Shown here: piece by piece, positions 1 to 59,615 of the stretch
Position numbering within the stretch: position 1 is the stretch's first letter
How the letters are laid out: each line of letters starts with the position of its first letter
DNA from: Caldilineaceae bacterium
Lineage (GTDB): Bacteria > Chloroflexota > Anaerolineae > Caldilineales > Caldilineaceae
Assembly: GCA_046259705.1 (NCBI GenBank)
Contig: JBJYXA010000173.1
Span: 4,998-64,612 of the forward strand
Reading direction: 5' to 3'
Length of the DNA: 59,615 bases
The notes under the pieces: model-generated
Database searches by the model: none
Seen by the model: the letters and a program-made list of their open reading frames with translations, nothing else
Told to the model about the DNA's origin: nothing
Program-made: the position numbers and the translations under genes

Positions 1-251
1 CGGATGTGATCTAAACTTGGCCGCGGGTCGGTGTCTGTCTGGCGCCGCCGCGGCCCGGCGATCAGTCCGATTAGTTGAGGTCATTCGCACCGGCAGGTAA
101 GCGCGTTGCGGCATCTGTAATCCTCCTCTACAACAGGCGTAGCTTCGGATTATACCAGAAGCGCTCGATGCTTGACTGCTTGATTGCCTGGCGATCCCGT
201 CCGCCTGGCGGATCGGAGGCGGCAACACAAAACCGGATGGCGCTCGCAAAG

Positions 252-285
252 CCAAAGAAAACTCCGGCAGGATTTCCTGCCGGAG
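252..285 (-). terminator. Rho-independent terminator candidate downstream of the PEP-CTERM gene
   Basis: Inverted repeat CTCCGGCAGGA (262-272) / TCCTGCCGGAG (275-285). On the minus strand the hairpin is followed by TTTTCTTTGG. Confidence 0.5.
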
Positions 286-348
286 TCTCGGGCTTCATGC
301 ATCTGCGAACCTAGCAACAAACACCAGGCTCGACTAGCTAACGTACCG

Positions 349-702
349 CTACTCGGTCTTCTTCCTGCGCGCCGCAGCTGCGGATAAGGCAGCCAAGCCC
401 GTGCCGAACAATATCACGGTGATCGGTTCAGGAATCTCGGCAGGCGGCAGTGGCGTCGGTGGCGCCGTCGGTGTCACTGTTGGAGGCGGCGGAATCGTCG
501 GCTCCTTGGTGGGTTCCTCTGTCGGCGGTACCGGCGTATTGGTTGGCGGCGGCTGCGTTGGGATCGGTGTATCTACCGCCAGCGATTTGCCCGCCGCCAC
601 GTCTACGGCGCCGAACTGAACGGATAAAAGCGTGAAAGAGAACAGAAAAATAACGGCAAGAACTATGTACGACCGTCTGAGTAGATGTCGGTTCATGGGC
701 AT
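349..702 (-). CDS. Small secreted Pro/Thr-rich protein with C-terminal PEP-CTERM-type sorting signal
   Basis: N-terminal signal-like segment (RRSYIVLAVIFLFSFTLLSV). The middle consists only of P/T-rich repeats. The C-terminus IPEPITVILFGTGLAALSAAAARRKKTE gives a PEP motif, a TM helix and a basic tail. Confidence 0.7.
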   Translation of the reverse strand: MPMNRHLLRRSYIVLAVIFLFSFTLLSVQFGAVDVAAGKSLAVDTPIPTQPPPTNTPVPPTEEPTKEPTIPPPPTVTPTAPPTPLPPAEIPEPITVILFGTGLAALSAAAARRKKTE

Positions 703-933
703 TTCTCCGGATGACGAATGATAAAAACAAATAGACTAAGAGAATGAATGCCGGTTCGCGCTGCTTGCGACATTGTCCAAATGCCTTGCAATAATAGTAT
801 CACATTCCAAATATGATTTCAAATCGTGTTTTGTGACGTTTTATCTACATTTCCAGCAGGATGAGCGTCACAAGGCATGATACCAGCGTAATCAGCGCCA
901 GAGTCTTGCTAAAAACAGTATGCTGTCTGTGAA

Positions 934-1425
934 TCAGCAGATACCAATTACTTTTGCACCTGTTAGCTGCAAGAGCTGCTGAGGCGTCAGAGAAAAGACT
1001 GCTCGCGGAGTGCCGGCCGCTGCCCAGATCACCCCATAATTCATCAGCTCACTGTCCACATACGTCTCGATGGCACTGGAGTGACCAACGGGCGGAACAC
1101 CTCCGATCGCGAAGCCCGTCCTTTCCTGCACGAAGTCTGCGTCGGCTTTTGACAATTTGTGTCCGATAGCCGCGCTGACTTTCGGAACGTCGACCCTGTT
1201 CGACCCGCAGGCCAAGATTAAAACTGCACCGCCGCTGTTCACGTCGCGAAATATCAGTGACTTGACGATTTGCCCCACCTCGCGGCCTATTGTTAGCGCA
1301 GCGTCTTGTGCAGTACGCGTCGATTGAGATAACTCTCGTACGTGCAAAGCAATTCCTGCGGCGTCCAACGCTAGCTGAACGCGTTCGGCGCTGGGTGAGA
1401 GCCCATACGATTCGGCCCTGCTCAT
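934..1425 (-). CDS. YbaK/EbsC-family aminoacyl-tRNA deacylase (editing domain protein)
   Basis: Family-like sequence: TAQDAALTIGREVGQIVKSLIF...GGVPPVGH...VIWAAAGTP. The start is set at the internal MSRAESYG (163 aa, typical size) rather than the ORF-track start at 1491. Confidence 0.7.
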   Translation of the reverse strand: MSRAESYGLSPSAERVQLALDAAGIALHVRELSQSTRTAQDAALTIGREVGQIVKSLIFRDVNSGGAVLILACGSNRVDVPKVSAAIGHKLSKADADFVQERTGFAIGGVPPVGHSSAIETYVDSELMNYGVIWAAAGTPRAVFSLTPQQLLQLTGAKVIGIC

Positions 1426-1961
1426 TCTCGGTGACCAGCCTTCCCCGGTACTCGCGTACCGTGCTAGACATCTTCTCACCCTAAATGACAATCACTCCAA
1501 GAGATGTAGATACAATACTACTGTATGTTGCACTCAACATTATACACGCAAACGCGCAGCACTATCTTGCGCAACATAACTTGATGCAGGAATATGATGC
1601 GCGCGACAACCACGTCGTTCTCGTCAGCAATGGCGTAGGCTACGGCAGTATGTTCATACGGCATATTCGCCCTGAAAATGGCGTTCGGATGCCATGATTA
1701 CGATAGTGTCAACTTGCACACTTGCCGTCGCTGGTATGCATGCCATAGGCAAAGGTCCGTGAGGTGTCGCATGATTCTAGATTTGTGGCCTATTGCTGTT
1801 ATCATAAAGCGCATTTTCAACGGGGTATACGAACCGCAGCGACGAGATTCGCCCTGATCGTTGTCTCGCCTGCGACCGCCAGCATGCTCTCGCATTGTCC
1901 CGCCATCTGTCGGTGCGCCAGGTACCCTCGGTAAGTTGTGTTGAAGCGAAAGGGATGCTCT

Positions 1962-4682
1962 ATGCCTACACAAGATTACTTCGGCGCCAAAGATACGTTC
2001 GAAACGGGAAGCGGCCCGGCAGTGCTCTACCGGCTGGCAGCTTTGGAAGCCGGCGGCGTGGCGAATCTGTCGCGTCTGCCCTATTCGATTCGGGTCCTGC
2101 TCGAGGCCGCACTGCGCCAAGCGGACGGTTTTGAGATCACGCGTGGGGCAGTCGAAACCATTGCACAGTGGGGTCCGGCGACGGCCGGCCAAGTAGAGAT
2201 ACCCTTCAAACCCGCACGCGTGGTTCTGCAGGATTTCACCGGCGTACCGAGCGTTGTCGATCTTGCTGCAGTGCGTAGCGCAGTGGCTCGGATGGGCGGC
2301 GATCCTGCGAAGGTAAATCCCGAGGTGCCGGTCGACCTCGTGGTTGACCATAGCGTGCAGGTGGACCGCTTTGGAAGCGTCTTCGCCCGCTTCTATAATG
2401 CAGAGCGCGAATTCGAACGCAACCGCGAGCGTTATGAGTTTCTCAAGTGGGGCCAAGAAGCCTTCGACAACTTTCGCGTCGTTCCGCCCGCCACGGGAAT
2501 CGTGCATCAAGTGAATCTCGAATACCTGGCCAGCGTCGTGCAGACGAGCCCAAATAACGGCATGCCCATCGCATACCCGGACTCCTTGGTCGGCACGGAC
2601 AGCCATACGACCATGATCAACGGTCTGGGTGTGCTCGGCTGGGGCGTTGGCGGCATAGAAGCCGAGGCAGTCATGCTTGGCCAGCCCATTTACATGCTAA
2701 TGCCGGAGGTTGTCGGCTTCAAACTGACGGGCGAACTCCCGGACGGGGCTACGGCCACCGATCTTGTACTGCGTGTGACTGAAATGTTGCGCAGGAAAGG
2801 CGTCGTCGGGAAATTCGTGGAGTATTTTGGGCCCGGGCTGAAAAACCTCAGCCTTCCGGATCGCGCTACGATTGCCAATATGGCCCCAGAGTATGGCGCC
2901 ACCATCGGCTATTTTCCCGTAGACGATGAGACCCTGCGTTATCTCGCCGGCACCGGACGAAGCGAAGAGCTTGTCGATCTGGTAGAGCGCTACAACAAAG
3001 AACAAGGGTTGTTTCATACCGCGGAGTCACCCGAACCAGAGTTCAGCGACACGCTGGAACTCGATATGACCACGGTAATGACGAGTCTTGCAGGTCCCAA
3101 ACGGCCCATGGATCGCATTGGCTTGGGTGACATGCAGCGCGTCTGGCAGGGCGGTCTCACTGCCCCAGTAGGCCCGCAAGGCTTCGGCCTGGACGAAGAG
3201 GCCGCTTCGACCACTGTACGCGTAGAACACGGCGGTCGCAGCTTTGAATTGACGCATGGAAGCGTAGTCATTGCGGCCATTACCTCATGCACGAATACCA
3301 GCAATCCTAGCGTGATGATTGGCGCCGGATTACTCGCAAAAAAGGCTGTCGAACGCGGTCTCGATGTGCAACCTTGGGTCAAGACCAGTATGGCGCCGGG
3401 GAGCACAGTGGTGACCAAATACCTAGAGGCGAGCGGACTAATTCCGTACCTCGAGGCTCTCGGCTTTCATATAGTCGGCTATGGCTGCACCACGTGCATC
3501 GGCAACAGCGGCCCGCTTCCGCCTGCTATCAGCGAAGCGATTCACATCGGCGACCTCGTTGCCGCCTCCGTACTCAGCGGCAACCGCAACTTTGAGGGCC
3601 GTATTAGTCAGGATGTACGCGCCAATTACCTGGCATCACCGCCCCTTGTCGTTGCTTACGCCATCGCCGGAACCGTGAATACGAACCTGGAAATCGATCC
3701 TGTCGGATACGATCCGAATGGCCAGCCTGTCTACCTTCGCGAGATCTGGCCCAGCCAGACGGAGATTCGAGACGCCATCCGCGCTAGTCTGCGGCCTGCG
3801 CTTTTCCACGAGGAATATGCCGACGTCTTCACACGCAATGCCGAATTTAACGACATCCCTGTGACCGGCGGCGCTCTATTCGAATGGGAACCCTACAGCA
3901 CCTACGTCAAGGAGCCTCCATTCTTCTTTATCGACCTGGACATGCCTGTCGTGGAACCAGTTCATGGCGCACGGGTCCTTGCGGTCATGCCGGACAGCAC
4001 AACAACCGACCACATTAGCCCGGCCGGGAGCATTGCGCCCGGCAGCCCTGCGGGCCGCTACTTGGAAAGCCACGGCGTCGAACCATCCGATTGGAATTCG
4101 TATGGCAGCCGTCGCGGCAACCATGAGGTGATGGTCCGTGGCACCTTCGCCAACATACGCATCAAGAACCAGATGTTGCCTGGTGTGGAAGGCGGTGTCA
4201 CCATACACATTCCTTCAGGCGAGGTGATGCCGATCTTTGATGCGGCCGAGCGATACGCAGAAACGCACACACCGCTGATAATCATCGCCGGCAAGGAGTA
4301 CGGCACGGGCTCCAGCCGCGACTGGGCCGCGAAAGGACCCCAGCTACAAGGGGTGCGCGCGGTCATCGCAGAAAGCTTCGAGCGCATTCACCGCAGCAAC
4401 TTGGTCGGAATGGGCGTCCTTCCACTGCAGTTCCTGGACGGTGACTCCGCCAAGAAACTCGGACTCACAGGCTACGAAACGTACGAGATCCTCGGTTTGA
4501 GCGAAGACTTGATGCCTGCTCAGACTTATACCGTGCGCGCGGTAGACGACGATGGTGCAGTCACACAGTTTGACGTGGTCAGCCGGATTGATACGCCTGT
4601 CGAAATCAATTACTACAAGAATGGCGGTATTCTCCACACGGTATTGCGGCGAATCGTCCGTGACCAATTGGGGCTCCAGTAG
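1962..4682 (+). CDS. acnA: Aconitate hydratase A
   Basis: About 906 aa. Fe-S ligand motifs are present ([20 protein letters not shown]), and the N- and C-terminal regions are typical of AcnA/IRP. ATG at 1962 is preceded by AAGGGA. Confidence 0.95.
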
Positions 4683-4696
4683 AAAAGCGAGTGTAG

Positions 4697-6502
4697 ATGA
4701 TGAGCAACCCCGCGAAATCAACAACATATGTCACGGAACCAACGGGCTGGGATCTGAGCGACCTGCTTCCGGAACCGTCCGAAGCGGTGATTGACGAACG
4801 GCTGGCAGCGCTGGAAACAGAGGTCGCCGCATTGGAGCAACAGCGAGATCTGCTTGACCCGGAAATGGATCCAGGACTGCTGATACAGATTGTGGAGCAG
4901 TATGAATGTCTGGTCGAGCAGATCTACGTTCTTGGCTCCTACGGCAGCCTGTGGTTTGCGGCTGAAACACAGTCTGCCGCCGCGCTCAACTACCGCAACC
5001 GCATGATGCAGACGCTGACGCAGGCGCAGAACCGCACGCTATTCTTCGATCTGTGGTGGAAATCACTTGACGATAACGAGGCCGCCGCGCTGTTGCCCAG
5101 CGCTGACGCGTATTCGGACTATCGCCATTTTCTCGAGGACATGCGGCGTACCAAGCCGTATACGAAGGAAGAGAAGATCGAGCAGGTCATCAACATCAAG
5201 GATGCGAATGGCATCAGCGCGGTCATCACACTATACGACATGCTGACGAGCCGTCTCGAGTTCACGCTGGACGTAGGCGGGGAGAAGCGTTCATTGACAC
5301 GTGACGCGCTCATGTCCTATGTCCACTCTCCCGATCCCGGCCTGCGCGCCGCGGCCTATCAGGAGCTTTATCGTGTCTACATGGGCGAGGCAAATATCCT
5401 GGCACAGATGTACGCAAACCGCGTACGCGACTGGTATATGGAACAGGTTGAATTACGCGGCTATGAAACTCCGATTTCCGTTCGTAACGTCAGCAACGAC
5501 ATCCCTGATGAGGCGGTCGACACGCTGCTGAACGTGTGTAGGAATAACGTCGGCGTCTTCCAGCGTTACTTCCGGCTCAAGGCAGGTTGGCTGGGAGTGG
5601 ACAAGCTGCGACGGTATGACATCTACGCGCCCCTCACCGAGTCGGACCGCGAGATAGCGTATGGCGATGCCATCGAGATGGTCTTGGAGACATTTGAAGA
5701 GTTCTCTCCCCAGATCGCGGAACAGGCGGAGCGCGTATTCGCCCGTGATCATATCGATTCGGAAGTGCGCAAAGGAAAACGAGGCGGCGCCTTCTGTGCG
5801 ACCGTATTGCCAAGCCAGACACCTTGGGTACTCATGAACTTCACAGGGAAGGTGCGCGATGTCGCGACGATGGCACACGAATTGGGGCACGCTATCCACT
5901 CCATGATGGCTGCGCATCACAGCGTGCTGACGCAGCATTCCGCCCTGCCTTTGGCCGAAACCGCATCCGTCTTTGCCGAAATGTTACTGACGGACCGCTT
6001 GCTGGAGGAAGAGGAAGACCCGCTTGTCAAACGCGAAATCCTTGCCACGGCGGTCGACGATATGTACGCGACAGTACTTCGCCAAGCCTATTTCGTAGCA
6101 TTCGAACGCACGGCGCATGAAGCTATTCTCGCCAATAAGTCCCAGGACGAACTGAACGCGCTGTACGCCCAGAATCTGGCAGAGCAGTTCGGCGACAGCG
6201 TGGAAATAGGTGACGAGTTCCAATATGAATGGGTGAGCATACCTCATATTTTCCACACACCCTTCTATTGTTACGCCTATAGTTTTGGACAACTTCTCGT
6301 ATTGGCCCTCTATCGACGCTTCCAACAGGAGGGTGACGCGTTCAAGCCGGCGTATCTGCGCTTGCTCGCACACGGCGGCTCCGCGCGTCCGGTCGAGATC
6401 TTGGAGGAGGCGGGCATCGATATCTCCGATCCCGCATTTTGGCAGGGCGGATTCGACGTCATCAGTGACATGATCAGCCAGCTCGAGGATATCGAATTTT
6501 AG
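4697..6502 (+). CDS. pepF: Oligoendopeptidase F family (M3B) metallopeptidase
   Basis: 601 aa with the zinc motif MAHELGHAIH and M3B-like overall layout. It starts 15 nt after the acnA stop. Confidence 0.85.
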   Translation: MMSNPAKSTTYVTEPTGWDLSDLLPEPSEAVIDERLAALETEVAALEQQRDLLDPEMDPGLLIQIVEQYECLVEQIYVLGSYGSLWFAAETQSAAALNYRNRMMQTLTQAQNRTLFFDLWWKSLDDNEAAALLPSADAYSDYRHFLEDMRRTKPYTKEEKIEQVINIKDANGISAVITLYDMLTSRLEFTLDVGGEKRSLTRDALMSYVHSPDPGLRAAAYQELYRVYMGEANILAQMYANRVRDWYMEQVELRGYETPISVRNVSNDIPDEAVDTLLNVCRNNVGVFQRYFRLKAGWLGVDKLRRYDIYAPLTESDREIAYGDAIEMVLETFEEFSPQIAEQAERVFARDHIDSEVRKGKRGGAFCATVLPSQTPWVLMNFTGKVRDVATMAHELGHAIHSMMAAHHSVLTQHSALPLAETASVFAEMLLTDRLLEEEEDPLVKREILATAVDDMYATVLRQAYFVAFERTAHEAILANKSQDELNALYAQNLAEQFGDSVEIGDEFQYEWVSIPHIFHTPFYCYAYSFGQLLVLALYRRFQQEGDAFKPAYLRLLAHGGSARPVEILEEAGIDISDPAFWQGGFDVISDMISQLEDIEF

Positions 6503-6562
6503 ACGGTCGCGTCACTGGCTGTACATACTTGCGGTTGTGATTATGCTCCAACCTAATACTCG

Positions 6563-6609
6563 AAACGGCGCTCAAGCCCGTAAGAACGCAGCAATGAGCG
6601 CCGTTTTTT
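6563..6609 (+). terminator. Rho-independent terminator candidate after pepF
   Basis: AAACGGCGCTCA (6563-6574) pairs with TGAGCGCCGTTT (6594-6605) and is followed by a T-run to 6609. The 19-nt loop is long for a terminator. Confidence 0.55.
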
Positions 6610-6766
6610 GATCCTCTACGGGTTCCGCTCTAGTCGTCGTTAACCTAATACGCAGAGCGCTTGCTTTGGTCAACGCAACGGGTAGCATCTCGCCATCTCC
6701 ACTCTCAGTAGGGCTAGCTTTCCAAGCCATTTGGCCGGGCGCTCGTAGCCAATTGGTAGATAAAGT

Positions 6767-6810
6767 ACAATATTGTCTATATATTGCACATATAATGCAC
6801 AATATGTGCA
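6767..6810 (+). promoter_or_regulatory. AT-rich promoter/operator region with two perfect palindromes upstream of the selenoprotein cluster
   Basis: There is a 10-bp palindrome ACAATATTGT (6767-6776). A 9-bp inverted repeat TGCACATAT (6785-6793) / ATATGTGCA (6802-6810) overlaps a TATAAT hexamer (6791-6796). The region lies about 80-120 nt upstream of the GTG at 6888. No good -35 at canonical spacing was seen. Confidence 0.4.
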
Positions 6811-6887
6811 GGGTGCGTGTACAGATCGGTGGACAGTATTTGGTCTAGCAAAGCTTGGAGTTTGGACAACCCAACAGGGAGCGAAAT

Positions 6888-7049
6888 GTGAAATATGTTG
6901 TCTTTGCTCCAGTCTTCGTTGCACTTCTGTTGGCTGCCTGTGCACCAGCATCTGCACCCGTAGCAACGCCGGAAGCTGCACAATCTAGCGGCGGCGAAAT
7001 GGCTACCAATAGCGCGCAACTGAATAGGTACCATCGGAGCGGCTTCTAA
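6888..7049 (+). CDS. Small lipoprotein (53 aa), function unknown
   Basis: The GTG start is preceded by AGGGAG. The signal peptide plus lipobox reads MKYVVFAPVFVALLLAAC. The mature part is short and Ala/Pro/Ser-rich. Confidence 0.5.
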   Translation: MKYVVFAPVFVALLLAACAPASAPVATPEAAQSSGGEMATNSAQLNRYHRSGF

Positions 7050-7088
7050 TATCTGTCCCTCGACATTTCTTCGGGAGTAAGAGATAGC

Positions 7089-7640
7089 ATGAATTTGATA
7101 GACAAAAACGTACTGAACAGAGCGGTAGAAGGTGTGAACGTGCAGCCCGGGAGATTTGCCGATCAGCTTCTGGAGGGGAGGACGCTCCTGATATTTCTGC
7201 GCCACTTTGGTTGACCTTTTTGCCACGAGACTGTGAAAGAACTGCGTAAGGTATTCACCACTAATGCCTATGACCTGAAGATTCTCTTTGTGTATCAGGG
7301 AACTGTGGATCAGGGCAACGTCTTCTTTCAGCAGTTGTGGCCGGAGGCACGTGCTGTCTCCGATCCGTCGAAGTATCTCTATCAGGCGTTTGGCTTGGAG
7401 AGAGCGAGCCTGCGAGAGATAATTGGCCCGGAGGTCGCGGCCTGTGGGATCCGCGCTATGAAAAACGGGTCGTTTGGTGGGCGACCGGTCGGTGATACTC
7501 GTATGATGCCCGGCGCCTTTCTGGTGGACGGCGAGGAAATTCTGTGGCGTCACGATTATCGTCACATAGCAGACCATCCGGATTTTGAACAAGTGGTTTC
7601 AAACACAGCCAAGAATGGGGCTGGGAGGAACTCTCCATGA
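7089..7640 (+). CDS. Peroxiredoxin-like 2 (PRXL2/PAMM, AhpC-TSA_2 type) selenoprotein with in-frame TGA (Sec) at 7212..7214
   Basis: ATG 7089 is in the same frame as ORF 7233..7640, with no other stop between them. Read-through gives ...RTLLIFLRHFG-U-PFCHETVKELRKV, where TGA falls on the first Cys of the thioredoxin-fold CxxC. The downstream sequence (YLYQAFGLER...GGRPVGDTRMMPGAFLVDGEEILWRH) resembles PRXL2A-type proteins. Without read-through the gene loses its redox motif. Confidence 0.7.
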
Positions 7641-7819
7641 ATTCTCGAACTCAAATTGTCAAAGGCTCCATACTTCTGGCTGCGGCAATTTCATTTGCAT
7701 TGTCAGTATGGCTCTGGTTCACTGGTTCAAGGGAGCAAGGGCTCTTCGTCGCAATCTGGGTCCCTTCCATCCTAAGCCTCGGTGCTCTTGTCCTGGCCGG
7801 GAGCGGACATAATGAGTGA
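7637..7819 (+). CDS. Small membrane protein (60 aa, 2 predicted TM helices)
   Basis: Its ATG overlaps the upstream stop (ATGA). There are two hydrophobic segments: ILLAAAISFALSVWLWF and LFVAIWVPSILSLGALVLAG. Confidence 0.5.
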   Translation: MNSRTQIVKGSILLAAAISFALSVWLWFTGSREQGLFVAIWVPSILSLGALVLAGSGHNE

Positions 7820-7964
7820 CACGGTCCTTTTTGTCTGGGGGACGGTTGCGTTCCTGGTCGCCGTTGGTCCTCTTGCAATTGCAGCATTCCTGGATTATCG
7901 GGACCGCGCCAACAAGCGTGCCCTCGATCGCGCGGCTGGACTTGGCGAAGATGTGAGTAACTGA
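7812..7964 (+). CDS. Small membrane protein (50 aa, 1 predicted TM helix)
   Basis: ATG 7812 overlaps the upstream stop (ATGAGTGA) and GGGAG lies 10 nt upstream. The TM segment is VLFVWGTVAFLVAVGPLAIAAFL. An alternative GTG start exists at 7782. Confidence 0.45.
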   Translation: MSDTVLFVWGTVAFLVAVGPLAIAAFLDYRDRANKRALDRAAGLGEDVSN

Positions 7965-7988
7965 CATTTCGGATGAAGGATTCGGTGG

Positions 7989-8330
7989 ATGGATAGACGC
8001 GTGTGCAGCGCTATCTTCGGAGCCGGAATCGACGGCCTGATGTCGACAGCTATCTTGGCGCGTGCCGAAGTCAAGCCATTATTCTGGGATCACAAGTATG
8101 TTCTGCAGGCGCGCGCGTACATTCTGTCATCAGGCATGTCGGTTTGAGTCGGATGCAGAGCCTTTCAGGCAACAAGCTTTGCGGTGGATGGAGTCGGCTG
8201 GCCACACAGCGTAGTCGGCCGAACCGAATTCTGTGGCGCCGCTGCGCTAGCAAAACATTCGCTCGCACATGACTGGCGGCGCTCAACTGGAACGCAACCG
8301 GCGACGGATCCGGCCCGTGATGATGTGTGA
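7989..8330 (+). CDS. AhpD/carboxymuconolactone-decarboxylase-like candidate selenoprotein with in-frame TGA (Sec) at 8145..8147
   Basis: This gene is absent from the ORF track because both halves are 60 aa or shorter. ATG 7989 has AAGGA 9 nt upstream. Translation is MDRRVCSAIFGAGIDGLMSTAILARAEVKPLFWDHKYVLQARAYILSSGMSV-U-VGCRAFQATSFAVDGVGWP...DDV*. The segment around U aligns by eye to the CMD core (L-x-a-v-s-a-x-g-C-x-x-C-x3-H-x7-G), with U at the first Cys, Gly conserved at +12 and His replaced by Gln. Confidence 0.45.
8154..8183 (+). promoter_or_regulatory. Possible SECIS-like hairpin downstream of TGA 8145
   Basis: TGCAGAGC (8154-8161) pairs with GCTTTGCG (8176-8183), giving 8 bp including 2 G.U pairs. 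The 14-nt loop contains AGG. The hairpin begins 7 nt after the TGA and is weak by eye. Confidence 0.25.
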
Positions 8331-8439
8331 CAACCTTGCGCGATTCCGCGTTGCGTGTGTAGGTCCCAAGCGTGTATACTGACCACGTCAACGGTTACAG
8401 ACCGCACGGGTCCCACCCACGCAACGGATCGCAGAGATC

Positions 8440-9240
8440 ATGGCACCATCGAATGCACCGGCTGCCGATACCGGCGCTTGCGCAACGAATGACGAGGCCG
8501 CGCCGGAAGCACGTGGGACGGCCGCGCGGGCGGAGCCAGTGGTGCTGCTTTTCTTGTGCAGGCGCAGCACGGCCCGCCAGGTTGACGCCACTTGGCCAGA
8601 GGCCTGGAGAGTCCAAGAGCCAACATCCCCTATTGCGCTGGAAATTCATTTCGATTCACAGCAACAGATTCATCTCTTGGTGGTTACCAGCCAACGGGCG
8701 GCCCTACGCCACCTGAGCGTTCATCCATCACAGGCCATATTGGTTGAACTTGATAGCCGGCCCCACAGCCGAGAACACTTCTGCCACGTTCTGCGCCGTC
8801 GTATTCCGGCTATGCCGATTTTCGCAGTAGGCAAGAAGCCGCCAACGGGCCGCTTTTCTTTCGACGGCTACATACCTCTGCCCTTAACCCGGGAACTTGC
8901 TGAGTCTGCCGCCGAGAGTCTGCAAGAAGAGACACCATCGCAGATACTAGAGTGCGGCCCGTTCGAGTTGAACCTGGCCACGCGAACCGTGCATACACCG
9001 GACGGCTCTCGTCGACTAACGCCAAAACTGTGTGCACTACTCCAGCTACTTATGAACAACTCCAATGTTGTAGTAACTCGCCCGGAGATTATGTCCACGA
9101 TCTGGGAAACGTCGTACCTTGACGACACGCGGACGCTGGACGTACACGTGCGCTGGCTACGTGAGTCAATCGAGCCGGATCCCTATAACCCGAAGCACTT
9201 GGTCACCGTTAGGGGCAAAGGATATACGTTTCGATGTTGA
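8440..9240 (+). CDS. OmpR/PhoB-type winged-helix transcriptional regulator with degenerate receiver-like N-terminus
   Basis: The C-terminal domain is clear: ...FELNLATRTVHTPDGSRRLTPKLCALLQLLMNN...TRTLDVHVRWLRESIEPDP...LVTVRGKGYTF. The N-terminal part lacks the acidic DD pocket and the conserved Lys. The start codon is uncertain. Confidence 0.7.
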   Translation: MAPSNAPAADTGACATNDEAAPEARGTAARAEPVVLLFLCRRSTARQVDATWPEAWRVQEPTSPIALEIHFDSQQQIHLLVVTSQRAALRHLSVHPSQAILVELDSRPHSREHFCHVLRRRIPAMPIFAVGKKPPTGRFSFDGYIPLPLTRELAESAAESLQEETPSQILECGPFELNLATRTVHTPDGSRRLTPKLCALLQLLMNNSNVVVTRPEIMSTIWETSYLDDTRTLDVHVRWLRESIEPDPYNPKHLVTVRGKGYTFRC

Positions 9241-9288
9241 TAGGGCTCGGTGCAGGTAGAGAGCGGTTATGCGGTGCCAGCAGTCGGC

Positions 9289-11847
9289 CTAGCCGACTGT
9301 ACGTCTCGCTTCTACGACGTTGGGGAGACGGTCAATTTTTGTGAGTATGCGCGTCAACTGCGTAGCGTCGCGGATTCCCAACGTGGCGTTAATGAGAGCG
9401 AGGTTGTCCTGTTGCCCAGTCAAGGCTTCCACGGTGATCATGTTGATATGCTCATCCGCCACAAGTGCGGCCACGTCACGCATTAGGCCCGACCGATCGT
9501 ACGCGCTGACTTGGATACGCACCGGGTACGAGGCTTCCGGCTGGTCAGCCCATTGAACGTCGACGAGACGATTATCTTCGCCCTGACGCACAATATTGGC
9601 GATGTTTGGACAATTGGTGCGATGGATAGTGACGCCGCTGCCACGCGTTACATAGCCGACGATTGCGTCTCCCGGTACCGGATTGCAGCACTGGCCGAGT
9701 CGCGTCAGTAATCCCTCAACGCCTTGAACGCGGAACCCATCGGTGGCGCCGCGGCCAGCCTCGTCACCGGTTCCCTCTAGGCGATTCTCCCAAGCAGCAA
9801 ATGGGTCCTCTTGCTGGGACTTCTCCCGCTCTTTGCGTTCCTTTTCGAGCACGCGTTGAGCGAGTTGCTGGGAGTTGACATCTCCATAGCCAATGGCCGC
9901 CAAGAAGTCGTCCACTTTTTCATAGCCGAACAACCGCGCCAGTGTCTCGTGGCTGTCGGAAATGGCGAGCCGCTTGATTTCCTTTTCCAACATCTGTCTG
10001 CCACGCTGTATGTTTTCGTCCCTATCTTGCCTGCGCAGCCAACTCCTGATCTTGCTGCGGGCTCTCTGTGTGGCAATGTATTCCAGATTCGGATTCAGCC
10101 AATCACGGCTCGGACCGCCTCGTTTGGCCGTGATCACGGTGACCTGGTCCCCGTTCTGCAGCTTATAGTCCAGCGGCACAAGCTTGCCCTTGATGTTCGC
10201 GCCGCGGCAACGGTGGCCAAGTTCCGTGTGAATGGCGTAGGCGAAATCGATTGGCGTCGAACCCGCGGGCAAGTCGATCACGTCACCTTGAGGAGTGAAG
10301 ACATATACGCGGTCGTGGAACACGTCCGACTGCATGCCTTTGACGAATTCGGCGGCATCCGATACGTCCTGGCGCCACTCCATCAGTTGCCGCAGCCACG
10401 CGATCTTTTCCTGGAACTGGCGCTCGTGGCGTTTTTCCTCTTTATACTGCCAATGTGCGGCGATGCCTCTCTCCGCCACCTCGTGCATCTCGTGCGTGCG
10501 GATCTGGATTTCCATTGGCCGACCGCTACGCCGCGAGAGCACCGCAGTGTGAAGACTCCGGTACATGTTGTCCTTGGGGTTGGCGATATAGTCGTCGAAC
10601 TCACCAGGAATGGGTCGCCAGATGCTGTGGACGATTCCCAGCGCCGCGTAGCATTGGGCCTCGGTGTCGACGATTATACGGAAGCCGTGAATGTCGTAGA
10701 TCTGGTCGAATTCGATGTCTTTTCTATGCATCTTGCGATAGATGCTGTAGATGTGCTTTGGGCGACCCGAGATCTCGGCTTCGATGCCCGCCTTCGCAAG
10801 CTCTTGTCCCAGTTCGATTTTGGTCTTCGCCACCCACTTTTCGCGATCATCTCGTTTTTGTTCGACGGCACGCGCCAGCTCACGGTAGGTATTCGGCTCG
10901 AGATAGCGGAAACTTAGGTCCTCCAACTCCCATTTGATCTGCCATATACCCAGGCGATTCGCCAGTGGTGCAAAGATATCCAGGGTCTCCCGCGCGATCC
11001 GTTTCTGTTTGTGTTTCTTCTGGCTGCCCAACGTACGCATATTGTGCAGCCTGTCGGCCAGCTTGATGATAACGACGCGAACATCGTCAACCATTGCCAG
11101 AAACATCTTGCGCAGCGACTCGGCTTTGGCGTCCGCGATACCTTCTTTAGCGTTTCCAATCTCGTTGATCTTCCTCAACTTCGTCACGCCATCGACGAGA
11201 TTGGCCACAGATTCACCGAAACGGTCGCGAATAAAGGTGATGTCAAAATCCGTATCCTCAACCACATCGTGCAGCAGACCTGCCGCCAGCGTGTCCGGAT
11301 CCATCCGTAGTTCGGCGAGGATGGTGGCAACTGCAATAGGGTGCGTCACATAGGGCTCACCACTATTCCGAAACTGGTCGCGATGGGCATAGCTCGCAAC
11401 AGCGTATGCAGTGAGCAGGAATTCGCGGTCGGGAGCGGCGTACGAATCAGGGAGTATGCGGAGTAACCGATCTAGCGCATGCAACTCCTCGTCGGACGGC
11501 TGAATTTGGACATCCAATCCGCCAGCTGTGATGGGGATAGGCGGTAGGTCCAGCAGCAAACCATAAACGGAATCGAGTGTGGTGCCTGATGGCTGGGGTA
11601 TGTTGAGAGCCAGATGACCATGACCTGCTGAATTCATAGTCACGCCATGATGACTAGTCCCGTTTGTCCCCGCGCGGCCACTGTCGGCAGGAACCTTTGC
11701 AATTGATTGAGAGCCCGGTGTGTTTTCTCGCGTTGTGTCTGAGGACTCCTCGCGCGCTACTTCTTGCTCAACGTCCGCGGTGCTCTTCTGGACCGCACTC
11801 CCCATAGGTAGACACTCCCCGCGGGCTCCGGTAATTCGGTCGCCCAC
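9289..11847 (-). CDS. relA: Bifunctional (p)ppGpp synthetase/hydrolase, RelA/SpoT family
   Basis: It contains an HD hydrolase motif (HDVVEDT), a synthetase region (YRSLHTAV) and TGS and ACT-like C-terminal domains. The low-complexity N-terminal extension makes the true start uncertain, with internal Met codons at 11805 and 11637. Confidence 0.9.
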   Translation of the reverse strand: MGDRITGARGECLPMGSAVQKSTADVEQEVAREESSDTTRENTPGSQSIAKVPADSGRAGTNGTSHHGVTMNSAGHGHLALNIPQPSGTTLDSVYGLLLDLPPIPITAGGLDVQIQPSDEELHALDRLLRILPDSYAAPDREFLLTAYAVASYAHRDQFRNSGEPYVTHPIAVATILAELRMDPDTLAAGLLHDVVEDTDFDITFIRDRFGESVANLVDGVTKLRKINEIGNAKEGIADAKAESLRKMFLAMVDDVRVVIIKLADRLHNMRTLGSQKKHKQKRIARETLDIFAPLANRLGIWQIKWELEDLSFRYLEPNTYRELARAVEQKRDDREKWVAKTKIELGQELAKAGIEAEISGRPKHIYSIYRKMHRKDIEFDQIYDIHGFRIIVDTEAQCYAALGIVHSIWRPIPGEFDDYIANPKDNMYRSLHTAVLSRRSGRPMEIQIRTHEMHEVAERGIAAHWQYKEEKRHERQFQEKIAWLRQLMEWRQDVSDAAEFVKGMQSDVFHDRVYVFTPQGDVIDLPAGSTPIDFAYAIHTELGHRCRGANIKGKLVPLDYKLQNGDQVTVITAKRGGPSRDWLNPNLEYIATQRARSKIRSWLRRQDRDENIQRGRQMLEKEIKRLAISDSHETLARLFGYEKVDDFLAAIGYGDVNSQQLAQRVLEKERKEREKSQQEDPFAAWENRLEGTGDEAGRGATDGFRVQGVEGLLTRLGQCCNPVPGDAIVGYVTRGSGVTIHRTNCPNIANIVRQGEDNRLVDVQWADQPEASYPVRIQVSAYDRSGLMRDVAALVADEHINMITVEALTGQQDNLALINATLGIRDATQLTRILTKIDRLPNVVEARRTVG

Positions 11848-11959
11848 ACCTCAACGTCGCTAGATTCGACGTATGGATACTGTTCGATTATAAACGCGCC
11901 GGGTGGCTCCAGCAACGGCCGAAAAACGAGCATCCTCGGGGGAAATAGGGAAACAAGTT

Positions 11960-14900
11960 TCACTGAATTGGCGGCGCACCCGTTTCTTTGATCAGGCTGT
12001 TGAGTGCGGTGATGTCTGTCACACTCAATTCATTCAATGCCGAAAGTTGCTCGTCGATGGCTGCTGCGTACTCATGCGCTAGCGCGGCCGACTGGACCGT
12101 CGGCGCTGCATCGGCGCTGGCAACGACGCTGATTACTGACGCCAGTGCCGCGTTTAGTCTGTCCCGCTGTATCAGGCTGTACACGTTCTTTTGTTCGCCA
12201 GGCAAGATTAACTCATCCTCGATGGCAGCAAGCTTGTCCAACACGGCATCGGCGGCTTCTGATATTTCCCGGTGGTCCTGCATTCGCTTCTGCCAACCTT
12301 CTACCTGCGTTCTGATTTCGCGCAATTTGTTCACGCCCGCGTGCGCGTCCGAGATCTTGTCCCGGATGCGCAGCAGGAGGCTGAGTTGCGCCTTCAGGTC
12401 GCCGAGGTCCGTGTTCGCGCGCTTATCGTTGACCACATCGAAACCGGCCGACACCTGGTCCTGGCCAACAAACAGTCGCACCGTATAGCTGCCCGGCAAC
12501 ACAAAGGGTCCGGCCAGCGCCTCCGACGCTGTCTTGTTGCCAGCCACGCGTGTCGCACCCTCGTAGCGCAAGTCCCAGACGAAACGGTTGACTCCAGGCT
12601 TCGCAGGCAGCCATGGGCCGGTGTCCAGCGACTTTCGTTTGTCGTCCCACTCGTCATAGCTGGCCGGCCTACGGTGCAAGGTCCGGACCAACTCGCCTTG
12701 AGCATCCACAAACTCCATACGCAAGTCTGTATCGCTGCTCATATCGGAAGGAAGCGCGTAATAAACAATCGCGCCTCGATCAGCCCCTTCCCCCGTATCT
12801 AAAAACGTCCGCTCAACCTGACCGGTTTCCGTGCGTTTTGCGAGGAAGTTCGCGGCCGTCGTGATTCCAATGCTGTACCCGCGACCTTCCGTGGTCGTCC
12901 AGTCCGCGGTCAGATCCGGCAAAACACGGTAGGTCGTGCGCGGGGCAAATAGGCGAATCGAACCTTCAGCTTCGGACGACACAAGCTGCCGTAACGGCGT
13001 CAGGTCATCGGCGATCCATAAGGAGCGGCCGTGTGTGGCAATGACCAAGTCACTATTTTGGACAAGAAGGTCGAACACCGGCGTGACGGGAAAGTTTGCC
13101 CGCCATCGCTGCCACTGGACGCCGTCGTCAAAGGAGACGTAGAGCCCTAGTTCCGTGCCCGCGTACAACAGTCCGGGCTGCTCCGGATCCGAGCGAATGA
13201 CACGCGTGTAGTCGTCGCTGGGTATGCCATCGATGATCTTCCGCCAGGATATGCCGTAGTTTTCGGTGACGTACAGGTACGGCGCCGGATCATCTAGTTT
13301 GTGTCGAATTCCGGCCAGGTACAATTTGCCGGGTTCGTCGGGTGCTGGCTCTAGCGTGCAGATGAAGGTCTGCTCGGGCAATCCTGGGGGCGTCACATTC
13401 TGCCAGGACACACCGTTGTCACGGGAGATGTGCACTAGCCCGTCGTCACTGCCTGCCCAAAAAACACCTGACTCGTGCGGAGACTCGATGAATGCCGAGA
13501 TTGTGGCATAGTGTTCTGCTCCACTCGTGTCCAGCGTAATGGGGCCGCCCGAAGCTAAAAGCGTGGACGCGTCGGCAGCGGTCAAATCAGGGCTAAATGC
13601 CTCCCAACTATGCCCTTCGTCCGTGGTACGGAATGCAACGTTGCCGCATGTGTATAGAATACCTGGGTCATGCGGCGAGAACAGGATCGGATACGTCCAG
13701 GGGAAACGATACTTGAAGTCGGCCGGCGACATACCGCTCGTCGACTGCGGCCATACGTTGATGAGCTGAATCTGGCCGCTCGTCATATCGCACCGCTCCA
13801 ATGAGCCCATTCCGCCGGGCGAGCTTCCCACAGCGCCAACATAGATAATGTCAGGATCTTGCGGATGCACAGCGATGTAGCCGCTTTCACCCGTGCCTGT
13901 TGGGAGACAGTCTGCCCATGCGATGGCGCCCGTATTCGTGTCGCTCGGTACCGCAACACTGCTGTTGTCTTGCTGCGTGCCATATACACGATAGGGAAAG
14001 GCGTTGTCTACTGCAATATGGTAAAACTGAGCCGTGTTCTGATTGTAGATGGTGCTGAAAGACTCACCCGCGTTGAAGGATACGCACGCGCCTCCGTCAT
14101 TGCCTTGTACCATCCGGCGGTTATTTGCAGGGTCTATCCACAGGTCGTGGTTATCGCCGTGCGGTGTCCCAATCTGGGTGAAGGTTTTGCCTCCATCGCT
14201 CGATTTCCACATGTCCAGATTCAGAACGTAGACAGTGTCCGCATCTTGAGTGTCTGCGTAGATGTGCATGTAGTACCAGGGCCGCTGTCGCAGGTCCGGG
14301 TTGTCGGTAAACAATGCCCACGTTTCGCCAAAGTCGTCGGAACGGTATAGACCCGGCTTGTCCTTAGCCTCGATGATAGCCCACACCCGTCCGTTCTTCA
14401 CTGGCGACGCCGCAACACCCAGTTTGCCGAGCAATCCTTCCGGCAAACCCTTCTTGCGCGTGATGTCGGTCCACGTATCTCCGCCATCAGTAGAACGCCA
14501 GAGGCCGCTGCCAGGTCCGCCGCTGGAAAGCTCCCAGAAATTGCGATATGTCTCCCAAAACGTTGCGTACACTACATCTGAATTGCGTTCGTCAATAGAG
14601 AGGTCGACGGCGCCGGCCTTGTCGCTCACGTAAAGAACCTTCTCCCAGCTTTGTCCGCCGTCCCTCGAACGAAACACACCGCGTTCCTCGTTGGCGCCGA
14701 AAGCATGGCCCAACGCTGCCACGTACACAATGTCTGGGTTTCGAGGATGCACGCGTACTCGTCCGATATGCCTCGTGTCTTCGAGCCCCACGTGTGTCCA
14801 CGTATGGCCGTGATCAGTCGACTTGTATACGCCGTCTCCATAAGAGACATCCGTGCGGATCGTGGACTCGCCCATACCTACATAGATGACATTGGGCTGT

Positions 14901-15139
14901 ACTGCGGAGACGGCGATGGCTCCCACGGATGAAGTCTTGAAATATCCGTCCGAAATAGGCGCCCAAGTACTGCCCGCATCCTCTGTCTTCCAGAGCCCTC
15001 CGGCAACAGCGCCAAAGTACGCCACACCGGGATCCGACGGGTCGCCAGCTACAGCCACAACACGTCCGCCCCGAGGCGGACCGATGCACCTGAACTTCAT
15101 GGATTGCAGGAGGTCTTCACGAAGCGATTGCTGGGTCAT
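11960..15139 (-). CDS. Large BNR/Asp-box repeat (sortilin/VPS10-like, glycosyl-hydrolase-like) protein
   Basis: 1059 aa with about 10 Asp-box motifs of the S-x-D-x-G-x-T-W type (TEDAGSTW, STDHGHTW, SRDGGQSW, STDGGDTW, TTDEGHSW, SRDNGVSW and others). The N-terminus FRCIGPPRGGRV is typical of this family. Confidence 0.8.
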   Translation of the reverse strand: MTQQSLREDLLQSMKFRCIGPPRGGRVVAVAGDPSDPGVAYFGAVAGGLWKTEDAGSTWAPISDGYFKTSSVGAIAVSAVQPNVIYVGMGESTIRTDVSYGDGVYKSTDHGHTWTHVGLEDTRHIGRVRVHPRNPDIVYVAALGHAFGANEERGVFRSRDGGQSWEKVLYVSDKAGAVDLSIDERNSDVVYATFWETYRNFWELSSGGPGSGLWRSTDGGDTWTDITRKKGLPEGLLGKLGVAASPVKNGRVWAIIEAKDKPGLYRSDDFGETWALFTDNPDLRQRPWYYMHIYADTQDADTVYVLNLDMWKSSDGGKTFTQIGTPHGDNHDLWIDPANNRRMVQGNDGGACVSFNAGESFSTIYNQNTAQFYHIAVDNAFPYRVYGTQQDNSSVAVPSDTNTGAIAWADCLPTGTGESGYIAVHPQDPDIIYVGAVGSSPGGMGSLERCDMTSGQIQLINVWPQSTSGMSPADFKYRFPWTYPILFSPHDPGILYTCGNVAFRTTDEGHSWEAFSPDLTAADASTLLASGGPITLDTSGAEHYATISAFIESPHESGVFWAGSDDGLVHISRDNGVSWQNVTPPGLPEQTFICTLEPAPDEPGKLYLAGIRHKLDDPAPYLYVTENYGISWRKIIDGIPSDDYTRVIRSDPEQPGLLYAGTELGLYVSFDDGVQWQRWRANFPVTPVFDLLVQNSDLVIATHGRSLWIADDLTPLRQLVSSEAEGSIRLFAPRTTYRVLPDLTADWTTTEGRGYSIGITTAANFLAKRTETGQVERTFLDTGEGADRGAIVYYALPSDMSSDTDLRMEFVDAQGELVRTLHRRPASYDEWDDKRKSLDTGPWLPAKPGVNRFVWDLRYEGATRVAGNKTASEALAGPFVLPGSYTVRLFVGQDQVSAGFDVVNDKRANTDLGDLKAQLSLLLRIRDKISDAHAGVNKLREIRTQVEGWQKRMQDHREISEAADAVLDKLAAIEDELILPGEQKNVYSLIQRDRLNAALASVISVVASADAAPTVQSAALAHEYAAAIDEQLSALNELSVTDITALNSLIKETGAPPIQ

Positions 15140-15600
15140 AGTGGGGTGGTGCTCCCAATGTTTTGCTGTTCGGCCGGGTACGCGCCATTGCGCAGGGGGT
15201 GCCCGTACTGGATCGGTCTATGGACCGAAAGCGCAGAAGTCGTCAAAGTTATCCCCAGGTCTAGTACTAGTGCAGCGGAAGATTGCGATCGTGTCCGGGA
15301 GATCTGACGCTGAGGACCCCGCTTAAGGGTCCGTCCAGGGCTTGAGTCTATGAAATTCGTCTACGACCGATAAGTGTCGCGCATCCCGTAGTTTGCCGCA
15401 AACCGACTTTTTGGCTAGTGAAGGCCCACTCGAGTCGCGATTCGGACAGCATCGCATAGTGTCGCCCAAAATCGGCGAGGGTCGTCTTTTTGCGCTCATG
15501 GCCGGTTGGCCGAAGATAAGGTCTATATGCTCCACCCGCCCTACCTTTAGCGGACAAAACTCGTGTTACCACGTCGGCAGCACTTGGAAAGGAAACCAGA

Positions 15601-16674
15601 ATGCCACATCTTTTTGAACCGTTGTCTCTGCGCGGTGTGTCTTTGCGCAACCGTATAGGCGTCTCGCCTATGTGCCAATACAGTGCAGAATACGGTTTCG
15701 CCACCGACTGGCACTTGTCCCACTACGGTGCTCGGGCCGCCGGCGGGGCTGGGCTCGTCATTGTGGAAGCAACTGCAGTGGAGGCGCGCGGACGCATTTC
15801 GCCCAACGACTTAGGACTTTGGTCGGAGGAGCAAGTGGAACCGTTTGCCCGTGTCGTGCGCTTTCTGCGAGATTATGGCGCCGCATCCGCGATTCAACTT
15901 GCCCATGCGGGCCGCAAAGCAGGCACGGCTCGTCCCTGGGATGGCGGCCAGCCGCTATCCGACGCGGACGGCGGCTGGGATATCGTTGCCCCCAGCCCCA
16001 TCGCTTTCGATGATCACTATCGCACACCGGCGCAGCTAACCGTCGAAGAGATTGTCCGCGTCCAGAATGCATTTATGGAGTCCGCGGAGCGGGCGCACCG
16101 GGCGGGGTTCGATATGGTGGAGATCCACGGTGCACACGGCTATTTGATCCACAGCTTTCACTCGCCGATCTCCAATCAGCGCACCGATGAGTATGGCGGA
16201 AGTTTCGACAATCGGATTCGCTTTACATTGGAAACTGTGGCGGCGGTACGAACCGTCTGGCCGGAAAAAAAACCGCTTGCAGTCCGGCTTTCCTGCACCG
16301 ATTGGGTGGACGGCGGCTGGACACTGGACGAGTCGATCGCCCTTGCCCAAAGGCTGAAGCCGCTCGGAGTAGACCTGATCGATTGCAGTTCGGGAGGAGC
16401 GGCGCCTCATGTACACATACCCGCAGGCGCCGGCTATCAGGTCCCTTTTGCCGAGGCCATACGAACAGAGGCGGATGTTCCGACGGCAGCCGTGGGTATG
16501 ATTACACAGGCACAGCAAGCCGACCAAATCATTCGCAATGGGCGCGCCGATATCACGCTACTTGCGCGCGAAATGTTGCGGAACCCTACCTGGCCATTGG
16601 CGGCTGCCGCCGAATTGGGTCAATCGCAAGCCGCCCTGGCTCCTGCGCAGTATCGCAGGGCTTATGGGAGCTAG
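15601..16674 (+). CDS. NADH:flavin oxidoreductase, Old Yellow Enzyme family (YqjM/NamA type)
   Basis: Motifs include SPMCQY and VEIHGAHGYLIHSF, with a TIM-barrel OYE layout. Length is 357 aa. Confidence 0.85.
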   Translation: MPHLFEPLSLRGVSLRNRIGVSPMCQYSAEYGFATDWHLSHYGARAAGGAGLVIVEATAVEARGRISPNDLGLWSEEQVEPFARVVRFLRDYGAASAIQLAHAGRKAGTARPWDGGQPLSDADGGWDIVAPSPIAFDDHYRTPAQLTVEEIVRVQNAFMESAERAHRAGFDMVEIHGAHGYLIHSFHSPISNQRTDEYGGSFDNRIRFTLETVAAVRTVWPEKKPLAVRLSCTDWVDGGWTLDESIALAQRLKPLGVDLIDCSSGGAAPHVHIPAGAGYQVPFAEAIRTEADVPTAAVGMITQAQQADQIIRNGRADITLLAREMLRNPTWPLAAAAELGQSQAALAPAQYRRAYGS

Positions 16675-16719
16675 AGCAGGGCTGGCAACGAGGTCAACCC
16701 TGCCTGCGCGCAAAGAGCA

Positions 16720-17370
16720 TTATTTGGAGGCCTGTCGCAACGCGGTCAGAAGGGTTCTCGCGGCGCTGTCGCTTGTCGGCCCAAATGCGACTATACCGTC
16801 TTCGTGCCCGCCCATGCTAAATATGCGACGCTCCGGCAGATCCGTCTCTGCGTATAGGCGAACGACCTCCGCGGCCATTTCCGGACATCCGTACGGCACG
16901 CTCGCATTCGTCGTCGGCAATTGCAGTCGTTTGGCCGCGTTCCAGATCTCAGGAGAATGCACGTGAATCACACAGTAAACTTCAGGGTCTAGGTCATAGA
17001 CGACCCCGTGCGTCAGCGATTCTGAAGACGGCTTCCAGGGGCCCGTGGCAACGATGCGGTTGTGTTCCGGCTCGCATTCCTCAACTATAGCGTAGTGTTC
17101 TGGCCCCAAGTCCGCTAGGCTACCGGTCTGCGTGCCAGTGATAGCGAAGCGTCTGTGATGAACTGGCGTATCAAACGGGGCTATGCGTACGCTGATGTTG
17201 CCGAATCCGTATCCCGCGTAGCGTCGCGGATCTTGGCCAATTAACTCGAGCGCGTGCATGATCATTCGGTAACGATTGACGTCCGCGATCTCGTCTGCGG
17301 AAAGCGCGTCACCCGGACTGTATTGCAGATCGAATTTGATGATGCCGTCTTTGGCTGCGGTGATTGCCAT
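16720..17370 (-). CDS. Class II aldolase/adducin family protein
   Basis: 216 aa with GNISVR, a SSE...H segment and a VIHVHSP metal-binding His pattern. Confidence 0.7.
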   Translation of the reverse strand: MAITAAKDGIIKFDLQYSPGDALSADEIADVNRYRMIMHALELIGQDPRRYAGYGFGNISVRIAPFDTPVHHRRFAITGTQTGSLADLGPEHYAIVEECEPEHNRIVATGPWKPSSESLTHGVVYDLDPEVYCVIHVHSPEIWNAAKRLQLPTTNASVPYGCPEMAAEVVRLYAETDLPERRIFSMGGHEDGIVAFGPTSDSAARTLLTALRQASK

Positions 17371-17471
17371 GTTGGCTCCCTAGATATTGTCGGGCGCGTG
17401 AACCATACTTGCACGTCCACTCAAGAATGTTCATTTCCAGTATAGCGACCGCATGAACGAAAGGGGAAATC

Positions 17472-18266
17472 ATGCATCCGTTTGCTTCTCTCGCCGTTCC
17501 ACAACACGCAGTGGGCATCGCCTGGTTTGGGCAGAGTTCCTTTGCGCTGAAGGACAGCGCCGGTACGGTGATCCAGCTAGACCCCTATTTCCCGCACGAG
17601 CGGCCTGAGGAGCGCTATATCTATAGCGAATCGCCCTTGGACGAGACTACCTTGCCAACCGATTACGTGCTGCTCACCCACAACCACCGCGATCATACGT
17701 GGCCCGAATCGCTATTGCGTATCCATGGTGCGTTCCCGATCTGTCGTTTTATTGGGCCGGTAGAAAGCATGCAGAATCTGCGCGAACATGGCATCCCCGA
17801 AGAACTGATGACCGTTGTCACCGCAGACGATATCGTCAGCCTCGGCACTATGCGCGCTCACGTCGTCTGGGCCAAACCGCCAGAGGGCGCACCGGAAGAT
17901 GGCATCGCCGCCCCCGATGTCGATCATCTTGGCTATGTAATTGAGGCGGGCGGCGTGCGCGTCTATGTGTCCGGCGATCCCATAAATACTTTCGCAGAAC
18001 ACGACGAATTGATCCAGCCGATTGCCACGCTCAAGCCGGACATCGGTTTGCTGACTACCCATCCGAACGAAGGCGAATTCCCTTACTTCGACGGTTCGGT
18101 CGCAACTGCGAACAAACTGGGTCTGCGAACAGCGGTGCCGGCCCACTACGCATGCTTTGTCAAGCGTGATTACGACCCAGCCGAATGGGCTGCCGGCTTT
18201 GACGAAGGAGACCCCGAACCGTTGATCATACCGTTCAAAGGATCGGTCGTCTATTCCGTGCCCTAG
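17472..18266 (+). CDS. MBL-fold metallo-hydrolase
   Basis: The HxHxDH motif is present (LLTHNHRDH). Length is 264 aa. Confidence 0.75.
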   Translation: MHPFASLAVPQHAVGIAWFGQSSFALKDSAGTVIQLDPYFPHERPEERYIYSESPLDETTLPTDYVLLTHNHRDHTWPESLLRIHGAFPICRFIGPVESMQNLREHGIPEELMTVVTADDIVSLGTMRAHVVWAKPPEGAPEDGIAAPDVDHLGYVIEAGGVRVYVSGDPINTFAEHDELIQPIATLKPDIGLLTTHPNEGEFPYFDGSVATANKLGLRTAVPAHYACFVKRDYDPAEWAAGFDEGDPEPLIIPFKGSVVYSVP

Positions 18267-18375
18267 CGCACAAACCGCAAAGCTATTCGGTCTCTCGGAG
18301 TCCGCCACGATGAGGCTAGATGTCGACAGAAACCGAGTATTTCATCTGCAGACGCGCTACGCGTATGTATCAGTT

Positions 18376-20559
18376 TTACGGGATTGGGGTGCTCGCTCCC
18401 CGGGATGATTCGATCACGGGGTCTAGCTCGGCAAGTTGCGTCAGCGGGATATGACAGTAGATTCGAAGCCCGTCCTGCGTCTCCTGCCAGGGCGGGTCTT
18501 CTATTTCACAGACCGTGCCGCCGTCCGGCAGAAGCTTGCGGCGAGGACAACGCGTATGAAAACGGCATCCTTTTGGCGGGTCGAGCGCGCTTGGCACAGC
18601 GCCTTCCAGCCGAATGCGTTTCTGTTTGACAGTGGGGTCCGGAATCGGAACGGCTGATAGCAGCGCCTCTGTATAGGGGTGATAGGGAGGCGAGTAAATT
18701 GCCTCGGCCGCGCCATACTCCATCATCTGGCCAAGGTACATGACTGCAATATAGTCCGAGAAGAAGCGGACCACGCTCAGGTCATGTGCTATGAAGAGCA
18801 TGGTTGTGCCGCCCACCCGCTGGATTTCCAGTAGCAGGTTCAAGATGGCCGCTTGGACCGATACGTCCAGCGCGCTGACGGGTTCGTCGCACAGTACCAG
18901 GTCAGGCCGGCTGGCCAGCGCGCGTGCGATGCCGACGCGCTGCTTCTCGCCGCCGCTGAGCTGGCGAGGATAGCGGTCGAAGTACGATTCGTTTAGCCGG
19001 ATAGCCTGGAGCAGGCTCAGTACCTCTGCCCGAACCTCGGATCTGGGCACGATATCGAAGCGTCGCATGGGTCTGCCGATCTGCTGACCCACCGTATACG
19101 CGGGGTTCATGGTCGAGTCCGGGTTCTGGAACACCATCTGCATTTCGCGCACTACGTCAATGTCTCGCTGCGACAGGTCGCCCGTGATGTCGAACCCAAG
19201 AAACTCACATTGGCCGTCCGTCGCCGACTCTAGTCCGATGATGGTCTTAACCAGCGTGCTCTTACCACAACCAGACTCGCCCACGATGCCTAAGGTGGTC
19301 GCTGCCTTGACCGAGAATGAAACATTGTCTACGGCCTGCACCTGCCGCTGCTCGCCAAGCCCCAACACATCTTTGAGTGAATTCCCGCGCACAGGGTAGT
19401 ACTTCTTGAGGTGATTCACGTCTAGGAGTACATTGCCGGGACCCACTTCTCTCTCTGCAACCGGTGCGGAGGAGCCGGCGGGTGCCTCCCAATGTGAAGG
19501 ATCGATTTCCTCGGACAGGTGACAGCGTACTCGCTGGCCATCCTGAAGCAGGCGTAGTTCAGGTCGCTCGTCGATACATCGTTGAACGCGATAGTCGCAT
19601 CGGCTCGAAAAGACGCATCCTGCGGGTCGTGCACCCGGCAACGGCACTCGACCTGGAATCGGGTATAGGACGCTGGCGGCTTTGCTCGTCCCCAGCCTCG
19701 GCACGCAGCGCAGTAAGCCTTGGGTATAGGGGTGTTCGGGATCTCGAAAGATCTGTTGTACGTTCGCTTGCTCGACGAGTTCACCGGCGTACATCACACC
19801 GACGCGGTTACACACGCGAGCTACTACGCCGAGATTGTGCGTGATATACAGAATCGCGGTGTCATAGTCACGGCGCAGATCGCCGATCAGATCCAGCACG
19901 GCCGCTTCCACCGTCACGTCTAGCGCCGTCGTCGGTTCATCCATGATCAGCAGCGACGGACTGTTGATCAGCGCCATTGCGATGACGACGCGCTGCTGCT
20001 GACCGCCAGATAGCTGGTGCGGGTAGCGGCGCATTACCTCGCCGGGGTCGGACATGTAGACTCGTTCCAGCATTTCGAGGCAATGCTGCTCTGCTTCCTC
20101 GTTGCTCACTTTGCGGTGGACCACGACGACTTCCCGCATCTGCTCGCCGATGCGCATGGACGGGTTGAGTGCCTGCATGGGGTCCTGATAGACCATCGCG
20201 ATCTCGTCGCCGCGCAGCCGGCGCAGCTCCTCGCCGCTCTTGCCCACCAACTCCTGACCCTTGAAGGTAATACTGCCTTCTTTTACATACCCGTTCTGGC
20301 CTAAAAAGTTGACGATGGCCCACGCCACGGTACTCTTGCCACAGCCGGATTCGCCGACGACGCCAAAGGATTCACCACGATGGACGTCGAACGACACGTC
20401 GCGCACCGCATCGACTTCACCACCACGAATTTCGTAGGTGACCGCCAGATTCTTTACGCTGAGTACGGCTGAATCCGCTGCCGAGTCGAGGGTGCGCGCA
20501 TCTCTATTGTCATCATTGCGGCTATGATCGCTACGGGCGCCGTGCTCTTCCGTGTGCAT
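18376..20559 (-). CDS. ABC transporter ATP-binding protein, fused double ATPase (DppD-DppF / GsiA type)
   Basis: There are two Walker A motifs (GESGCGKST twice), two signature motifs (LSGGQQQR, LSGGEKQR) and two oligopeptide-type C-terminal extensions. Confidence 0.9.
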   Translation of the reverse strand: MHTEEHGARSDHSRNDDNRDARTLDSAADSAVLSVKNLAVTYEIRGGEVDAVRDVSFDVHRGESFGVVGESGCGKSTVAWAIVNFLGQNGYVKEGSITFKGQELVGKSGEELRRLRGDEIAMVYQDPMQALNPSMRIGEQMREVVVVHRKVSNEEAEQHCLEMLERVYMSDPGEVMRRYPHQLSGGQQQRVVIAMALINSPSLLIMDEPTTALDVTVEAAVLDLIGDLRRDYDTAILYITHNLGVVARVCNRVGVMYAGELVEQANVQQIFRDPEHPYTQGLLRCVPRLGTSKAASVLYPIPGRVPLPGARPAGCVFSSRCDYRVQRCIDERPELRLLQDGQRVRCHLSEEIDPSHWEAPAGSSAPVAEREVGPGNVLLDVNHLKKYYPVRGNSLKDVLGLGEQRQVQAVDNVSFSVKAATTLGIVGESGCGKSTLVKTIIGLESATDGQCEFLGFDITGDLSQRDIDVVREMQMVFQNPDSTMNPAYTVGQQIGRPMRRFDIVPRSEVRAEVLSLLQAIRLNESYFDRYPRQLSGGEKQRVGIARALASRPDLVLCDEPVSALDVSVQAAILNLLLEIQRVGGTTMLFIAHDLSVVRFFSDYIAVMYLGQMMEYGAAEAIYSPPYHPYTEALLSAVPIPDPTVKQKRIRLEGAVPSALDPPKGCRFHTRCPRRKLLPDGGTVCEIEDPPWQETQDGLRIYCHIPLTQLAELDPVIESSRGASTPIP

Positions 20560-20565
20560 CGCAGG

Positions 20566-21492
20566 TCACCCTTGATAGCGCGTCAACTCTTCGCGCAACC
20601 CGTCAGCCATGAGGTTCAACCCGATCACAAGGCTCGCAATGGCGGCGGCCGGCCACACGACAGCCCATGGAGCCGTGAATATATTCTTGCGCGCTTCGTT
20701 TACCATGCTGCCCCAATCCGGGTCCGGCGGCGGCAACCCCAAACCGAGAAATCCAAGTGTACCGATGGCAAATATGGCATACCCGACGCGCAGCATGGAA
20801 TCCACCAGCAGCGGACCGCGCGCATTCGGCAGGACCTCCCGCGAGATGATGAACCAGGTGCTCTCGCCACGGGTGCGCGCTGCGCTGATATAGTCCCTCG
20901 TCTTGATGTCCAGCGTGAGGCTGCGCACCAGCCGCGCTACGCCTGGCGCTCCTGTCACCGTAATGGCCAGAATCACCACCAGATCGCCCTGTCCGAGTGC
21001 AGTGATAAAGACCAGGTAAAGCACGATGCGAGGAAACGCGATTAGCGCGTCCAGCACCTGCATGATCGTCTGGTCTGTCCAGCCGCCGCGATAGCCGGCG
21101 TTCAGGCCCAGAACCGAGCCGATCAGGAGCGAGCCAAATACACCCCAAAGCGCGACTCCTCCGGGCAAATCAAAAGGGATAGGTTCCGGCAAGCGGGTCT
21201 TGAGCAGGATAACCTGTGTGCCGACCATCATCCGTGAAAGGATGTCGCGCCCCAGTTGGTCGGTACCCAACCAATTCACAGTGTTAGGCGGCAGGTTCTG
21301 GGCAAAGAGCTGAGCGTTTGGCGGGTAGGGCGTCCAGAACAGAGATACGAAGGCGACGGCAAACCAGAACACAACCACGGCGAGCCCGAACATCGCGATC
21401 CGTGAGTCAAACAGGATTGAAACGTCTTGCCACAGTCGCTGCAATCGAGACCGTTGCTGTACCTGGCCGGCTGCCGGCTGTGCTACCGTCAT
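20566..21492 (-). CDS. ABC transporter permease (DppC/OppC type)
   Basis: Polytopic membrane protein with a BPD-transporter EAA-like loop (YISAARTRGES). It lies 6 nt upstream of the ATPase gene. Confidence 0.85.
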   Translation of the reverse strand: MTVAQPAAGQVQQRSRLQRLWQDVSILFDSRIAMFGLAVVVFWFAVAFVSLFWTPYPPNAQLFAQNLPPNTVNWLGTDQLGRDILSRMMVGTQVILLKTRLPEPIPFDLPGGVALWGVFGSLLIGSVLGLNAGYRGGWTDQTIMQVLDALIAFPRIVLYLVFITALGQGDLVVILAITVTGAPGVARLVRSLTLDIKTRDYISAARTRGESTWFIISREVLPNARGPLLVDSMLRVGYAIFAIGTLGFLGLGLPPPDPDWGSMVNEARKNIFTAPWAVVWPAAAIASLVIGLNLMADGLREELTRYQG

Positions 21493-21556
21493 GGCAGGTG
21501 ACCGCCAATCTCGAGATATGCTGATGCAGACGTGCGCAACGCTTGGTAGAAATTTA

Positions 21557-22858
21557 TCATGAATATCGGATACGCGGGTTGAGGAACGTGTACAGAAGAT
21601 CGCCTATCAGTCGCGTGCCCACGGCCACCAGTACCATGAGCATCGCCGCCGCTGCGACGGCCTTATAGTCTCCGAAAACTGCAGCGTTATAGATGTAATT
21701 GCCCAGGCCCGGATAACCAAAGATCGCTTCTACGACGACGATGCCGCCGATCAGCCAGTTGACGTGTAACATGATCACCGTAATCGGCGCCAGAAGCGCG
21801 TTGGGAACTGCATGTCGCAATACCACGCGCCGAAACGGCAATCCCTTGATGATGGCTGTGCGGATATAGGGCGAATCCATTACCTCCACCATGCTGGCCC
21901 GGGTCATGCGCGCCACGTAGCCCAGCTCGACGGCCGCCAGTGTCAACACGGGCAATATGAGCATCTTCGGTGTGCGGAAAACTGCGTCCGAAGTCAAGAA
22001 GATGGAAACGGCCGGCAACCATTTCAGCCAGATGCCGAAGATGAGTATTAGGAAGATGCCCGTGACGAACTCGGGCGTAGCAGCGAAGGCTAGACCCGCA
22101 ACGGTGATAATGCGATCGGTGGACCGCCCTTCCTTCACGCCCGCCAGTATGCCCAGCGCCAGCGCCAAGGGCATGACGACGACGAACGCGGACAACGCCA
22201 GTACGAGGGTATTGCGGACACGCGGCACTAAGGTAACCCGCACCGGCCGGCCGGTCTGCAGAGACATGCCTGCATCGCCGCGCAATAACCCCTTCGTCAG
22301 CGGAATGTAGTCCACCGGGGCGTCGCCTTCTGTACGCATCCCGGTCTTGGTGAGAACATAGATCTCGGCTCCGGCGCCACGCACCCACTTAGCTGCGTTG
22401 TTTCTGCTGTCGACTCCCCAGAAGATTTCATTTCCGAGATCATCCTTGCGCCAGATCATGTCTCCAGCTGCGCGGCTCTGCGTCGATCCGTCCGGCTGCC
22501 GAACTAGCGCAACCAGCTCGCCGTCCTCCATGCGCCATCGTACCAGCTCGCCGTCCACCTCGGCCCACCATTCCTGCTCCTGTGTGTTCGGATTCTTGAT
22601 CGCCACCAATTTGTAGCCGATCTTGCGCTGCGCACGGTGATCGCTTCCGATGAGCCAATCCAAGTAACGTCGATAGGCAGGTGCGTCGAGGCCAAGCTGA
22701 TTCGCAAAGGATGCACGCTGTTCCGGGGTGGAGAACACCCCCAGGATTTTGATGGTGATGTCTCCTGTCCCAACCTCTAGGAACACGAAGAGCAATATCG
22801 AGACAAGGAACATCGTCACGACCGTAGAGATGACGCTTCTGATCAGGAATCGGGCCAT
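21557..22858 (-). CDS. ABC transporter permease (DppB/OppB type) with enlarged extracytoplasmic loop
   Basis: N-terminal TM1 is followed by a soluble insertion of about 170 aa and then typical DppB TM helices and the loop YIRTAIIKGL. At 433 aa it is longer than usual for this family. Confidence 0.8.
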   Translation of the reverse strand: MARFLIRSVISTVVTMFLVSILLFVFLEVGTGDITIKILGVFSTPEQRASFANQLGLDAPAYRRYLDWLIGSDHRAQRKIGYKLVAIKNPNTQEQEWWAEVDGELVRWRMEDGELVALVRQPDGSTQSRAAGDMIWRKDDLGNEIFWGVDSRNNAAKWVRGAGAEIYVLTKTGMRTEGDAPVDYIPLTKGLLRGDAGMSLQTGRPVRVTLVPRVRNTLVLALSAFVVVMPLALALGILAGVKEGRSTDRIITVAGLAFAATPEFVTGIFLILIFGIWLKWLPAVSIFLTSDAVFRTPKMLILPVLTLAAVELGYVARMTRASMVEVMDSPYIRTAIIKGLPFRRVVLRHAVPNALLAPITVIMLHVNWLIGGIVVVEAIFGYPGLGNYIYNAAVFGDYKAVAAAAMLMVLVAVGTRLIGDLLYTFLNPRIRYS

Positions 22859-23002
22859 TCGGAGGGTACACTCCCCTTGCTACCCCGTCGACGCGCAGCG
22901 TCGACAAGGCCCCTTCTTGCACCGATGCCGGCTTGCCATAATGCTGCACAAGCCGGCATCGTCGATCAATCTGAACTTACCGGTAGAAACTGGATGACGA
23001 TA

Positions 23003-24688
23003 CTACTGCTTCTTCCATACCTCGAACATCAGATCCCAGTCCGACGGCTGGGCTTGTACATTCTGGAATTCCGCTCGCGTGATCTTCCACGCTTGCTTCC
23101 AATACGGGTTACCAATGGGACCGCGCTCTTGCATAATGTCCTCGAGCACGCTCATCTGTTCGCGACGGGCGTCTACATCGAGAGTTTTCTCGGCTTGGCG
23201 CAAAACTGTGTTGAATTCCTCGTCAACCCAGCGTGTTTCATTCCACGGCACCGGATTCCCTTGGTCATCCACGCTGTATCCGACAGACAAAATCATTGTG
23301 CCAAGCGGCCGGTGGGTCCAGGATGTGATGCCGAAATCCACTTCCGTCCAGCGGTCCCAGTAGCCAGCTGGATCTGTGATATCCAGTGTGATGTCGAAAC
23401 CGCCCGGCGCAGCCTGTTCCTTGAGCGCCTGCGCGATTTCCGGCTCCGAAAGGTCGTTCTTGGTCGCGAGCGTCACTTTCAGCGGAAGCTCGATGCCCTT
23501 CTCCGCAGCGTATTCCTCCAATAGCGCGAGTGCTCCCTCGGGATCGTAGGCCGGAATGGGCTTCACCGCGTATTCCGGGTGTATGGGCGCGACATGTGCG
23601 TCGATGGACAGGTCGCCCTGTCCGTAATACGAAAGCTGCAATATCTTCTCGCGGTCCTGGCACATCTTGAGTGCGGTGCGCACACGATTGTCATCCCAAG
23701 GCTCCAGGTCGACCCGCATACGGGTAACGAAGCATTGAGAGGTCTGTGCATTCAGTACCGAAAAATCGGGCTGGTCTTTGAGGGCAAGCCAGTCGCTCGG
23801 TCGAGGTTGATACATACTGTCGATCTGTCCCGCCTGCATTGCCGCCACCGCCGCGTCCTTGTCGATGGACACGTAGATGATCTCATCGAGATAGGGGAGC
23901 GCCTCGCCATCTTCGCCCATACGCCAATAGTCCGGCCGGCGTTCCAGCACAGCACGTTCACCCTCGGCATACTCCTTGAGCAAAAACCCGCCTGTGCCCA
24001 AGGGCTGCTTGACCCAATCGCCCTCGAAGCTACGATGCAGGATGACGGCAGGTCCTTCGAATAGATCCTCCGGCACGCTGATATTCGGCGACGTCAAATA
24101 CAGCTTGATCGTGTAGTCGTCCACCTTCTCAACGCTGTTCATCCCGTCGAGATAAGAGAGCGTGCCGAGCATGGACGAACCTACGTCGGGGTCCAGCCAC
24201 TGGCTGAAGGTGTACATGACGTCGTCCGCGGTCATCTCGTCGCCGTTATTGAACGTGACGCCCTGCTTCAAATACAGTGTCCACTCGTCGACGTCATCGT
24301 TCGCCTCCCACTTCTCCAGCAGGTACGGGCGGGCGATGTTGTCTTCGCCAATCTCCGTTAGGTACTCATTGACCTGGCGGACAACGTTATATCCTTGACC
24401 CCAGGCCATGCGCGCTGGGTGGTCGATGAGTTGAAGCTGCATAGCAGAAGTCCAGGTGCCGCCGCGCTGAATCGCGCCGGCCGCCGCTTGCTCTGCCTGA
24501 CCTTCAGACGGCGCCATAGGCGCGACCGGTGCCTGGCCCGGAGCGCAACCGGCCAGTGCGTAAGCCGCCGGTACGGAAACGCCCAACAGCGTTGCAAAAC
24601 GCAAAAACTCGCGCCGGTTAACCTTTCCCTTGCGCAGGTCGCTGGCTGCATCCAGCACCGCAGGGTGTATCCTCTGTTGTCTTTTCAT
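23003..24688 (-). CDS. ABC transporter substrate-binding lipoprotein, family 5 (peptide/nickel/opine type), Tat signal
   Basis: It carries a twin-arginine motif (NRREFLRFATLLG) and a lipobox (LAGC). The body is typical of SBP_bac_5. Length is 561 aa. Confidence 0.85.
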   Translation of the reverse strand: MKRQQRIHPAVLDAASDLRKGKVNRREFLRFATLLGVSVPAAYALAGCAPGQAPVAPMAPSEGQAEQAAAGAIQRGGTWTSAMQLQLIDHPARMAWGQGYNVVRQVNEYLTEIGEDNIARPYLLEKWEANDDVDEWTLYLKQGVTFNNGDEMTADDVMYTFSQWLDPDVGSSMLGTLSYLDGMNSVEKVDDYTIKLYLTSPNISVPEDLFEGPAVILHRSFEGDWVKQPLGTGGFLLKEYAEGERAVLERRPDYWRMGEDGEALPYLDEIIYVSIDKDAAVAAMQAGQIDSMYQPRPSDWLALKDQPDFSVLNAQTSQCFVTRMRVDLEPWDDNRVRTALKMCQDREKILQLSYYGQGDLSIDAHVAPIHPEYAVKPIPAYDPEGALALLEEYAAEKGIELPLKVTLATKNDLSEPEIAQALKEQAAPGGFDITLDITDPAGYWDRWTEVDFGITSWTHRPLGTMILSVGYSVDDQGNPVPWNETRWVDEEFNTVLRQAEKTLDVDARREQMSVLEDIMQERGPIGNPYWKQAWKITRAEFQNVQAQPSDWDLMFEVWKKQ

Positions 24689-24948
24689 AAGTTCGAACTC
24701 CTTACCCTCATCTGTTCTCGTCTTGGTTTTATGCCGGTGTCTTATCTAAGCATCTACGATACGTCAGCACTCCTAACTACATCCGCCTTGCGCAGGTTTC
24801 CCGCCGGCCAACTATCTAGTGCACAAACCCGAACGATACCCGGTTCCTCGGACTCTTCCAGTCTCTGGCTAGGTTGATACGGGAACTCAGTATCTCAATC
24901 TACATACGCGGTGGAAACCAATAGGTGGTTAATACCGCTGTCCCCGTG

Positions 24949-27207
24949 CTAGACCGGCTTTACCACATCGCACAGCAAAGTTTTGTAAATGGGGAAGCCG
25001 GAAATCGGATCGAAATGCGCAGCCTCCGTCAGCTCATTGACGTTGGCTCTACGCCACGCTTCGTTGCCGAGCGGACCACCGCCGCCCATATTCGCCTCGA
25101 CTACGCCCGGTACAATCCTATCGCTCACGCGCGCAAGGTAGGGTACCCGGCCGCGGGGTGTCACCACGAGAACTTCATCACCGTCCGCGATGCCCCGCTG
25201 TTCGGCATCGCGAGGGTGCAAGAGTACCAGTGGCGCAGGCGCCTTGCGAGACAGCCCCGGTATGTTGTGAAGCTGCGAACGAAAATCTGTTTGCGTGCGC
25301 GCACCGGAGTTGAATACGAGCGGATACGTCTGTGCCAGCTCCGGCGCATTCAACGGACCGATGGCAGGTTCCGTGTACACGGGCAGCGCATCATAACCAT
25401 AGCGCGCAAGCAGGCTGGAGGCAATCTCAAGCTTGCCTGTTGGCGTCTCAAAACCGGGGCGGCCGTCTTTGCGCAATAGCCCCCGCTCCCACTTGCGGTA
25501 GACCATTTCGGCGCTGGGCAAAGTGATGCCGTCCTGGCTTGCCCGCAACATTTCAACGTCGATATCGCTTTCCTCAAGGACCAATTCGAGCATGTCGTCT
25601 ACATTCTGCGGATAGCGGTCACCGTAGCCTAGCCGTTCCGCGATCGCTGCGTAGATCTGCGCGTCGGGTCTCGCCTCACCCACCGGCTCTATGATGCGGG
25701 GACGCCACTGGATGAAGTTGCCGCGCATCACGTAGGACTCGATCTCGAACAGTGTAGCGGACGGCAGCACGATGTCGGCATACATGGCATCGGCCGTTAT
25801 GAAATGATCTACAACGACCAGAAAATCCAGCGCCTCGAAACAGCGCCGCCAAAGCGCCGGCTGCGGATACGAGGTAAGCATGGATGCGCCGCCGATGACC
25901 ATGGCGCGAACAAGATATGGCTCTCCCTCCAGGATGGCCGCGGGCAATGCCATCGAATGCGCCTCGCGCCGAAAGTGATAGTAGAGGGGAAACTTGTCCT
26001 TACCGACGGGATCGACGCCGAGCGGAGGCGCGATCTTCGTGCCGTGTATCGGGAATTCACTATTCGGCATCTTGAAATTTACACCGCCCGGCACATCGAG
26101 CTTGCCTGCGAGCGCCCATAGAATCAGCGCTGCACGTATGTTCTGAACGCCGCTGTCGGTATATTCCAGCCCAGTGTACATTACCTGCGCCGCGCCTCGA
26201 GCGCCGGCAACCCTCCGCGCCAGATTGCGCACGCTATCTGCTGGCACCCAGGTGATGCGCTCGACTTCTTCTGGCGTGAACTGCTGCACGTACTCACGCA
26301 ACTCGTCGAACCCAACCGTCCATTGCTCAACGAAATCCCGGTCGTATAACTGCTCTTCGATGAGCACGCGTATCATGCCCAACGCCAGCGCACCATCTGT
26401 TCCAGGCCGGATCCCTATCCATTGCGCGTCCGTGGCCTTGGCCGTCTCGGTCAGTCGATGGTCGATACACACCACCTCTGCGCCGCGCCGTTTTGCGCGC
26501 AAAATCCTGCGCAGCATCGTCGGCGGTGAGTCCGTAGCCGGGTTCGCACCCCACACGACGATCAGGTCCGCATTCTCGACGTCGTCGAACATGTCTATCC
26601 AGTAGGCGCCAAATGTCGTCTGCGGCGCCAAAAACGCCCGCGCCACATAGCAGATTGCCCCTACGCCCGTCGTGTTTGGCGAACCCAAGGGAAAGAATAA
26701 GCTGGATGCTGACGATTCTCGAATGTCTGCCGGGCCGAAGAGGTCCTGCAGCGAACGCTCGAAGCTGCCGCGCCCCGTGTACATACAGACGGCCTCGGGA
26801 CCGTATTCCGCGGCCACCTGGCGCACACGCGCCGCGATGGTGTCCAGCGCCTCATCCCAAGAGATCGCTTCGAACGCCTCCGTTCCTTTGGGACCGACCC
26901 GCCTCAGGGGGGTCAGCACCCGGTCAGGTGAATAGACTATTTCCGGCGCGTGCATCCCGCGCGGGCAACAGATTCCTCGTGGGTGCCCCGCGCGCGGGGC
27001 AACGGACGTCAACACTCCATCCGTGACAGTCGCGACAATGCTACAGCCCGAGTCGCAGACGCCACATAAGCCAGGTACCGTCTCTATTCTCGAACCGTCA
27101 CCCTTGGCTTTTCCGTTTCCCGCAATGGCAGCGCTTCGCTGGGATGTGGCTTCCGGGCTCACCATCTCTGTCCTTTTTCCAGATTTCTTGGGATACATAA
27201 GGATCAC
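24949..27207 (-). CDS. Molybdopterin (bis-MGD) oxidoreductase, cytoplasmic, with N-terminal 4Fe-4S motif
   Basis: The motif C-x2-C-x3-C...C is present (LCGVCDSGCS...GICCPRG). MopB-like core segments are seen (VVWGANPA, GIRPGTDGAL). No Tat signal is present. The GTG start overlaps the upstream stop (GTGA), and alternative ATG starts lie 9 and 42 nt downstream. Confidence 0.85.
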   Translation of the reverse strand: MILMYPKKSGKRTEMVSPEATSQRSAAIAGNGKAKGDGSRIETVPGLCGVCDSGCSIVATVTDGVLTSVAPRAGHPRGICCPRGMHAPEIVYSPDRVLTPLRRVGPKGTEAFEAISWDEALDTIAARVRQVAAEYGPEAVCMYTGRGSFERSLQDLFGPADIRESSASSLFFPLGSPNTTGVGAICYVARAFLAPQTTFGAYWIDMFDDVENADLIVVWGANPATDSPPTMLRRILRAKRRGAEVVCIDHRLTETAKATDAQWIGIRPGTDGALALGMIRVLIEEQLYDRDFVEQWTVGFDELREYVQQFTPEEVERITWVPADSVRNLARRVAGARGAAQVMYTGLEYTDSGVQNIRAALILWALAGKLDVPGGVNFKMPNSEFPIHGTKIAPPLGVDPVGKDKFPLYYHFRREAHSMALPAAILEGEPYLVRAMVIGGASMLTSYPQPALWRRCFEALDFLVVVDHFITADAMYADIVLPSATLFEIESYVMRGNFIQWRPRIIEPVGEARPDAQIYAAIAERLGYGDRYPQNVDDMLELVLEESDIDVEMLRASQDGITLPSAEMVYRKWERGLLRKDGRPGFETPTGKLEIASSLLARYGYDALPVYTEPAIGPLNAPELAQTYPLVFNSGARTQTDFRSQLHNIPGLSRKAPAPLVLLHPRDAEQRGIADGDEVLVVTPRGRVPYLARVSDRIVPGVVEANMGGGGPLGNEAWRRANVNELTEAAHFDPISGFPIYKTLLCDVVKPV

Positions 27208-28802
27208 GCACGCTGCGCTTCGCGTTGAATATGCGCCAGTTCATCCCGAACTGCATCCGTCAACGGCGCGGGTTGATGTGATTCCATGATAGATATCGTC
27301 TTGTCGCGCAGGCGCTCTTCCAGCGTTAGCGCTCCGTTGGACTCCCAGTGCGTATAGCGGCGGCGTTCGAACAGCGTCGGATACCAGTCGTCCCGGTAGT
27401 GCCGCAGCGTGTGCTCCGTGGCGATGAAGTCTCCGCCAGGGCCGACTTCGTGAATCACTTCCAATGCAAGCATCTCATCGCTCAAATCAACTCCGGCCAT
27501 GAAACGACTGTGCATGTCGACCATCTCGGCGGTAAAGACTATCAGTTCGGGTGACGTGGTCAATCCCGCCTCGAGATATCCTACGTCGTGTACGAGGTGG
27601 ATGCCCATCATCAAGGCATCGCGCACCTGATACGCCGCATCCGCTGCTGCCTGGCCGTCCATGACATGCGAATCGCTGCAACTGGAGTAGCCCCAGGAGG
27701 GCAATCCATAGTATCTTGCCATGTCCGCTACCAGGGCTCGAGCCAGTTGGAATTCCGGAGCGCCGTAGACGCTAATCGTCGTCCGCAGATCCAGATGATG
27801 TAGGCCGGTACCGAAGACGAAGGGCGCTCCTTGGCTCTTCAATTGATGCATCACAAGGCTGCTCAAGACTTCCGCGTTGCCGAGTGCAAGCCCGCCTGCG
27901 AGCGTCACCGGGGCGGTGCCGCCCATCATGGGCGCCGGCGAATGAACGACGGGTAGACGCTCTTGCGCCATGTACAACAACTTTTCCGTAGCCGTGCGTG
28001 TATGGACCAGCGGCGTCGTCGGTTCAGAATAAAGTAATATCGTCGGATTCAGACGGAGGGCATCCATGCCGCCGGCGGCTGCAGCCGCCATCGCCGCAAT
28101 GGCCTCACAGTCTGCGCGGTCGTTCGCTACGAATACGGCCGGTTTTTCGGTGTGCTCCAGCATCAATCCATATTGTAGTTGATACTGGCTGCCGGGCGTG
28201 ATTCCTTCCGGGATTCCCATGGACATCACAAAACCGATCTGCGGCAGCGCATCACACAACCGTACACATGCGGCGATATCCTCGACCGTGAAGTCCCGAT
28301 GTCCTTCTTTTGGATCCAGGTAGTGTGGACAATCGGATCCAGGTCCGAAACTGACGTTGGCTCCGCTGAGTTCGACCGCTACTTCGTCGCTGCCGCGCTT
28401 GCATAGCGCTAACCGTGACGGCGCCTGCCGCAGCGCCCATTCCGTCAGCGCAGGCGGAAGTTTCACCAAATCACCGTCGCTGACGTGTGCGCCGGCCTCC
28501 TGCAACAGGTGCAGCGCCTCGGGTTCCTGGACGCGCACGCCGGTACGCCTCAATATCTCCAACGACGCGTGGTGAAGCCGTTCACAACCGGCGTCGTCGA
28601 GCAGGCTGAATCGCGGGATGTATTGTCGGGAATCGTTCAATTCGCGGCTCGAATTCGTAGTGGTGAGGCAGACGAACAGCCAGTGCCGAAAGAGACTATA
28701 CCAGAAGGAACCGAGTCCAAACAGACGAGCAGTTGCTCTCTGCCTCCACGAGGAAACATATATGCCCGCAACCATTATACATCCGACTCGGGGTAGAGCC
28801 AC
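27204..28802 (-). CDS. MttB-superfamily (trimethylamine methyltransferase-like) protein, non-pyrrolysine type
   Basis: The N-terminal signature matches the family (FSLLDDAGCERLHHASLEILRRTGVRV) and the length and C-terminus are typical. There is no in-frame TAG. The first 55 codons or so are hydrophobic and atypical, so the true start may be the TTG at 28640. Confidence 0.8.
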   Translation of the reverse strand: MALPRVGCIMVAGIYVSSWRQRATARLFGLGSFWYSLFRHWLFVCLTTTNSSRELNDSRQYIPRFSLLDDAGCERLHHASLEILRRTGVRVQEPEALHLLQEAGAHVSDGDLVKLPPALTEWALRQAPSRLALCKRGSDEVAVELSGANVSFGPGSDCPHYLDPKEGHRDFTVEDIAACVRLCDALPQIGFVMSMGIPEGITPGSQYQLQYGLMLEHTEKPAVFVANDRADCEAIAAMAAAAAGGMDALRLNPTILLYSEPTTPLVHTRTATEKLLYMAQERLPVVHSPAPMMGGTAPVTLAGGLALGNAEVLSSLVMHQLKSQGAPFVFGTGLHHLDLRTTISVYGAPEFQLARALVADMARYYGLPSWGYSSCSDSHVMDGQAAADAAYQVRDALMMGIHLVHDVGYLEAGLTTSPELIVFTAEMVDMHSRFMAGVDLSDEMLALEVIHEVGPGGDFIATEHTLRHYRDDWYPTLFERRRYTHWESNGALTLEERLRDKTISIMESHQPAPLTDAVRDELAHIQREAQRA

Positions 28803-28847
28803 ACGGCCAACAGTCTCGGACCGGAAGTTCGCCGGATGCCGGCGTCT

Positions 28848-29861
28848 CTAGTACCCGCTCATCTCTTTTGCCAGCGCAAAGAATTCCCGTTTGCGGTCGG
28901 TCGACAGACCCCAGTTGACGGGCGGAGACTGGTAACCGTCGCAGTAATTCGATTCTCCGGGATCGAAGAACCCCCACGACGCGAACCGCGAGACCGCAGC
29001 CACGAAGTTATTCATCGGCTGGTCGAACATAAAGTGGTCGTCTTCATTGAACAAGATGGGCATCGGCCGGTAGCCCGGTACAGTTCGCGCCTGGTCCACC
29101 ATCTCGGCAATGCGATTGGGGTCTGAGACGCCGTTGCCGTGCATCAGAAGAAAATCGGAAGCGCGTACCACGTTTTCCAACGGTACGAAATTACCGCCAT
29201 AACTTGTGCCCACCAAAAGACGCCTTCCGTTTTTTGTGATCCCCTTCGCCAGCTCGATCAACTCGTGTACGCGCGGCGGTGTGAGGATCTCATGTTCGTA
29301 GCGCGTGACGTTGCACTCATTGTTGACCTCCAGCAACGCGTGCTCGTAGCCGTTTTCGAGCACCCACTGTACGGCATTCTCCACCGCCTTGACGACGGCG
29401 GCTTCGTCACGAAGCTGTTCGTCCTGACCGAAGTAGAATAGGCCGAGAATGGCGACCATGCCCAGTTCATTTAGCCTGTCGAGTATGCGCCGCATGCGAT
29501 CCGCATATGCCGGCTTCAGAACGCCATCCGCTGCAAACCCGCTGTTCAGCCATGGCTGGTCCTTGCTGTACCCTTCCGGACTGCCACCCTGGAAATTAAC
29601 TGTAACCGCCAGTACGCCGTGTTGTCGGTAGACCGGCAGGGCATCAATAAATTCGCGCACATTTCGTTCCGGGTCCCAAACTCCCGTGTCGGGGTATGCC
29701 CAGCGTGCAACTGTATCTGGGTTGTCGTCGTCGAACGTGGCCTGCACCATGCGTGTATTGAGCAACAGACCTTCCATAGACCACTCTCGAAAAACGCGTC
29801 CGGCGTAGGTAGGTGAGCCGTTGAGATGGAACTTGTCCTCGACAATTGAGATGGTAGTCAT
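28848..29861 (-). CDS. Clan GH-A (GH5-like) TIM-barrel glycoside hydrolase-like protein, no signal peptide
   Basis: 337 aa with a candidate acid/base motif LEVNNECN. The alternating beta/alpha pattern is typical of cellulase-family barrels. The call rests on motif-level evidence only. Confidence 0.5.
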   Translation of the reverse strand: MTTISIVEDKFHLNGSPTYAGRVFREWSMEGLLLNTRMVQATFDDDNPDTVARWAYPDTGVWDPERNVREFIDALPVYRQHGVLAVTVNFQGGSPEGYSKDQPWLNSGFAADGVLKPAYADRMRRILDRLNELGMVAILGLFYFGQDEQLRDEAAVVKAVENAVQWVLENGYEHALLEVNNECNVTRYEHEILTPPRVHELIELAKGITKNGRRLLVGTSYGGNFVPLENVVRASDFLLMHGNGVSDPNRIAEMVDQARTVPGYRPMPILFNEDDHFMFDQPMNNFVAAVSRFASWGFFDPGESNYCDGYQSPPVNWGLSTDRKREFFALAKEMSGY

Positions 29862-30147
29862 GTGCGGCTTTCTTTGCGCTGTGTTGGCAACCGAAGGAAG
29901 GCTGATGCGTGTTTTTATGATACCTGTAGGTTTTTGCCTGCCGGAGGATACGACGCTCCCAAAGTGATGCCATGGTCGGACGCTTCACCATCGTCAGCCT
30001 AGTGTTCCGTCCCCAGGACTGAACGCTATCGGAATTCGCGCCAAACCTTGGCTCGCGTTTCACGTATAGGGTATCATACGCCGATACGACTCTAGAAAGG
30101 CGCACATTATCACCAGCGGGCGGCGCTCGTGATAACACGGACCCGGC

Positions 30148-30933
30148 TTGGTCACGAAACGGTTCATGCCAAAACAAGCGATCCCAACTCTATCCGTAGA
30201 CCAGGTGCGCGAGGTCGACCTCATGATGACCCGCGACTACCATATCGAGATGATCCAGATGATGGAGAACGCCGGTCGCAGCCTGGCCTGCCTTGCGCGG
30301 CAGATGCTAGAAGGAGACGTCCTCGACCGCCCCATTGTCGTACTTGCCGGGCGCGGCAACAATGGAGGCGGCGGATTCGTGGCGGCCCGACATCTGCACA
30401 ATTGGGGCGCCTGGGTCCAGGTCCTGTGCACGCACGACGCAGGCGCGTACGGTGATGCCCCTGCCCATCAACTCACCATCCTTCAGGCGATAGATGTCCC
30501 AACGTCGTGGGCGGACGAGGGGTGGGAGCTACCGCCGTGCGATTTGATCATTGACGCGATCGCCGGCGTGGGTCTGCGTGGCTCGCCTCACGGTCGGGCC
30601 CGCGATCTGATTCTACTGGCCAATAGCAGTCTAGCGCCTGTACTCAGCCTTGACGGGCCAAGCGGCCTCGACCTCGACGGAGGCAACCTGTATGACCCGT
30701 ACGTACAGGCCACCGCAACAATGACATTGGCGTTGCCCAAGCGCGGTCTGCTTGCCGAATCGGCGGGAACGGCCCGGGGCGATCTCTATCTCGCTGATGT
30801 AGGCGTCCCGCAGCAGCTTTACGAACGCCTAGGTATTGCAGTCGAATCTCTGTTCAGCGCCCGCGCTGTCATCCGTATTGAAGTGAGTGAAGGTATCGCG
30901 ACGATTTCCGAGAACGATCCTCATCTTGAATAG
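30148..30933 (+). CDS. nnrE: NAD(P)H-hydrate epimerase (YjeF N-terminal domain)
   Basis: It contains VVLAGRGNNGGGGFVAARHL and DAIAGVGL motifs. Length is 261 aa. Confidence 0.8.
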   Translation: MVTKRFMPKQAIPTLSVDQVREVDLMMTRDYHIEMIQMMENAGRSLACLARQMLEGDVLDRPIVVLAGRGNNGGGGFVAARHLHNWGAWVQVLCTHDAGAYGDAPAHQLTILQAIDVPTSWADEGWELPPCDLIIDAIAGVGLRGSPHGRARDLILLANSSLAPVLSLDGPSGLDLDGGNLYDPYVQATATMTLALPKRGLLAESAGTARGDLYLADVGVPQQLYERLGIAVESLFSARAVIRIEVSEGIATISENDPHLE

Positions 30934-30945
30934 GCAGGCGTACGA

Positions 30946-31464
30946 ATGACCGATGGTTTGGGAATGCTGGCAAGTGGCCTTGGCGTGGTCCTGCTGTTCC
31001 TGGGCCTGGCGGGTTCCATCCTACCCATATTGCCCGGTCCCTTTTTGATCTGGTTGGGAGCGCTCATTTGGGCATGGGGCAATGACTTCCAGAAGGTCAG
31101 TTGGCCGCTCCTACTTCTCCTCGGACTAATGACAATTGTCGCCTGGGCGTCGGACCTCTTTCTCAATACGGTAGTCAGCCGGCGCGCAGGCGCAAGTTGG
31201 AAGTCAATCGGCGCTGCCATTATTGGTGGATTTGCAGGCAGCTTACTTCTCAGTGGTTGGATACCTGTCCTCGGTACACTCTTAGGCGCCGCGGCAGGCG
31301 CTATGATTGGTATGTGGCTAAGTGAGTATTTGGACAAGCGAGACTGGACGGCCGCATTGCGTGCCGTGCGTGCCTACGTGGCGAGTATGGCCCTTTCAGC
31401 CGCGCTGGAACTAGCGCTTTCGCTCACAATGTTGGGGATATTTGTTTGGCAGGCATTCTTCTAG
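30946..31464 (+). CDS. DUF456-family membrane protein
   Basis: 172 aa with four hydrophobic helices. The N-terminal ILPILPGPFLIWLGAL resembles DUF456. Confidence 0.55.
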   Translation: MTDGLGMLASGLGVVLLFLGLAGSILPILPGPFLIWLGALIWAWGNDFQKVSWPLLLLLGLMTIVAWASDLFLNTVVSRRAGASWKSIGAAIIGGFAGSLLLSGWIPVLGTLLGAAAGAMIGMWLSEYLDKRDWTAALRAVRAYVASMALSAALELALSLTMLGIFVWQAFF

Positions 31465-31485
31465 AAAACGCGAATAAGGCACCAT

Positions 31486-32121
31486 ATGCGTACGATCATA
31501 TTTGTTAATGGCGCCGTGAGTGACTACGGTGCGCTCGCTCGCTGGGTACAAGCCGGCGATACCATCATCTGTGCGGATGGCGGCGTAACCCATTGCATGG
31601 CGCTGGGATACCGGCCCCAGGTGGTGGTGGGTGACATGGATAGCGTAGACCCGGATACGCTCCATCGTCTCGCCGCGGACGGCGTGGAACTCGAGCGCCA
31701 TCCTCGCCACAAAGATCAGACCGACCTGGAACTGGCGCTGGAGCGTGCGCTACGCGATGGCGCCGACGAAGTGCTCATACTCGGGGCGCTTGGCGGGCGT
31801 CTAGACCAGGCCTTGGCCAACATACTAATCCTGGCGCAGCGGCCATGGCCGGTTCCCATCGCGGTTGCTGAAGGAAATCAGGTGGCAAGTGTACTGCACG
31901 GCGGAGAAACCGTTACTCTCCGCGGCAGCCGGGGCAGCACGGTCAGCCTAATCCCGCTGAGCAACGAAGTAACCGGCGTCACGTATGGCGGCCTCGAATA
32001 TGATTTGACGGACGCGACCATTTCCCTCGGCAGCACCCGCGCAGTCAGCAACGTGGTCAGCGAATCGCCTGCCACCATCTCCATCAGCACCGGGCTGGCT
32101 CTCATCGTGCAGACGCTGTGA
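31486..32121 (+). CDS. thiN: Thiamine diphosphokinase
   Basis: It contains ICADGG and VVGDMDS...HKDQTDLELAL catalytic-domain motifs and a C-terminal thiamine-binding domain. Confidence 0.8.
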   Translation: MRTIIFVNGAVSDYGALARWVQAGDTIICADGGVTHCMALGYRPQVVVGDMDSVDPDTLHRLAADGVELERHPRHKDQTDLELALERALRDGADEVLILGALGGRLDQALANILILAQRPWPVPIAVAEGNQVASVLHGGETVTLRGSRGSTVSLIPLSNEVTGVTYGGLEYDLTDATISLGSTRAVSNVVSESPATISISTGLALIVQTL

Positions 32122-32166
32122 TTGAGGTGCCGCTCAAGTGAACTACAGTGCCCGACATGGCCGGCG

Positions 32167-32931
32167 CTACACGTGTTCTTGCGCCGGTGCGCCCGCTTCT
32201 TCGCTGCCTACGTCGACAACGCCGTCACCGCGCGCCAGAAGCATCACACAAACCAACGCCACTACGAGTGCAACTAATTGGCTGATGCGAAATTGGCCCG
32301 CCAAATCCATATTGTCGCGGAAGCCGTCGATGAAAAGACGCAGAAGACTATAACCGAGAAGCGCCCATATCATCGTTCGCCCCGGTCGTCGAGGGTCTGC
32401 ACGCCACCACAGGACTATGATCAATGCCACCAGCCCGGCGGCCATGTATAGACCTGCCGGATGCCTGGGCTCGCCGAAGTATGCCAGCGCCCACGGCATC
32501 TGCGAAGGGAGGCCAAGGATACTCCCGGTCAGGTAGCCTGAAATGGACATCATCGCTCCGCCCGCCAGTCCACCAATTGCGAGCGCCGCGCCCACCTTTG
32601 CCGGGTCCAGTGCGCGATAGACTAGGTAAGCGTAGCCAGCCACAATCCCCACCACGACGCCCGGCCAAAATGAGAAGCCGCTCGGCCGCAGGCTCAGTAT
32701 CAGAGTTGGTTCGCTCTGGTAGATGTGGGCGTACTGGAAAACATTCCACAGTCGGGCTACAATCAGACCGGACGCGAACGCGATCAAACCCGTGTTCCAC
32801 ACGTCATCTGACGAAATGTCGAGCTTCCGGCCATAGCGGCCGGCTATATCCAAGCCAATCATGACGGCGAAGATAGTAATGATGGGGCCGGTGGGAAATG
32901 AGAGCGGGCCAAAAGGTAACGTGGGATACAT
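32167..32931 (-). CDS. lgt: Prolipoprotein diacylglyceryl transferase family protein
   Basis: PRHPAGLYMA...LLGYSLLRLFIDGFR aligns with E. coli Lgt PRHPSQLYE...FLIGYGAFRIIVEFFR. GFSFWPG corresponds to GMSFHGG. Confidence 0.7.
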   Translation of the reverse strand: MYPTLPFGPLSFPTGPIITIFAVMIGLDIAGRYGRKLDISSDDVWNTGLIAFASGLIVARLWNVFQYAHIYQSEPTLILSLRPSGFSFWPGVVVGIVAGYAYLVYRALDPAKVGAALAIGGLAGGAMMSISGYLTGSILGLPSQMPWALAYFGEPRHPAGLYMAAGLVALIIVLWWRADPRRPGRTMIWALLGYSLLRLFIDGFRDNMDLAGQFRISQLVALVVALVCVMLLARGDGVVDVGSEEAGAPAQEHV

Positions 32932-33026
32932 GCTTTGTTTTGGTTAAAATCTGCAGTATTGAAAAACAATAACCTTAATAGGAAGAATCCAGCGTCGAAC
33001 CGTACTGCAAACCGAAAGGACGAACC

Positions 33027-33962
33027 ATGCGCGTACTAGTGACGGGCGGTGCAGGTTTCTTGGGCAGCCATCTGGTGGACCGCTTGCTGTCCGAGGGCCA
33101 TTCCGTGATTGCCATGGATAACCTCATCACGGGGAGTACGGACAATATTGCGCACTTGGCAGGCAATCCTGATTTTCAATTTATCCGTCACGACGTCACC
33201 AATTATATATACATCAAAGGTGATCTGGACGCCATTTTGCACTTTGCCAGCCCCGCCAGCCCCGTCGATTACCTGGAGTTGCCGATACAAACGCTCAAGG
33301 TGGGTAGCCTGGGCACGCACAATGCATTAGGGTTAGCTTGGGCCAAAGGCGCGCGTTTCCTACTGGCCAGCACCAGTGAGGTATACGGTGATCCCTTAGT
33401 TCACCCGCAGACCGAGGACTATTGGGGCCATGTGAACCCAATCGGCCCGCGCGGCGTCTATGACGAGGCAAAGCGCTTCGCTGAAGCGATGACCATGGCC
33501 TACCAGCGTACGCACGGCGTTGAGACTCGCATCGTTCGCATCTTCAACACCTACGGTCCCCGTATGCGAATTGATGACGGTAGAGTTGTGCCGAATTTCG
33601 TCGGTCAGGCATTGCGCGGTGAGCCGCTTACTATCTATGGGGATGGCAGCCAGACACGGAGTTTCTGCTACGTCAGCGACCTGATCGACGGCATCTACCG
33701 GCTACTGCTGAGTGACGAGCGCGAACCTGTCAATATCGGCAACCCGTCTGAGATCACTATCGCCGAGTTCGCCCAGAAGCTGATCGAGATCACCGGAAGC
33801 GCAGGCGGTGTACAGTACAAGCCATTGCCCAAAGATGACCCGAAGCAGCGACAACCAGATATCGCCAAAGCGCGTCAAGTTTTGGGCTGGGAGCCGTCCA
33901 TACCCCTTGATCACGGGATGGGGCAGACGGTAGCGTGGTTCCGCGAGCGACTGCGTCGCTGA
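33027..33962 (+). CDS. UDP-glucuronate decarboxylase (UDP-xylose synthase), SDR family
   Basis: It has a Rossmann motif ([12 protein letters not shown]), a catalytic YDEAK, and UXS-like [14 protein letters not shown] and [11 protein letters not shown] segments. Confidence 0.85.
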
Positions 33963-34067
33963 CAAAATTGTAGCAATGCGGTTCAAGCAAAGCGGCCTTG
34001 GACGGGGATTCACCGCTCCAATTTGGTATACTGGATATAGTATGCAGACTGAGTGTAGGCGGAGTAC

Positions 34068-35867
34068 ATGAACCTGGACCATATTCGCAACATTTCTATC
34101 ATCGCGCATATCGACCACGGCAAAAGCACGCTGGCCGACCGCCTGATGCAGATGACTGGCACGGTAACCGATCGCGAAATGAAGGAACAGCTCCTCGATT
34201 CCATGGAGCTGGAGCGCGAGAAGGGAGTGACCATCAAGGCGAGCGCCGTGCGCATGATCTACAAGCGCAGCGATGGTGAATTTGAGATCAACTTGATCGA
34301 TACGCCTGGACACGTGGACTTCAGTTACGAGGTCAACCGTGCATTGCAGGCCTGCGAAGGCGCCATCCTTGTCGTGGATGCCTCTCAGGGTATCCAAGCG
34401 CAGACCATGGCACATCTTTTCGCCGCGCTGGAGAACGACCTTACCATCATCCCGGTGATCAACAAGATCGATCTGCCGTCCGCGGTGCCGGATGACGCCG
34501 CGCAGGAAGTAGAGGAATTGTTGGGCGTGCCGGCGGAAGACATCCCCTTCATCAGCGCCAAGAATGCCGTCAATATCGGGACGGTTCTTGACCGTATTGT
34601 CGACGAGGTGCCGCCGCCCAAAGGTGACATCAACGCACCGCTGCGGGCCTTGGTATTCGACTGTCGATATGATTCCTATCGGGGTGTGATCGCATATGTG
34701 CGCGTATTTGACGGCGCAATTGCCGGAACATCCCGACTCAAGGCAATTTCGACGGGCGTCTCCATGGAACCGCTGGAAGTAGGCGTGATGACGCCCGCCA
34801 TGCTGGCGACCAACACTTTGCATACCGGTGAGGTGGGCTACATCGCTACGGGTCTGAAATCGGTGCAGGACCTGGACGTTGGTGACACCATCACTTTGGC
34901 TTCGGGCGGCGCAACCGAACCGCTGCCCGGCTACCAACCACTGAAGCCCATGGTATTCGCAGGGCTGTATCCGTCGGACCCGGATGACTACGGTGAGCTG
35001 CGCGATGCACTGGAGAAGCTCCAGCTGAACGACGCTTCACTTGTCTATGAAGCGGAGACCAGTCAGGCCCTCGGTTTTGGCTTTCGTCTCGGTTTCCTGG
35101 GCTTATTCCATATGGAAATCATCCAGGAACGGTTGGAGCGGGAATACGATTTGGGCATCATCTTTACGGCGCCGTCCGTAGAGTACCACATCGTCTTGAC
35201 CGATGGCTCGGAGCGCGATATCGACAGTCCGGCGATGTTGCCGGATCCCACCACGATCGAGCAGATTGAGGAGCCGTGGTGCGAGCTGCGCATCTTTACG
35301 CCATCTGAGTATATCGGCGCAATCATGGAATTGGTGACGAAACGTCGAGGCGAGCTTAAGAACCAAACGTGGCTAGATACAAAGCGCGTAGAGATTGCAT
35401 GCATGATCCCGCTTTCAGAGATTATCGTCGACTTCTACAACGAGCTAAAGGCACGCACCCGCGGCTTCGCCAGCATGGACTATACTCTGGAAGAATATCG
35501 CTCTGCCGACATGGTGAAACTAGACGTGTTGGTAAACGGGCAGCCGGTCGACGCGCTCAGTATTATCGTGCATGCCGACGATGCCTACCACAAGGGACAG
35601 CGGCTGGTCAGCAAGATGAAAGAGATCATCCCGCGCCAGATGTTTACGGTGCCGATCCAGGCGGCCGTCGGAAACAAAGTCATCAGCCGGGCCAACGTGC
35701 GGGCGCTACGTAAGGACGTCTTGGCCAAATGCTATGGCGGCGATATCACGAGAAAGCGCAAGCTGCTGGAAAAGCAAAAGGCTGGCAAGAAGCGCATGAA
35801 GATGGTAGGACAGGTCGAGATTCCCCAAGAAGCATTTATGTCAGTGCTGTCATTGGGGGAAGAATAG
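34068..35867 (+). CDS. lepA: Translation elongation factor 4
   Basis: GTPase motifs [14 protein letters not shown] and NKID are present, along with the LepA-specific C-terminal domain. Length is 599 aa. Confidence 0.95.
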
Positions 35868-35882
35868 GTCGCTCTGCCAAAC

Positions 35883-36761
35883 ATGGCAGAGGCGTCAACT
35901 ATGACCCGCCAGACCGGTGTGCCTCCGCAACCGCGCCCCAAGCGCTCCCTGGGCCAGCACTTTCTGCGTGACAAGACCTACTTGGAGCGCATGCTGCAAG
36001 CCGCCGAGATCAGCACAGGCGACTGTGTGCTGGAAATCGGACCTGGCACCGGCGTGCTTACCGCGGCGTTGGCCGCAACCGGCGCTGACGTGACTGCCGT
36101 CGAACTGGACGATCTACTGGCTGAAAAGCTTGCGGAAGAATATGCGGACGAGCCGAATGTCACTATCGTCCACGGCGACATCCTGGAAATCGATCTTGTT
36201 ACGTTAGTCGGTGCAGACACGTCCAATGATCGCGGTCGTGTACACGCACGTGGCTACAAATCTGGCTATAAAGTCGTAGCCAATTTGCCGTACTATATAA
36301 CGAGTGCGATTCTGCGCCGTCTGCTGGAGGCCAAGCCGCCGCCGGCGTCCGCAACCATCATGGTGCAAAAAGAGGTGGCGGAGCGCATTTGCGCCGAGCC
36401 GGGCGACATGTCGCTATTGGCCGTGAGCGTGCAGTATTATGCAGCGCCACATTTTGTGACTGTTGTCCCCGCCGGCGCGTTCTACCCTCGTCCCAAGGTG
36501 GACAGCGCGATCGTACGCCTGGACGTACATGCCCGGCCCATAATTGATGGTGTAAGCAACGACCGCTACTTTGCCGTAGTGCGCGCCGGCTTCTCTCAGC
36601 GAAGGAAACAGGTCGCCAATAGTCTGAGCGCCGGGTTGGCCATGCCCAAGCAACAGGTCCGTGACGCACTGGAGGGAGCAGATATTGACCCTCGGCGACG
36701 CGCGGAGACGTTCAGCTTACAGGAATGGCGAACCATCTGCGTGGCGCTCGGGCATACCTGA
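35883..36761 (+). CDS. rsmA: 16S rRNA (adenine1518/1519-N6)-dimethyltransferase
   Basis: It contains LGQHFL, the SAM motif LEIGPGTGVLT and NLPYYITS. Confidence 0.9.
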   Translation: MAEASTMTRQTGVPPQPRPKRSLGQHFLRDKTYLERMLQAAEISTGDCVLEIGPGTGVLTAALAATGADVTAVELDDLLAEKLAEEYADEPNVTIVHGDILEIDLVTLVGADTSNDRGRVHARGYKSGYKVVANLPYYITSAILRRLLEAKPPPASATIMVQKEVAERICAEPGDMSLLAVSVQYYAAPHFVTVVPAGAFYPRPKVDSAIVRLDVHARPIIDGVSNDRYFAVVRAGFSQRRKQVANSLSAGLAMPKQQVRDALEGADIDPRRRAETFSLQEWRTICVALGHT

Positions 36762-36877
36762 TACGGCTTGTCCAACCGCGATGACACTGCGGATCCCTAC
36801 CGGCGAGTTAAGTTTCTGTCGGCCGCTTGGTCACTTTCACGACCGGCTGGCCATGATCATTATACCTACGGAACCAC

Positions 36878-38323
36878 ATGGCTTACTCAAGAAGGCCACC
36901 TGAAGAGCTGCTAGATAATCCGAAGGAAAACGGTTTTTATCCCGGCGGAGCTGGTGCTGCTCTGGAAGAAGACCGCGCCAATCCCTTGAGTGCGCGAGAA
37001 AAGGAAGTCTCGCAACTGCTCGTCACCGGGGCCAGCAACGCTGAGATCGCCAAGGAATTGGTGATTAGCCCGCATACGGTGAAGGTGCACCTGCGCAACG
37101 TGTTTGAGAAGCTCGACGTAAACAGTCGCACCGAAGCGACATTGGTGCTGCTGCAGAATGGCTGGGTCACCGTACCCGGCGTCGAGGCTCCCGACCCCGA
37201 GATCGCCGAGCCTGGCCCGCCTGAGCCAGAACCGCTGCCTGAACTAAAGGTAATTCCTTCGCTCTGGCAGCGCATTTTCATGCTTGGTGTCGCCATCGTA
37301 CTGCTTGCAGCGATCTCCGGGCCGGTGGTACTGACTAGACCAAAGACCACATTCAGCCTCCTCAGCGATGCAGGCCGTACCTCTTTTGGACAAACAGTTC
37401 CCCTATCGTTGCCGCGTTGGGCTGCGCGGACGCCTCTGCCGGAGCCCAGAAGCCGCCATGCCGCCGTACTTGCCAGCAACGAGGTGTACGTACTCGGAGG
37501 GGAGAATGCAGACGGCGTGACGCTCGACCGGGTCACGGTGTATGACCTGCGTTTCAACGAATGGCGCGATGTGGCGCCTATGCCCGAAGCGCTGGCAAAT
37601 CTCGCCGCCACCGTACTCGATGGCGAAATCTACGTGGTAGGGGGAAGTACCAACAGGTCCACGAGTGAAACCGCCATTCCGGTCAGAGACGGCGTCTACG
37701 CACTGAACATCGAGTCTGGTGAATGGCGAAATGCCGGCACGCTGCCACACGCACTGGCCGGAGCCGTACTTGCTGCCCACGATGGAGCGCTATACGTCGC
37801 TGGCGGTTGGGATGGAGACCGTATGCGTCCCGAAGTATGGCAGGGCACCCCTGGCGAGGATGGTGGCCTCGTTGCCTGGGAAGAGGTGGCGCGGCTCAGA
37901 AACCCTGCGGCTTTTTCAGGCGGTGTGGTCGTTGATGGGGAATTGTACGTGATTGGCGGCTATGATGGGCAACGGGAGTTGGCGGAGGCAAGCGCACTCA
38001 ATCTAGAGACCGGCCAGTGGCGACAGCTACCGTCCATGTCCACGCCCCGCAGCGGCCTGAGCGTGGTGTATGATGGCATGGCTATTCTAGCCTTTGGGGG
38101 AGGCTGGACACGCTCTGTGGATACCGACGAGCGATTCGATGGCTTCGCGGATCAATGGAGCAACTTTCCCTCTCCCATCCAGGGCGATTGGCGCCACCTA
38201 GGCGCCGTGGCCGCCGATGGTCGCGTTTGGCTCATCGGTGGCTGGAGCGGCGGCTATCTGGACGTACACCAAGAGTATCAAAGCGCATTCCGGGCATTGC
38301 TACCGGTCATCCAAAGCGAATAG
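36878..38323 (+). CDS. Membrane-anchored LuxR-family HTH regulator with C-terminal Kelch-repeat beta-propeller
   Basis: The N-terminal LuxR HTH reads LSAREKEVSQLLVTGASNAEIAKELVISPHTVKVHLRNVFEKLDV. A single TM follows (IFMLGVAIVLLAAISGPVVL). About six Kelch-like repeats follow, with recurring YV.GG / W...P motifs. Confidence 0.75.
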   Translation: MAYSRRPPEELLDNPKENGFYPGGAGAALEEDRANPLSAREKEVSQLLVTGASNAEIAKELVISPHTVKVHLRNVFEKLDVNSRTEATLVLLQNGWVTVPGVEAPDPEIAEPGPPEPEPLPELKVIPSLWQRIFMLGVAIVLLAAISGPVVLTRPKTTFSLLSDAGRTSFGQTVPLSLPRWAARTPLPEPRSRHAAVLASNEVYVLGGENADGVTLDRVTVYDLRFNEWRDVAPMPEALANLAATVLDGEIYVVGGSTNRSTSETAIPVRDGVYALNIESGEWRNAGTLPHALAGAVLAAHDGALYVAGGWDGDRMRPEVWQGTPGEDGGLVAWEEVARLRNPAAFSGGVVVDGELYVIGGYDGQRELAEASALNLETGQWRQLPSMSTPRSGLSVVYDGMAILAFGGGWTRSVDTDERFDGFADQWSNFPSPIQGDWRHLGAVAADGRVWLIGGWSGGYLDVHQEYQSAFRALLPVIQSE

Positions 38324-38434
38324 GCCTCTGTGGCCCTTTCACCACAGCGGGGATGGCCTGCCCGATTGTCTGCGCACACCGTCGCCGTATCTGTGTCTGC
38401 TGCGCGATCGCCGTCGTCAGGCATTCAGCAGTAC

Positions 38435-39565
38435 CTACCGTCGGTTGGTCAATTGGTGGATCTTTTCGCGGGTTTCGCGCCACGATATCTTGCTCAAACC
38501 CAGCTTCTGACGAAGCTGTTCTTCGGGCAATCCATGCCGGTAGTCGATGACCGCAGCGGTCCAGCGCAGCGTCTCGAATCCTACCTGTCCGGATCGAATG
38601 CCGGCCCGCTCTCCAACATCGCGCAGAACATATTCTAGGTTCCGCGGCGTACATTCGAACAAATGCGTCGATGGCTTGTACTGCTCCAGGTACTGCTTCA
38701 GCGGCGGAACGATGTTGGGATGAAGCGTCAGTGTCCGATTCTTGTGCGAATTGCGCTCGTCAGCGTATTGGATGCGCACACTGGGTGAACTTTGGTGCGA
38801 CGCCTCTATATCCGAGATTAGCAGGTTAGCGCATTCCGCCTTTTTCATGCCTGTCTGCAGCAAAAGACTAACCAGAAGATACGGGCGCGCATCCGCCCTT
38901 GGCCGGTCCCAAAGATAGTCCTGAGCTGCGCGTACAACCCGGTTGACTTCATCATCGCGCAGGATAGTCGGCAGAGGGGTACGCGCGGATTGTTGAATCA
39001 CGGGTTCAGCAGGATCGCTGCCCAAAATGCCGACTCCGTAGAGCCAGCCGAAGAATACCTTGAGTGTCGTGATGCGTCGCGTGAGCGTCTTGGCGCTGCA
39101 AGGCTTGCCCCGGCCGCTTTGCAACCATTCCAGGTACTCGTCCAGGTCGCGCGTGCTGATACTCATCAGCTTCGTATCCGCGCCGGCATACTCCGTGAAG
39201 ATCTTCAGGTCGTTGCGAAACGCCTTGATCGTATTCTCGCTGAAACCCTTTCGCAGCATGTATTCGTCAAAGGCCTTGCCCGCTGTCTCAAGAGAGCTAT
39301 CCGCGCGTAACGGTGGGGGCAAGGCAATTTCAGGCTGGTCTTGACCGTCGCCGTCTGTCGCGCCGGCAGCAGCATCGGCGGCATGCGGCGACTCTGGCGT
39401 CTTGCCGTTACGCTGCTCGGGCTCCACATTCCTCGCCGCGCCGGCCGGCTCATCTATCTCCGCATGTGGCACGGACTCGGTTGCGTCCGAGACCTCTTGA
39501 TCCTGGACGGCATCCATGGAATGCCCGCTGGCGTGCGCGTGCTCATTCTGTTCTGTTGTCGACAT
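38435..39565 (-). CDS. Tyrosine recombinase (XerC/D-like) homolog with degenerate catalytic residues
   Basis: The SAM-like N-domain (AFRNDLKIFTEY) and the C-terminal integrase fold are recognisable. Box I reads TGMKKAE where GLRxxE is expected. Box II reads FETLRWTAAV...LGLSKISWRETREKIHQL, with no Tyr at the nucleophile position. The N-terminal 90 aa or so are acidic and low complexity. Confidence 0.65.
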   Translation of the reverse strand: MSTTEQNEHAHASGHSMDAVQDQEVSDATESVPHAEIDEPAGAARNVEPEQRNGKTPESPHAADAAAGATDGDGQDQPEIALPPPLRADSSLETAGKAFDEYMLRKGFSENTIKAFRNDLKIFTEYAGADTKLMSISTRDLDEYLEWLQSGRGKPCSAKTLTRRITTLKVFFGWLYGVGILGSDPAEPVIQQSARTPLPTILRDDEVNRVVRAAQDYLWDRPRADARPYLLVSLLLQTGMKKAECANLLISDIEASHQSSPSVRIQYADERNSHKNRTLTLHPNIVPPLKQYLEQYKPSTHLFECTPRNLEYVLRDVGERAGIRSGQVGFETLRWTAAVIDYRHGLPEEQLRQKLGLSKISWRETREKIHQLTNRR

Positions 39566-39765
39566 GGCTCAGCCCCCTGACGAGTGGTTCCGGGCAGAAT
39601 GCGGTCATGGAAGACGGCACGATCCGCAAACTTGTCTACGCAACGAACTTCGCATAGTTCATTTCGTATAGTTGGACAAGAGTATAGGGCTGTTTACCTG
39701 GGTTGTCAAGGAATTTCCCGGTAGTCGACAACGGCAAGACAGGAGACCCTCCGGGAATCAACAAG

Positions 39766-39801
39766 AATACAGGCGGGGATCACTTGACCCCCGCCTGTAT
39801 T
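39766..39801 (-). terminator. Strong hairpin downstream of hppA (terminator candidate)
   Basis: AATACAGGCGGGG (39766-39778) and CCCCGCCTGTATT (39789-39801) form a 13-bp perfect stem with a 10-nt loop. It lies about 55 nt past the hppA stop. The trailing sequence on the minus strand is only moderately T-rich. Confidence 0.5.
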
Positions 39802-39856
39802 CGACGGCTTGGTTGGCTGCCGAAACCCTATGCGAATGCGTACTTCTTGCGCACGC

Positions 39857-41908
39857 CTAGAAGAGACCTGAGCCAAATAGTCCAGCGAACACCAAGCTGA
39901 CGACGCTCATCAGCTTGATCAGAATGTTCAGCGACGGACCGCTGGTGTCCTTGAACGGATCGCCCACGGTGTCGCCCACGACGGCGGCCTTGTGGGCAGG
40001 GGAACCCTTTCCGCCCATCTCGCCGGTTTCGATCCATTTCTTGGCGTTGTCCCACGCGCCGCCGGAGTTGGCCATCATCACCGCCAGCATGAAGCCGGAA
40101 GCGATGGCGCCGACGAGCATACCGGCCAGCGCTTCGGCGCCCAGGATGAACCCGGTTGCCAACGGCACGATAATGGCCAGCAGGCCGGGGGCGATCATTT
40201 GCTGCAAAGCGCTCTTGGTGCTGATGGAGACGCATGTCCTGTAGTCCGGCTTGTTCTCACCTTCCATCAGCCCCGGGATCTCGCGGAACTGCCGGCGAAC
40301 CTCCAGAACGATCTCGTATGCTGCCTTGCCGACAGCCGTCATGGTTAGGGCAGAGAACAAGTATGGCATCATGGCGCCGATAATGATGCCCGGCAACATG
40401 GTCTTGTCGAGCATGTTCATCGTGAAGTCAGGATTGTTAATCTTGACCGCTTCGACGTATGCGGCCATTAGCGCTAGAGCCGTCAAGACCGCAGAGCCTA
40501 TGGCGAAGCCTTTGCCCGTCGCGGCGGTCGTATTGCCCAGACTGTCCAGCGCATCTGTGCGGTCGCGTACTTCTGGCGGCAGGTCCGACATCTCGGCCAG
40601 ACCGCCTGCGTTGTCGGCAACAGGGCCGTAGGCGTCACTGGCCAGCGTAACACCCAGCGTGCTCAGCATGCCGACGCCGGCGATGGCGACGGCAAAGAGT
40701 CCGCCCGATATCGAGCCCATGGTGGCGCCCGTGCCAAGCAAGAAGCTCAGAATGATCGCAAAGGCTACGATCAGGGCGGGCGGTACGGTACTAAGCATAC
40801 CTACCGCAAGACCTTGAATGATGAGGGTCGCGGAGCCGGTCTCGGATGCCTTTGCGATACCGCGCGTCGGCCGCGCATCGTAGGAGGTAAAGTACTCCGT
40901 GCTGAAGGCAATCGCGTTGCCGGCAATCAAGCCGATCAGGATTACGAGCCACCACCGCCACCCGGCATCCGCATAAATGACGATTATTGCGGATAACACG
41001 AGAACGATTACTGAGGCGCCATAGATCGCCTTGCGCAGTGCGTTGAGCAGATCTTGTTGGGTTGCGCCCTCATCTGTCTTCACGAGGAAGCTGCCGATGA
41101 TGGACGCAATGATGCCAACCGATGCAACGACGAACGGGAGCGTGACCAGGGCGTTGAACGACCCTGTTGCCAACGCAATGCCGGCGCCCAGGGCTGCAGC
41201 AGCGATGATGGAACCACTGTAGCTCTCGAACAGGTCGGCGCCCATGCCGGCCACGTCGCCCACGTTGTCGCCGACGTTGTCGGCAATAGTGGCCGGGTTG
41301 CGAGGATCGTCCTCGGGAATGCCCTGCTCAACTTTGCCGACCAGATCAGCGCCTACATCAGCAGCCTTGGTGTAGATACCGCCGCCGACACGGGCGAACA
41401 GGGCAATGCTGCTCGCGCCGAAGCTAAAGCCGACCACATAGGTCACATCGCCGCCAAAGATGAGGTACATGACCGAGATACCGATTAGGCTGAAGGAAAC
41501 GACGGCCATCCCCATAATCGTCCCGCTGCTGAACGCGACATTCAGCCCTTCATTCAGGCTACGCATGCATGCCGAGGTCGTGCGAATATTAGCGCGTACT
41601 GCGGTCCACATGCCCAGGTAGCCGGCCGCCGCGGAAGCGAGCGCGCCTGTCACGAAACAGACGGCAGTCTGCCAGTCGATGAAGAAGGCAATGACGGCTG
41701 CCACAACGACAACGAAGATCGCGAGATAGGTGTATTCGCGATTCAGGAACGCCGAGGCGCCTTCCTGCACGGCATGGGAGATCTCCCGCATCGTGTCGTT
41801 GCCTGTATCCTTCTTAAGCAGCTCGAGCAGCGTGTACACCACGAATGCCACACCGGCAATCCCCACAACGAGGGAGATAACGACAGGTACAACTTCGACA
41901 GTAGACAA
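39857..41908 (-). CDS. hppA: Membrane-bound proton/sodium-translocating pyrophosphatase
   Basis: 683 aa and polytopic, with [19 protein letters not shown] and DNVGDNVGD motifs. The TTG start is preceded by GAGGAGG. Confidence 0.95.
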
Positions 41909-42421
41909 CTTTTTCCTCCTCTGGGATAAACAGTTTTAGTGTTTCGCAAAGTGCGAATGCTGGCTACGGGTATTGACGGACGCTAGGTCGGGCCGGACAG
42001 CCTCCCAAATTTGCCAGCCATAGAAGTACCGAAACCAGCCTGACGATTGAAAAATGCATAAGAGGTCAGAAGCGGGGGTTTCGTCGCCTTTGACGAAACA
42101 TTCACTGGCCTGTCCAGGGGCGGACAGGAACTGCTAGACGGGCTACCCAACCATAGGCTGCTCGCTGCGCCTGCTACGAATGATGCAAATGGTTCCACGC
42201 ATTTCAGTCCGGTGGGGTGGTATCGCAATAGCGGGCCTATGTCGACTTACAAATATCACGCTGCCCTGCGGAAAATGCACACAGGTTGACCCGCGCGAGA
42301 ATCGGAAACTACAGAAGCGCTGAGACATTGTGAACCCTATCACAACGCCTCATCTGATATTGTAAAATGCGAGACGGGTCCGGTCAAATTTCAGAGCCCG
42401 CGGCCATAGCACGATAGTCCA

Positions 42422-42495
42422 TCGCCGGCGACAGCGAAGAGTCCGCCTGCCGGTTGTTGGCCGGTTGCAGCGATGCTACAATTCGCCGGCGACAG
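42422..42495 (+). promoter_or_regulatory. Candidate nifS promoter flanked by twin palindromic sites
   Basis: TTGTTG (42454-42459), a 17-nt spacer and TACAAT (42477-42482) form a sigma-70-like promoter. An exact 13-nt direct repeat TCGCCGGCGACAG occurs at 42422-42434 and 42483-42495. Each copy contains the 10-bp perfect palindrome TCGCCGGCGA. Confidence 0.4.
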
Positions 42496-42521
42496 ATACT
42501 TGACTTTCTAGGGGTGAACCA

Positions 42522-43703
42522 ATGTCAAACGAACGACGGCCTATCTATATGGATCACTCGGCAACGACGCCCGTTCGCGCCGAGGCGCTAGCGGCCATGG
42601 AGCCCTATTTCGCAGAATTCTACGGGAATCCTTCGAGCATGCACAGCTTTGGCCGGAGGAGCAAAGTCGTCCTTGAGGAAGCGCGCCGTACGATCGCCGG
42701 CGTCATCGGCGCCAAGCCGCGAGAAGTGATATTTACCGGGTGTGGTTCGGAAAGCGATAACGCCGCATTGCGGGGCATTGCCATCGCCCGCCGTGAGAAA
42801 ATGGGCGCCAACCGCATCATCACATCGCCTATCGAACACGAGGCCGTCCTGTATACAGCGGAGGATATGCGGGATCATTACGGTTTTGACCTCGCTCTTC
42901 TTCCCGTCGACGGCGAAGGCCGCGTCAATCCGGCAGCACTGGCCCAGCTTTTGGGCGACGGTTCAGACGTTGCGCTCGTGAGCGTGATGTATGTCAACAA
43001 CGAAGTCGGAACTGTGCAACCAATTGCTGAACTTGGCGCAACCTGTCACGAACGCGGCGTGCCATTCCACAGTGATGCGGTACAGGCCGCAGGAAAGCTC
43101 CCACTCAATGTGGATGACCTGAACGTAGACGCATTGAGCGTCAGCGCTCACAAGTTCTACGGCCCAAAAGGCGTGGGCTTTCTCTACCTACGTAGTGGCA
43201 CCCCCTATTTGTCCTACCTGGTCGGAGGCGGGCACGAAAACGGACACCGTGCCGGCACGGAAAATGTGGCGTTCATTACTGCGATGGCTACTGCGCTTGT
43301 ACTTGGCGAACAGGAGCGAGAGGAGGAAGCGGATCGTCTCCGTACATTGCGTGACCAGCTAATCGGCGGGATCTTGGAAGGCGTCGACGGAGCGCGACTG
43401 ACGGGCTCGCGCGAGCACCGTCTGGCCAATCACGCCAGCTTCGTGATCGAAGGCGTGGAAGCAGAGGGATTTCTTATTGGTCTGGACATGGCCGGGGTCG
43501 CTGCCAGCAGCGGAAGTGCTTGCACCAGTGGCGCACAGGAGCCCAGTCACGTGCTAACTGCCATGGGCGTTCCGGCCTCGGATGCGGTCGGGGCCCTGCG
43601 GCTTACTCTGGGGCGAAGCAGCAGCCCGGAGGATGTCGCCTACGTCGTAGACACGCTACCTAGGATAATCCACGAGATACGCGGTGGCGCCTCCGCTCAT
43701 TAG
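42522..43703 (+). CDS. Cysteine desulfurase, NifS/IscS family (class V aminotransferase)
   Basis: It has the PLP-lysine motif SAHKFYGPKGVG and the active-site loop SSGSACTSG. Length is 393 aa. Confidence 0.9.
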   Translation: MSNERRPIYMDHSATTPVRAEALAAMEPYFAEFYGNPSSMHSFGRRSKVVLEEARRTIAGVIGAKPREVIFTGCGSESDNAALRGIAIARREKMGANRIITSPIEHEAVLYTAEDMRDHYGFDLALLPVDGEGRVNPAALAQLLGDGSDVALVSVMYVNNEVGTVQPIAELGATCHERGVPFHSDAVQAAGKLPLNVDDLNVDALSVSAHKFYGPKGVGFLYLRSGTPYLSYLVGGGHENGHRAGTENVAFITAMATALVLGEQEREEEADRLRTLRDQLIGGILEGVDGARLTGSREHRLANHASFVIEGVEAEGFLIGLDMAGVAASSGSACTSGAQEPSHVLTAMGVPASDAVGALRLTLGRSSSPEDVAYVVDTLPRIIHEIRGGASAH

Positions 43704-43742
43704 TCGGCCCGGACACAATCGAGTAATAAAGTGTGGTACCCG

Positions 43743-44201
43743 TCACCTGTCGCCGGCCGACTCTGCCTTCCACGCGGCGGCTATTGTCCTGAATATGTCC
43801 GTCTCGGTGACGATGCCGGCAAGTCGCTTGCGGCCAGGTCGTGCAGCATCGGGTTCCACGACAGGGGCGCCCCCAACTTTGTTCTCAATGAGAATTGCCG
43901 CCAGTTCTCCCACCGTAGCGTCTGGCGAGACCGTAACGAGTTCTGTCGTCATGATGTCGGCAACGGTCAACCAGCGGGGATCCGTTTGCGGATCGTAGCT
44001 ACTCAGCATACTGTCCACGGTCTCCGCCTCGCGTATGTCGCTGTCGGTGACGATACCGATGAGACAGCCCTCATCGTCCACGACGGGAAGATGGCGTATG
44101 CCGTGTGTCTCCATGGTTTCGGCCGCATCTACCGCCAGTTCGTCCGGGCCAGCCGTGACCACATCCGACGTCATGATCTTCCGTACAGGAAGTCTGTGCA
44201 T
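43743..44201 (-). CDS. CBS domain pair protein
   Basis: Two CBS motifs are present (IMTSDVVT...HLPVVD; IMTTELVTV...GGAPVV). The start is set at the internal MHRLPVRKIM, while the ORF track starts at 44297. Confidence 0.7.
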   Translation of the reverse strand: MHRLPVRKIMTSDVVTAGPDELAVDAAETMETHGIRHLPVVDDEGCLIGIVTDSDIREAETVDSMLSSYDPQTDPRWLTVADIMTTELVTVSPDATVGELAAILIENKVGGAPVVEPDAARPGRKRLAGIVTETDIFRTIAAAWKAESAGDR

Positions 44202-44366
44202 TTGGGACCTCTGTGCTCTGACCGTCGCTCCTGGAAGCCGGAATCCTCGTCGTCTCGAGAGGGCCGTGTTTGTGCGCATACACCGGACCGTGGCCATTAT
44301 ACCATGGCGGTTTATGATAAGATTCTCCGCGAAACGGCTCCATGAAAGGCGACTCGGAGGGACGAG

Positions 44367-45155
44367 ATGAGAAAAATCTTTGGCGGGATAAGGATAGGGC
44401 TTGCAGTGTTTGTTATTGCCCTGGCCGCACTGAGCGTGGCTGTGACCAGCTTAGTTCCGGTCAAGATTCGCGGCATCCCGCTAACATCGTGGTCGGTGTT
44501 TGCGGTGATCCATTTCCTCTGCTTTATTTTCCGCATACGTGTCCACTGCACCGACATGGCTCGCATCCGTTCCCATGGGGGCCTCGTTTTCCCGAATCAT
44601 GTGTCGGCGCTCGATATCGTTGTGCTATATTATTGCCTGCCCATGCGCTTTCTGGCGGCTCATGACGTGCGCGATCGTCCCCTTATCGGATTCACTGCCA
44701 AGCATATAGGGTCCATGTTCGTGGAGCGCGAAAACCCTCGTTCCCGGGTAGCTGCCAGCAAGGAGATCGCACGGACCCTTAAGGAGAGCGATAGACCACC
44801 CGTAGCCCTATTTCCCGAAGGACGACTTGGCCCGGGTGACACGCTTTTTCCGTTCCGCCACGGCGCGTTTCGGATAGCAGTCGAGGGCGGCATTCCGTAC
44901 ATGCCATGTGCAATACGCTACCAGCCGTTGGAGTTGGTCCTATGGCGCGCCGCCGCCGAAGGCGAAGGAATGTGGTCCTCCATTTGGCGCATGGTGCAGT
45001 ACACAGGTCATGTCGATGTAGACGTCATTCCGCTGGACGTCGTGCATCCACGCCCTGACGACAGTGCAAAGGCGCTCTCGGACAAGGCGCGCCAGGATAT
45101 CGCGGACGCCCTGGGACTTCCCTTGGATACCTCAGAAGATGGCGTCACCGCATAG
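44367..45155 (+). CDS. 1-acyl-sn-glycerol-3-phosphate acyltransferase family (PlsC-like)
   Basis: It has an N-terminal TM segment, the HX4D motif (FPNHVSALD) and FPEGR. Confidence 0.75.
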   Translation: MRKIFGGIRIGLAVFVIALAALSVAVTSLVPVKIRGIPLTSWSVFAVIHFLCFIFRIRVHCTDMARIRSHGGLVFPNHVSALDIVVLYYCLPMRFLAAHDVRDRPLIGFTAKHIGSMFVERENPRSRVAASKEIARTLKESDRPPVALFPEGRLGPGDTLFPFRHGAFRIAVEGGIPYMPCAIRYQPLELVLWRAAAEGEGMWSSIWRMVQYTGHVDVDVIPLDVVHPRPDDSAKALSDKARQDIADALGLPLDTSEDGVTA

Positions 45156-45162
45156 ACGGGCT

Positions 45163-46320
45163 CTAGACCGCGCGTTCCTCCAGCCACTCCTTGGTGATCT
45201 CCAGGCCGAACCCCGGTGCATTGCTGGGGCGCACACTGCCGTTCTGGATCGCCGGCGTACCGGGAAGCAACGTCATCTCTTCCAGTGGAACGCCCGGCGC
45301 TGATACGCCCTCAGAGCGTTCACCCCATTCGATCGCGGGCATGGCATAGGCCAGATGCTGGCCGAAGGGATAGTTCATGCCCGCGTGCGTGATGACGCTG
45401 AGTCCTGCAGCCTCAGCAATGTGGCATATCCTAATTGCCGACGTAATCCCTCCTGCCCACAAAACATCCGGCTGCAGTATATCGACCACATGGTCGTTCG
45501 CAGCTTCGGCGAACTTAGTTGGAAGATACCAGTGTTCGCCCGATGCCAAGGTCTGCCATGGCACGCGTTCGCGAACAACAGCATAGCCTGCCGAATCGTC
45601 GGAGCGTACGTAGTCTTCTAGCCACTTGAGACCGTAGGGACGCACCATCTCGGCCAAACGCACCGTGTATTCCACATCCATCGAGAGCCAGCAATCCAGC
45701 ATCAGTTCCACGTCATTGCCCACAGTTTCACGCGTTTCGGCGACCAGCTCCACATTGCGCTGCAGACCGTTCAGCCCGTCTTGCGGGCCATAGGGGGTGA
45801 AGATTTTTGTAGCCTTGAAGCCCAGTTCCATGTACCATGCACTGTCAAAACCCGTGGCGTAACAGGGGATAGACTCCTTCTGAGGGCCGCCAAGCAGTTC
45901 GTAGACCGGCCGCCCGAGTAGCTTGCCTTTGAGGTCCCATAGGGCGACGTCGACCGCGCTGATCGCATAGCTGGTCAGGCCGGTAGCTCCGAAGGCGGCA
46001 CTGGCGCGCACCATCGCATCCCAGTGCCTTTCCGTTGCCATGCAATTTTGCCCCTCCAACAGGGGAGCAAAAAGGTCGTTGATTATGCGTACGATCGGGC
46101 CGCCATGTATCGTGATGCCGAATCCCCACGTCCCGTCGTCAGCTTCGACGATGCAGGCCGCACGCGGCCACGAGCGGGGAAAGCCCAATTTACTTTGATC
46201 TGGATATCGGTCGAGCGGCCGCCCCATGCGATACATCTCATTGCGGCTTGGTTCGCGCGGTTTCGTGATTGGACTGGCAACTAACCCAATCTCGACTGCT
46301 TTGATCTGTTTGATGTTCAT
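45163..46320 (-). CDS. Enolase-superfamily sugar-acid dehydratase, L-rhamnonate dehydratase-like
   Basis: VDVALWDLKGKLLGRPVYELLGG, LMLDCWLSMDVEYTVRLA...YGLKWLED and SGEH...DILQPDV closely parallel the corresponding E. coli RhmD segments. Confidence 0.75.
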   Translation of the reverse strand: MNIKQIKAVEIGLVASPITKPREPSRNEMYRMGRPLDRYPDQSKLGFPRSWPRAACIVEADDGTWGFGITIHGGPIVRIINDLFAPLLEGQNCMATERHWDAMVRASAAFGATGLTSYAISAVDVALWDLKGKLLGRPVYELLGGPQKESIPCYATGFDSAWYMELGFKATKIFTPYGPQDGLNGLQRNVELVAETRETVGNDVELMLDCWLSMDVEYTVRLAEMVRPYGLKWLEDYVRSDDSAGYAVVRERVPWQTLASGEHWYLPTKFAEAANDHVVDILQPDVLWAGGITSAIRICHIAEAAGLSVITHAGMNYPFGQHLAYAMPAIEWGERSEGVSAPGVPLEEMTLLPGTPAIQNGSVRPSNAPGFGLEITKEWLEERAV

Positions 46321-46487
46321 TCTGACTCATCTCCGTTGGGAGCGGTGGGTGACGGCGTGGCCGCTGTGCCGACTGTCATCCGCTAGGCCGGCCGCTGTGG
46401 CGGCTTGACCCCGCAAAACTATCTGGCTAAGCCGCCAGCACTTGTATACGCGTAGAAATGACAAACCTGAAAAGGAGCAACCTGCGC

Positions 46488-47600
46488 CTAGGAGACTTCG
46501 ATGCCTTCACCCGCAACGACGTCGCCAATCTCCCAGCATTGCAGACGTCGCTTGAAGGCTGTCTGGCGGAAGCGGTCCAGTTCGTGTTCTGGGACGGCGA
46601 GCAACAATCCGCCACTTGTTTCCGCCTCCCACATCAACGTTCGAATAGGCATGGGCACATCCGGCGCAAAATGCACGTGCTCGCCGAACTCGCTCGGGTT
46701 GAGCGTTGAGCCTCGAGTCAGGTAGCCGGCCTCTATGTACTTGCGCACTCCGGAAAGCGCCGGTACTTCCGCTGATCGAATCCTCAGTGCGGCGCCGGTT
46801 TCGGTACTACTGGCTATGGCCATTTCAGCAGCGTGACCAAGTAGTCCGAACCCGGTTATGTCCGTAGCGCCGCGCACATTCGCCTCTTGAGCCACCTGGC
46901 TCGCGGTACGATTGAGATTCAGCATGGAAATGACTGCCGCGTCCAGATCATGCACGTCTATATCCGGTTTGCCTTCCATGCGCCTTTCTGCGCGGTGTTC
47001 CTGTGTCTCGCCCCTGCCTGCAACCTTGGCTGCCGTGGTGATAATGCCGGTGCCAAGCGGTTTGGTCAGGAACAGTCTGTCGCCTGGACGGGCGCCGCCT
47101 TTGCGCATTATGCGCGACGGGTCCACCCAGCCTGTTACGCTTAGGCCGTAGAAAGGTTCCGGACTGACGACTGTGTGCCCGCCGGTAATGGCCGCCTTGG
47201 CCTCGCGTACTTTCGTTGCGCCGCCTGCGAAAATCTGCACGATGTAGTCGTTGGGAAATTCATTGGGGAAGCCGGCGACATTCAGACATGCGACGACATC
47301 ACCACCCATGGCATAGACGTCGCTCATCGCGTTCACTGCGGCAATAGCGCCGAAGGTCCAAGGATCGTCTACCACCGGAGTAAAGAAGTCCACCGTCTTG
47401 ATCAGCGCCCGCGACTCGTCGATGCGGATAACGGCTGCATCATCCGGTTCGCCCAGGCCAATCAGGACTTCGGGGTATTCAGTTGCCGGAAAGAATCCGG
47501 CTAGTTGTCGCACGACCTGCGACAATGTCCCTGGCGGGAGCTTAGACGCTCAACCCGCACAAGCGACAGTGGCGGTCAGTGCCAACTCGTCTTCAGACAA
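46488..47600 (-). CDS. selD: Selenide, water dikinase (selenophosphate synthetase), Sec-containing form with TGA at 47550..47552
   Basis: ORF-track ORF 46488..47525 has a SelD body (DDAAVIRI, AIAAVNAMSDVYAMGG, PurM-like fold) but lacks the catalytic N-terminus. Reading upstream in frame through TGA gives M(TTG 47600)SEDELALTATVACAG-U-ASKLPPGTLSQVV. This places U at residue 17 and K at residue 20, the positions of Cys17 and Lys20 in E. coli SelD. GAGGA lies 7 nt upstream of the TTG, and an in-frame TAG at 47619-47621 bounds the ORF. Confidence 0.8.
47505..47525 (-). promoter_or_regulatory. SECIS-like hairpin inside selD
   Basis: The minus-strand RNA is UUGUCGCA-GGUCG-UGCGACAA, an 8-bp perfect stem with a 5-nt loop. 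The stem starts 24 nt 3' of the UGA, putting the loop 32 nt 3' of it. GCAGGUC(G)UGC resembles the apical part of the E. coli fdhF SECIS (GCAGGUCUGC). Confidence 0.55.
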
Positions 47601-48050
47601 TTTACTTTCCTCAATGAACTAGATGGCTGATTCGGGGCGTAGACGTAAGGCACACTTTCCTAAGCACTGCTGCTACGGGTCGCCCTCTAGCCCCCTCGAT
47701 GGAACTCTTTACATCAACGGGATTCTAGAACGCAACCGAGAATACGCCAAGATTTGTGGTCCGATGCATTGCCTCGACGAGAATCCTGCAGGCGTAAGAA
47801 TACGCCCATGAAGCTATGGCTAAGGCGTGTGGTCCGCGAAGCACACGCAAGCGCAATGGCTTTGCCGGCAAGGCGCGATTCCGAGTATATTATGTTGCAT
47901 CTCTGATGGCGAGTTCGCTTCACTAAGGGCAAGTGATGCCCTACATAGATCCCGTTGGCAACAGGTCAGATCTGCACGTATCCAGATCCGTGCGCATCGA
48001 GTGGTGCCTTTATCCATGCCGCAAGAGTACACGAATTGGGAGACTTACGC

Positions 48051-49961
48051 ATGACGAGAAAGCTTTCGCTCCTCGCGCCCCAACCGCAGGAACTACAGGT
48101 ATTCGAAGGTGTGTATTACGTGGCCGATGCCGGCAGCGTTCGCATCCTCAGCCATACATCGTCGCAGCTATTCACTGCGCAGTGGCTGAAAGACGCGTTG
48201 AGGAGTTTGGATGTCGACGCCCAAATCACGGCAAGTCCGGGAAACGAACTTGGCGACATAGTGCTCGTGATCGACAGCGCACTGTGTCCCAAGCCGCAGA
48301 GCTATCGACTCACGGTGGATCCGTCACGCGTGTTGATTACGGGCGCTGACGGGGCCGGTTTGTTCTATGGCGTCTGCACGCTGTGCCAATTGCTCGATCT
48401 CTACTGCGGGCCGGATGACGACGGCGCGATACCGGTTCTACAGATTCAGGACTGGCCCGACTTTCCCTATCGTGGCGTGATGCTGGACGTCAGCCGCGAT
48501 CGCGTTCCGACCATGGAGACGCTCTACGAGCTGGTCGACATGCTTGCAGGCCTCAAAGTAAATCAACTCCAGCTCTACACGGAGCATACTTTTGCCTACG
48601 CCGGACACGAGATCGTGTGGGATGGTCTGAGCCCGATTACACCACAAGACGTGCTCGAACTCGACGCATACTGTCTCGAAAGACACATGGAGCTGGTTCC
48701 TAATCAGAATAGCTTTGGCCACATGCATCGCTGGCTAAAATACGACAAGTACCGCTCGCTAGCGGAGGTGCCCGACGGCATTCTTCATCCGTTTACGTCC
48801 AAGAAGGAACCGTATAGCCTGTGTCCGACAGATCCACGGAGTATCGGGTTGCTGGCCGAGATGTACGCGCAGCTTCTGCCCAATTTCTCAAGTAAGCAGT
48901 TTAACGTTGGCCTGGACGAAACTTATGATTTAGGCATGGGACGCTCGAAGGAGATCTGCGAAGATAAGGGTGCGGGCGCTGTATATATCGATTTCCTCAA
49001 GAAGATCCACGAATTATCTATGCGACATGGCCGCACCATGCAATTTTGGAGCGACATTATCGTACGAGATGAGCCAGACCTGTTGGTCGAACTGCCTCGT
49101 GATGTACTAGCTTTGGAATGGGGCTACGAGGCGGACTATCCGTTTGACCAGCATACGCGCTTGATCGCCGAATCTGGCCGCAGTTTCTACGTATGTCCAG
49201 GGACCAGCAGCTGGAATACCCTCGCCGGTCGCACCGACAATGCGATAGGCAATCTTCGCAATGCCGCGGTCAATGGTTTCGAGAACGGCGCTATCGGTTT
49301 CTTAAACACGGACTGGGGTGACAACGGTCACATGCAGCCGCCGCCAGTGAGCTACCTCGGTTATCTCGTGGGCGCTGCTATGTCCTGGAACGTCGATACT
49401 GCAAAGACCGACCAGGAACCTAATTGGGCTGCTATGTTGGACCAGCACGTATTCCGCGATAGAGCTGGCGTCATGGGGCAGTTGGCGTACGACCTAGGTC
49501 TGGCGTATGCACATGCGGGCGCCAAAATCCACAATAGTTCACCGCTCTTCTGGCTTCTGATCCTTCCCGACGCATTGCCCGCCGGGCGATTCGCGGACGG
49601 CACGACGGAGGAGACATTGCGCAGCGCAGAAGCTTACCTTGACGCCTTGGCGGCCAAAGTGGTCAGTAGCGACATGCAACGTCCTGACGCAGAACTGGTC
49701 GAGTCGGAGTATTTGTGGGTCATCGACATGCTGAAGTGGGCCGCACGCCTGGGTATTGCCCGACTGGCCGTGGGCGTGGATAAGCCTGTCGAGGCCGTAG
49801 ACGGCGGGACGCGACGAATCCTCGCCGCCGAACTGGAGACACTCATCGAGCGATTTCGGACCCTGTGGTTGCAACGAAGTCGCCCCGGCGGCCTCGATGA
49901 TTCGGCCGGCCGGCTGGAGAAGATGCTGGCGCGCCTGCGTGGTGCGGGCACAGTCCAGTAG
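48051..49961 (+). CDS. GH20-family beta-N-acetylhexosaminidase-like protein
   Basis: It contains DWPDFPYRGVMLDVSRD and a candidate catalytic D-E pair in FNVGLDETYD. The start is set at ATG 48051 (MTRKLS), with GGGAGA upstream, rather than the ORF-track start at 47955. Confidence 0.75.
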   Translation: MTRKLSLLAPQPQELQVFEGVYYVADAGSVRILSHTSSQLFTAQWLKDALRSLDVDAQITASPGNELGDIVLVIDSALCPKPQSYRLTVDPSRVLITGADGAGLFYGVCTLCQLLDLYCGPDDDGAIPVLQIQDWPDFPYRGVMLDVSRDRVPTMETLYELVDMLAGLKVNQLQLYTEHTFAYAGHEIVWDGLSPITPQDVLELDAYCLERHMELVPNQNSFGHMHRWLKYDKYRSLAEVPDGILHPFTSKKEPYSLCPTDPRSIGLLAEMYAQLLPNFSSKQFNVGLDETYDLGMGRSKEICEDKGAGAVYIDFLKKIHELSMRHGRTMQFWSDIIVRDEPDLLVELPRDVLALEWGYEADYPFDQHTRLIAESGRSFYVCPGTSSWNTLAGRTDNAIGNLRNAAVNGFENGAIGFLNTDWGDNGHMQPPPVSYLGYLVGAAMSWNVDTAKTDQEPNWAAMLDQHVFRDRAGVMGQLAYDLGLAYAHAGAKIHNSSPLFWLLILPDALPAGRFADGTTEETLRSAEAYLDALAAKVVSSDMQRPDAELVESEYLWVIDMLKWAARLGIARLAVGVDKPVEAVDGGTRRILAAELETLIERFRTLWLQRSRPGGLDDSAGRLEKMLARLRGAGTVQ

Positions 49962-50010
49962 CTCGTACGCCGAGAACGTTAGCCATCTGTGCCACAGGAA
50001 AAGAAAACGG

Positions 50011-50595
50011 CTAAGGGACGTCGATGGTGATTGTTCCCGAGCCGACAGCAACGCCAAGCGGGGAGACGCGGTCCACGAGATTGAATACGGTCGTCTCAAG
50101 TTGTGACTGGACGAGGTTTAGCAGAGCCGGCGTCATGAGTGGAATGACGCCAACGCTGGCGCGCTCCACCTCAAGCTTGAGGCGACCATCTTCTGTCCGA
50201 AGGCGACCTTGAAGGTTGAGCGCTGTCTCAGTAGGTACGCCTGGAACCGCTCCTTTCCGCAGCAACACCTTCACATAGACCGTTTGCGGCTCGAGCCAGA
50301 CGACGACATCTTTGACAAGAGACTCGCCATTGGAATCGTCGACTACCATAGCACGAATTAGGCTCGAGAACTCCTCTTCGCTGAGTACGATGCGCCCAGT
50401 CCGATCCCCTTCGGATAGCGCCGAAAGCGCGGACCGCTGTATTTCCACGTCTGACTCCATCGAGCGGTGGGGCGCATACATCATGTCGCCGCTGAATAGG
50501 CCGCCAGGTGAGCAGGCGGGCAACGCCATGATGAAAAACGCGGCAGCGAGGAAGTGGACGAGGGTGCGTGGGTATGGAAAAGATACCTTTGACAT
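50011..50595 (-). CDS. Hypothetical lipoprotein
   Basis: The internal start MSKVSFPYPRTLVHFLAAAFFIMALPAC provides a signal peptide and lipobox. No family was recognised. Confidence 0.5.
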   Translation of the reverse strand: MSKVSFPYPRTLVHFLAAAFFIMALPACSPGGLFSGDMMYAPHRSMESDVEIQRSALSALSEGDRTGRIVLSEEEFSSLIRAMVVDDSNGESLVKDVVVWLEPQTVYVKVLLRKGAVPGVPTETALNLQGRLRTEDGRLKLEVERASVGVIPLMTPALLNLVQSQLETTVFNLVDRVSPLGVAVGSGTITIDVP

Positions 50596-50877
50596 ACGCT
50601 GGCCTAGCACGTGGCGTGCTTCCTGTATGAGGCGAATGCAAACGCGCGTCCTACAATCGAAAGCGGTGCAGAATTGCAGTCCCAAAACGATACTTTCCAT
50701 TCTTGAACCGCTATCTTACTATACTACAGATCCGTAACTGGAGCGAGAGAAGTGGCTCTCCGATGATTTGCCCGGCTCGCGTGTGCATCCTGTTTTCATT
50801 ACCATCTACGTGAAACGGCTGGTGGTCCGCGTTACAAATACAGAGCCGCCCTACACTACGTCAAGTCGAAGGCAACC

Positions 50878-52359
50878 ATGACTTCCATTGTTCATATTTC
50901 GCCATCTGCACCGGACTGGGTGAAGCACGCTGTCTTCTACCAGATATTCCCCGACCGCTTTGCCCGCAGTCCGCGCATCCAGCACCCGCTCGGAATCACG
51001 TTTCGAGACTGGGGCGCTCCCCCCGCGCAACAGGGATATCAGGGAGGCGATCTGCTGGGCATCGTCGATCGGCTCGACTATCTGCAAGACCTCGGTGTAA
51101 ATGCGCTCTACCTAAACCCCGTCTTTGCATCGGCAAGCAATCACCGCTATCACACGTATGATTACTTTCAGGTGGATCCGCTACTGGGTGGTGATGCGGC
51201 CCTGCGTGAACTGCTCGACGCCGCCCACAGTCGGGACATGCGGGTGGTGCTGGACGGTGTATTCAACCATGCTAGCCGCGGCTTCTGGCCATTTCACCAT
51301 GTGCTGGAGAACGGCGGAGACTCGCCCTATGTGGGCTGGTTCTATATCGAAGATTGGCCCTTGCATCCGTATCCGGCGACGGCGGGGATTGATCCCAACT
51401 ATGGCGCTTGGTGGGGATTGCATGCTTTGCCCAAGCTGAACGTGACCAACCCGGGGATGCGAGAATACCTGTTGCGGGCCGCCGCGTATTGGATGGAGTT
51501 TGGCGCGGATGGATGGCGGCTCGATGTGCCGGAAGAGATCGACGATGCTCAATTCTGGCGGGAATTTCGTCGCCGCGTGCGCGATGCCAACCCTGAAGCG
51601 TACCTGGTTGGCGAAATCTGGCACGATGCACAGGAATGGCTGCGTGGCGATCGTTTCGACGGCATCATGAACTACGTCTTCAGCCGCGCCGCCCTGGGCT
51701 TTTTCGGGAGCGAGACCTTACGTACCGACCATAAACCGGGCGGGTATGAGTTGACAAGACTGAGCGCAGCCGATTTCGCAGCCACAATCGAGCATAGCAT
51801 CTCCATCTATGACTTAGAGACGGTACTGGCACAACTCAACCTGCTGGATAGCCACGACACTGCGCGCGCCTTGTGGATTCTGGGTGAGGATGAATCCGCA
51901 CTTCGCTTGTGCGTTCTCTTTCAGATGACCATGCCGGGTGCGCCATGTATCTATTATGGTGACGAGATCGGCCTGTCCGCCGGGACCGACCCTGATTGTC
52001 GAGGTGCCTTCCCTTGGGGTGACCAGGACAGCTGGAACAGCGCCCTTCGCGATCACTACCGCAGAGCGATACGGCTGCGCAGTAAGCATATTGCCCTTCG
52101 GTCAGGCCGCTTTCGCACGGTCTTCTCGCAGGATGGCATCTACGGCTTCATCCGTAGCGCCGATGCTGAAACGATTCTAGTGCTTCTGAACGCCAACCAC
52201 GCAGTCGCCACCATCTCACTTGATGGAGCCGGTTGGCTGCAGAACGGCGACCGCTGGCTGAACGAGTGGGGACGCGGAGAGTACGTTGCACAGGAGGAAA
52301 TGCTGAGCCATCTTCGTGTGCCGGCTCGAGATGCGATAGTATTAGTCCGGAAGAAGTAG
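50878..52359 (+). CDS. GH13 alpha-amylase family enzyme (neopullulanase/cyclomaltodextrinase-like)
   Basis: Conserved regions are DGVFNH, GWRLDVPEE, GEIWH and LLDSHDT. The N-terminal FYQIFPDRF is also typical. Confidence 0.85.
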   Translation: MTSIVHISPSAPDWVKHAVFYQIFPDRFARSPRIQHPLGITFRDWGAPPAQQGYQGGDLLGIVDRLDYLQDLGVNALYLNPVFASASNHRYHTYDYFQVDPLLGGDAALRELLDAAHSRDMRVVLDGVFNHASRGFWPFHHVLENGGDSPYVGWFYIEDWPLHPYPATAGIDPNYGAWWGLHALPKLNVTNPGMREYLLRAAAYWMEFGADGWRLDVPEEIDDAQFWREFRRRVRDANPEAYLVGEIWHDAQEWLRGDRFDGIMNYVFSRAALGFFGSETLRTDHKPGGYELTRLSAADFAATIEHSISIYDLETVLAQLNLLDSHDTARALWILGEDESALRLCVLFQMTMPGAPCIYYGDEIGLSAGTDPDCRGAFPWGDQDSWNSALRDHYRRAIRLRSKHIALRSGRFRTVFSQDGIYGFIRSADAETILVLLNANHAVATISLDGAGWLQNGDRWLNEWGRGEYVAQEEMLSHLRVPARDAIVLVRKK

Positions 52360-52367
52360 CCGATACC

Positions 52368-53309
52368 ATGTCTGCTGATATTCGCGTACTGATTATTCAT
52401 AACCCTGGTGCAGGCAGGGGGCGCGCCGCCGGCCGCATCGCTGAGCTGACGCGCACGTTTGCTGAGGCCAATATTGCACACGATTTGGTGGCAACGCAGA
52501 GCAAGGGACAGGGGGTTGCACTTGCAGCCGGCGGCGCAAAAGCAGGTTACTCGGCCATCGTGGCGGCGGGCGGCGACGGAACCATCAATGAAGTCATCAA
52601 CGGCGCAGCTCTTTCGCCGCACGATGATCGGCCAATTCTCCCCATCGGGATCTATCCTATTGGCGGCGGTAATGACCTCGCTCACTCCCTCGGCCTTACT
52701 GCCGACGCCAAGGCCCTCTCCCTTGCCATTCTATCCGGACGGGTTCGCCGCGTCGATCTCGGTCTGGCGACCGTCAAGGGTCACAGCGGAGAAGTGCACC
52801 GTTATTTCCACAATAGTCTAGGCTTCGGGCTCGAAGCATCGGTCACCCGAGAGAGCGACCAGATACGGAGCTTGACTGGCGGGCCCCTCTATCTTGTCGC
52901 GGCATTCCGTGCGCTGCGTTCTTATGTTACGCCCCTTGCAACTATTGAATGGATTGACGACCAGGGCCAGAGCCACTCACTGGAACAGGAGATAACGATT
53001 GTATCGATTGGGAACGCGAAGCGGACAGGGGGCGCTTTCTACCTGACGCCAGATGCGTTAGTGGACGACGAGCTGTTCGACGTAGCCATGGCCGGAGCCG
53101 TCTCGCGCGTCGGACTAATATCTTTGCTTCCCCGGGTCCTTGTGGGCAAACATACGGACGCCAAAGCCGTGCGCATGCTGAAGTGCCGGCAGATCTCAGT
53201 GCGCAGCCGGGAGCCGCTGCCCGCCCATATGGACGGTGAAGTCGTAATGCTTGATGCCATGGAAGCCAACGCCGTAATTGATGCCGGGCGTCTCCCCATT
53301 CTGGCATAG
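52368..53309 (+). CDS. Diacylglycerol kinase family lipid kinase (YegS/BmrU type)
   Basis: It contains LIIHNPGAGRG, GGDGTINEV and GGGNDLAHSLG. ATG 52368 lies just after the GH13 stop, and the longer ORF-track start overlaps that gene. Confidence 0.8.
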   Translation: MSADIRVLIIHNPGAGRGRAAGRIAELTRTFAEANIAHDLVATQSKGQGVALAAGGAKAGYSAIVAAGGDGTINEVINGAALSPHDDRPILPIGIYPIGGGNDLAHSLGLTADAKALSLAILSGRVRRVDLGLATVKGHSGEVHRYFHNSLGFGLEASVTRESDQIRSLTGGPLYLVAAFRALRSYVTPLATIEWIDDQGQSHSLEQEITIVSIGNAKRTGGAFYLTPDALVDDELFDVAMAGAVSRVGLISLLPRVLVGKHTDAKAVRMLKCRQISVRSREPLPAHMDGEVVMLDAMEANAVIDAGRLPILA

Positions 53310-53380
53310 CTTTACCGCCATTTTTCGAGTTCTGGTATACTCAGGAAGGGTGCTGAACCCATGCGAGCGATCTGCGCTTC

Positions 53381-54412
53381 GTGTGGGTTTTTTTGGCTCC
53401 GCGCGTATTGGGTGGCAGACGGCTAGACAACGGGGGGCGTGTGGCCCGATTATCTGAGCAATTCAGTTCCGGTGTGGGCGAGCGCTTCGCTCGTGCCTGG
53501 TCGCGCCTGCGAGATGTCTCACGCGCTGCGTTCACCTCGCATGGCGATATTGATATCGATCTCACCGGCAGCGCCACCGTCAACGCTCAATTTTGGCTCA
53601 ACCGATTCCCGCTGCGGCCAACGGCCGGTTGGGCGATTTTGGCGGGCTTGCTGTCGGCCGGTCTCATGATTGGACCGCTGCGTGCGGATTGGGATTCCAT
53701 TTTGTTGCTTTGGCTGTTGGCGGATCCGCTTTGGGGAAGCATGTGGCGGCTAGCCGGTGGGCGAACCGAACTATTGCCCTTGCGCGAGCGCGACCTCAAT
53801 GCTACTGCAGCATCATTGCCCTATTTTGAACCGGGGTCGCCTGCGGAGTTGGTGCTAGGGCAGGACACGCGCGGTGTACTGCACCTGGTCTTGCGCGTGG
53901 GATTGCCTACGTTGGTTGTGTCGCTGGCAATTGCGCTCGTGTTGGGCGCCTCCGCGGTCTGGCTAACGTTGTTCGTCGTGACAATCACGGCTGCCGGATG
54001 GATACTGCGGCATACCGACCGCGCCTTGCCCGCCTTGCTGCACAGCGCCGTGACCATTGGTCTCCCGTGGTGCTTGACGCTGCTACTTCTGGGCGTGGGC
54101 AGCGGTCACGAAAGTTGGAGAGCACTGGTCGGGTTAGTTTTGCTCTGGTTCGTGCACAACTGGGGCGAGATGCGAGTACTTGGTTCCATCACGGATGTAC
54201 CGGGGATTGCGCTGCTTGCGGGAGCCGACATCGGGATTGCGCTCCTGCTCGTGTACGTTCAGCAACCCATATGGCTGGTGGTGCTCATCCTGTTGTGGTT
54301 GCCTACGTGGTTCACCATCTCTCGGCGTCTGCCAGCCGCGCGGCTGAATATTTGGTGGCTGTTGGCTATGTTGGCCAGCGCGTTAGCTGTTAGCCAGAGT
54401 CTATCGGTTTGA
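53381..54412 (+). CDS. Hypothetical polytopic membrane protein
   Basis: It has about 7-8 hydrophobic helices and no recognised family. The start codon is uncertain. Confidence 0.45.
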   Translation: MWVFLAPRVLGGRRLDNGGRVARLSEQFSSGVGERFARAWSRLRDVSRAAFTSHGDIDIDLTGSATVNAQFWLNRFPLRPTAGWAILAGLLSAGLMIGPLRADWDSILLLWLLADPLWGSMWRLAGGRTELLPLRERDLNATAASLPYFEPGSPAELVLGQDTRGVLHLVLRVGLPTLVVSLAIALVLGASAVWLTLFVVTITAAGWILRHTDRALPALLHSAVTIGLPWCLTLLLLGVGSGHESWRALVGLVLLWFVHNWGEMRVLGSITDVPGIALLAGADIGIALLLVYVQQPIWLVVLILLWLPTWFTISRRLPAARLNIWWLLAMLASALAVSQSLSV

Positions 54413-54440
54413 TTTCAAAGGTCATTTTTAGGAGACGTAC

Positions 54441-55232
54441 ATGCAGGGGCAAAATCTCGGTCTCACCGCCGACGGCGCAATGAGAGAGGCTGATGGGATA
54501 CGGATGGATGCATTGTCAGGTTCAGCAGTGGGAACGGAGGGCAATGTCACCCGTGAGGCGACTGGCCTTCGTGACGTGACGATCGAGGACGTGCGAAATG
54601 ATCCGGAAGTAATCGCCTTGTTGCGACAGGCCAATCAGGCTCTGCAGGCGCTTGGCTATACCGAACACGGTCAGCGTCACGCGGGCCTCGTGGGAAACAT
54701 CGCATCCAACATACTCGAACACATGGACTATCCGGAACGGACATGCCAACTTGCGCACATCGCCGGGCATCTCCATGACATCGGAAACGTCATACATCGG
54801 CACGCGCACGCGCAGAGCAGCAGCCTAATGGCGTGGCGTATTCTTCGCCGGCTCGGCATGCCGGCGGACGAATATGCTACCGTGATGAACGCCATCGGCA
54901 ACCACGAAGAAGAGCGAGGTACGCCCACGACGCCTGTGTCGGCAGCGCTCATAGTGGCCGATAAGGCAGATGTCCATCGCAGCCGTGTACAAAACCCCGT
55001 GATGGAAGACTTTGATATCCACGATCGGGTGAACTACGCGACAACACGAAGTTTTGTACGGGTCCAGCCCGAGAACAAGGTCATCGCACTGGAACTGGAA
55101 ATTGATACGAATTACGCCCAGGTCATGGAGTACTTCGAGATCTTTCTGGAACGCATGGTGATGGTGCGCAAGGCAAGTACATTTCTTGGATGTGACTTCC
55201 GCCTGATCATTAACCAGACTTGCTTTACATAA
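54441..55232 (+). CDS. HD-domain phosphohydrolase
   Basis: It shows an H...HD...D pattern (HGQRHAG..., HLHDIGN, ADKAD). Confidence 0.65.
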
Positions 55233-55322
55233 GTTAGAGCACAACGCAGAAGGGCAATACGGTTCTCGAGCAAACGAGGATCGCAACCTCAAACATCAAC
55301 ACCCTGAGGCTAGGAACTGACC

Positions 55323-56135
55323 ATGCGAGTAGTACGTTTCGTGAATGCGATCACAGGCGTTCCGGATGAATGGCAACGCCCGCAATGGGGCGTTTTGATA
55401 GACGATGCGGTCTGCCCGGTGGCCCGGGCGCCACACGTCTGCTATTCGTCCGAGGACGAAATCGAGGTATCCGGTCCGCCGCAGCCGCTCGATCAAGTAC
55501 GCTTGCTGGCCCCTGTCACACCGACCAAGGTGGCCTGCGTGGGCCGCAACTACGCCGAGCATGCAGCCGAGTTCGGGAATGAAGCGCCGCCGGAGCCGCT
55601 CATATTCTTGAAACCGCCGACCACGATCGTTGGACCGGATGCGCCGGTTGTCTATCCAACGCTGAGTGAGCGCGTGGATCACGAGGGTGAGTTGGCCGTC
55701 GTCGTCGGCCGGCGCTGCCGGCATGTGAGTGAGTCTGACGTTGCCGGCGTCATCTTCGGCTACACGATCGCCAATGATGTGACGGCGCGGGACTTGCAGC
55801 GCAAGGACGGGCAGTGGACGCGCGGAAAAGGGTTTGATACCTTCGGGCCAATCGGTCCTTGGGTGGACACCGATTACGATCACTCGGGACGTACGTTGCG
55901 ATGTTGGGTCAATGGGGAACTGCGCCAAGAATCGAACACTGACCTGATGATTCACTCTGTTGCGCGCATCGTTTCCTACGTCACCGCATTCATGACGCTA
56001 GTGCCGGGCGACGTCATCATGACAGGGACGCCGGCCGGTGTGGGGCCGGTGCGGCCCGGGGACACCATGGTCGTGGCGATTGAGGGCCTTGGGGAATTGA
56101 GTAATCCTGTTGTGGCAGATAGCTTCGGTTCTTAA
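55323..56135 (+). CDS. Fumarylacetoacetate hydrolase (FAH) family protein
   Basis: It contains NYAEHAAE, the metal-binding [19 protein letters not shown] and GTPAGVG motifs. Confidence 0.85.
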
Positions 56136-56211
56136 CGCACGGAAACCGCAATTTCGGAGCGCCGGATTTCCGGTGTGATCATCAAACAGATCATCAACGG
56201 AGCAAGTCAGC

Positions 56212-57144
56212 ATGTCGATTCCATCATTGCAGCATTTCATCGATATCCAAAGCCTGGAACCTGAGCAGTTTTGGGGGCTAATGCGTCTCGCCAAGGAACT
56301 GAAAAAGGAACGCGTGCGGCTGGGGCATAACGCTCCGATCCTGCACGATCGTTCGTTGGCCATGTTATTTCAGAAGCCCAGCCTGCGCACCCGCGTAAGC
56401 TTTGAGATGGGCATGCAACACCTCGGTGGCCACGCATTCTATATCAGCCCACAAGAGGTAGGTCTGGGCACACGCGAGAGCGTTCCTGACGTGGCGCGTG
56501 TGCTTTCTGGCTACGCAGATGGCATTATGGCGCGCGTTTTCGAGCATCAGCACATTCTGGAACTGGTCCAGTGGGGCAGCGTCCCCGTGATCAACGGATT
56601 GAGCGACTATGACCATCCCTGCCAGGCATTGACTGATTTGTTCACGATTTGGGAATATTTCGGAGATTTGACCGGCCTCACGCTGGCGTACCTCGGCGAC
56701 GGCGCCAATAACGTCGCTACAGGACTCATCATGGCCGCGGGCCACGTTGGGATGAGCGTCCGTATCATTTCGCCAGAAGGATACCAGCCCGATGACGCCG
56801 TCCTGGCTGCATCGGATGCCGACGTCATGGTGTCTACTGAACCCGACGACGTGGCCGGTGCGGATGTGGTCTACACAGATGTGTGGACCAGCATGGGACA
56901 GGAGGAAGAGACTGCTGCGCGGCGCGAGGCCATGGCGTCATACCAGGTGAATGCTCGCCTGATGGAAATGACGAATAACCCGGATGCTGTCGTGATGCAC
57001 TGCCTTCCTGCGCACCGCGGAGAGGAGATCACGGACGAGGTTGCGGATAGTGAACGCAGTCTGCTCTTTCCGCAAGCACACAATCGTCTTCACGCTCAGA
57101 AGGCCTTGCTGGCACATCTCCTTGGCGGTATCCCGCTCCAGTAG
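56212..57144 (+). CDS. argF: Ornithine carbamoyltransferase
   Basis: It contains the carbamoyl-phosphate motif SLRTRVSFE, plus HPCQAL and [10 protein letters not shown]. Length is 310 aa. Confidence 0.9.
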
Positions 57145-57212
57145 CTTGGATGCAATAGGTTTGCAGCGAAAATGACGAAGTTCGTAGGAAATGGAATGGG
57201 CCGAACACCCGC

Positions 57213-57989
57213 GTGATAGAAACTTCTGACATCCTGCTGTCCCTGAGCCGGTTACGGGAATGGCGCAATTTGCTGGATATCGCTCTGGTATCCATGATGT
57301 TCTTTTTTGTGCTGCAGTTGTTTCGGGGGACGCAGGCGGTACAGCTCTTGCGCGGTCTTCTGGTCATCGCCTTGATCATCGCGGTGATCAACCAGACAGC
57401 GCAGTTGAGTGCATTTAAATGGCTGTGGGTTAACAGCGCAGCCGTGATTCTCGTTGCCATCCCGGTGATTTTCCAACCGGAATTGCGCCGGGCACTGGAA
57501 CGCGTTGGCCGCACCGCGCCACTCTTGATGCGGAGGGACGATAGCGCCGGCTCGCAGCGCCTGATCAACGAGGTGATCATCGCCGTCGAGCAAATGTCGG
57601 ATCGGCGCACCGGGGCCCTGATAGTATTCGAAGGCAGCACCGGGCTCGGCGAGTTCATCGGCCGCGGCGTCGCGGTCGACGCCGAAGTAACGTCGGAGCT
57701 ATTAACGTCGATATTCTATCCGGGCACCGCGCTACACGATGGCGCGGTCATCATCGGACGTAATCGCGTCCTGGCGGCTAGCTGTGTGCTCCCGCTAACC
57801 GAACAACGGCTGTCGGACAGCCAGCTTGGGACGCGGCACCGTGCCGCAATCGGTATCACCGAACAGGCCGACGCATTGTCGCTGGTCGTGTCGGAGGAGA
57901 CGGGGACAATTTCCGTCGCTCGCAATGGACGTATTCTGCGCCTGGACAGTGGCCGGTTGCGCACGCTGTTGAGCGACTTCTTCATGTAG
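57213..57989 (+). CDS. cdaA: Diadenylate cyclase
   Basis: N-terminal TM helices are followed by a DisA_N domain with [16 protein letters not shown] and VVSEETG motifs. Confidence 0.9.
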
Positions 57990-58073
57990 GGAACGTCAGT
58001 TGGCAGGCGCCGATGGGGCCAACCTGCGCAGCGAGCATGACGATTGCCGTTCTCTCACCGTTGGAACTATGTA

Positions 58074-59615
58074 GTGGGCCTTTTTTCGCGTGAGACATCG
58101 CGTTCCCGTTCGGGACGCATAATCGAACAGCTCGGAACGCTGGCCCTATCTGTCCTATTGGGCCTAATTGTGTGGCTTATCGCCATCAATCAGGAAGACC
58201 CGATCGTTCAAGACGAGTTTCCGGAAAGGATACCTGTATCGGTGCGAGGGCTAGACGAGAATCTACAACCGCTCCAAGACCTAAGTGATGAATCGGTGCG
58301 CGTTGTGATCCAGGCGCCCAAAAGCTCCTGGGACGATCTGGAAGTCGGCGACTTCACCGCCTACCTCGACCTCACCGGCCAGGATGCCGGAGTACACGAC
58401 GTGGCCGTAACGGTAGAGAGCAAGGATCCCCGCGTCAAGATCTTGACTGAATCCAGGCCTCAGCTCCGTGTGCAGCTCGACCGGGTCACGCAAAAGGCCG
58501 TCCCAGTACGCGTGGATGTGATGGACAGCACCGCTTTTGGCTACGATTGGCAGGCACCGGTCGTGATGCCCATTACCGTTACGGTGAGCGGCCCGTCGAC
58601 ACAGGTAGACCAGGTGTCCGTTGCCAATGCCCAAGTCTATCTGCGCAACGCGAAGAATCAGGTCGAGCGCACTGAGGTGCTCTCGGCACTGGACGCTCAG
58701 GGTCAAGCCCTCTCACGCGTGTCCGTGGATCCACAGCGCGTGCGCGTGGTCGTACCGGTGGAGGAATGGCCTGGCAGAAAAGAAGTGGCCGTTCGCGTAA
58801 GCCTGGAAGGACAACCGGCTGCCGGCTACCACTTAAGCTCGGTCCGTGTCAATCCGTCGACCGTGGTATTGCTCGGAAGTGCCGACGTACTTGGCGCTGT
58901 GCCGGGTTTTGTTGAAACGGAGCCGGTCTCCCTCACCGACGCTACCAGCGAGATCCAACGCCGTGTATCTCTTATCGTGCCGGACAACGTGACGGTGCTT
59001 GAAGGGGAAGCCATAGATGTGACGGCCAGCATTGCGCCTATTGAAGGTGGAACGACCGTGCGTCAGGAACCCGTCATACAAGGCGTTGGGCCGGGGCTGG
59101 AAGCAAGCGTAGGCCTCGATACGATCGAGGTAATTTTGAGCGGGCCGCTGCCCCTTTTGGAATCGCTGGGCGCCGACGATGTGTTCGTGATCTTGGACTT
59201 GACTGGGCTTCTGGCCGGCGTACACACGGTTACGCCGCGCGTCGTCGTGCCGGACCAGATCCGGTCGGAAGGCGTGATTCCGCAACAGGTCGAAGTGGTG
59301 ATCGTGGACAAATCTGTCATTGGTGAAGCGCCTGGTTCTGCGCAAACCCCGCAACCGACGTCGCCGTTGCCGCGTCCAATTACGGTGACGAGCCCGTTGG
59401 ACAATGGGACTCCGGTAACCACGACGCCAGCGACAACTGGCGTGGCGACGAACACGCCGATTTCTGCGCCATCGAATTCGGTTACGCCTTCGTCGGTCAC
59501 TGCCACACAGCCGTCACCAAAAACTGCCACTAGGACGCCTACACTTGCGCCTACACTGGTGCCCACGGCGTTGCCGGAGCCTACCCGAACACCGGACGCC
59601 ACGTGGACTTCTTCG
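58074..59615 (+). CDS. cdaR: YbbR-domain protein (CdaA regulator CdaR), 3'-partial at window edge
   Basis: It is absent from the ORF track because no stop is reached. The frame is open from 58041 to the window end. It has an N-terminal TM (LALSVLLGLIVWLIAI) and repeated YbbR-like modules. A Pro/Thr-rich tail begins around 59340. The start is uncertain: GTG 58074 or TTG 58044. Confidence 0.75.
   Translation, partial: MGLFSRETSRSRSGRIIEQLGTLALSVLLGLIVWLIAINQEDPIVQDEFPERIPVSVRGLDENLQPLQDLSDESVRVVIQAPKSSWDDLEVGDFTAYLDLTGQDAGVHDVAVTVESKDPRVKILTESRPQLRVQLDRVTQKAVPVRVDVMDSTAFGYDWQAPVVMPITVTVSGPSTQVDQVSVANAQVYLRNAKNQVERTEVLSALDAQGQALSRVSVDPQRVRVVVPVEEWPGRKEVAVRVSLEGQPAAGYHLSSVRVNPSTVVLLGSADVLGAVPGFVETEPVSLTDATSEIQRRVSLIVPDNVTVLEGEAIDVTASIAPIEGGTTVRQEPVIQGVGPGLEASVGLDTIEVILSGPLPLLESLGADDVFVILDLTGLLAGVHTVTPRVVVPDQIRSEGVIPQQVEVVIVDKSVIGEAPGSAQTPQPTSPLPRPITVTSPLDNGTPVTTTPATTGVATNTPISAPSNSVTPSSVTATQPSPKTATRTPTLAPTLVPTALPEPTRTPDATWTSS

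Follow-up and report, generated by a model that had tools for sequence, protein, structure and literature searches.

The SelL-related proteins (NF040769; PF13911) belong to the PRXL2 or 'Prx-like 2' group, which includes fish selenoprotein L, and they are a curated, functionally uncharacterised family of single-domain proteins of ~180 aa. They share the motif FLRHFG-(U/C)-x-F-C-R/H-E, in which the first position of the redox dyad alternates between selenocysteine (Sec) and Cys. The animal SelL reportedly has a UxxU dyad, in contrast to the UxxC of the protein described below. The human prostamide/prostaglandin F synthase PRXL2B (9usa/9us9) is a eukaryotic Cys enzyme that has a thioredoxin fold with CxxC at the N-terminus of a helix. 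The mycobacterial AhpC/AhpD system is comparable only in concept, a thiol/selenol peroxidase being served by its own reductant, and adjacent genes for Prx-like and AhpD-like selenoproteins are already known from metagenomes (PMC2398784; PMC13188914). The known AhpD-like selenoproteins (COG2128/PF02627/TIGR01926) have the motif order CxxU and not UxxC (PMC2398784 Table 2; PMC13188914).

The locus that we compare with these systems is within a 59,615-nt stretch of DNA from a Caldilineaceae bacterium (contig JBJYXA010000173.1; the whole stretch is herein termed the window). The original prediction was of a five-gene redox module in which a Prx-like and an AhpD-like protein, both selenoproteins, form a functional pair. 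Our analysis shows that three of these genes stand, encoding one SelL-related protein and two small membrane proteins (mem1 and mem2), while the AhpD-like ORF and the small lipoprotein gene are both stubs. We propose that the locus is very probably a short operon whose intact genes are one SelL-related/PRXL2 selenoprotein gene, mem1 and mem2, and that these are flanked by two deletion stubs. As the supposed second selenoprotein and the lipoprotein are the leftovers of two deleted genes, the locus does not represent a new two-selenoprotein system. The value of the result is mostly corrective, in that the two-selenoprotein operon reading falls once syntenic relatives are compared. The five ORFs are as follows.

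6888-7049, plus strand: what remains of a gene for a fasciclin (FAS1) lipoprotein, namely the signal peptide, the Pro/Ala linker and the lipobox LLAAC (N-terminal and nucleotide match).
7089-7640, plus strand: SelL-related (PRXL2/AhpC-TSA_2 type) redox selenoprotein of 183 aa with a predicted thioredoxin fold and the motif U42-P-F-C45 (NF040769, PF13911, homologs).
7637-7819, plus strand: mem1, a conserved 60-aa two-helix membrane protein (homologs, invariant columns).
7812-7964, plus strand: mem2, a conserved 50-aa single-helix membrane protein (homologs, conserved overlap).
7989-8330, plus strand: pseudogene, the decayed 5' end of a gene for an FAD-dependent desaturase of the CrtD/CrtI family (synteny, peptide and nucleotide alignment).

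In three related loci (L001-L003) the gene order is pepF - fasciclin - SelL-related - mem1 - mem2 - CrtD-like - regulator - relA. The neighborhood is therefore conserved with respect to the SelL-related, mem1, mem2 and regulator genes, while the positions of the two stubs are occupied in these relatives by intact fasciclin and CrtD-like genes, except that the CrtD-like copy of L001 is fragmented (residues 1-259, 98% identical). The upstream stub had been taken for an independent small lipoprotein gene and instead derives from the 5'-terminal ~88 nt of a gene for a fasciclin lipoprotein. Its N-terminus, VKYVVFAPVFVALLLAACAPASAPVATPEA, matches MKVLFSLMVFVALLVAACAPAAAPVAAPEA of the ~330-aa proteins that are encoded at the same position in all three relatives and have Pfam Fasciclin matches, and bases 6889-6976 align with the 88 nt at which those genes start (71% identity; z about 8-10). 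The 3' part of the ORF has no match to the fasciclin genes, no FAS1 domain is found in it by Pfam, and the homology is limited to the signal peptide, lipobox and linker. There is no intact fasciclin homolog within the window, and both FAS1 domains have been deleted from the gene, leaving the signal peptide and linker.

The downstream stub begins with an ATG at 7989, 24 nt past the mem2 stop and with AAGGA 10 nt upstream, and its frame contains a TGA at 8145-8147 followed by GTC GGA TGC, the origin of the supposed second UxxC motif. At the same position L002 and L003 contain genes for CrtD-like FAD desaturases of 518 and 524 aa, respectively, the intact products of which match TIGR02733 with an E value of 6.5e-82, below the equivalog cutoff. 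In the window, IFGAGIDGLMSTAILARAEV (8013-8072) resembles IIGAGIGGLTVAAALARAGV of the CrtD-like protein, and a second collinear match in another frame (8113-8157) is between ARTFCHQACRFESDA and AGTFFHQGYRFDAGA. The fragments that are kept correspond to residues ~9-28, 43-57 and possibly ~141-165, and since only collinear fragments in different frames remain, this is a pseudogene remnant rather than a member of the CrtI/CrtD family. Compared with CrtD/CrtI desaturases (TIGR02733/TIGR02734), the window copy retains the N-terminal GxGxxG and (F)HQGYRFDAGA-like stretches but is a frameshifted stub of ~300 nt that is unable to encode the enzyme. At the nucleotide level, 8012-8314 aligns with the 5' end of the CrtD-like gene (z 6-7), a match that was not reproduced with the L002 gene, and the CrtD-like tile ranks best, with a score of 51 versus a maximum of 45 among 1010 control tiles. 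The tblastn search of the whole window with the CrtD-like protein gave an E value of 0.15, and Pfam NAD_binding_8 has no match in the remnant. Hence the individual matches are short and degraded, and the apparent homology is convincing only when they are taken together with position and collinearity. Of the gene, ~300 nt of frameshifted 5' end remain and ~1.3 kb have been lost.

An independent metagenome contig (L089), which represents the same population, is 99.7% identical to the window across 7256-10273, a region that includes the CrtD-like stub and not the fasciclin stub, and as the same stub is found there, an isolated assembly error does not explain the CrtD-like deletion. A search for hidden genes in 7965-8440 yielded four ORFs, at 8071-8391 (minus), 8165-8416 (minus), 8003-8272 (plus) and 8372-8716 (plus), none of which has a family. 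The 271-aa antisense ORF (6777-7592) that had been reported over the locus was confirmed and is likewise without any family match.

That the two stubs might be functional mini-genes under selection, encoding a 53-aa lipopeptide and a 52-aa peptide with a Rossmann motif, is improbable in our view. Their start codons and promoter or ribosome-binding site (RBS) contexts are kept, the lipobox is intact, and the stubs are identical in L089 where that contig covers them. Against this, neither short form has a homolog, the C-terminal tails are similar to nothing, and a 20-residue fragment with GxGxxG would be unable to bind FAD. The two samples differ by 8 SNPs, too few for a test of selection, and none of these is within 7965-8440. 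We therefore retain the view that these are deletion stubs, and they illustrate how remnants that retain start codon and RBS may be mistaken for a compact gene cluster.

The SelL-related protein is, by contrast with the stubs, a clear member of a known family. The ORF at 7089-7640 has a single in-frame TGA (7212-7214) in the context FLRHFG-U-PFC-HE, and its product, searched with U replaced by C, matches NF040769 with 144.7 bits (cutoff 120; E 2.1e-42) over residues 8-171 of 183, spanning the TGA. The read-through product also matches Pfam PF13911 (AhpC-TSA_2; E 3.7e-09). A typical 2-Cys AhpC was considered and rejected, as the PF00578 (AhpC-TSA) match is 20.2 bits, under the cutoff of 26, and the motif G-U-P-F-C is of the PRXL2 type. 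The protein has 180 homologs, and full-length Cys forms align across position 42. For the genome scan, patterns built from the single protein were too specific and yielded no relatives, and the scan was redone with an alignment. In the resulting 161 related loci, the codon aligned to TGA 7212 is TGA in 94 (49 of 82 genome loci and 45 of 79 metagenome loci) and TGC or TGT in the remaining 67, with the flanking residues FLRHFG and xFCRE conserved on either side and C45 nearly invariant. The PRXL2-type U-P-F-C selenoprotein of the original prediction is thus well founded, as was the expectation that Cys orthologs would align across the TGA. Nothing essential separates it from the SelL-related family, and it is an additional Sec-form member of what is already a catalogued group. 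The difference is in the neighbors, since an alpha/beta hydrolase gene follows the SelL-related gene with a stop/start overlap in 28 of the 82 genome loci, while in the window and at four further distinct loci (L001, L002, L003 and L090) it is followed by mem1/mem2. The elements relevant to the decoding of the UGA are as follows.

7212-7214, plus strand: UGA read as Sec, the presumed attacking residue of UxxC, with the codon of the resolving Cys, TGC, at 7221-7223 (Sec/Cys alternation, conserved flanks).
7218-7241, plus strand: candidate SECIS-like hairpin of two 4-bp helices with a 2x2 internal loop and the apical loop AGAC (predicted fold).
46488-47552, minus strand: SelD, selenophosphate synthetase, itself with a UGA (Sec) in frame at 47552-47550 (TIGR00476, upstream translation).

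A SECIS element could not be demonstrated for UGA 7212. The pairs of the weak candidate hairpin are kept through changes at wobble positions in L001, L002, L003 and L090, among which there are no double compensatory changes, and the fold downstream of the TGA is no more stable than that of shuffled sequences (z -0.56). RNAalifold gave no consensus structure for 50 Sec forms and 33 Cys forms at four lengths each, and the Rfam search returned nothing relevant for SECIS either at the gathering threshold or at E<=10. Pairing frequencies do differ between the TGA and Cys forms, but no specific helix is responsible; the difference stems from the base composition of the ninth codon past the UGA, and the minimum free energy does not differ between the two.

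The window does encode a Sec-type SelD, as had been noted. The ORF at 46488-47525 on the minus strand matches TIGR00476 (E 5e-90), and its upstream in-frame translation, ...VACAG*ASKLPPG, is read VACAG-U-ASK with Sec at the TGA. As this SelD itself has an in-frame UGA, the host probably decodes UGA as Sec. There are no tRNA genes in the window, including that for tRNA-Sec, and neither SelA nor SelB is among the 20 large window ORFs that were scanned. Tentative tRNA-Sec candidates downstream of SelL-related genes in Caldilineae, suspected from tRNA-like frames, proved to be tRNA-Asp.

We regard as highly improbable the possibility that TGA 7212 is a real stop, with the SelL-related gene a pseudogene or encoding only a 135-aa C-terminal fragment from GTG 7233. 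Gene callers annotate exactly this product, and the database copy of the gene is the 135-aa fragment (P0001), which is the truncation that was predicted for standard gene calling; moreover, the SECIS is unproven and selA, selB and selC are not seen in the window. However, the N-terminal 41 codons are conserved as protein and are required for the fold (a strand and the CxxC helix), 94 independent loci have TGA precisely at the position of the catalytic Cys, NF040769 is curated as a Sec/Cys family, and the window SelD is itself Sec-dependent.

The situation with the second TGA, at 8145, is very different. The read-through product of 7989-8330 and each of its halves have no match in Pfam or NCBIfam at E<=1, including to CMD/AhpD, and no homolog, and thus no ortholog across the TGA, was found at E<=10 in a word-indexed search of 5.8 billion proteins. 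This TGA straddles the ancestral Phe-Glu codons, TTT GAG, of the GYRFDAGA motif and is out of the ancestral frame. Codon-usage log-odds give a weak coding signal in the N-terminal 52 codons and none 3' of the TGA, a test of low power as even the real genes of the locus score low, and the RNA fold 3' of the TGA is worse than shuffles (z +1.11). We give almost no credence to a genuine lineage-specific AhpD-like U-V-G-C selenoprotein that recycles its Prx-like partner in a five-gene redox module, since in spite of the ATG and AAGGA, a frame open before and after the TGA, the weak N-terminal signal and an identical sequence in the second metagenome, it lacks any CMD match or homolog, the RBS, start and first ~25 codons belong to the CrtD-like gene of the relatives, the TGA segment has a different ancestral frame and neither coding signal nor stable fold after it, its motif order is opposite to CxxU, and no AhpD-like-type gene is found beside the SelL-related gene in any of the 161 related loci. 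The second UxxC arises by chance when decayed DNA is read in a frame other than the ancestral one. Hence the AhpC/AhpD-like double-selenoprotein pair is unsupported, as the ORF is not AhpD-like, its TGA does not lie in the ancestral frame and the lipoprotein is a truncated fasciclin gene, and the locus differs from mycobacterial AhpC/AhpD in both partners, having no AhpD/CMD domain and a Prx-like protein that is of the PRXL2 type and not AhpC. For an orphan ORF, xxC after an in-frame TGA is by itself weak evidence.

With regard to the chemistry of the SelL-related protein, the AlphaFold model (pLDDT 94) of P0003, a Cys homolog with 54% identity, has its CxxC at the start of helix 51-66 and has PRXL2B (9usa) as its best PDB match (E 3e-08, TM 0.69/0.76), with PrxQ next, while the PDB sequence search gave no meaningful match. 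The model thus predicts a thioredoxin/peroxiredoxin-like fold in which a helix starts with the dyad. The identity to PRXL2B is only ~18%, and the likeness, which is to the modelled homolog, is one of structure. As there is no signal peptide, the SelL-related protein would be located in the cytoplasm, with U42-P-F-C45 expected where the first long helix begins. Sec42 would act as the attacking nucleophile, Cys45 would resolve it to a selenenylsulfide, and a thiol reductant would recycle the enzyme. Among solved structures, PRXL2B (a CxxC endoperoxide reductase) is the nearest relative and PrxQ/BCP comes next, so that the enzyme would most likely reduce either a disulfide or an (endo)peroxide, organic or lipid. 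For a family whose function is uncharacterised, the window contributes one more Sec-form entry, and the recurrent partnership with the alpha/beta hydrolase may aid functional work.

The two overlapping micro membrane ORFs of the original prediction are conserved families, as is their overlap architecture. The mem1 start overlaps the stop of the SelL-related gene (ATGA, 7637-7640) and between the mem1 stop and the mem2 start the overlap is 8 nt (ATGAGTGA, 7812-7819), which suggests translational coupling. There are 307 homologs of mem1 of 55-80 aa, with 19 invariant columns in an alignment of 14 sequences and no Pfam family, and mem1 follows the SelL-related gene in L001-L003, L089 and L090. 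Homologs of mem2 (32-54 aa) are always directly 3' of mem1 with the stop/start overlap kept, also where the SelL-related gene is absent. The pair is found in unrelated contexts without a selenoprotein, near a B12-binding MerR-type regulator, TspO and electron-transfer proteins; the regulator has what we take to be the domain architecture of the light-responsive CarH/LitR. A strongly conserved pair without family assignment may be of use in work on small membrane proteins. The genes of the locus may be co-transcribed and the enzyme may be functionally tied to mem1/mem2. A more specific scenario, in which the SelL-related gene of this Chloroflexia clade was captured before mem1/mem2, as a widespread and uncharacterised cassette, and the three products form a membrane-tethered, Se-dependent reductase whose substrates are oxidised carotenoids or membrane lipids, is in our opinion unlikely. 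The ancestral carotenoid desaturase neighbor and the cassette contexts (MerR-type regulator, TspO, electron-transfer proteins) are hints of such a membrane reductase.

The regions that flank the locus contain the following features.

6785-6810, no strand assigned: AT-rich promoter-like region with the perfect inverted repeat TGCACATAT-N8-ATATGTGCA (9-nt arms, 100% complementary).
8370-8439, plus strand: conserved non-coding block (promoter/5' leader) before the regulator gene (relatives' alignment).
8440-9240, plus strand: OmpR-family DNA-binding regulator (Trans_reg_C), a conserved downstream neighbor (PF00486).

Upstream, the pepF terminator was identified by eye at 6568-6610 (GGCGCTCA...TGAGCGCC, then a T-run) and was not called by the terminator scan because of its long loop. 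A TATAAT-like box that precedes the fasciclin remnant overlaps the inverted repeat, a promoter-like site is predicted at 6757-6785, and the motif GCACATATAATG is common to the upstream regions of the window, L001 and L003; this region probably drives the operon. The regulator matches PF00486 over residues 192-264 only (E 2.7e-22) and has no recognisable receiver domain. Window positions 8370-8476 are 79% identical to 6610-6716 of L003, there is a 112-nt match to L001, and the same regulator is the neighbor in all three relatives.

We conclude that the ORF at 7089-7640 encodes a real PRXL2-type selenoprotein, which has a thioredoxin fold and a UxxC motif and belongs to the PRXL2/SelL group, and that the locus represents a further member of a known selenoprotein family together with two pseudogene stubs. 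The original prediction had proposed a five-gene AhpC/AhpD-like cluster with two UxxC selenoproteins; on re-reading of the sequence its coordinates for the cluster ORFs are accurate, and the antisense 271-aa ORF over the locus is likewise seen. The features discussed here are:

6855/6888-7049, + strand: lipobox ORF, 64/53 codons
7089-7640, + strand: SelL-related ORF, 183 codons, open but for one TGA at 7212-7214
7637-7819, + strand: membrane ORF mem1, 60 codons, two helices, ATGA start over the SelL-related stop
7812-7964, + strand: membrane ORF mem2, 50 codons from ATG 7812, 8-nt overlap with mem1
8440-9240, + strand: OmpR-type regulator, winged-helix C-terminus, preceded by block 8370-8439
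24949-28802, - strand: molybdopterin oxidoreductase (Fdh-alpha/PhsA-like, 752 aa) and MttB-superfamily methyltransferase homolog, 4-nt overlap
46488-47552, - strand: SelD, in-frame TGA at 47552-47550 (VACAG-U-ASK)

Around its TGA the SelL-related ORF reads ...LLIFLRHFG-U-PFC-HETVKELR.... Family searches of the product, run with C in place of U, gave a 144.7-bit match (cutoff 120, E 2.1e-42) to NCBIfam NF040769 'SelL-related redox protein' that spans residues 8-171 and crosses the TGA; Pfam AhpC-TSA_2 (PF13911) was also passed and AhpC-TSA (PF00578) was failed (20.2 bits, below the cutoff of 26), and the protein is a member of an already curated family. A search of 5.8 billion proteins returned 180 homologs, the full-length ones having Cys at the position aligned to the TGA, while the nearest (57-67% identity) are fragments of 125-136 aa that start just past the redox motif, the mark of gene callers halting at a Sec codon. 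The aligned codon in 82 genome loci, mostly Chloroflexota MAGs, is TGA in 49, TGC in 22 and TGT in 11, and with 79 metagenome loci included the count is 94 TGA vs 67 Cys codons, or 82 vs 61 when recast as distinct sequence contexts. On either side of this codon, FLRHFG and xFCRE are both conserved among the related loci. The JGI gene call for one homolog (P0002, on contig Ga0055446_10022944, locus L090) gives Trp for the Sec codon (FLRHFGWPFCRE); this contig was apparently called under a TGA=Trp genetic code, which masks the selenoprotein as a seemingly full-length protein.

A Cys homolog sharing 54% identity was modelled with confidence (pLDDT 94), and in this model a helix carries the redox dyad at its N-terminus. 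In the PDB the model matches human prostamide/prostaglandin F synthase PRXL2B best (E 3e-08, TM 0.69/0.76) and PrxQ/BCP next, and hence the label 'PRXL2-type' was correct. Sec42 would be the attacker of an oxidised substrate which, by analogy with PRXL2B and PrxQ, may be an organic peroxide, endoperoxide or disulfide; Cys45 would resolve the intermediate to a selenenylsulfide, and a thioredoxin-type reductant could recycle the enzyme.

The three closest loci, on two ENA contigs (L001 and L002) and in one Chloroflexia MAG (L003), share the order aconitase - pepF - fasciclin lipoprotein - SelL-related (TGA) - mem1 - mem2 - FAD oxidoreductase - Trans_reg_C regulator - relA. The FAD oxidoreductase (518/524 aa; ATG at 4914 in L003, 37 nt past mem2) is CrtD/CrtI-like (TIGR02733, 6.5e-82, below the equivalog cutoff), and in L001 it is in fragments, probably through assembly frameshifts, and shares 98% identity with its L003 counterpart across residues 1-259. 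Several genes in L001 and L003 are split by frameshifts (pepF, 337+137 aa; fasciclin, 247+96 aa; the CrtD-like gene in L001); these splits are probably long-read assembly errors, and gene calls in these contigs are not safe at face value. The remainder of the 59.6-kb window contains no intact fasciclin or CrtD-like homolog.

The two membrane ORFs are real, as predicted, being conserved families in which the overlapping stop/start is kept, and neither belongs to a Pfam or NCBIfam family. There are 307 homologs of mem1 (55-80 aa; core SILLAAAISFxLSVxLWFTGSxEQGIFVGIWVPSILSFGA; 19 invariant columns in a 14-sequence alignment) and a few relatives of mem2 (32-54 aa; core LFxWGxxAFLLAVGPLAIAAxLD; 32-50 aa in the cassettes of the window and L083-L088). 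A mem2-like gene comes after every mem1 that was looked up, and in most cases the stop and start overlap. The pair also occurs with a MerR/B12-binding regulator, TspO and an NmrA/DUF2867 protein, with a plastocyanin-like protein and cytochrome b/c, and with a two-component system and PIN protein, the SelL-related gene being absent nearby in all three contexts. Among 161 SelL-related loci the pair is found only in L001-L003, L089 (the window's own population in a second metagenome), L090 and the window. Given these unrelated contexts and this rarity, the SelL-related - mem1 - mem2 arrangement is therefore a clade-specific juxtaposition; mem1 and mem2 are not specific partners of the selenoprotein, to which they may be functionally coupled, and a functional membrane-associated module of the three is improbable.

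The supposed AhpD-like selenoprotein at 7989-8330 does not hold. Its ATG lies 24 nt past the end of mem2 with AAGGA before it, and the frame contains a TGA at 8145-8147, then VGC...; the read-through product, whole or in halves, has no Pfam/NCBIfam match at E<=1, and the ORF has zero homologs at E<=10 among the 5.8 billion proteins searched. The mem2-to-regulator gap in the window is just 475 nt. The region begins with MDRRVCSAIFGAGIDGLMSTAILARAEV, matching the dinucleotide-binding N-terminus of the L003 oxidoreductase (MTEADRTIIIGAGIGGLTVAAALARAGV), and 41 nt beyond this match, at 8113-8157 and in another frame, ARTFCHQACRFESDA matches AGTFFHQGYRFDAGA of L003, followed by a third, weak collinear match. 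At the nucleotide level, 8012-8314 aligns to the first ~345 nt of the CrtD-like gene in L003 and L001 (z = 6.0 and 7.2 vs shuffles) with indels of lengths not divisible by three, and this 5' part is the top-scoring 400-nt tile (51 vs a maximum of 45 in 1010 unrelated-locus control tiles). The nucleotide match is absent in L002, which is more diverged and does show the N-terminal peptide match. The ancestral frame around 8145 is CGG TTT GAG (R F E; CGC TTC GAC in L003), and the 'Sec codon' is therefore an out-of-frame triplet, T-TGA-G. Past it there is no coding bias in any frame and the RNA folds worse than shuffles. At 8370-8476 the window again matches L003, with 79% identity to the block that precedes the L003 regulator, and so the desaturase gene has lost ~1.3 kb and its residual 5' end has decayed, a state that is real in the population since L089 is 99.7% identical to the window over 7256-10273. 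Hence 7989-8330 is a decayed 5' stub of a CrtD-like desaturase gene and not a gene in its own right. The AhpC/AhpD analogy was rejected, both membership tests having failed. Published AhpD-like selenoproteins are CxxU, not UxxC (PMC2398784, Table 2; PMC13188914), and adjacent Prx-like and AhpD-like selenoprotein genes had already been recorded, from GOS reads (PMC2398784) and by a 2026 review (PMC13188914).

The predicted small lipoprotein at 6888-7049 is likewise a stub, in this case of a fasciclin lipoprotein gene. Residues 1-30, VKYVVFAPVFVALLLAACAPASAPVATPEA, match the fasciclin proteins at this position in L001-L003 (~330 aa, two FAS1 domains) in their signal peptide, lipobox and linker, and 6889-6976 shares 71% identity with the opening 88 nt of the corresponding genes (z 8-10); the rest has no match. 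A promoter-like site lies at 6757-6785 and a perfect inverted repeat, TGCACATAT-N8-ATATGTGCA, at 6785-6810, with TGTACA beside it at 6818-6823. The AT-rich stretch 6757-6823, with overlapping palindromes on TGCACA half-sites around a TATAAT-like box, looks like an operator-promoter, and L001/L003 also have the motif GCACATATAATG ahead of their fasciclin gene. Transcription would probably start in this retained fasciclin promoter region, and the transcript would then cover the stub, the selenoprotein gene and the translationally coupled pair mem1-mem2.

The organism has a Sec-dependent SelD, since the SelD said to be encoded in the window is confirmed (TIGR00476, 5e-90) and is itself a selenoprotein. 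No selA or selB was recognised among the 20 large window ORFs scanned. A SECIS for UGA 7212 could not be established; an Rfam search gave nothing, and a candidate small hairpin at 7218-7241 fits the wobble-position differences of the five closest sequences, is no more stable than shuffles and shows no compensatory double changes, with no consensus structure across the SelL-related family.

In 28 of the 82 genome loci (including L005, L015, L020, L032-L035, L037, L039 and L040) the gene after the SelL-related one, often with stop/start overlap, encodes a ~255-aa alpha/beta hydrolase with the N-terminal motif IA(L/V)HGNGGGxFRF. This hydrolase is absent from the window, and is a candidate partner far more widespread than anything there; the pair occurs in Chloroflexota, Acidobacteriota (Chloracidobacterium), the Chlorobi-like Thermochlorobacter and Deinococcota. 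In Caldilineae-type loci (L006, L016, L018, L025, L029, L031, L049, L052, L056, L057 and L082) the tRNA gene ~90-190 nt past the SelL-related stop, considered as tRNA-Sec, is tRNA-Asp(GTC) instead.

Elsewhere in the window, no receiver domain is detectable in the OmpR-type regulator, whose residues 1-190 match no assigned domain, and the ~70-nt non-coding block before it is 79% conserved with L003. Adjoining selD and divergent from it is a 668-aa ORF (47955-49961) with no NCBIfam match at E<=1e-10. The MttB-superfamily homolog (TIGR02369, 1.8e-107, below cutoff) has an uninterrupted frame and, to judge by this, is a non-pyrrolysine member.

Follow-up and report, generated by a model that had tools for sequence, protein, structure and literature searches.

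A UGA-interrupted SelL-related redox protein gene of a Chloroflexota bacterium very probably encodes a UxxC selenoprotein

Here we show that positions 7089-7640 of the window (the whole stretch of 59,615 nucleotides analysed) are almost certainly a single gene whose internal UGA (7212-7214) is decoded rather than terminating, and that the residue inserted at this codon is, on comparative sequence evidence, very probably selenocysteine (Sec). The explanation that best covers all observations, and one we hold with high confidence, is a 183-residue SelL-related redox protein of the thioredoxin fold in which UGA is translated as Sec by the cell's machinery. This evidence has the form of the standard comparative selenoprotein signature; it excludes a pseudogene and a sequencing error as well as a genuine start at 7233.

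On the forward strand, the frame that runs from ATG 7089-7091 to the stop TGA 7638-7640 is broken once, at TGA 7212-7214, as seen in the sequence and its translation (...LLIFLRHFG-*-PFCHETVKEL...). The earlier note on this DNA had placed ATG 7089 and the open reading frame (ORF) 7233..7640 in one frame with this TGA as the sole stop, and all of its coordinates proved accurate. The read-through product is 183 aa long, carries the TGA as codon 42, and reads ...TLLIFLRHFG-U-PFCHETVKELRK...; the mechanical ORF list cuts the gene in two, giving 7089..7214 (41 aa) and 7233..7640 (135 aa, GTG start). The parts of the gene are:

7089 to 7640, forward strand: complete SelL-related redox protein gene, 183 codons plus stop, predicted Sec at codon 42 (single frame, NF040769 match, end-to-end homologs)
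7089 to 7211, forward strand: N-terminal 41 codons, comprising the beta-1 strand and the lead-in to the redox motif, which gene finders call as a separate 41-aa ORF
7212 to 7214, forward strand: TGA very probably read as selenocysteine (U42), the putative attacking residue of the U-P-F-C motif; in the alignment it occupies the column of the first Cys in FLRHFGCxFC
7221 to 7223, forward strand: TGC, conserved Cys45, the presumed resolving residue of the UxxC motif
7638 to 7640, forward strand: true stop of the gene, also TGA, overlapping the ATG of the next ORF (ATGA; sequence and translation)

Among the in-frame TGAs of the window that have coding-like flanks of at least 35 codons, 7212 ranked first; the other candidates are antisense to or out of frame with known genes. 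When an N-terminal profile (HMM), built from the N-terminal columns of 28 Cys-containing homologs only, was run against the 1196 stop-to-stop fragments of all six frames of the window, 7050-7211 was the sole match (E = 9e-20). The peptide encoded by 7089-7211 is therefore clearly homologous to the N-terminus of the family, where the earlier note had allowed that a dissimilar peptide would undo its reading.

With Cys put in place of the stop, the product matches NF040769 ('SelL-related redox protein') at 144.7 bits against a curated cutoff of 120 (E = 2.1e-42), and the alignment spans the TGA, with residues 8-171 falling on model positions 3-171 of 173. Pfam AhpC-TSA_2 (PF13911) is matched at 37.4 bits (gathering cutoff 27), and the classical AhpC-TSA and Redoxin models are matched at sub-threshold level only (PF00578, 20.2 bits versus 26). 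Together with this near whole-model match, the window protein shares the FLRHFG-[C/U]-xFC, WPEARAV, GD..MPG, and DHPD blocks with the NF040769 family; nothing structural differs, the window copy being a Sec form that gene callers have split.

Homologs were sought in a collection of 5.8 billion proteins and fell into two kinds. Full-length homologs (175-195 aa, >90% query coverage, 41-59% identity) align end to end; their motif is FLRHFG-C-xFC-RE, and its first Cys shares the column of the TGA. The window motif, FLRHFG-U-PFC, fits the family pattern FLRHFG-[C/U]-x-F-C following beta-1. Short homologs (125-136 aa) align over the C-terminal two thirds only, at higher identity (53-67%), and all begin at MKELR, the exact counterpart of GTG 7233. 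Across 77 full-length sequences, C42 and C45 are at least 90% conserved, and the Cys45 position is occupied by Cys in 50/53 Sec forms and 32/33 Cys forms. A scan of metagenomic contigs with the window protein returned a single partial near-identical copy, which does not include the TGA region. Three Sec forms were seen that have no second motif Cys, namely L010 and L045 (U-VF-P) and L020 (U-MF-A), with the motif at about 3124-3135 in each locus; judged by sequence, these UxxP and UxxA forms would have to be one-Sec enzymes or use a different resolving thiol.

The distribution of codons at the motif position was surveyed using one genome per GTDB species, which yielded 80 species-representative loci:

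motif codon TGA: 45/80 loci
motif codon TGC or TGT: 34/80 loci
motif codon unresolved: 1/80 loci

The TGA forms belong mostly to Chloroflexota (Anaerolineae, Caldilineaceae, Chloroflexia), with a few in Acidobacteriota/Blastocatellia and Calditrichia. Both residues that the earlier note had suggested seeking at codon 42 thus occur there, Cys in the full-length homologs and TGA itself in 45/79 resolved species-level loci. Its central claim, an in-frame UGA read as Sec at the first CxxC position of a PRX_like2/SelL-related thioredoxin-fold protein, is borne out by the family match, the Cys alignment, and the recurrence of TGA.

Examination of the DNA at 13 loci behind nine of the short homologs revealed an in-frame TGA and a conserved N-terminal region in 13/13, and at several of these loci the gene calls are split into 41 aa and 135 aa, as in the window. 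Homologs that start at the equivalent of 7233, which the earlier note had named as a possible argument against its reading, are accordingly truncated gene calls with an in-frame TGA upstream. Among the closest metagenomic loci (these 13 and P0002/L095), TGA is found in 14/14. The best full-length match, P0002 (JGI Ga0055446_10022944; L095 165-740), has Trp at the motif position in the public call (HFGWPFC) and TGA in its DNA, so the gene caller apparently applied a TGA=Trp code to this short contig; this annotation artefact gives a Sec form the appearance of a full-length 'W' variant.

In all 56 Sec forms compared (56/56), 33 codons upstream of the UGA are kept open, and conservation is higher before the UGA than after it, with pairwise identities of 62.7% over the 20 aa upstream versus 47.6% over the 20 aa downstream. 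Judged from these sequence comparisons, the peptide upstream of the TGA is under purifying selection. In a neighbour-joining tree, the window groups with L001/L082 (Chloroflexia MAG, 64% identity) and metagenomic loci in a clade made up entirely of Sec forms, and at least nine switches between Sec and Cys are needed over the tree. Repeated switching of this kind is typical of selenoprotein families. Alternation of Sec and Cys at a redox-active site is, moreover, the standard signature by which selenoproteins are recognised (PMC13188914).

The structural setting of the codon was assessed on an AF2 model of P0002, which is 59% identical to the window protein and belongs to the same clade; the model (76-sequence alignment, pLDDT 91.2, pTM 0.88) is that of a homolog and not of the window protein itself. 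Motif residue 51 of P0002 lies between a strand at 41-45 (LLIFL, beta-1) and a helix at 52-67 (helix 1), and in this model the Sec position is the N-terminus of helix 1, the canonical attacking-Cys site of CxxC in the thioredoxin fold. A product starting at GTG 7233 would be devoid of beta-1 and of the entire redox motif, as the earlier note had stated and as both the alignment and the homolog model confirm. The best PDB matches, by sequence profile and by Foldseek, are human PRXL2B (prostamide/prostaglandin F synthase) entries 9us9 and 9usa (E = 1.4e-7 and 3.3e-7, TM about 0.65-0.76, approximately 17-18% identity), followed by Bcp/PrxQ peroxiredoxins, AhpE, and ResA/TlpA-type thiol-disulfide oxidoreductases. 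The likeness to PRXL2 that had been proposed from the sequence is thus right at the level of the superfamily, where PRXL2B (9us9) aligns with its CxxC in register; the relationship is distant, and the direct family is the bacterial SelL-related one. PRXL2B has the same fold and an aligned motif, LRRFGCVVCR compared with LRHFGUPFCH in the window, but PRXL2B and eukaryotic PRX_like2 proteins use Cys, and their prostaglandin endoperoxide substrate is without an obvious bacterial counterpart.

The chemistry, the substrate, the role of Cys45, and the identity of the RNA element that recruits SelB are inferred. UGA 7212-7214 would be decoded by SelA, SelB, and tRNA-Sec, and the selenophosphate would come from the SelD encoded in the window. 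In the proposed cycle, Sec42 is the nucleophile of the U-P-F-C motif and acts on an oxidised substrate, which may be a peroxide/endoperoxide or a disulfide; the selenenylsulfide that it would then make with Cys45 is reduced again by a thiol reductant.

Evidence that Sec is used by the source organism is provided by a second gene on the opposite strand:

46488 to 47600, reverse strand: selD (selenophosphate synthetase), with TGA 47552-47550 at codon 17 in a U-A-S-K motif (TIGR00476, in-frame translation)
47505 to 47525, reverse strand: selD SECIS hairpin with an 8-bp stem and a GGUCG loop at +36 to +40 from the UGA (fold)

As called, the selD ORF (46488..47525, reverse strand, 345 aa) matches TIGR00476 at 301.9 bits, starting only at model position 32; read through, it scores 325.6 bits over model positions 2-309. 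The in-frame extension runs from TTG 47600, probably the true selD start (...LTATVACAG-TGA-ASKLPPG...), and TGA 47552-47550 falls on the catalytic Cys/Sec position (UxxK, a known Sec form). With its start placed at TTG 47525 in the ORF track, selD is the second mis-called selenoprotein gene in the window. The fold of 47490-47552 (reverse strand) reaches an MFE of -21 kcal/mol and shows the hairpin in its MFE and centroid structures alike; this hairpin is a textbook SECIS and serves as a same-genome reference for SelB recognition. A SelD that is itself Sec-dependent implies that the genome has a working Sec-insertion system, and selD and the SelL-related gene together mark the source organism as a selenium user. 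Within the 59.6-kb window there is no selA, selB, or tRNA-Sec, nor any other tRNA gene. TGA is not reassigned genome-wide, because it also serves the SelL-related gene and many of its relatives as their ordinary stop.

Prediction of a SECIS downstream of 7212, which had been proposed as a check on the Sec reading, gave no convincing element; the candidate hairpins are weak and without covariation support. MFE folds of the 64-nt and 101-nt segments starting at the UGA are no better than those of shuffled sequences (z = -0.56 and +0.79, respectively), and RNAalifold applied to 53 Sec forms stacked in register predicted zero pairs and no consensus structure. Synonymous-codon shuffles, evaluated by bSECIS-model hairpin and by MFE, revealed no excess stability in the Sec forms (mean z -0.2, p = 0.31), and Cys controls behaved alike (-0.49). 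The best bSECIS-model hairpin of the window gene reaches only -2.1 kcal/mol, and its strongest hairpin (+34 to +61, -6.5 kcal/mol) has a G-less loop 41 nt from the UGA. Best-hairpin energy was rejected as a discriminator between Sec and Cys forms, given that Cys forms fold better on account of their higher GC content. Rfam scans (window-wide at the gathering threshold and permissive at both UGA sites) produced no match to a SECIS family, a result that is uninformative here because the clear SECIS of selD was missed as well.

Two candidates were considered further:

7233 to 7258 (+22 to +47), forward strand: candidate SECIS S1, unproven, the hairpin of the earlier note; loop GCGUAA at +33 to +38, -4.5 kcal/mol, outside the MFE fold
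7218 to 7241, forward strand: candidate SECIS S4, unproven; two-part stem (+7 to +10 with +27 to +30, +13 to +16 with +21 to +24), AGAC loop, -2.8 kcal/mol, in the MFE fold

The hairpin that the earlier note had found by eye (GTGAA 7233-7237 paired with TTCAC 7254-7258, plus inner ACU/GGU pairs) can indeed be drawn with the energy listed for S1, but it gained no support as a SECIS and has no place in the MFE fold. Across the family, 54.8% of S1 cells are paired versus 51.7% in a control with the partners slid by -3; the corresponding covariation scores are 0.208 and 0.200. For S4, pairing of 71.9% of cells across the Sec forms equals that of the column-shuffle control (71.6%), with no covariation. 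Pairing of its lower helix is more frequent among Sec forms than among Cys forms (0.77 versus 0.62, p = 1e-4, calculated without phylogenetic control), a difference that tracks Thr/Lys versus Met/Ala differences in the protein, and its loop lies 13 nt after the UGA, under the 16-37 nt of the consensus model (PMC13188914). S1 and S4 each break one constraint of that model, and either one is doubtful as a functional SECIS.

Hairpins at +33 to +47 with AGGU or GGUC loops, which resemble a SECIS in several lineages (L015, L022, L057, L068, L077, L041, and L020), were rejected as a family-wide SECIS, as equivalents are present in Cys forms; their equal occurrence there is probably due to palindromic Arg/Ala codons in the conserved LRxxA peptide. 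The window version of this hairpin is unstable (+2.9 to +3.7 kcal/mol). Cys-form loci such as L002, L030, L036, L039, L053, and L074 have hairpins at the same +33 to +47 distance from the Cys codon, and these are either fossil SECIS elements left after conversion of Sec to Cys or a by-product of the palindromic Arg/Ala codons.

A subset of predicted bacterial SECIS elements fails the consensus model (PMC13188914), and since that model misses some bacterial elements, the gap in the SECIS evidence weakens the Sec reading without overturning it. It is conceivable, if rather unlikely, that the SelL-related proteins constitute a large, mainly Chloroflexota UxxC selenoprotein family outside the published prokaryotic catalogues, one that may recruit SelB via a non-consensus element. 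One possibility for such an element is a short stem-loop that begins only about 7 nt from the UGA and whose pairs are intact more often in Sec forms than in Cys forms; if real, it would contrast with the canonical selD SECIS of the same genome.

One alternative is that UGA is read through without Sec, whereby a near-cognate or suppressor tRNA, possibly a tRNA-Sec-like tRNA-Cys, would insert Trp or Cys with no need for SelB or a SECIS. The gene has no recognisable SECIS even though selD of the same genome has a textbook one, and 34 species show Cys to be functionally acceptable there; we nevertheless consider this alternative very improbable. The genome encodes a Sec-dependent selD, which implies that Sec decoding is operating; TGA terminates this very gene and many of its relatives, and any read-through must therefore be local; and alternation of Sec and Cys at the redox site is what is expected of a selenoprotein. 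Many predicted bacterial SECIS elements, moreover, do not satisfy the consensus model (PMC13188914).

A second alternative takes TGA 7212-7214 as a real stop, leaving either a pseudogene or a functional 135-aa protein initiated at GTG 7233. Gene callers give exactly this model in the window and in more than a dozen relatives, and the search for a strong downstream SECIS was negative. The truncated product, however, would have neither beta-1 nor any of the redox motif; across 56 independent Sec forms, the 41 upstream codons are open and more conserved than the downstream region; the stop coincides every time with the catalytic Cys codon and with no other; and the upstream peptide matches the family N-terminus with the E value given above. 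We regard a real stop as extremely improbable. The last alternative, a sequencing or assembly error for TGC or TGT, draws on TGA being one base away from a Cys codon and is effectively refuted, since the same TGA recurs in 59 further independent loci drawn from different assemblies and samples.

The preferred reading, decoding of UGA 7212-7214 as Sec, leaves concepts unchanged: the gene encodes an ordinary bacterial selenoprotein that has been mis-annotated. The family is already curated as an NCBI HMM and named after selenoprotein L, and the window gene adds to it a mis-annotated UxxC selenoprotein. The presence of selenoproteins in Chloroflexi has been known since 2006 (PMC1794560), and among predicted bacterial selenoproteins no class is more common than the UxxC proteins of the thioredoxin fold (PMC2398784; PMC13188914). 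Like the catalogued bacterial thioredoxin-fold selenoproteins, the window protein has Sec in place of the first motif Cys, Cys-containing homologs, and a predicted redox function. A catalogue from 2026 lists a 'Peroxiredoxin-like family protein' under cd02970 (PRX_like2) with UxxS, and includes neither NF040769 nor a UxxC form (PMC13188914); the window protein differs from that entry in being UxxC. A literature search returned no paper mentioning 'SelL-related' or NF040769.

Eukaryotic (marine) SelL, which has been described as a Prx-like protein (PMC2398784), belongs to the same superfamily and has Sec in the redox motif at the start of helix 1, a comparison made by family name and that publication. 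SelL has two Sec residues (a UxxU diselenide), whereas the window protein has one (UxxC), and a second in-frame TGA at +3, as in SelL proper, occurs in 0/56 Sec forms.

The practical consequence is one of annotation. The gene is either split (41 aa plus about 135 aa) or translated with Trp under a wrong code, in the contig of the window as well as in dozens of Chloroflexota, Acidobacteriota, and Calditrichia assemblies, and these systematic calls hide a redox enzyme with an active-site Sec. Interest in the family lies in the breadth of its Sec use and in the missing canonical SECIS. Given that Sec and Cys alternate at a single codon (45 versus 34 species, at least nine switches), the family offers a convenient natural test set that bears on the conditions under which Sec is preferred over Cys and on the form of a Chloroflexota SECIS.

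The SelL-related gene is flanked by an oligoendopeptidase F gene (4697-6502) and a winged-helix regulator (8440-9240), in surroundings of housekeeping genes such as aconitase and RelA/SpoT. Two small ORFs follow it directly:

7637 to 7819, forward strand: small membrane ORF of 60 aa containing two hydrophobic segments and coupled translationally to the gene via ATGA; conserved
7812 to 7964, forward strand: small membrane ORF of 50 aa containing one hydrophobic segment, with a start that overlaps the previous stop (ATGAGTGA); conserved

Conservation of the 60-aa ORF and its ATGA overlap is confined to the close all-Sec clade (L001, L082-L084, L086, L093/L094, and L095), as is that of the 50-aa ORF. 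Pfam and NCBIfam gave no match for 7637..7819, nor for the 7816-7956 call that overlaps 7812..7964.

Directly upstream, at 6888-7049 (forward strand), is a 53-aa ORF with a lipoprotein-type signal (VKYVVFAPVFVALLLAAC...). In the syntenic loci L082 and L083, a fasciclin-domain gene of approximately 340 aa occupies its place, and the 53-aa ORF may be a remnant or a much shortened version of such a gene.

Elsewhere in the window, at 24949-28802 (reverse strand), an MTTB-family (trimethylamine methyltransferase-like) gene (27204-28802) overlaps a molybdopterin oxidoreductase gene (24949-27207) by 4 nt. Similarity of the oxidoreductase to formate dehydrogenase alpha, PhsA, and DmsA stays below the equivalog cutoffs, and neither ORF is interrupted by an in-frame TGA or TAG. 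A tyrosine recombinase/phage-integrase gene is located at 38435-39565 (reverse strand), between genes for a LuxR-Kelch protein and an H+-pyrophosphatase.
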